Shown here in pieces: positions 1-34,972 of a stretch of 34,972 bases of DNA. The notes below the pieces were generated by a model that searched no databases, was not told the origin of the DNA, and saw nothing but the letters and a program-made list of their open reading frames with translations. The DNA comes from Chiloscyllium plagiosum. Lineage: Eukaryota. Each line of letters begins with the position of its first letter. The first letter of the stretch is position 1. The stretch spans positions 1 through 34,972 of the forward strand of contig NW_025214165.1 of NCBI RefSeq assembly GCF_004010195.1, written 5' to 3'. A program made the translations under genes and the position numbers.

Positions 1-130
1 AAAGAAGACATAGGAATTAGAGCCGGCCATTCAGCCCATCAAACCAGCACTGCCATTCCATATGGTCACAGCTGATTGAACACTTCAATGCCTTTTTATC
101 CACTCCATCTCCCTGGATCCCTGTGGTAAC
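1..130 (-). mobile_element. CR1 LINE 3' tail fragment
   Basis: GGCCATTCAGCCCATC...CCATTC...GCTGAT is the reverse complement of the CR1 3' tail seen on + at 12995-13050. Confidence 0.6.
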
Positions 131-159
131 CCAAAATCATTTTATCTCCAGAAAACCTG

Positions 160-497
160 ATAGAAGTGCACAAAATTATGAGGTACATGTCTTGAATGGA
201 TAGTCAGTGGCTCTTTTTCCTACAGCAGAAATTGCGAGGGGACATGAGTTCAAGGGAAATGGGATAAGTTTAAAGGAGATGAGAGAGGCAGGATTTTCCT
301 GGAAAGTGTTTGGAATGTGCTGCCAGAGGAGATGGTGGAGGCAGATACAACAGCAACAGTTCAGAGACATTTTGACAGAAGCTTGAATAGGCAGGGGATA
401 GAGGGACTTGGACCATGTATAGGCATTTTAGTTTAGAAAGGCTTCATGTGTTAGCGCAGTCCTGATGGGCCAAACGGCCTGTTCCTGTGCTGTACTG
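160..497 (+). mobile_element. CR1 LINE 3' end, decayed
   Basis: Decayed TGGAATGTGCTGCCAGAGGAGATGGTGGAGGC (WNxLPxxVVEA) region followed by tail GATGGGCCAAACGGCCTGTTCCTGTGCTGTA. Confidence 0.75.
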
Positions 498-517
498 GGC
501 ATTGATCTGCTTTGTCA

Positions 518-830
518 GATGGTGTCTCAGTGGTTAGCACTGCTGCCTCACAGCACCAGGGACCCGGGTTCGATTCCAGCCTCGGGTGACTGTCTGTGTG
601 GGGTTTGCACATTTTCCCAGTGTCTGCGTGGGTTTCCTTCGGGTGCTCCGGTTTCCTCTCACAGTCCAACGATGAGCAGCTTGGGTGGTTTGGGCACAGG
701 AAATTTCCTGTAGTGTTTACGGATGGGAGGATTAGCGATGGGAAATGCGGGGTTATGGGGATAGGCAGGGATGCTTTCCCAAGGTCGGTGTGGACTCAAT
801 GGGTCAAATGGCCTGCTTCCACACTGGTTG
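518..830 (+). mobile_element. HE1-type tRNA-derived V-SINE, older copy
   Basis: A-box-like CAGTGGTTAGC, B-box GGTTCGATTCC, V-domain GGGTTTCCTTCGGGTGCTCCGGTTTCCTC, CR1-derived tail; homologous to 22485-22802. Confidence 0.9.
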
Positions 831-937
831 GATGATACTCCATCACCACCTTGCCATTAATTTTGGGAAGAAAGTCAGTCTGTCTTTAAAATGGACAATG
901 AAGCTGAGAAATGGGTAACTGAAAGTTGTGTGACTAT

Positions 938-1920
938 TGTTATGGATGGTACAGGTACCAGACTGTATTCCGTAAGAAATCGCAGGAACCTTTTGAAAAT
1001 TAAATTGTTATTTCCATAAGTGAACAGAAACTCCCTGACAGTGGAGGTGTAAATAGCTCCATCTATTTGACAAGTTAATGGCTGGCACAGTCAAACAGGT
1101 TACTATCCACAACTAAAGGACAATGGACCAGTCTGTGCCCAGGACATAGGTCAAACCATTTTCGAAGCATGAGGCACCAGTTTTGGATCTCGCCATCAGT
1201 TTTCATTGATTACGATCTGCTCTCTAGGCTACAGCAGCCCATGGAAGAATAAAAAATAAATAAGTTTTGATCTTTGTAAGAGAGGCTGTGGAAACCATCA
1301 GAAAACGGGTTCTCAGCCAATAGGAGTGCACATGCGCTGGCATCTAAAAATCAACTGTTTGTAGTGCCATCGTTGCAGAGCCAGTGAGGGACAGGAAACT
1401 TCTGTCCTCTCTCGCGTTCTCCAATCCTGCTGACCTGCTGTCCAGGCAGATTCTAGTATTTAACTACAGAAGCCATCACAGATGCGGAATCTGACATCAG
1501 GTTTCAACTCTCCCACTTCAGAACGAGAAACCTCAAGGAGTGACAGACTTGCACTGACCTCAGAGACTGGTGTTACTTCCACCCTTTTAAGTTTTATTTT
1601 CTATTATCATCCATTTTCAGTTTTTGAATATATTTTTTAGCTAATATGCTTATCACTTTTATTTGAATAATTGTCTGCAATAATTATGGATTGAACAAAA
1701 CTCTCATCTCCTGAAGAAGGTCTACTGGTCCTGAAACATTAATTCTGCCTTTTTCTCCACAGATGCTGTGTTATTCCAGAATTTGCTGATTTTGTTACAT
1801 AAAACTGTTTTGGTTTCTTTTTCCAAATTGAAACATGCAGAAATGAAAACAAATCTATAAACAAACTACAAAAAAGTTAATACCCACCACACTGAGGACA
1901 CATCTACTGTGGGTGTGACA
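938..1920 (+). mobile_element. Possible solo LTR-like element containing a PLE terminal fragment at ~1705-1795
   Basis: Starts TGTTATGG, ends TGTGACA, contains CCAAT (~1317) and T-rich 3' part; no convincing TSD and no second copy in the window. Confidence 0.25.
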
Positions 1921-2114
1921 CTCACATAATCCTCTCTGAGAGACAGAGCTCTCGACTGCCAGACGCTGAAACATACAGTTAAAAGACAAAAATAAGTCAA
2001 GGGAAAGTAAATGAGCTTTCAATCTGATAAGTACCCGATTCTGCATTAACAAAGAGATCAATTTATTTGCTGGACAGGTCTAAAAAAAACAAGGCTGCAG
2101 GGATATGGGATTAC

Positions 2115-3305
2115 AAATACATTAAAGGGATTAGGTTAGCCAGAGAAAGAGTAGGGCCCATTAGGGACCAGGACACAACCTGTCTGTGAAGCTACAGGAG
2201 ATTGGAAGGGTGTTAAATGAATATTTCCATTTGGTCTTCACTCTGAAAAAGGAGAACATTATTACAGAATTCAGGAAAAGGGACTGTGAAGAGCTTACAG
2301 AGTTTTACTTAGGAAATGGGGCAGGTATTAGAGACTCTGTCAGGTTTATAAATAAACAAATCCCCTGGCCCAGATGAATTGCATTCCAGGCTGCTGTGGG
2401 AGGTGAGGCAGGAAATTGCAGGGGCTCTGACACACATTGTTAATTCTCTCTGGCCAAGGGGGAAGTGTCAGAGGACTGGAGGATAGCTAATATGGTTCCA
2501 CTTTTTAAGAAAGATGGTAGCAATGAACCAGGAAATTAGAGACCAGTGAGTCTCACATCAGTGACAGGGAAACTATTGGAGAAAATTGTGAAAGAGTAAA
2601 TTAATACCCACTTGGAAAGGTATGGGTTAATTTGGGATAGTCAGCATGGCTTTGTCAGAATAGTCATACTTAGCAAATTCATTAGAATGTTTTGAAAATA
2701 TGATCAAGTGTGTGGATGAAGGACATTCAATTGATGTAATTTAAATGGATTTTAGTAAAACGTTTGACAAGGTCCCACAAGGGAGACTGATTGAGAAGGT
2801 TAAAGTGTGTGGAATTCAGGGAAACTTGGTGAGATGGATTAGAAACTGACTTAGTAAGAGGACACAAAGGGTAGTGGGAAAAGGTTGTTTGAGTGACTGG
2901 AGAGCGCTTGGCTGTGTTGTTCCACCGGGATCAGTACTGGGACCCTTAGTGTTTGCTAAGGACATAAATGGTATGGGTGAAAATGTGGGGGGAATATTAA
3001 ACAAATTTGCAGATGACACCAAGATTTGGTGGGTGGTTAATAGTGAAGAAAATGATTGCAGATTATAGAAAGATATAGATGGGTTGGTCAGATGGACAGA
3101 GCAGTGGCAGATGGTATTTAACCCTGATAAATGCAAGGTGTTGCACTTTGGAAGAAGAAACAAGATGAGGGAGTGTTTAGTGAATGGCAGGACACTGGGC
3201 AACTTAGAGGAAAAGAGGGATCTTGGGGTAATTATTCACAGTTAACCGATATTCGCAGAGCAAGCGAATAGGATAGTTAAGGCGACATATGGGATATTTG
3301 CATCT
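2115..3305 (+). mobile_element. CR1 LINE ORF2 reverse transcriptase, decayed
   Basis: Disrupted motifs KSPGPD, QHGF, MDFSKTFDKVP (~2745), VPPGSVLGP, KFADDTK (~3003), with stops and frameshifts. Confidence 0.92.
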
Positions 3306-3365
3306 AAAGCTTGCGATTTCAAATAAACCTGTTGACTATAATCTGGTGTCGCATAACTTCTGATA
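3306..3365 (+). mobile_element. PLE-type terminal fragment (family of 6707-6852)
   Basis: AAAGCTTGCGATTTCAAATAAACCTGTTGACTATAATCTGGTGTC matches 6792-6840. Confidence 0.65.
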
Positions 3366-3510
3366 CTAACATGACTCCAGACCTTGACGCAAAACTCTAT
3401 TCCTTCCCACCTGAGACCTGATAGACCCTTCACTCCAGACGCTAAAACCACCCACCCTCACCCTTAAGACTGACACTTGTCTCACCAGGGACCTGACATC
3501 ACTATTTGGC

Positions 3511-3591
3511 AGACCACTGAGTCTCACATCAGTGACAGGGAAACTATTGGAGAAAATTGTGAAAGAGTAAATTACTACCCACATGGAAAGG
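3511..3591 (+). repeat. 81-bp local duplicate of 2540-2620 (CR1 RT segment)
   Basis: Direct comparison gives 3 mismatches in 81 bp. Confidence 0.9.
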
Positions 3592-4794
3592 CATGGAACA
3601 GAATTAGCCATTTGGCCCATCGAATCTGCTCCGCCATTCGGTCATGTCTGATATTTTTGAACCCCATTCACCTGCTTTCTCCCCATCATCAGAGCTGAAA
3701 TCATCTCTGCCCCAACACCCCCTTGGCAGACAGGACAACTGTCCCTCTTCCTGCTGGATCTGATACCCCTCGACCAGCCAATCTACCCTCAACACTCCGT
3801 TACTCTATGGCACCTTAGCCATCTGGTATCTTGAACCTTTACTCCAACTTTACCTTAGGTACTAGCCTTTCACAGGAGCTGTGAAGGTGCTGGGCATTTA
3901 GATTGAAGAATAAAGAATATGACAATTCCTGCCAATGAAAGCAGGCATGGTTCAACTTTCCACAGTCATCCTGTAGTACGAGGGAACTGTTAGATTTAAG
4001 GCAAGGCTCCAAATTTCTGAAGGAGCAATGCTTGGAATCTCCTGTCAGTAATGTGGAGTCCTGATCAATACTCATCCCTCACAAAACATACCCTTGCTGC
4101 TCACGAGCTGGGGAAGGTGGGATGTGGGACTATTCGTAAAGCTCTTGTCAAGAGCTAGTATAAATAAAGTGGACTGAACAGTTCCCTCTGTACTGTGTCA
4201 TCTTACAATTCCTTGCATCTACAGATTGGTATTTTGCAAAAGTAGATTGCTGTTCCTTAAGCACATCAATATTTCATGCAGTGATTAATGAGCCTAGTAA
4301 AAACAGGAGCCTTCGCGATGAGGGGGAGGGGAAATTGAGGGGCGACTGTGGGACATGAACAGCAGGACCACCACATCTGTGACTAGCTGGTGATTTGAGG
4401 AACAGCTTGTCTCCTCACTAACTGTCTCAGTTCTAAAGCATTCCTGCTGATCAGGGATAGAGCAGTACACAGGTTTCCCGAATGCTGGAATCAATCTTAC
4501 ATTAGTTGTTTGCTAGTCATTTTCATAATTGGTAGCTTTTTCTGTGTGAAGTTGCTCCTGTCAGGAAATCTGCACCTTATACAGATCATTACCTCTGAGT
4601 GTAATCCCACACCTCACAGACACAGCCCATCCCTTCACCTGTCCCCTTCAGTACCTGCCACCATGGTGTTTGGGAAAGGCATGGGGGCCAGGGGCAGTGT
4701 TAATAATCATTCCCAAGGCTGCGTCAGATGCAGACTGGTAGCGATAAGGTATCAAAATCAGATTCACTTCAGGTCTCATCGGTAATTAATGAGT

Positions 4795-4880
4795 TTGACT
4801 CCAGGATCAACCACAAAATCCAGGTCAATGATCTGGGGAGGGAGTGCTGCACTGTCGAAGGTTCTGACTTTTCAGGTGAA
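4795..4880 (+). mobile_element. Deu-domain SINE (SacSINE1-like) 5' fragment
   Basis: GAGGGAGTGCTGCACTGTCGAAGG motif, also seen reversed at 34600-34680. Confidence 0.5.
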
Positions 4881-5144
4881 CATAAGACATGGAACAGTAC
4901 ATCACAGGACCAGGCCCTTTGGCCCACCATTTCTGTGCTGACCATGATACCATTCTAATGTAATCCTATCTGCCTGTACACAGCCCATATCCCTCTATTC
5001 CCTGCATGCTCTTTAATGCTGCTGTCACATTTGTTTCTACCATCTCCTCTGCTAGCGTGCGCCAGGAAACTACCATCCTCTGTATACAAAAATGTGCCTC
5101 ACACACTTCCTTGAAACTTTCCCCCTCTCACCTTAAAATTATGT

Positions 5145-5277
5145 CACAAGGAATTAAGGGCTGCGGGGAGAATGCAGGTATAGGGAGTTGAAATGCCCAT
5201 CAGCCATGATTGAATGGCGGAGTGGACTTGATGGGCCGAATGGCCTTACTTCCACTCCTATGTCTTATGGTCTTATG
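5145..5277 (+). mobile_element. Short 5'-truncated CR1 tail insertion
   Basis: TCAGCCATGATTGAATGGCGG...GATGGGCCGAATGGCC followed by TCTTATG repeats; TTATG occurs on both flanks. Confidence 0.75.
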
Positions 5278-6092
5278 CCCCATGGTATTTAACATTTCCG
5301 TCCTGGGAAAGGGACTCTGACTATCCACCCTATTCATGTCCCTTATTATTTTATATCCTTTTATCAGGTCACCCCTCAGCCTTTAACGCTCTAGCGAAAA
5401 AAACCCAAGTTTGTCCAATCTCTCCTAATAGCTATGATATGCCAATCCAGGTAGTATCCTGGTAAAGCTCTTTTATGCCCTTTCTAAAGCCTTTACATCC
5501 TTCCTATAGTGTGGTGACCAGAACTGCACACAAAACTCCAAACGTAGCCTAACTAAAGTCTTATACAACTGCAACATGACTCGCCAATTTTTATACTCAA
5601 TGCCCTGATCAATGGCACGTATTTTTTTACAAACTTATCCATTTGTGGTGCCCCTTTCAGCGAGTTATAGACTTGTACCCCAAGATGCCTCTGTCTATCA
5701 ATGCTCCTAAATGTCCTGCCATTTACTGTATATTGTCCGCTTGCATTTGACTTCCTAAAATGCATCAGCTCCCAATTAAACTCCATCTGCCACTTTCCAC
5801 CCAACTTTGTAACTGATCTATATTCTGCTATATCCTTTGATAATGTTCTTCACTATCCAACAGCTCTGCCAATGTTGGCATCATCTGCAAACTTACTAAT
5901 CAGACCATCTACATTGGCATCCAAATCATTTATATATATTACAAACAACAGGGGTCCCAGCATTGATCCTTGTGGAACACCACTGGTCACACACCCACAG
6001 TTAGCAAATACCCCTCCACAACTACCCTCTGTCTTCTATGACTAAGCCAACTTTATACCCAACTTACAACTCACCACAGTCTCATGTGACCT

Positions 6093-6545
6093 AGAGTCGT
6101 AGAGTCAAGGAAGTGTACAGCACGGAAACAGACCCTTCGGTCCAAATTGTCCATGCCAACCAGATATCCTAAATTAATCTAGTCCCATTTGCCAGCACTT
6201 AGCCGATATCCCACTAAACCCTTCTATTCATATACCTTCACATATCAGATGCTGTAATTTAAATGCTGTAATTGTACCAGCCTCCACCACTCCCTCTGGC
6301 AGCTCATTCCATACACACATCACCCGGTGCATGAAAAAGTTGCCCCTTAGGTCTCTTTTATATCTTTCCCCTCTAAACCTATGACCTCTAGTTCTAGTTC
6401 TACACTCCATGAAAAAGACTTTGTCTATTTATCTTATCCATGCCGGACACGATCTTATAAGGTCACCCCTCAGTCTCCGCCACTCCAGGGAATATAGTCC
6501 CAGCGTATTCAGCCTCTCCCTGTAGCTCAAACGCTCCAACCCTGG
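6093..6545 (-). mobile_element. Younger CR1 3' end nested in older CR1
   Basis: RTRGHRF...RDLRGNFF...VWNELPEGVVEAG; tail AGAGTCGTAGAGTC; same subfamily as 19833-21512. Confidence 0.85.
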
Positions 6546-6706
6546 AGTTGACCAGCCTACATTGTCAAATTCTTCAGTGAAGTCCAGATAGACAAGGCCC
6601 ACTTCCCTCCCCTCACTAATCGTCTTTGTTACTTCCTCAAAAAACACAAACAAATGTGTAAGACCAGACCCCACCCACACAAAACCATGCTGACTATCCC
6701 TAATAA

Positions 6707-6852
6707 AGTCAGAAGTCACACAACACCAGGTTATAGTCCAATAGGTTCATTTGAAATCACAAGACTCCACCTTACGAAGGGCTACGCTCCAAAAGCTTGT
6801 GATTTCAAATAAGCCTGTCAGACTGTAACCTGATGTCATGTGACGTCTGACT
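6707..6852. mobile_element. Short palindromic PLE-terminus-derived element; its tail resumes at ~7743-7792
   Basis: ~55-bp imperfect inverted arms (AGTCAGAAGTCACAC...TTGAAATCACAAG / CTTGTGATTTCAA...GTGACGTCTGACT) around a decayed hammerhead-like core. Confidence 0.65.
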
Positions 6853-7742
6853 TGAATTGAAACTGTGCTGCTGGAAAAGCACAGCAGGTCAGGCAGCATC
6901 CGAGGAGCAGGAGAATCGACGTTTCGAGCCAGAGCCCTTCATCAGGAATGAGTCTGGGAGCCTCGGGGGTGGAGAGATAAATGGGAGAGGGGGTGGGGCT
7001 GGGGAGAAGGTAGCTGAGAGTGCAATAGGTGGATGGAGATGGGGATGAAGGTGATAGGTCGGAGAGAAGTGTGGAGCAGATAGGTGGGAAGGAAGATCGA
7101 CAGGTGGGACAAGTCATGAGGACAGTGCTGAGCTATAAGGTTGGAACTGGGGTAATGTGGGGGAAGGGGAAATGAGGAAACTGGTGAAGTCCACATTGAT
7201 GCCCTGGGGGTGAAGGATCCCAAGGCAGAAAATAAGGTGATCTTCCTCCAGGTGTCAGGTGGTGAGAGAGTGGCGATGGAGGAGGCCGAGGATCTGCATG
7301 TCCTTGGCAGAGTGGGAGGAGAAGTTGTTGGACCTCGGAGCAGTGGAGTTAATTGGTGAGGGTGTCCCGGAGATGTTCCCTAAAATGTTCTGTAAGAAGG
7401 CTTCCAGTCTCCCCAATGTAAAGGAGACCGCATTGGGAGCAACGGAGACCTTCCCACCTGTCAATCTTCCTTCCCACCTACCTGCTCCACCCTCCTCTCC
7501 GACCTAGCACCTTTACCCCTTCTTCCATCCACCTACTGCATTCTTAGCTACCTTCTCCCCAACCCCACCCCCTCTCCCATTTATCTCTCCATCCCCGAGG
7601 CTCCCAGACTCATTCCTGATGAAGGACTCTGGCCTGAAATGTCGATTCTCCTGCCCCTCAGATGCTGCCTGACCTGCTGTGCTTTTCCAGCAACAAACTC
7701 TCGACTCTGATCTCGAGCATCTGCAGACCTCACTGTCTCCTA
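6853..7742. mobile_element. Penelope-like element 3' end (minus, GIY-YIG remnant) with inverted pseudo-LTR copy (plus)
   Basis: ~6865-7110 is the reverse complement of ~7450-7695; minus strand encodes SHSAKDMQILGLLH; each arm carries a hammerhead-like motif. Confidence 0.85.
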
Positions 7743-7984
7743 GTTGACTTTTGACTTCGTCCACCACAGTCCAACACCGGCACCTCCACATCGTACCTAT
7801 CCTTAGTAAGTCCATCCTTCTTTGAATGTGAGTAAATCCTGTCCCTAAAAACCTTCCTTAATAATTTCCCTATCACCGATGTAAGGCTCACCAGCCTGTA
7901 ACTTCCTGGATTGGCCCCCATTGCTCGTTTTAAACAAAGGGACAACATTGACTATTCTCCAGTCCTCTGGACCCGTACCAATCT

Positions 7985-8640
7985 GCCACCATACCATTTG
8001 ACTTTGTAACTGCTTGCTGCATCAGCAATGTTTAATGATTCTAAACTAGGTCACCTAAACTCCTTTGTACATCAGAACTACACAACCTCTCACCTTTTAT
8101 GAAATTCTCCCGGTTTCTGTTCCTTCTCCCAAATGGGATGGCCTCACACTGTTTCATGTTATATTCCGATGGTGATGTTCAAGCTTGGCCTGGCTTGTCC
8201 AAGTCCTCCTGAACGCTCATTTCAACTCCTTCACAGTTTACATTCACATCTAATTTGGTGTTATCGATTAATTTGGAAATATTAAAATTAGTCCCCATGA
8301 CCAAATCATTTATGGAGCTTGTAAAAAGCAAGAACCTTGCCTTGACCCCATGTAGCACCTCAGTGGTAATATCGTACCATTGTGAGAATGATCCGTTTCT
8401 TTCTCCCCCCTGCTTTCCGTCAACTGATTCTCAATCGATATGAAGATATTATTCCCAATTCTGTATGCTTTAATTTTGTTCATTAACCTCCAGCAGCAAA
8501 CCTTATCAAAAGCTTTCTAAAATTCCAAATATACTTCTCCTTTCTCTATGTTACAAATATCATCCTCAATGAATTCCAACGGGTTTGTGAAACATGATTT
8601 CCCTTGCATAAATCCAAGTTGATTTTACCTATAATTCTAT
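7985..8640 (-). mobile_element. Ancient CR1 RT fragment
   Basis: Reverse complement gives decayed GKSCFTN and LEF*KAFDKV motifs (~8500-8610). Confidence 0.65.
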
Positions 8641-8709
8641 AATGAAACTGCGATGCTGGAATCCTCAAACAAACAAAACCAGAAATTGCTGGAGGAACTC
8701 AGCATATAG

Positions 8710-9700
8710 TTCAACCGATTATTCCTCATGGCTGCAGTTCTGGAAACATTCCTGCAAATTCCCTCCGTGCTCTCTCCAGAGCAGTTAGGTTCTTCCAGTA
8801 GCATAGTGGCCAGAACTGTACACGGAACACCAGCTCGGACCTTGTTAGTTGTTATAAACAGTATCAGCATCACATCTCTGCTCTTGAATTCAATACATGG
8901 TCCCACTAAAGGAAAATATCCCACATATTTTTATCACCTTGTCGGCCTGGCCTGTCACCATTAAAGATCTGCTGACACACATTTCCTCTGCCTGTCTCAG
9001 TTCCCTCCCATTATTGTATTGTTTGTTGTCCCTGAATGCATAACTTACCCTTCACCAGATTGAATTCAATTGCCACTTTTTCACCCACTCAATCAAACTA
9101 TTGATATCATCCTGTATCCTCTTCACTCCCAACTATCTGGCCAATATTTCTGTCATCTGAAAAGTTCTCATTAGTGAGTCCCACATTTAAATCATTAATA
9201 TACAACTCTGAGCCCTGTGGAACAGCCCGAGAAACCACTTTCCATCCATAAAAACATCCTTTGTTTCCCATCTCTGGGAACTTTGGTATCGAACTGACCA
9301 CATTCCTCTGTATCCTATGGGCTTTAAATTTTCTGACAATGTGGGACCCACTCAAATACCTTACCATGAAGACTACATCCACCTTACATCACCTCTTTGC
9401 TATTTCCTCAAACACAGTCCTATACATCCGTAAGACATGACCTTCCCTGAACAAAACCACACTGACTACTTGTGATTCATCTGTACCTTTCCAACTATCA
9501 GCTATTGCCATGTCTATATCTTGATTCAAGTCATTTACCCATCACTAGATTCAGATTTGTTTTGAATAATGATGCCACATTGCAGAGCTTTAATCCTGGT
9601 CCCTCACCTATATCAAAAATGATCCTCAAAGCATCTGCTCTTTCCTCCCTGGCTTCCTTTAACAGCCTGCATTACAATTCATCAGGCCTTGATTGTTTAT
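8710..9700 (-). mobile_element. Ancient CR1 ORF2 fragment
   Basis: AVPQGSELYINDL, FSDD, IEFKSRDVML motifs on minus ORFs. Confidence 0.75.
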
Positions 9701-10064
9701 CCAACAATTTAAAAAGGACAGATCCTCCAGAACTTCCCTTCTTATTATGCTTCGTTTTTAGCATTGCTATTCTAACCAGCAAGATCAATGAACACATTTA
9801 AAGGGGAAGTAGATGGAGTTTTGAAATATTGGAGAGTTGGCAACTATGGTAAGCTAATACTAAAGTGGAGTTGAAACTTGGGGTCGATCAGCCATGTTCT
9901 GATAGAATACAAGCCTGAGAGAGCTGAATGGCCTACAGCTGCTCCCATTTCTGACATTGTTATGTGTTTCGAACCCTTCTCTTTATTAAGAATGCCTGCA
10001 CCCCTCTCCTCTGTTAAGACACAAATGAAATTTTCTAATGAAGAGACAAAAATAGAAATTGTTT

Positions 10065-10210
10065 TGGTCCTGAGGAAGGGTCACTTGACCCAAAACATTA
10101 ACTCTGATTTCTCTCAACAGATGCTGCCAGACCTGCCGAGCTCTTCCAGAAATTTGTATAAAACCAAAAGAACTAAGGATGCTTTAATTCAGAGACAGAA
10201 ACAGCAACAG
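10065..10210. mobile_element. PLE terminal fragments
   Basis: CTGAGGAAGGGTCACTTGACCCAAAAC...GATGCTGCCAGACCTGC, same family as 30005-30210. Confidence 0.65.
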
Positions 10211-10214
10211 ATAA

Positions 10215-11897
10215 GAGCCTAATGGTGTTAGGGACAAGGTACTGGCATGGATAGAGGATTGGCTGACTGGCAAAAGGCAGAGAGGGGGGATAAAGGGATT
10301 TTTTCTCAGGATGGCAGCTAGTGACTAGTGGAGTTCTGCAGGGCTCAGTGTTGGGACCACAAGTATTCATGTTGTACATTAACGATCTGGATGAAAGAAC
10401 TGAAAGCATTGTGGAAAGGATTACAGATGACACAAAGATAGGTGGATGGACAGGTAGTGGGGAGGCTACAGGCTGGGAGAGTGGGCTTGGACAGGCTGGG
10501 AGAGTGGGCAAGGAAGTGGCAGATGGAATACAATCAGGCAAGTGTGAGGTTATATATTTTGATTGGAGGATTTGAGGTATAGACTTTTTTTTTTAAAAAG
10601 TGAAAGGCTTTGGAAATCTGAAGCACAAATGGATGTGGGAGCCCTCGTTCAGAATTCTCTTACGGTTAATATGCAGGTTCAGTTGACAGGAAGACAAAAG
10701 CAGTGTTAGCATTCATTTCGAGAGGGCTAGAATAAATAGTAGGGATGTACTGCTGAGTCTGTATAAGGCACTGGTCAGATCGCATTGTGAGCAATTTTGG
10801 GTTCTGTATCTAGGGAAGGATAGACTGGCCTTGGAGAGGGTCCGGAAAGGGTTTGCAAGAATGATCCCGGAGATGAAGGGATTGACATATGAGGAGCAGT
10901 TGAAGACTATAGGTCTGTATTCAATGGAGTCCGGAAGGATGAGGAGGAAGCTGATTGAAACTTACAGAATACTGACAGGCCTGGATATAGTGATGTGGAG
11001 AAGATGTTTCCACCGGTAGGAGAGACCAGGACCCGAGGGCACAGCCTCAGGGTGAAGGCACAACCCTTTAGAACTGAGATGAGGAGGAAGAGTGAAAGAA
11101 TTTGAGTATAGGAGTAGGGATGTCTTGCTGGACCTTAGTGAGGCCACACCTTGAGTATTGTGTGTAGCTTTGGTCTCCTAGTCTGAGGAAGGACATTCTT
11201 ACTATTGAGGACTTTTAGCAAAGGTTCACCAGACTGATTCCCGGGATGGTAGGACTGACATAGGAGGAAAGATTGGATTGACTGGGCTTGTACTCGCTAA
11301 AATTTAGAAGAATGAGGGGGGATCTCATAAAAACATAGAATCTTCATGGGACTGGTCAGGCTAGAGGTGGGAAGAAAGTTCCCGATGTTGGAGAAGTCCA
11401 GAACAAGGGGTCACAGTCTAAGGATAAGGGGTACGCCATTCAGGACTGAGATGAGGGAGAAGTTCTTCACTCAGAGAGTCGTGAACCTGTGGAATTCTCT
11501 CCCACAGGAACCTGTTGGGGCCAGTTCATTCAATAGATTCAACAGGGAGCTGGACATGGCCCTTGCTGCTAAAGGGACCAAAGGGAGAGGGTGGGAATGG
11601 GATACTGAGATTGCATGATGAGCCATGATCATAATGAATGGTGGTACAGGCTCGTAGGGCTGAATGTTTTCTATGATTCTATGAATGTCTTTAGCCAGAC
11701 AGTAGTGAATCTGTGGGATTCATTGCTGCAGAGGGCTGTGGAGGCCAAATCATTGAAGATACTTAAGACAGAGATGGATAGGTTCTTGATTGGTAAGAGG
11801 GATCAAGGGCTAAAGGGAATGGGGTTGAGAAACATATCAGCCATGTCCAAATGGTGAACAGACTTGATGGGCTCAATAGCCTAATTCAGCACCTATT
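10215..11897 (+). mobile_element. CR1 ORF2 3' half with a second CR1 3' end nested at ~11093-11682
   Basis: VTSGVLQGSVLGP, YINDLD, TDDTKIGG; sequence after GAGATGAGGAGG (~11088) resumes at ~11685. Confidence 0.85.
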
Positions 11898-11959
11898 TTG
11901 GATGGTTGTACAGACTCATCCCAATATCAATACTCAGCAGCACACACTCAGTGTGTACA

Positions 11960-13073
11960 ATTAGTGAGCAAAATTAGGGCACGTGGTATTGGGGGCAAGG
12001 TACTGACTTGGATTGAAAATTGGCTGGCTGACAGGAAGCAAAGAGTAGTGATAAATGGGTCCCTTTTGGAAAGGCAGGCGGTGACCAGTGGGGTACCACA
12101 AGATTTGGTGCTGGGACCACAGCTGTTTACAATATACATTAATGGTATAGATGAAGGCATTAAAAGTAGTATTAGCAAATTTGCTGAGGATATTAGGAGA
12201 ATACAGGGTGACTTGGACAGGTTAGGTGAGTGGACAGATGTATGGCAGTTGCAGTTTAATGTGGATAAATGTGTGGTTATCCACTTTGGTGGCAAGAACA
12301 GGAAAGCAGATTGCTATTTAAATGGAGTCAAGTTAGGTAAAGGGGCAGTACAACGAGATCTAGGTGTTCTTGGACATCAGTCAATGAAAGCAAGCATGCA
12401 GGTACAACAGGCAATGAAGAAAGCTAATAGCATGCTGGCCTTCATAACAAGAGGAATTGAGTATAGGAGCAAAGAGATCCTTCTGCAGCTGTACAGGGCC
12501 CTGGTGAGACCGCATCTGGAATATTGTGCGCAGTTTTGGTCTCCAAATTTGAGGAAGGACATTCTGGCTATTGAGGGATTGTAGCGTAGGTTCACGAGAT
12601 CAGTTCCCGGAATGGTGGGACTATCATATGTTGGAAGGTTGGAGCAACTGGACTTGCATACACTTAAGTTTAGAAGGATGAGAGGGGATCTGATTGAGAC
12701 GTATAAGATTATTAAAGGATTGGACACTCTGGAGGCAGGAAACATGTTTCCGCTGATGGGTGAGTCCAGAACCAGAGGACACAGCTTAAAAATAAGGGGT
12801 AGGCCATTTAGGACAGAGATGAGGAAAAACTGCTTCACCCAGAGAGTGGTGGGTGTATGGAATGCTCTGCCCCAGAAGGCAGTGGAGGCCAAGTCTCTGG
12901 ATACTTTCAAGAAAGATTTGGATAGAGCTCTTAAAGATAGTGGAATCAAGGGTTATGGGGATAAGGCAGGAACAGGATACTGATTGAGGATGATCAGCCA
13001 TGATCATAATGAATGGTGGTGCAGGCTCGAAGGGCAGAATGGCCTACTCCTGCACCTATTGTCTATTGTCTAT
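11960..13073 (+). mobile_element. Relatively young 5'-truncated CR1 LINE
   Basis: 228-aa and 123-aa ORFs separated by one stop: WIENWLADRKQRV, SGVPQ, LVRPHLEYC, SRTRGH; tail of CTATTGT repeats; possible AATT TSD; in-frame deletion through the FADD motif (~12187). Confidence 0.95.
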
Positions 13074-13529
13074 AATTGAGACCATCATTACGTTCCTTTC
13101 ATTTTCCTTTTTTTTGGGGGGTTGGGTTTGGGATTATGAGCTGTGGTTCAGAGTTAAACTTTGAACAGCTACTTCTTTTAAAAGAGAAGAGAACAAAGTT
13201 GTTGTTAGGAACTGGCCTGGAAGACAATGCAACCTATTACTACTCTGAAAACACTATCGATGATTTGACACCAAGTGTTACTGTGCGCAGGGCTGGCAGC
13301 TTTTTGGATGTTGATTGGTCAATTAAGAGACCAGTGCTACGAAAAAAACCAAAGAAAGTTGATTGGAAGCAGAAAATAAACGGTTCTAACTGAATATTTT
13401 GTAGAAGGCAGAGCAATTTTGGAAGCTTCCAATTGGTTGCTTTGTGTGGCTCTCTCTTCCGTTCTCTTTGGTTATTGAATTGTTGAATATTCTGAGCAAA
13501 GAATCACAATCTACATGATTATATCTCTT

Positions 13530-14622
13530 GGAATTAAGGGAGAACTTACCAGTTGGATGCAGAACTGGCTCGAAGGTAGAAGATAGATAGTAATGGTGGA
13601 GAGTTGCTTTTCAGACTGGAGGTCTGTGACCAGTGGAGTGCCTCAAGGATCGGTGCTGGATCCTCTGCTTTTAGTCATTTATATTAATGATTTGGATGTG
13701 AACATAACAGTTACAGTTAGTAAGTTTGCAGATGACACCAAAATTGAAGGTGTAGTGGACAGCGAAGAAGGTTACATCAGATTACAATGGGATCTTGATC
13801 AGTTGGACCAATGGGCTAAGGAGTGGCAGATGGAGTTTATTTTAGATAGCATTTTGGAAAAGCAAATCTTAGCATGACTTACACATTTAATGATTAGGTC
13901 TTGTGAAGTGTTACTGAACAAGGAGTCCTTATTTTGCAGGTTCATAGCTCCTTGAAATTAGAGTCGCAGGTAAATAGGATAGAGAAGAAGGCGTTTGGTA
14001 TACTTTCCTTTATTGGTCAGAGTATTGAATACAGGAGTTGGGAGGTCATGTTGCGGCCGTACAGGACATTGGCTGAGCTACTTTTGGAATATTGCGTGCG
14101 ATTCTGGTCTCCTTCCTATTGGAAAGATGTTGTAAAACTTGAAAGGATTCAGAAAAGATTTACAAGGATGTTGCCAGGGTTGTGGGATTTGAGCTACAGG
14201 GAGAGGCTGAACAGTTGGGGCTGTTTTCCCTGGAGCATCGGAGGCTAAGGGGTGACCTTATAGAGGTTTATAAAATCATGAGGAGCATGGATAGGGTAAA
14301 TAGACAAAATCTTTTCCCTGTGGTTGGGAGTCCAGAACTAGAGGGCATAGGTTGAGAGTGAGATGGGAAAGATATAAAAGGGACCTAAGAGGAAACCTTT
14401 TTGTGCAGAGGGTGGTACGGGTATGAAATGAGCTTCCAGAGGAAGTGGTGGAAGCTGGTACAATGATAGCATTGAAAAGGCAGCTGGATGGGTACATGAA
14501 TAGGAAGGGTTTAGAGGGATTTGGGCCAAGTGGACTAGATTACATTCGTATATCTAGTTGCATGGACAAGTTGGACTGAAGGGTCTTTTCCTGTGTTGTA
14601 TTTCTCTATGACCCTATGACTC
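13530..14622 (+). mobile_element. CR1 LINE ORF2 3' half
   Basis: VTSGVPQGSVL, KFADDTKI, LLEYCVRFWSP; tail of CTATGAC repeats. Confidence 0.92.
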
Positions 14623-15084
14623 TCAGTAAGTAAGTATTCCTAGAAGTCCATTACAATTATTTGAATTAACCAATGACTTTGGAATTCAATCAAGTTATAC
14701 AATCTACATGTCAGTGAACAACTCTCTGTCTAAGGATTCCATGAAGATCTGGTATTCATTGTTTAAAACTGTTTCATTGAACTGCCAAATTACAACTCTT
14801 TGATTTTCTTTTCAATTTATCCCTTAACTGAGTTTGGCTTTCGATCTGTCTGTGTGAGTGGGGTTCTGATCAAAGAAGGTTAGGCTTTACATCATAGTTA
14901 CTAATTACTGTTTTCCTAAAGGTGCATTATTAATAAAAATTGTTAATTTTTCTTGAAATTATAAACTTGATGTCCAAGATCTGCATTTTGTTAAATCTGA
15001 TTAGCAACAATTGGGCAATTTTAGGAGTCATTGAATATTTTAACTCCACAGTGTTGTGAATTCAGTGATTGTGAGGCTGATTTG

Positions 15085-15440
15085 AACATAGAATATACAA
15101 CAGCACAGCTTAGTACAGGCCCTTCAGCCCTCGATGTTGTGCCGACCTTTTATGCTACTCTAAGATCAAACTAGCCTACATACCCTACATTTTACTGTCA
15201 TCCATGTGCCTATCCAAGAGTTGCTTAAATGTTCCTAATGTCTCTGACTCTACTACCACTGCTGGCAGGGCATTGCATGCACCCATCACTCTCTGTGTAA
15301 AGAACCTACCTCTGACATCTCCTCTAAACTTTCCTCCAATCACCTTAAAGTTATACTCACTCATGATAGCTATTTCCGTTGTGGGAAAAAGACTCTGACT
15401 ATCCAGTATATCTAGGCCTCTCATCATCTTGTACACCTCT
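15085..15440 (-). mobile_element. CR1 3' end
   Basis: YKMMRGLD...GDVRGRFFTQRV...NALPAVVVE on minus ORF; AACATAGAA tail. Confidence 0.88.
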
Positions 15441-15489
15441 TGATTTGGTTTGGTTTGTTATTCCATTGTTGTAACAGAACCATTTACAA

Positions 15490-16048
15490 GATGCACTTCA
15501 AGGTTCCTTGGACAGCACCTTTCAAACCCAAAGCTTCTACCAGCCGAAAGGACAAGGGCAGCAGATACATGGGAACACCATCCCCTGCAAGTTCCCCTCC
15601 AAGACACTCACTATCCTGACTCAGAAATTTCTCATCGTTCCTTCAGTGTCACTGGGTTAAAATCCTGGAACTCATTCCTGAACAGCATTGTGGGCCAACT
15701 ACAGCACGTGGACTACAGCGGTTTGAGAAGAACCACCCCCCTCCCCCCCGCCCTTCTCAATGGCAATGGAGGGATAAAGGTTAGTCCCACTGAACCACGG
15801 GCTGCTCTCTCACTGAAGACGGATGATGGGTGGTGGTTTAACCTGAGGGTCACCACACCTCACACAAGGAGAGAGATGAAGATGGAGAGATATAGAGCGG
15901 CCTGCATTGTCACCACAGCCTGTACAGAAATTGAACCCACACTGTTGGCACCACTCTGCATCACAAACCAATTATCCAGCCAATTGGGTGGGCAATGAAC
16001 GCTGACCCAGCCAGTAACACCCATATCCCTCACATGAATAAAAATAAA
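15490..16048 (+). mobile_element. 3' end of a second LINE family (CR1/L2 group), split by a SINE at 15775-15985
   Basis: SFSVTGLKSWNSFLNSIVG resembles a LINE ORF2 C-terminus; tail GGGCAATGAACGCTG...ATGAATAAAAA. Confidence 0.7.
15775..15987 (-). mobile_element. tRNA-derived SINE
   Basis: Minus strand has B-box-like GGGTTCAATTTC and body CCTCAGGTTAAACCACCACC; second fragment at 24800-24890 (+). Confidence 0.7.
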
Positions 16049-16051
16049 TTC

Positions 16052-16236
16052 GCTAACAGCCAACATCACCAAAAATAGACAGCCGACATATTGTTTTTCT
16101 GTGGGTGCTTTCTGTGCACAAATTGGCTGCTGCGTTTTCTACAGAACAACAGTGACCAGATTTCAGAAGGTTGGCTGTAAAATGCTTTGTGAGGACCTCA
16201 ACTTGGTAAAGGCGTTACATAAATGCAATTTCTTCA
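16052..16236 (+). mobile_element. Deu-domain SINE (SacSINE1/AmnSINE-like) core and tail
   Basis: TGTGCACAAATTGGCTGCTGCGTTT...ACAACAGTGAC...TTGGCTGTAAA...AAAGGCGTTACATAAATGCAA resembles the DeuSINE core as I recall it. Confidence 0.75.
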
Positions 16237-16644
16237 ATTTCCGTCAAGTGCTTTGGTATCAGCTCATGTTGCACACTCCCTTCTGTCTGATTTGCCCATT
16301 GGAGACAATTTTTACTATGAACTCTGACCTTTTTCAATGGTTTCTGAGTAAGGGCATGTTCCAAACACAAGCTCCTTGTGCACTCATTGATGTGACAACA
16401 TTCCTTACACAGTTTGATAAAAGAAACAGACTTCAGCACCAAGGCACAGATGCTGAAATGACTTGTTGCTATTGCTTCATCTGCTTGGTTTAGCACCAAA
16501 TTTCCTGTAATTGATGTAAAATTAATTACAATCTACAGAACAGCTGTAATTAGCAATAAGTGTTCAGCTGCTTTAAATATTGCACAGTCTACTAACTCTC
16601 CACAACTCAGAGATTCCACATTATTCAGTGAAGACACAGCAATG

Positions 16645-17190
16645 TGAAGATTTTTAATCAGTAAGGAAATCAAGGGTTATGGCGGAAAAGCAGGAAAATA
16701 CAGCTGAGGATTATCAAATCAGCCACAATCTCATGAATGGTGGAGCAGGCTCAATGGGCTGAATGGCCTGCTTCTGACTAAAGAAGAACAAAGAAGAGTA
16801 CAGCCCCTTCGGCCCATCAAGACTGCTCCTATGTCTCATGGTTCTTCAGAGACAGGCAACTTTACTAACATTTTGACTCAATGAGCAAAATTTTACATTT
16901 GATCTTTATAAATGTTCTAATTTTCATTTCTTTTGAGCATTTTCAAAAGCTTTATGGCCGACTAGCATACTTTGGTTATGTTTTTTTCTCAAAAATATGA
17001 CATGCAGCATATTTAATCACAAGAACAAGAAACAAGAGGAAGCCACTCGGCCCGTCGAGCCTGCTCCACCATTCAGTAAGGTCATGGCTGATCTGCTTTC
17101 AACCTTGAGTCTACACTCTTGCAAATCTGTGGTAACCTTTCATTCCCTTGAGAATCAAGATTCTATCGACTGTACCTTAAAATTGTTTAA
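16645..17190. mobile_element. Cluster of short CR1 tail fragments (+ at 16645-16845, - at ~16780-16822 and 17020-17190)
   Basis: ATCAAGGGTTATGG...TCAGCC...ATGGGCTGAATGGCCTG and reverse-complement equivalents. Confidence 0.7.
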
Positions 17191-17539
17191 TGTTTATTTA
17201 CATTGGTTTGCGAGCTTTGATTTGTAAATTATTCTTTAAGTAATTTAAGGGGTCCTCTAATCTCATGCCCAATTAAAAAGATGTATGGATTCATTAGGGG
17301 CATCCCAAATGTTAAGCATTAACAAGGTAGTTCCCTTATCCCCATTATATGTTCTAATTTTGGTCTAAAAATTTGATGACATATTTCAAATACCTCAAAG
17401 GATTGTAGATGATAAATTGGAAGCACACTTATTTTATTCCATAGCTATTCACTATTGGTTTGAATATTTGTGACATAATATTTGTACAAAGAACAGCGCA
17501 TCACTGGAACAGGCCCATCAGCCCACCAAGACTTTTTGT

Positions 17540-17872
17540 TTACTCATTCATGGGACATGGATGCCACTGGCTAGACCAGCATTTATTGCCCATCCCAGAA
17601 GGCAGTTAAGAATCAATCACGTTGCTGTGGGTCCGGAGACCAGGTAAGGATGGCAGTATCTTTCCCTAAAAGGACATTAATGAACCAGATGGGATATTCC
17701 AACAATCGACAATGGATTGATGGTCATCATTAGATTCTTAATTCCAGATTTTAAAATTAGATTCAAATTTCCACCATCTGCCATGGTGGGACTCAAACCC
17801 AGGTCCCCAGAATATCACCTGAGTCTCTGGATTAATAGTCCACCAATAATGGCACAAAGCCATCGCCTTCCT
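17540..17872 (-). mobile_element. tRNA-derived SINE with tail shared with the LINE at 15490-16048
   Basis: Minus strand head with GGGTTTGAGTCCC B-box, body CATCTGGTTCATTAATGTCCTTTTAGGGAA, tail GGGATGGGCAATAAATGCTGG; second copy at 33370-33830. Confidence 0.8.
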
Positions 17873-17929
17873 CTAATAAAAAACTTTGAGATTTTTCTAC
17901 GTATTGACGATCTTGATGCATGGTGCCTT

Positions 17930-19830
17930 TCTAAACTAAAAACCTCTTGACTCTATGTGATCCATATCCCTCTATCCCCTGTTTATTCAGATATTTGCCA
18001 AGATGCCTCTAAAATGTTGCAATTGTATCAGCTTCTACTAACTCCTCCCAGCAGGTACTTACAAACTCTGTGTAAAAACCTTGACTTTCACATATCCTTT
18101 AAACTTTCCCCCTTTTACCTTAAACTTATGTCCCCTAATAATTGACATTTCAACCATGATTCTGACTGTACATTCTATTCAAGCCTCTCATAATTTTGTA
18201 ACTTTATCAAGTTGCCCCTCATCTTTCGACATACAAGTGAAAACAGATTAAGTTTCTCCAGTCTCTCCTAGTAGCTAATACCCTCCAAAACATCCTGGTA
18301 ATCAATTTCTGTACCTTCTCCAAAGCATCCACATTCTTTTTGCAGAATGGTGATCTTTACTGTAGACAATATTCCAAAAGTGGCTGAACTAAAGTTCTAT
18401 ACAGGTGTAACATGAATTGCCAATATTTTACTCTATGTCCCAATCAATGAAGGCAAGCATGCTGTCTTGACTACTTTATCCACTCATGTAACCACTTTCA
18501 GAGAGTCATAGAGTTGTATAATACGGAAACAAACCCTTTGGTTCAACTCATCCATGCTGACCAGATATCCCAACCTAATCTAGTCCCATTTGCCAGCACT
18601 TGGCCCATATCCGTCTAAACCCTTCCTCTTCATATACCCATCCAGATGTCTTTTAAATGCTGCAATTGTACCGGACTCCACCATTTCCTCTGGCAGCTCA
18701 TTCCATACACAAAACACCATCTGCATAAAAAATGTTGTCCCTTGGGTGACATTTATATCTTTCCCCTCTCACCCTAAACCTATGCCCTCTAGTTCTGGAC
18801 TCGCCCACCCCAGGGAAAAGACCTTATCTATTTACTCTATCTATGCCCCTCATGATTTTACAAACCTCCGTGAGGTCTTTCCTCAGCTTCCAACACTCCA
18901 GGGAAAACAGCCCCAGCCTATTCAGCCTCTCCCTATCGTTCAAATCCTCCAACCCAGACAACACTCTTGCAAATCTTTCAAGTTTCACAATACCCTTCCT
19001 TTAGGACAGAAACCAGAATTGCACGCAATATTCCAAAAGTGGTCTAACCAATTTCCTGTACAGCCATAACATGACCTCCCAACTCCTATATTCAATGCAC
19101 TGATCAATAAAGGCAAGCATAACAAATGCCTCCTTCACTACCTTATCTACCTGCAACTCCACTTTCAAGGAACTGTGAACCTCCATTCTAAGGTCTCTTT
19201 GTTCAGCAACACTCCCCAGGACCTGACCATTAAGTATATAAGTCCTGTCCTGATTTGCCTTTCCAAAATGCAGCACCTCACATTTATCTAAATTAAACTC
19301 CATTTGCCACTCCTCAGCCCATTGGCCCATCTCATCAAGATCCCATTATACTCTGAGGTCACCTTCTTCGCTGAAGACTCCACCTCCAATTTTGGAGTCT
19401 TCTGCAAACTTACTAACATATATCTCCTGTGTTCAGATCCAAATCATTTGCATAGATAACAAAAATCAGTCAGGCAACTACAGATCTGTATGCCTAGATC
19501 TCTCTGTACTGTTGATGCTACTAATGGTTCTGCCACTTGCTGTATACTTGCATTAGACTTTCCAAACTGCATCACCTCACATTTGGCTGGATTAAACTCC
19601 ATCTGCATTTTTCTCTGCTCAAATCTCCAGCCTATCTGTATCCTGCTGTATCTTCTAGCAATTCTCCTCACTGTTTGCAGCTCCCTCAATCTTTGTGTCA
19701 TCTGCAAACTTGCAAATCAGGCCACCTCCATTCTCCTCCAAACTATTTATATACATTCCAAACAGCAAGGGTCCCAGCACTGACTCCTCCAGAACACCAC
19801 TGGGCACAGATCTCTAGTCAGAAAAACAGC
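17930..19830 (-). mobile_element. Older CR1 (17930-18500, 19465-19830) with younger CR1 nested at 18501-19450
   Basis: WQMEFNLDKCEVLHFG, LVRPLLEYCVQFW, QMEFNPAKCEV, KFADD motifs; AGAGTCATAGAG tail at ~18502. Confidence 0.88.
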
Positions 19831-19832
19831 TT

Positions 19833-21512
19833 TAGAGTCATAGAGTCATAGAGATGTTCAGCATGGAAACAGACCCTTCGGTCCAACCTGTCCATGCTGA
19901 CCAGATATCCCAACCCCATCTAGTCCCACCTGCCAGCATCCGGCCCATATCCCTATAAACCCTTCCAATTCATATACCCATCCAAATGCCTCTTAAATGT
20001 TGCAATTGTACCAGCCTCCACCACACCCTCTGGCAGCTCATTCCATACACATACCACCCTCTCTGTGAAAAAGTTGCCCCTTAGGTCTCTTTAATATTTT
20101 TCCCCTCTTACCCTAAACCGATGCCCTCTAGTTCTGGACTCCCCGACCCCAGGGAAAGGAGTTTGCCTATTTATCCTATCCATGCCCCTCATAATTCTGT
20201 AAACCTCTATAAGGTCACCCATCAGCCTCCGATGCTCCAGGGAAAACAGCCCCAGCCTGTTCAGCCTCTCCCTGTAGCTCAAATCCTCCAACCCTGGCAA
20301 CATCCTTGTAAATCTTTTCTGAACCCTTTCAAGTTTCGCAACATCCTTCCAATAGGAAGGAGACCAGAATTGCATGCAATATTCCAACAGTGGCCTAACC
20401 AATGTCCTGTACAGCCGCAAAATGACCTCCCGACGCCTGTACTCAATACTCTGACCAATAAAGGAAAGCATACCAAACACCTCCTTAACTATCCTATCTA
20501 CGTGCGACTCCACTTTCAAGGAGCTATGAACCTGCACTCCAAGGTCTATTTGTTCAATAACACTCCCCAAGATCTTACCATTAAGTGTATAAGTCCTGCT
20601 AAGATTTTCTTTCCCAAAATGCAGCACCTCGCATTATTTATCTGAATTAAACTCCATCTGCCACTTCTCAGCCCATTGGCTCACCTGGTCCAGATCCTGA
20701 TGTAATCTGAGGTAACCCTCTTCACTGTCCACTACACCACCAATTTTGGTGTCATCTGCAAACTTACTAACTGTACCTCTTATGCTCGCATCCAAATAAT
20801 TTATGTAAATGACAAAAAGTAGAGGACCCAGCACTGATCCTTGTGGCACTCCACTGGTCACAGGCCTCCAGTCTGAAAAACAACTCTCCACCACCACTCT
20901 CTGTTGTCTACCTTTACCGCTTGTCTTTACCTCCAGTCTTCTAGCACCTCATCTGTGACTATCGATGATACAAATATCTCAGCAAGAGGCCCAGCAATCA
21001 CTTCTCTAGCTTCCCACAGAGTTTTGTGGTACACCTGATCAGGTCCTGGGGATTTATCCACCTTTACCCGTTTCAAGACATCCAGCACTTCCTCCTCTGT
21101 AATCTGGACATTTTGCAAGATCTATTTCCCTACAGTCTATATCTTACATATCCTTTTCCACAGTAAATACTGTTGCACAATACTTATTTAGTATCTCTCC
21201 CATTTTCTGTGACTCCACACAAAGGCCGCCTTGCTGATCTTTGAGGGGCCCTATTCTCTCCCTAGTTACCCTTTTGTCCTTAAATATTTGTAAAACCCCT
21301 TTGGATCCTCCTTAATTCTATTTGCCAAAGCTATCTCATGTCCCCGTTTTGCCCTCCTGATTTCCCTCTTAAGTATACTCCTGCTTTCTTTATACTCTTT
21401 TAAGGATTCACTCGATCTATCCTGTCTATACCTGACATATGCTTCCTTCTTTTTCTTAACCAAACCCTCAATTTCTTTAGTGATCCAGCATTCCCTATAG
21501 CTACCAGCCTAT
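19833..21512 (-). mobile_element. Young CR1 LINE ORF2 with an internal deletion at ~20912-20931
   Basis: Collinear ORFs KREIRRAKRGHE, VDKSPGPDQ, VTSGVPQGSVLGP, KFADDTKIGG, LVRPLLEYC; AGAGTCAT repeat tail. Confidence 0.95.
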
Positions 21513-21515
21513 CCA

Positions 21516-21733
21516 GGTGGTGGGCAAGTTGTTGGGCGGTAAAGACAAGCCAGGGAACTATAGACCAGTGGGCCTGACCTTGGTGGTGGGCAAGTTGTTG
21601 GGCGGTAAAGAGAAGCCAGGGAACTATAGACCAGTGGGCCTGACCTCGGTGGTGGGCAAGTTGTTGGGCGGTAAAGAAAAGCCAGGGAACTATAGACCAG
21701 TGGGCCTGATCTCGGTGGTGGGCAAGTTGTTGG
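21516..21733 (+). repeat. 66-bp tandem repeat, 3.3 copies, derived from CR1 RT (KPGNYRPVGLTSVVGKLL)
   Basis: GGTGGTGGGCAAGTTGTTGG recurs at 21516, 21582, 21648 and 21714. Confidence 0.95.
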
Positions 21734-21771
21734 AGGGAATCCTGAGGGACATGATGTACATGGCTCAAAGG

Positions 21772-22118
21772 ACCTCACTCACTACATCCTTACATGTGGT
21801 TGAGGAAGGACACCACTTCAACTGGGACAACACATCCATCCTAGGACAAGCCAAACAGAGACACTCACAAGAATTCCTCGAAGCATGGCATTCCAACTGG
21901 AACTCTATTAACAAACACATCGAGTTAGACCCCGTCTACCACTCCCTGAGAAAAAGAACAGGAAATGACATGACCAACCAAAGAAACCTAAACATATAAA
22001 TAGAAAGCAGGAATCATTAGCAGTGCTTTGCCCAGAGGCCCACTGAAGATGTTACCTAGTAGGGTGACGAAATGTCTGGAAATGAACCTTCCAGCTCAGC
22101 GAGCAAACCTACATCCAG
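21772..22118 (+). mobile_element. Penelope-like element 3' end (GIY-YIG C-terminus plus terminal repeat)
   Basis: GHHFNWDNTSILGQAKQRHSQEFLEAWHS...INKHIELDPVY is typical of PLE GIY-YIG tails; hammerhead motif follows. Confidence 0.85.
22040..22079 (+). ncRNA. Minimal type I hammerhead ribozyme motif, near intact
   Basis: CCA-CTGAAGA-T-GTTACCT-AGTA-GGGTGAC-GAAAT-GTC-TGG: core boxes, 7-bp helix II with G-U pairs, 3-bp helix I; GAAAC has become GAAAT. Confidence 0.65.
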
Positions 22119-22119
22119 A

Positions 22120-24065
22120 TCCTTATCCTTCATTTCCACTGGGACATGCTAGTCCTGAACTCTAAACAAGTGGCCTTTGAAAGATACTCACATGTCAGAT
22201 GTGGATTTACCCTCAACCAGCTGCTCCCAATCTACCCTCCCCAGTTCTTGCCTAATATTGAGGTAGTTAGACTCCCCCTAATTTAATACTTTCACCTGAG
22301 GACTACACTTGCTGGTATCGATAAGTAACATAAAGCTTACAGAATTATGATCACTGTTCCTGAAATGCTCCCCCACTAAAACTTCGATCACCTGGCCAGA
22401 CTCATTCCCCAATACCAGATCTAGTATGGCTCCTTCCCTGGTTAAACTATTTGTACATTATTTTAAAAAAACCCAGTCACACCTGGGCGGCACGGTGGCA
22501 CAGTGGTTAGCACTGCTGCCTCTCAGCGCCAGAGACCCGGGTTCAATTCTCGCCTCAGGCGACTGACTGTGTGGAGTTTGCACATTCTCCCCGTGTCTGT
22601 GTGGGTTTCCTCCGGGTGCTCCGGTTTCCTCCCACAGTCCAAAGATGTGCAGATCAGGTGAATTGGCCATGCTAAATTGCCCGTAGTGTTAGGTAAGGGG
22701 TAAATGTAGGGGTATGGGTGGGTTGCGCTTCGACAGGGCGGTGTGGACTTGTTGGGCCGAAGGGCCTGTTTCCACACTGTAAGTAATCTAATCTAATCTA
22801 ATCACCTCACAAATTTCCTTCCACCCAAGCCCCTGGCACTATGTGAGTCCCAGTCAATATCAGGGAATGTAAAATCACCCACCACAACAACCCTGTTATT
22901 TTCACATTTTTCCATAATCTGTTCACAGATATATTCCTGTCTCCCACTGGCTGTTGGGAGGCCTGCAGTACAATCCCATCAAAGTGACTGCACTCTTGCT
23001 GTCCCTGACCTCTACCTATAAGGCCTTGCAGGGTGAGCCCTCCAATGTGGCCTCCCTCAGTACAGCTGTGATATTCTCCCTCATCAGAAACACGACTCCC
23101 CCCACCTCTGTTACATCCCTCTCTAGCTCACCTGAAACTCTAAATCCCAGAACGTTAAGCTGCCTGTCTTGTCTCTCTCTCAACCATGACTCTGCAATAG
23201 TTACAGCATCATAGTTATCTGTATTAATGCAGGCTCTAAGTTAATCAGCTTTACCCTGTCATATTCCTCACATTGAAACAAATGCACCTCAGACCACCAG
23301 TCCTGCCGTGTTCAGTAACCTCTCCCTGTCTGCTCTTCCTCTCAGCTTCACTGGCCTTAGTCTCTGACTCCTCCTTGGTCATTTGTCTTGACTGGCTTCT
23401 GCTCTGGTGTCCCCAAAACCCCAATCTCCAGTCCTGCCATCACCCCCCATTCCTTGCCACATTCAGTTAAACCCTCTTGAGTGACACTAGCAGGGTACTG
23501 GTCCAGTTTTGGTACAATCTGTTCCTCTTGTAGAGGTCCCACCTTCCCTGGAAGACATCCTAATGATGCACATACCTGAAGCCTTCCCTCCCACATCAGC
23601 TCTTTAGCCACATATTTAACTGCACAATCTTCCTAATCCCAGCCTCCCTGGCACATGGCACAGTAAGTAATCCTGAGGTTATATCCATAGAGGTACTGCT
23701 TTTTAACTTCCTACTGAGCTCCTTGAACTTCCATTGCAGAACCTCATCTCTCTTTCAGCTGATATTGTTTGTACTAATGTGGACCACAAGCTTTGGCTGC
23801 TCTGACATCAGAATACCATTTTCCCACTCAGAGACATCCTTGACCCTGGTAACCAGGGAGGCAACACACCATCCTGGAGTGTCCTGGAGAAACTCCTATC
23901 TGTATCCCTAACTATAAAGTTACTTATCACAACTGTTTGCCTACACTTTGACTCTCTGTGCCATACAACAGTGTCGGTTCCGATGCCACTGATATGGCTG
24001 TTTCTGTTGCTTTCCCTTGAGAAGCCATTCACCGGATGGGTATCCAAAACGATAACCTCTATGAG
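22120..24065 (-). mobile_element. CR1 5' portion: ORF1 esterase-like domain and ORF2 APE endonuclease, decayed
   Basis: Minus strand: TVVISNFIVRDTDRSF (decayed GDSIVRG), NRVVVVGDFTFP (~22865-22898), SDHNS (~22345). Confidence 0.85.
22485..22802 (+). mobile_element. Full-length young HE1 V-SINE
   Basis: GGGCGGCACGGTGGCACAGTGG head, B-box GGTTCAATTC, V-domain, CR1-derived tail, AATCT repeats, CACCT on both flanks (22480-22484, 22803-22807). Confidence 0.95.
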
Positions 24066-24799
24066 AGATTTATTCATTGTTCTAATATTTGTACATTGAT
24101 CTGATTGTGTTTCTTAGGATAATCCATACCTTGTAAAAAAAAATGAACTAATTCCTCTGCTACCATTTTGCTGTAATTTTGCACAATTTCCCCATGACAT
24201 TTTGTAGAAACATTCATAATTATTAAATAGTACTGATTCCTACTTCTCATTTTTGGTAGGGATCCTACACAGTCTGTTAAGACCCTCCTACAGTATTCTT
24301 TCGAAGCTGGTATTTGGAATTAAATGTTAGGTTGAATTGACAGTTGCTGTTTCCTGATTCCTTGATGTCTGCATGGCTGACAGATGTGCTCATGTACAAT
24401 CCTGGCCAATAGTTTCTGTAGTTTTGCCTATGTTTTCCAAATTGCTGAGGCCTTGCTATTGGAATTTTGTGAGCCACTCATAAAATGTCATTATGATACT
24501 CCCTTTCCTTATAAATGCATTTTAAAAAAATTATTAACACACAGAGTGCTGGTTTCTAATTCAATTCCTGAATAGGTCGGTTGCTATATTTCTCTCAATC
24601 CAGGTTCCATCTGTTGTATCTCCACAAAGGGTAATGGATTAAACATCTCAGATTCATTCTTTTTACCTTCAGGATTTTCACTTATTTCTGTAAAACAAAT
24701 GTCAGTTAACTGAAGTTTAACGCCATTTCCACTTTTAATATACTCATCCTCTTCCTGTCTAATTCTATGTGTCTGAGATCTTGTCACAATATAGTCAGG

Positions 24800-24890
24800 A
24801 AGGATCCTCAGGTTAAACCATGACCAGTCATCTCTCTCGCAGGAGAGAGCAGCACTGTGGTCCAGTCAGTCCATGGTGACTTTACCTTCT
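24800..24890 (+). mobile_element. SINE 3' fragment (family of 15775-15987)
   Basis: CCTCAGGTTAAACCATGACCAGTC...GAGAGAGCAGC matches the reverse complement of ~15800-15850. Confidence 0.65.
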
Positions 24891-25474
24891 CCTTATCTCA
24901 TTCCCTTGCAATTCAATTTTTTTTTTGCATGTTTAACTGAATTTTAACTAATTCGAACTGTGGTAGATCAATTTTAGCTCCCTTCTCTTTAATTCTGATT
25001 GTTGGCTGATGTAAAGATCACATCCTTTTATTTTTCTTCAGTTTGGATCATCAACCAAATAGAAAAAGGATTTTTTTTAAACCAAAGACTGTGGAATGAG
25101 TTGCTGCATTTTTAAAACTAAGTTACTGGAACATATTGCGAGTTGTGTTTACACTGTTGCTTTGTTCAAGCAGTGGGAAGTGATATCAAAGCCACTACAG
25201 AATTGGGGACGTGTGTTCAGAGGGAGCTTCACTCAGAAACAGGCTTCTGACTGGTTTGTGCATGCTGACAGCTCCTAGGTAAGTCTCAAGATTGCAAAAA
25301 GAGCTTTTTCTCTTCCTTCTCTCTGTGCAGTAAAGTAGCCAAAACCTCGGAATATGGAGGTTGGAGAACAGAATGTCTTAGGAAGCCAAAAGAACACCTT
25401 ATCAAATCCTATGTACTGGTGCTATTAAATTGCGTCACTTCAGTTTTGTTTCCTGCCCATAACACTCAAGTTTG

Positions 25475-25710
25475 TTATCTGTGCATATCTGTGTCTCTGT
25501 GTGTACAAGTGCATGTCTCTGTGTGCACTTGTGTGTCTGTGCAGGCATGTGCATCCGTGTGTGCATGTGTCTGCATGCATGTGTGTGTGCAACTGTGTTT
25601 GTGTCTGTGCGCGTATATGTATGTCTGTGCGTCTGTATGTCTGTGTCAGTGTGGGTCAGTTTGTGTGTTGGTGTCTGTGTGTGTCTGTATTTACGTTTCT
25701 GTGTGTGTGA
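25475..25710. repeat. Degenerate TG-rich microsatellite
   Basis: Mostly alternating purine-pyrimidine tract TGTG/TGCA/TGTC. Confidence 0.9.
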
Positions 25711-26724
25711 AGATTCAACCAGCTGAATTATAAGTTGTACTTCATATTTTTGTTTACCTAGGAGAGAATTTTAAAAATATTTTTATTATGTACAAAAGCC
25801 TGTTACCATGAGTTCATCAGGCAGTTAAATTTAGTATATTTGATTAAACCTTTATCTTACATAATGACCCCAGAAAGAGTGATATTTGACTCTCAATGGA
25901 TTTTGCCATATCGGGTTCGAATGTAATTACTTGAAGCAACTCAACAAATATCACAACTCTCCTGTTTCTTCACAGCAGTGTTCTTGTTTTTATGTGTTGA
26001 GCTGTCACATGGACATTTTAAAACTTGCATAGATGTCTCTTAAGTTGAACAAAAATATCAATCTGACGAAAAACCTCCACTTTGCTTGATCCCAGCTAAT
26101 GGACAACTTAGATCCCAGAGTGAAACCTGTCTTGAAAGACCATAACTTTTACTTCTCCAATTTGTTACAATGATGGTCAGTCACTGAAAATGATCTCATG
26201 AGGTTCTTCTAATAAAACATCATTATAGGTTAGAACATCAAACTGTTATACTACACAAGAACTATCTGAAACAATGTTTTCACATATCTCAAAATTAAAA
26301 TCTGAATCATCTTCCCTCAGCAGTAACTGTACAGATACTCCACCTCCAGTGAAGGGTCAACATTTAAGAAATGTAACTAACATAATGTATTTCCTTTATT
26401 CACCATCATATTATTATAATATAAATCAATCTTAAAGCTGTGCAATGTCATGTTCAGTCAGGTTTTAACATAATAATAAGAGGATATGATGAAACTTCAA
26501 TTTAGTAAAATACTTTGTGACATCTTTTGGGAAAGGCTCTTTACAAATAGAAATTTATTATTTTGAGAGTAGAGAGCAACTCCAGTCACTTTATTCAAGA
26601 GGGAGAAGAAAGATTAAATCAGGGAGCAATACTCAATGTCAAATGTAGGTGAACTCTGAGAATCGATAATTCTTTAAGTAAGAAAGGTTTAAGGCTGGGT
26701 GATTGGCAAGTCAGGGAGGGTTGA

Positions 26725-27030
26725 CTTGGCTTTGTTAAAGGTAATTCACGCTTGACAAATTGAACCATGTTTTTTGAAGGGTCAATCGGTTTAGAAGGAT
26801 AAAGACAATTCAGTGGTTATAAATTTCCAGAAAGTGTTTCACGGGAGACTTGTCCAAAAATTCTGGATTAAAGACTGAGGGTGAAAGTGATACTGTAAGT
26901 GTCAGGACAACAGCCAAAGGTCTGACACCAAATCTGCCCCACGATAGACAGACGATTTGGTACAGGTAAAAAAATGATTCAAAAACAAGCAAATTCCACA
27001 AAAATGCTGTGAAACAATGACGGAACATTG
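26725..27030 (+). mobile_element. Very old CR1 RT remnant
   Basis: GGCTTTGTTAAAGGTAATTCACGCTTGACAAATTGA...TTTTTTGAA corresponds to GFVKGxSCLTNL..FFE. Confidence 0.55.
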
Positions 27031-27291
27031 TCAATCTGAAGGATAGAGCTGTTAGGCTCAGCCTGTGTCAGGCGGTGAGAAACCAGCAAGAAGGGAAACT
27101 CAATTTAAACTGAACCTCATCATTTAATATGGAACTGCCCATGCAAAGGTCAGACGGGGCAGTCACTTCACAGTAAGTATGGAGACAAAATCCTGTGAAC
27201 ATACTAGGAGAGCCTTTATCATGCTGTGTGACAATAAATAATAAGGCAACTGAATTTTTACCAGTTCTTTAAAACTTGAGTTATAGATAAT

Positions 27292-29100
27292 TCTGTCCCA
27301 GTGAGAGTCAGCCCCTTCAGGATCTGTATCCCAGTGAGAGTCAGCCCCTTCAGGATCTATATCCCAGTGAGAGACAGCCCCTTCAGGATCTGTATCCCAG
27401 TGAGAGTCAGCCCCTTCAGGATCTATATCCCAGTGAGAGTCAGCACCTTCAGGATCTATATCCCAGTGAGAGTCAGCCCCTTCAGGATCTGTATCCCAGT
27501 GAGAGTCAGCCCCTTCAGGAACTGTATCCCAGTGACAATCAGCACCTTCACGATCTGTATCCCAGTGAGAGTCAGCCCCTTCAGGATCTATATCCCAGTG
27601 AGAGTCAGCACCTTCAGGAACTGTATCCCAGTGAGAGTCAGCCCCTTCAGGATCTGTATCCCAGTGAGAGTTAGCCCCTTCAGGAACTGTATCCCAGAGA
27701 GTCAGCCCCTTCAGGAACTGTAACCAGTGAGAGTCAGCACCTTCAGGATCTGTATCCCAGTGAGAGTCAGCACCTTCAGGATCTGTATCCCAGTGAGAGA
27801 CAGCCCCTTCAGGATCTGTATCCCAGTGAGAGACAGCCCCTTCAGGATCTGTATCCCAGTGAGAGACAGCCCCTTCAGGATCTGTATCCCAGTGAGAGAC
27901 AGCCCCTTCAGGATCTGTATCCCAGTGAGAGACAGCCCCTTCAGGATCTGTATCCCAGTGAGAGACAGCCCCTTCAGGATCTGTATCCCAGTGAGAGACA
28001 GCCCCTTCAGGATCTGTATCCCAGTGAGAGACAGCCCCTTCAGGATCTGTATCCCAGTGAGAGACAGCCCCTTCAGGATCTGTATCCCAGTGAGAGACAG
28101 CCCCTTCAGGATCTGTATCCCAGTGAGAGACAGCCCCTTCAGGATCTGTATCCCAGTGAGAGACAGCCCCTTCAGGAACTGTATCCCAGTGACAATCAGC
28201 ACCTTCACGATCTGTATCCCAGTGAGAGTCAGCACCTTCAGGATCTGTATCCCAGTGAGAGACAGCCCCTTCAGGATCTGTATCCCAGTGAGAGTCAGCA
28301 CCTTCAGGATCTGTATCCCAGTGAGAGACAGCCCCTTCAGGATCTGTATCCCAGTGAGAGACAGCCCCTTCAGGATCTGTATCCCAGTGAGAGACAGCCC
28401 CTTCAGGATCTGTATCCCAGTGAGAGACAGCCCCTTCAGGATCTGTATCCCAGTGAGAGACAGCCCCTTCAGGATCTGTATCCCAGTGAGAGACAGCCCC
28501 TTCAGGATCTGTATCCCAGTGAGAGACAGCCCCTTCAGGATCTGTATCCCAGTGAGAGACAGCCCCTTCAGGATCTGTATCCCAGTGAGAGACAGCCCCT
28601 TCAGGATCTGTATCCCAGTGAGAGACAGCCCCTTCAGGATCTGTATCCCAGTGAGAGACAGCCCCTTCAGGATCTGTATCCCAGTGAGAGACAGCCCCTT
28701 CAGGATCTGTATCCCAGTGAGAGACAGCCCCTTCAGGATCTGTATCCCAGTGAGAGACAGCCCCTTCAGGATCTGTATCCCAGTGAGAGACAGCCCCTTC
28801 AGGATCTGTATCCCAGTGAGAGACAGCCCCTTCAGGAACTGTATCCCAGTGAGAGTCATCCCCTTCAGGAACTGTATCCCAGTGAGAGTCAGCCCCTTCA
28901 GGAACTGTATCCCAGTGAGAGTCAGCATCTTCAGGAACTGTATCCCAGTGAGAGTCAGCACCTTCAGGAACTGTATCCCAGTGAGAGTCAGCACCTTCAG
29001 GATCTGTATCCCAGTGAGAGTCAGCCCCTTCAGGATCTGTATCCCAGTGAGAGTCAGCACCTTCAGGAACTGTATCCCAGTGAGAGTGAGTAACTTCAGG
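27292..29100. repeat. 33-bp minisatellite, ~55 units (CCCAGTGAGAGACAGCCCCTTCAGGATCTGTAT), followed by a GA tract at 29101-29119
   Basis: Head-to-tail units without spacers; 11-aa periodicity in three ORFs. Confidence 0.98.
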
Positions 29101-29614
29101 GAGAGAGAGAGAGAGAGAGACAAGAGAATCTAACACTGAAGTTGCAATCATCAACTATTATAGTGACATGACATGAATGAAGTTGTTTGTTCTGTCTTTT
29201 CAGGGGATTAATTATTTTGAAATTACGTTAGAAGCAAACAGTTGGTGACTGTTTTTAAAGTCTCATGGCCATGCCTCGGGGATTCACTGTATTGAATATG
29301 CTGGCAAACTGAAACACCAGCAGTTTTCCATCAAATCCATGAAATTGTTCCCTTAATTGCCTACCTTGTGGCTATAAAACTAGCAATTAATAGCATGGAT
29401 CCACCTCTCAGGAAACAGTTAAACACAGGCACGCTTTCTCTGTTAATAACTGTTGTACCATGGCAGCAGTCTGAGATGTCTCACATTCAAGTATTCCTGG
29501 TTGTGGAATGTATGAAAGATTTGAAATATGCTCGATCAATTCTTAGTTATCCTTCTGCCAATTGTCAGCTGTTTTATCAAATGGATAATGTCAGGTCAAG
29601 AACTTTTTATTGAC

Positions 29615-29885
29615 CAGAATCTAATTGAGGGGTTCGGGGCGGTTGATGTACAGAATAACACATACCTGGGAATGAGTTACAGACTGGAATCTAATCAAGG
29701 GGTTCAGGGGATTCATGTATAGAAAAACAGATACGCAAGAATGAATTACAAGCTGGAATCTATATGAGAGATTTGTGAGGGTTTTATGCATAGAACAACA
29801 AATATCTGGGAGGGAGTTACAGACTGGTACCTAATCGGGTGGTTCAGGGTAGTTAAATCTAGAATAACAGATACCCGGGAGTGAG
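29615..29885. repeat. Diverged ~70-bp tandem repeat, ~4 copies
   Basis: Recurrent AGAATAACAGATACC...GAGTTACAGACTGGAATCTAAT...GGGGTTC. Confidence 0.85.
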
Positions 29886-30004
29886 GGATAAACTAATGGA
29901 TAGCCATTCTGTCTATCTTTTCTTAATTTCACACCCATCACCCTGTCACAGGCAGGATGCTGTCCAGAAGATACACCAATACACAGGTCTCTATCGAAGA
30001 GGTA

Positions 30005-30210
30005 TCAAAAACAGAAAAGCTCAGCAGGTCTGTGAAGAGAAATCAGAATTAACATTTTGGATCCAGTGACCCTTCTTCAGTTCTGAGGATGGGTCACTGG
30101 ACATGACGTATTAACTCTGATGTCACAGATGCCGCTGGACCTGCTGAGTTTTTCCAGCAATGTCTGTTTTGTTTCTGATTTACAGCATCTGCAGTTCTTC
30201 TGGTTTTTAT
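30005..30210. mobile_element. Short palindromic PLE-terminus element with two back-to-back decayed hammerhead motifs
   Basis: 30062-30080 TCCAGTGACCCTTCTTCAG versus 30083-30101 CTGAGGATGGGTCACTGGA (17/19 inverted match); arms extend to GACCTGCTGAG. Confidence 0.7.
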
Positions 30211-30665
30211 TCTCTACAGAAGAGACAATGTTTTTAGTTAAAGCTGGTTTATTGCACCACAGCAATAAAAACAATGATAGCATTATTTAGGCATGAATAC
30301 TGTGATTCTTAAAAGCTGTATAGAATATAACTGCTCCCTCTGAAGGCTGGTGTTTGGTATCAGGTTGTTTTGTGTAAATGGTGGCTAATTATCCATAAAT
30401 AATGTGAGCTGTAGTTCGCAATGGCAATAATGCAGTAATGCTGACCTCACTCTCAGCAAACATCAGGGCGGAAGCTTGTCGCTGTTTGTGAGGTTACCGG
30501 GTGAGTTTCTGAACACTGTGACCACCCCTACAGCAGGTAGGAGGGTTGTGATGTATTAAAAAGAAGCTTGTATTGAAGTTCTGAGTGGGCAATGAGCTAT
30601 GGAAGGATTTGTGCTATAAATGCGACTGTCCTATGTCCCATCATTTATTGATTTATGATACCAAC

Positions 30666-30901
30666 TGAAATACCTCCACAGAGGCTGGTATCTTGTCAAC
30701 AAATCCCCCTTTATTTACACGTGGAGAAGCCTTGACCCTGATCCCGCTCCCTTACAGCCAACTGTCAGAGTGAGCTGAACCTCTGACACTCCTGTTTATA
30801 TCTGTCAGCCAGGGCTCCCTGATTGGACCAGATTAACAGCCCCAGTCAGGGAACTCATATTCTAGGATGCCTACCTGGTTGGTCTCATTACAATCACAGC
30901 A
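30666..30901 (-). mobile_element. Gypsy 3' LTR, 236 bp
   Basis: Minus strand TG...CA with CCAAT, TATAAA and AATAAA; immediately preceded by polypurine tract GAGGGGAGGGA (30902-30912). Confidence 0.85.
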
Positions 30902-32292
30902 TCCCTCCCCTCTGAGTCTGGGGACGTAGGCCTGATGTTTTTCTCACAGCCTCTCCAGGGTGTTACGCACTGGGTCAGGCTCCTCTGACTCAGCCTCGGA
31001 TACGGGGCAGTCTATCACGGACTGTAGACCACCTCCTGCACCCAGAGTGCCTCTGAGGAAATCCATTCTCTTCTTCAGGCAGTAAAGGTGTTGAGGCTGT
31101 GACATCTGCCGTGTCCATCCCCGACTCCAAGACTTCTTCAACACTAGGTGGGGAGGGAGAACCCGATGGGCTCTCACAGCCTTGCTGACTGTTCCGAAGG
31201 GCCGGGCATGTTTTGCTTCTGCCCGGTTTGCGAATTTGCAGCTTTCATGTGGTCCACATGCTTGTTCAGGATTGTCCCACCTACCCACACTTTGCACGTC
31301 ACGGGACCTAACCTCGCGTTGACCATTCCTCTTACTCATGCCCATGGGTTCGGTACCCAAATACATCCCCTGAAGTAAACTGTCTCTCTCTCTTAGGGGA
31401 GCCTAGTGTCCAGCATTGACGTTCCTGATGCCGTTTCACTCTCCCCGAGCTCCAGGAAGATCAGATTAACCTGGCGTGGAGTCTTCTCCCTAACAACAAC
31501 TGTCCTCATTACACAGCTTGGTATTGAGTGATACTGTAGACTTTTTCGTTAAGCCTGCCTTCAATATTTGGACTGCCCTTTCCAACAGACCATTGGATAA
31601 TGGATGATGACATGCCGAATAGGAGAAAGTTAGAACTGCAGATGTTGGAGATCAGAGTCGAGAGTGTGGTGCTGGAAAAGCTCAGCCGGTCAGGCAGCAT
31701 CTGAGGAGCAGGACAGTCGACGTTTTGAGCAAAAGCCCTTCATCAGGATTGCTATTTGGCTGTACAGAAGTACTTGAATACCCTGCTGGTAAACAATAAC
31801 CCATTGTCTGTGAGCAACACCTCCAGGCATTCGTGTATTACAAAAGACGCACACAGTTCCTCTATCATTGCCCCCAAGTTTGAGGAATTAACTCTGCATT
31901 TTCAGCCACTTTGATTCACTCAATGACTGAGAACGTCAAGCCCATGGAAGGAAAGTCACAGAATTGCCGACATGTAGCCAAGTCCAAAGTTTACCCGACA
32001 GTCCCCATGAATGTGGGGGAGCTGCTGGTGGTAATCTTTGTTCTTGTTGGCACTCTGGGCATTGTCCCATCAATGCAGGTTGCATTGCCATCCAATCATG
32101 GCCTCCAAGCATAAATTCTCACCAACATCTTCATTTTGGAAACTCATAAGTGATCCTGGTGGAGTTCAGCCAGTATCGAGCAGTGACCTATACTCGGGGG
32201 TGTCCAGAGAGTACTAAACCAGATCGGATTCTTCCAGTGGGGACAACATCGGTGATGTATCTGTCAGTGGGAGGCAGCTCAAGGCATCTGCA
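30902..32292 (-). pseudogene. Decayed Gypsy pol: RNase H end and integrase
   Basis: Minus strand NADALSCLP (~32265-32292), GVSKMKMLVRIYAWRP, LEVLLTDNGLLFTS, HPLSNGLLERAVQILKAGL; frameshifted; PLE fragment inserted at 31620-31750. Confidence 0.9.
31620..31750 (-). mobile_element. PLE terminal fragment inserted in the integrase core
   Basis: Matches 6865-6950 and 34680-34810; decayed hammerhead (GAAAC has become AAAAC). Confidence 0.8.
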
Positions 32293-32294
32293 TT

Positions 32295-33000
32295 TGGAAA
32301 GAGAGTCGAGAGTGCGATGCTGGAAAAGCACAGCAGGTCAGGCAGCATCCGAGGAGCAGGAGAGTCAACATTTCGAGTATAACCAGAGTGTTGGATCTGG
32401 GATGAGGTGGGGGGAGGGGAGATCTGGAAACTGGTGAATTCAATGTTGAGGTCATATAGTTGTGAGCTCCTGCTGTGGAAGATGAGGTGTTCCTCCTCAT
32501 GGTGGCCTTGAGTAGGCAGTGGAGAAGGCCCAGAATGGACATGTCATTGGGGGAGTGGGAGGGGGAGTTGAAGTGGATGGCCCAAAGAAGGTGGGGTATG
32601 TTGGTGTGTACAGACCAGAGATGTTCCCCTGATCCATTCTGTGAGCTTGCCTCTGGTGTCTCTGATGTAGAGGAGACTACATCGAGAGCAATGGATGAGG
32701 TTGGAGGATATGCAAATAAGCCTCTGCTGGATTTGAAATGATCCCTTGGGGCCTTGGATGGAGGTGAGGGGGGGAGGTGTGGGCTTTGCACTTCTTAAAG
32801 CGGCAGGGGAAGGTGCCAGGTGTGGAGAGAGGGTTGGTGGGGAGTGTGGACCTAACAAGGGAGTCACAGAGGGAACAGTCCCTATGGAACACAGATAGGA
32901 GTGGGGAGGAAAATATCTTTTCGGTGCTGGAGTCCAACTGTAGGTGATGAAAATGACGGAGAACGATTTAGTGGATTTAGAAATTGGTGGGGCTGGAATG
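32295..33000 (-). mobile_element. Penelope-like element GIY-YIG region, decayed
   Basis: PGTFPC..KKCK, IQGPKGSFQIQQRLICISSNLIHC..C, LYIRDT, HFNSPSHSPNDMSILGLLHC across frames. Confidence 0.88.
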
Positions 33001-33006
33001 TGTTTC

Positions 33007-33143
33007 TCAGAGTGAGCAGAACCTCTGACACTCCTGTTTATATCTGTCAGCCAGGGCTCCCTGATTGGACTAGATTAACAGCCCCAAATAGAGAACTCAT
33101 ACTCTAGGAGGTCTACCTGACTGACCTAGTTATAATCACGACA
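33007..33143 (-). mobile_element. Partial LTR of the same Gypsy family (possible 5' LTR)
   Basis: Aligns with 30765-30901 in the same orientation. Confidence 0.85.
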
Positions 33144-33369
33144 CACAACGTGTGACATTAAACAGACTGAGGAGCTTTTAAAACATTGACTGACTGTAAT
33201 TATTGCTTTAACTGTTGAAAGATCAGGAGGCTTGGTTTGCAATAATGACAATAACAATCTCTTAGAATGCTTTAACCTGATCAAACATCACAACACACTA
33301 CACAGGAGAGATTATTGGTGATCTGTGTTTCCTGAATTTCACAAAGAAATATCAGGACAGGTGCTTCTT

Positions 33370-33830
33370 TCATAATCATTCACAGGATGAGGGTATCACT
33401 GGAAAGGGCAATAATTATTGCCTATTTCAGAGGGCAGTTAGAGTCAACCACGTTGCTCTGGCGAAGCTGAGCACTGTGGATGCTGGCGATCGGAGTTGAG
33501 AGTGTGTTGCTGGAAAAGCACAGTGGGTCAGGCAGCATCTGAGGAGCAGGAAAATCGACACTTCAGACAAAAGCCCTGGATCTGGAGTCATGAACAGGTC
33601 AGACTTGGGAAGGACAGCAGTTTCCTTCCCTAAAGGACATTAGTGACCCAGATGATTTTTTTTTCTTGACTACCAACAGTGGTTTCATGGTCATCATTAG
33701 ATACCTAATTACGGATTCAAATTCCACCAACCAGAGAATTCTTCCATGGTGGGGGATCACAACCTGGGTCCCCAGAATGTTACTTGGGTCTCTGGACGAA
33801 CAACCCAGTGACAATTCCACAAGGCTGCAT
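33370..33830 (-). mobile_element. tRNA-derived SINE (family of 17540-17872) with a PLE terminal fragment inserted at ~33465-33577
   Basis: Shared TTCCCTAAAGGACATTAGTGA, ATGGTCATCATTAGA, CCATGGTGGG...GGTCCCCAGAAT. Confidence 0.8.
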
Positions 33831-34058
33831 CCCCCACCAACCCCACCACCTCCCCACACATGGATAAGGACATGGTTTTCAAACAATTAGAGTTAAAGTT
33901 GCATGTGCTGTGTTCGTGTTGCACACAACCTGAGAGGAGACTGTTAGCTCTACATCAGCCTTCAGACGGAGCAGCTATACTCTATACAGTTCGAAAAAGC
34001 CACAGGAATCACACTTGACTGATACAATCCTTGTATTTAATGTTGTAGTGCAATATAA

Positions 34059-34445
34059 AGCAGAAATTGTCACAAGGTCTGATAGCTTGACCCCACACAA
34101 TATGAGCTCCCTGATCGAGTTTGTTAACCGGGTCCAATCAGGGAGCCCTGGCTGACACATGAAAGGGGTGAGTGGCCACGGCCATACTTGTCTGAAAATG
34201 CCCGATCTTGGAAGCTAAGCAGTCTCCGGCCTGGTTAGTACTAGATCGGAAGACTGCCTGGGAATACCAGGTGTAATAGGCTTTCTTCTTTCTGTTTATT
34301 TCCAAAGGGAAAAAAAGGGTGAGTTTCAGAGATAGTGGCACTCTGAAGTTAACTCGGAAGGAGGCAGAACGAAAGGCAAGGACTGTTCATGTGGAAATAA
34401 AGGGAGACTTGGTGACATGATATCAGTCTCTGTGGAGTTAATTCA
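34059..34445 (+). mobile_element. Solo LTR of the same Gypsy family, split by the 5S insertion
   Basis: Left part GTCCAATCAGGGAGCCCTGGCTGACA and right part AAATAAAGGG...CTCTGTGGAGTTAATTCA match the two halves of the reverse complement of 30666-30901. Confidence 0.85.
34174..34283 (+). pseudogene. 5S rRNA pseudogene (retrocopy), 110 nt, with a 10-nt internal deletion
   Basis: ACGGCCATAC...GCCCGATCT...GGAAGCTAAGCAG...GGCCTGGTTAGTACT...GCCTGGGAATACCAGGTG...TAGGCTT; one of the two GATCT repeats is missing; box C region mutated. Confidence 0.93.
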
Positions 34446-34599
34446 TAAACCAGCTTAACGCAAAGTATATGCCTCATCTATAGAGACGTTACATTGTTGC
34501 ATCCTCCATCACTGACCTTAAGACAGGCCCGAGATAAAACTTAAGCGAAGGAGGATTGGTAGCAGCAAACTTCCTCAAACAATCCTCTCTCATTACAGA

Positions 34600-34680
34600 G
34601 ACTCCAACAGTGCAGCACTCCCTCAGTACTGACTCTCCGACAGTGCAGCACTCCCTCAGTACTGACCCTCTGATAGTGCA
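34600..34680 (-). repeat. ~2.5 copies of a 33-bp repeat derived from the Deu-type SINE
   Basis: ACAGTGCAGCACTCCCTCAGTACTGAC twice plus a partial unit; reverse complement of motif at ~4838-4860. Confidence 0.75.
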
Positions 34681-34972
34681 GGAGAAAGTGAGGTCTGCAG
34701 ATGCTGGAGATCAAAGTTGAAACTTTATTGCTGGAACAGCACAGCAGGTCAGGCAGCATCCAGGGAACAGGAGATTCGACGTTTCGGGCACAGGCCCTTC
34801 TTCAGGAATGAGCAGAGAGTGTTCAGCAGGAGAAGATAAAAGGTAGGGAGGAGGGACTTGGAGGAGGGGAGTTGGAAATGTGATAGGTGGAAAGAGGTCA
34901 AGGTGAGGGTGATAGGTCGGAGTAGGACGGAGGCGGAGAGGTCAAGAAGAAGACTGCAGAAGACTGCAAGAA
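34678..34972 (-). mobile_element. Young PLE 3' terminal repeat, runs off the window
   Basis: Homologous to 6865-7100 with CpGs retained. Confidence 0.85.
34774..34809 (-). ncRNA. Minimal type I hammerhead ribozyme motif, apparently intact
   Basis: Minus strand ATTC-CTGAAGA-A-GGGC-CTGT-GCCC-GAAAC-GTC-GAAT: 4-bp helix I, 4-bp helix II, palindromic ACGT helix III, GUC cleavage triplet. Confidence 0.75.

Follow-up and report, generated by a model that had tools for sequence, protein, structure and literature searches.

A single-locus 5S rRNA-derived copy nested in a solo long terminal repeat of Chiloscyllium plagiosum

Introduction

Within a contig of Chiloscyllium plagiosum (NCBI RefSeq assembly GCF_004010195.1, contig NW_025214165.1, forward strand), a 5S rRNA-derived sequence occupies the TATA position of a long terminal repeat (LTR) at 34059-34445, which raises the question of whether this composite is a one-time insertion or a member of a repeat family. 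The original prediction for this locus, made from the letters alone, favored a single retrocopy in a Gypsy LTR and named two multicopy options: a vertebrate LTR family comparable to Cassandra, and a short 5S-derived SINE. The window is the whole stretch of DNA that was analyzed (34,972 nucleotides), and all coordinates refer to it.

In the available text of PMC10886601, Cassandra of plants and Ajax of ribbon worms are 5S-bearing TRIMs (TRIMp3) with two LTRs, a primer site, a purine tract, and conserved boxes; 1,114 LTRs are given there for Ajax-1_LiLo. SINE3 comprises 5S-headed SINEs, as do MEG-RS/RL and Ped-1 according to the accessible part of PMC10946416. For membership in SINE3, the portions at hand of four papers (PMC4494074, PMC7245038, PMC5786205, PMC10946416) call for a shared tail or family, and the same portion of PMC7245038 states, with respect to 7SL, that an internal deletion common to dispersed copies separates SINEs from plain retrocopies. 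For L1, the available sections of PMC5322556 describe a TT/AAAA target, 8-30-nt duplications, and 555 tailless 5S retropseudogenes in human.

Structure of the locus

The locus consists of three nested layers, as the 5S copy lies within a solo LTR that lies within an older repeat. The features of the locus, followed by two sister LTRs used for comparison, are these:

33952-34055, plus strand: left part of the older interspersed repeat that hosts the solo LTR; 75% identity over 104 nt to 30353-30250, where there is no LTR
34056-34059, plus strand: TAAA, left-hand copy of what is probably a 4-nt target duplication around the LTR, seen in the sequence; the uninterrupted host site has a single TAAA
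34060-34173, plus strand: 5' part of the solo LTR, up to the TATA-equivalent stretch; aligned to the sister LTRs at 30897-30666 and 33139-33007
34161-34173, plus strand: target-site duplication on the left of the 5S insertion, either 12 nt (start at 34162) or 13 nt (start at 34161, T first); 11/12 or 11/13 identical to 34312/34313-34324
34174-34283, plus strand: 5S rRNA-derived copy from nt 1, lacking 10 nt near 34208 and with a heavily changed Box C; based on Rfam and on comparison with full-length 5S loci L003 and L004
34284-34309, plus strand: pyrimidine-rich 3' extension of 26 nt that ends in AAAGGG and has no run of four T; unique to the locus by depth at 34286
34310-34324, plus strand: A7 run, continuous with the right target-site duplication (34312/34313-34324); based on the sequence and on a 5S-less contig of sequencing run X5
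34325-34445, plus strand: 3' part of the solo LTR, with AATAAA, and TTCA at its end; compared with the sister LTR over 34321-34445
34446-34486, plus strand: TAAA (right LTR duplication), then the older host repeat again; 34 identities, 7 mismatches, and 2 gaps to the uninterrupted host copy
30666-30897, minus strand: sister LTR A, without 5S, the empty-site reference; preceded directly by a purine tract and integrase remnants
33007-33139, minus strand: sister LTR B, of which just the 5' part is present, without 5S; 88% identity over 133 nt to sister LTR A

The outermost layer, an interspersed repeat, is unbroken at 30353-30250 and is split by the LTR at 34060-34445, which has TAAA on each side. 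Alternatively, position 34059 is an altered first base of the LTR rather than part of the TAAA duplication. With the two LTR flanks of the insert aligned separately to the sister LTR, the match on the left extends up to the TATA stretch (60 identities, 12 mismatches, 3 gaps); on the right, the match is picked up in register over 34321-34445 (93 identities, 30 mismatches, 5 gaps). Both flanks meet in the TATA stretch of the sister LTR, the Rfam match starts at 34174, and the empty site reads as it had been quoted (30800-30781, minus strand); the coordinates of the original prediction were right. Because no purine tract precedes the LTR at 34060-34445 and no TGG-type primer site follows it, this LTR is solo.

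The sister LTRs (30666-33139, minus strand) flank ~2.1 kb that includes integrase remnants interrupted by other repeats, and the pair is probably one internally deleted LTR element. Within 2 nt after sister LTR A starts TGGTATCA (30665-30656, minus strand), which we take to resemble a tRNA-Met primer site; with a purine tract before it and TGGTATCA after it, sister LTR A may be the shared LTR of a former tandem pair. Two of five fragments of the integrase remnants beside sister LTR A matched Pfam models, both below the Pfam cut-offs (rve, E 0.16; rve_3, E 0.0097). Atlas leads for fragments of the sister element pointed to integrase core and C-terminal clusters (0.82-0.89), and a PDB search with one integrase fragment returned 0 matches. 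The order of integrase, purine tract, and LTR fits the Gypsy label given to the host LTR as well as BEL or retroviral elements; a Gypsy assignment is plausible. A search of viral contigs for the LTR-core motif returned 0 matches.

Rfam model RF00001 matched 34174-34282 on the plus strand with 52.8 bits (gathering score 38; E 1.9e-08; model positions 1-120). This is the sole Rfam match in the whole 34,972-base window, and its alignment has a single ~10-nt gap, in the loop C/helix III region. Upstream of 5S nt 1 there is LTR sequence and no 5S gene spacer, and the direct repeats AAAGGGGTGAGT (34162-34173) and AAAAGGGTGAGT (34313-34324) flank the insert with 11 of 12 positions identical (11 of 13 if one nt longer); the predicted precise 5' end and flanking duplication are thus both present. 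An equally good match at the same spacing arises at 13 of the 30,955 positions of the window that lie outside tandem arrays, or at 95 of 32,273 positions with only the big array taken out.

The A run is 7 nt long (34310-34316), and four of these (five if the duplication is 13 nt) are within the duplication. An A-tail had been predicted; the run exists, but once the duplication is subtracted only 2-3 A's remain as a tail. In one X5 contig without 5S, 34157 is followed by three letters in place of the insert and then by 34311; because the contig re-enters the window there, the A run is largely target sequence.

With up to 6 mismatches of 25 allowed, the 3' extension matches nothing else in the window. 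Comparison of this tail with 5S gene spacer, which the original prediction had proposed, gave no match to the dominant present spacer, and the deep 5S contigs stop short of 34286. Positions 34295-34304 of the tail are a perfect 10-nt inverted copy of the AATAAA stretch of the LTR (34392-34401), which 2 of 300 random segments reach in a post hoc comparison. A tail made by template switch to the local LTR was not accepted; it rests on this post hoc match.

Genome contigs yielded four loci, three of which match Rfam. L003 and L004 contain the complete 5S; L001 is cut by the end of its contig to a 3' part, which is uninformative on the deletion; and L002 is not 5S. Short contigs of bacterial assemblies carry L001, L003, and L004; these are 5S genes of animal type, flanked by GC-rich sequence or T runs, and most likely represent contamination.

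Copy number

We compared 33900-34560 at 80% likeness with four of 24 listed runs, namely three DNA runs, X1 and X5 (organism A, two studies) and X11 (organism B), and an RNA run, X21; copies <80% alike, or lost to contig filters, would escape this comparison. In X1, one 990-nt contig (depth 9.31) runs unbroken through the whole composite, including both junctions, with 16 substitutions and a 16-nt gap. X5 has the same gap, in two contigs that abut and together cover 34128-34560. Because the contigs of both runs carry the composite, it is real and older than the ~2.5% by which the window diverges from these samples.

An assembly artefact was ruled out, as the same composite occurs in contigs of two other samples. 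The 16 nt missing from the matching contigs of X1 and X5 are at 34530-34545 of the window. Given this gap and a divergence of ~2.5% from the organism-A contigs, the genome of the window is not identical to organism A.

Depth at 34286, just past the 5S end, was 9.31 in X1, 7.14 in X5, and 0 in X11, and the X1 and X5 values are those of the locus's own contig. Depth in the LTR core bin was 95,884 in X1, 151,717 in X5, and 172,098 in X11, so that in X1 and X5 the LTR core is 10,000-20,000 times deeper than the 5S-tail-LTR junction; summed depth does not equal copy number, yet a 10,000-fold contrast is unambiguous. Depth over 5S positions reached 12,871 in X1 and 16,243 in X11. Each of the 15 joints listed (of 60 in total) leaves out the insert. 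In the three DNA runs, respectively, 286, 195, and 298 contigs exit the window at 34157 into an empty LTR that has the TATA stretch. Measurement is more indirect at the left junction, which is drowned in LTR depth; the next bin bounds it at ~11-16 single-locus equivalents, and among the pieces listed (longest 24 of 7,202) none crosses it except the locus's own. In X11 (~85% read), there was no depth over the outer flanks of the locus, and no orthologous empty site was seen.

In the runs compared, the composite and its tail are single-locus, in agreement with the favored option of the original prediction. The multicopy Cassandra-like option did not hold at 80% likeness, as depth at the right junction is that of one locus in X1 and X5, and 0 in X11.

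Promoter boxes and expression

Box coordinates on the locus were taken from the Xenopus 5S promoter, which we assume to correspond. Relative to L001, the locus differs at 3 of 15 positions in Box A, at 0 of 6 in the intermediate element, and at 6 of 18 in Box C, five of them in its first 11 positions. The deep 5S contigs of the host differ from the window at 34223 and 34227. Within Box C, other contigs differ from the window at 34243, 34246, and 34250, and by this comparison the changes of the window at those positions look private. From what is known of TFIIIA binding, a Box C changed like this one is unlikely to function. The 10-nt deletion also reduces the spacing from nt 1 to Box A, and the TATAAA of the LTR family is kept in neither copy of the duplicated stretch. 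Run X21, a poly(A) single-cell library blind to Pol III output (~2% read), gave 82 reads, all on LTR parts and none ≥99% alike. The 5S copy is probably dead.

Origin of the insertion

With moderate confidence, we interpret the locus as a one-off processed pseudogene of 5S rRNA, in which a read-through transcript was inserted by an L1/Tx1-type LINE enzyme and then decayed. A Pol III transcript of a 5S gene would have extended ~25 nt beyond the mature end, and an L1/Tx1-type enzyme would have reverse transcribed it in place (target-primed reverse transcription) from an endonuclease nick in the A-rich TATA stretch of the LTR, T/AAAAA. Such a nick would explain the TATA position with no need for a promoter swap to have been selected. 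The 10 nt may have been dropped by slippage between two short direct repeats within 5S, in the template, during copying, or later, and after insertion the copy would have decayed, with loss of Box C. Because the host LTR is solo, the 5S copy would never have been carried by an LTR element.

The putative target T/AAAAA is close to the L1 consensus TT/AAAA, and the 12-13-nt duplication falls within the 8-30-nt range of L1. An RTE-type insertion was rejected; there is no T stretch upstream of the duplication, contrary to the RTE signature given in the available text of PMC6007223. The look of the repeats in the window suggests a cartilaginous fish as host, and the dominance of L2 and CR1 in one cartilaginous-fish genome, as described in the accessible part of PMC5381603, counts against the L1/Tx1-type enzyme. 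Two features of the 3' end, the 2-3-nt A tail and the lack of a match between the tail and the dominant 5S spacer, count against this interpretation of the locus. According to the portion at hand of PMC3123226, 5S falls into two classes with poly-T ends in elasmobranchs, and the tail could thus come from a spacer that is older or minor. A pure one-off does not predict the 10-nt deletion in at least five other contigs.

Alternative origins

In L003 and L004, 10 extra letters are present at the deletion site, between two short direct repeats. The deletion recurs in at least five other contigs of two species (X1 record 5 and X11 records 9-12, among the longest 24 of 7,202 pieces), each with 24-29 letters aligned to its left, 61-65 to its right, and a net length difference of 0 or -1. 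Aligned within 34180-34273, these carriers have 11-15% mismatches and unrelated flanks. The tail is absent from all five, and their alignments end at 34269-34273, which may reflect truncation or mere clipping at mismatches. If full-length 5S is forced across the deletion ungapped, 18 letters there contain 12 mismatches, which exceeds the total of 10 mismatches in record 10. X1 record 5 and X11 record 11 have the same span, the same gaps, and 538 letters past the match; by these features they look orthologous, which would place at least one deletion-bearing locus in both species. The two contigs of the locus in X5 overlap by exactly 30 letters (34193-34222) that straddle the deletion; a second sequence with the same word would produce such an overlap. 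Over Box C, X11 records 9-12 account for 42 of ~131 depth units. Searches with 5S motifs, with or without the deletion, returned 0 matches in metagenome contigs and 0 in viral contigs.

The recurrence reflects either a small, old 5S-derived lineage or repeated slippage between the two short direct repeats. If the carriers descend from one master, they represent a new small 5S retroposon lineage; if not, they mark a slippage hot spot in 5S copies. Under the former, a single 5S master that already lacked the 10 nt, either a variant 5S gene or a minimal 5S SINE, would have given rise to a small family of old, scattered copies that includes the locus, with the insertion mechanism unchanged and the template shared. 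We consider this unlikely, albeit the most serious competitor. It draws on the five contigs aligned across the deletion despite their divergence and unrelated flanks, on the gapless 5S mismatches exceeding the total of record 10, on the X5 contig break astride the deletion, and on the share of Box C depth held by the four X11 records; however, none of the five contigs has the tail and all end at 34269-34273, the bin over the 5' part of 5S holds only ~11-16 single-locus equivalents, keeping the longest pieces biases the listing toward deletion carriers, a deletion between direct repeats is able to recur, and the Box C changes at 34243, 34246, and 34250 look private to the window. For the SINE option of the original prediction, the outcome is therefore divided: the deletion recurs, but the tail is unique to the locus. 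It is similarly doubtful that a deletion-bearing 5S master in the host lineage seeded an undescribed minimal 5S SINE in at least two species and that one member hit the LTR TATA box in sense; if true, the locus would be a frozen first step of the kind proposed for the birth of Cassandra and Ajax, gone no further.

It is improbable that break repair captured, at the DNA level, a piece of a 5S gene plus some of its 3' spacer and that staggered ends gave rise to the duplication. The 3' extension past the mature end, the near absence of an A tail, and the post hoc inverted match between the tail and the LTR AATAAA stretch (2 of 300 random segments) would fit such an event; however, the 5' end is exactly nt 1 without upstream spacer, and the length and A-rich start of the duplication are typical of LINE insertion.

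It is very improbable that the locus is a solo LTR of a vertebrate Cassandra/Ajax-like family with a 5S promoter in its LTRs: although the 5S is in the LTR sense direction at the place of the TATA box, most of Box A and of the intermediate element survives, and in the available text of PMC10886601 known elements leave many solo LTRs and are proposed to originate from a 5S SINE landing in an LTR, the right junction is, at 80% likeness, single-locus in both organism-A runs and absent from organism B, the X1 contig is unbroken across both junctions, the LTR family lacks 5S in every joint listed (15 of 60), there is no second LTR, primer site, or purine tract (a solo LTR by itself would not exclude a family elsewhere), and Box C is damaged, whereas promoter boxes are conserved in Cassandra and Ajax according to the same text.

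Comparison with known elements

The locus resembles the L1-type 5S processed pseudogenes described in the available sections of PMC5322556 in its start at nt 1, its target duplication beginning in an A run after T, its dispersed position, and its decay. The tailless pseudogenes in those sections are 3'-truncated, whereas the locus extends 26 nt further at its 3' end, has a very short A tail, and lacks 10 nt internally. As in Cassandra and Ajax, 5S-derived sequence lies within an LTR in sense, and the locus resembles the founding event proposed for them; in contrast to those elements as described in the accessible text, it is single, in a solo LTR without primer site or purine tract, its Box C is unconserved, and its insertion duplication is still visible. 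With SINE3 it shares a 5S head with internal Pol III boxes, and its deletion, which recurs in several dispersed copies, may be a mark of the SINE type, but it has no body or LINE-related tail common to other copies, and very few copies were seen. The Helenus elements, tRNA-bearing TRIMs found in hosts including fish and coelacanth (available text of PMC10886601), are similar in being vertebrate LTRs with an insert derived from a Pol III gene and a 4-nt duplication around the LTR; in the locus, however, the insert is 5S rather than tRNA and is not a family feature. Among titles and abstract starts, subscription papers, Repbase, and Dfam aside, there was no report of a 5S-bearing vertebrate LTR family or of the 10-nt deletion.

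5S processed pseudogenes are common, a hit on an A-rich endonuclease site in one of thousands of LTR copies is expected, and in that respect the locus matters little. Its three nested layers make it a marker, and its anatomy is the one from which Cassandra and Ajax are proposed to have started.

Other features of the window

A 33-nt tandem array at 27296-29086 (54.4 copies, 96% matches) has long stop-free frames on both strands, and the Pfam matches within it are repeat-driven. Reverse transcriptase remnants matched RVT_1 at 11880-12584 (E 1.7e-07) and at 21516-21733 (E 0.00093), the latter within a 66-nt unit repeated 3.3 times.
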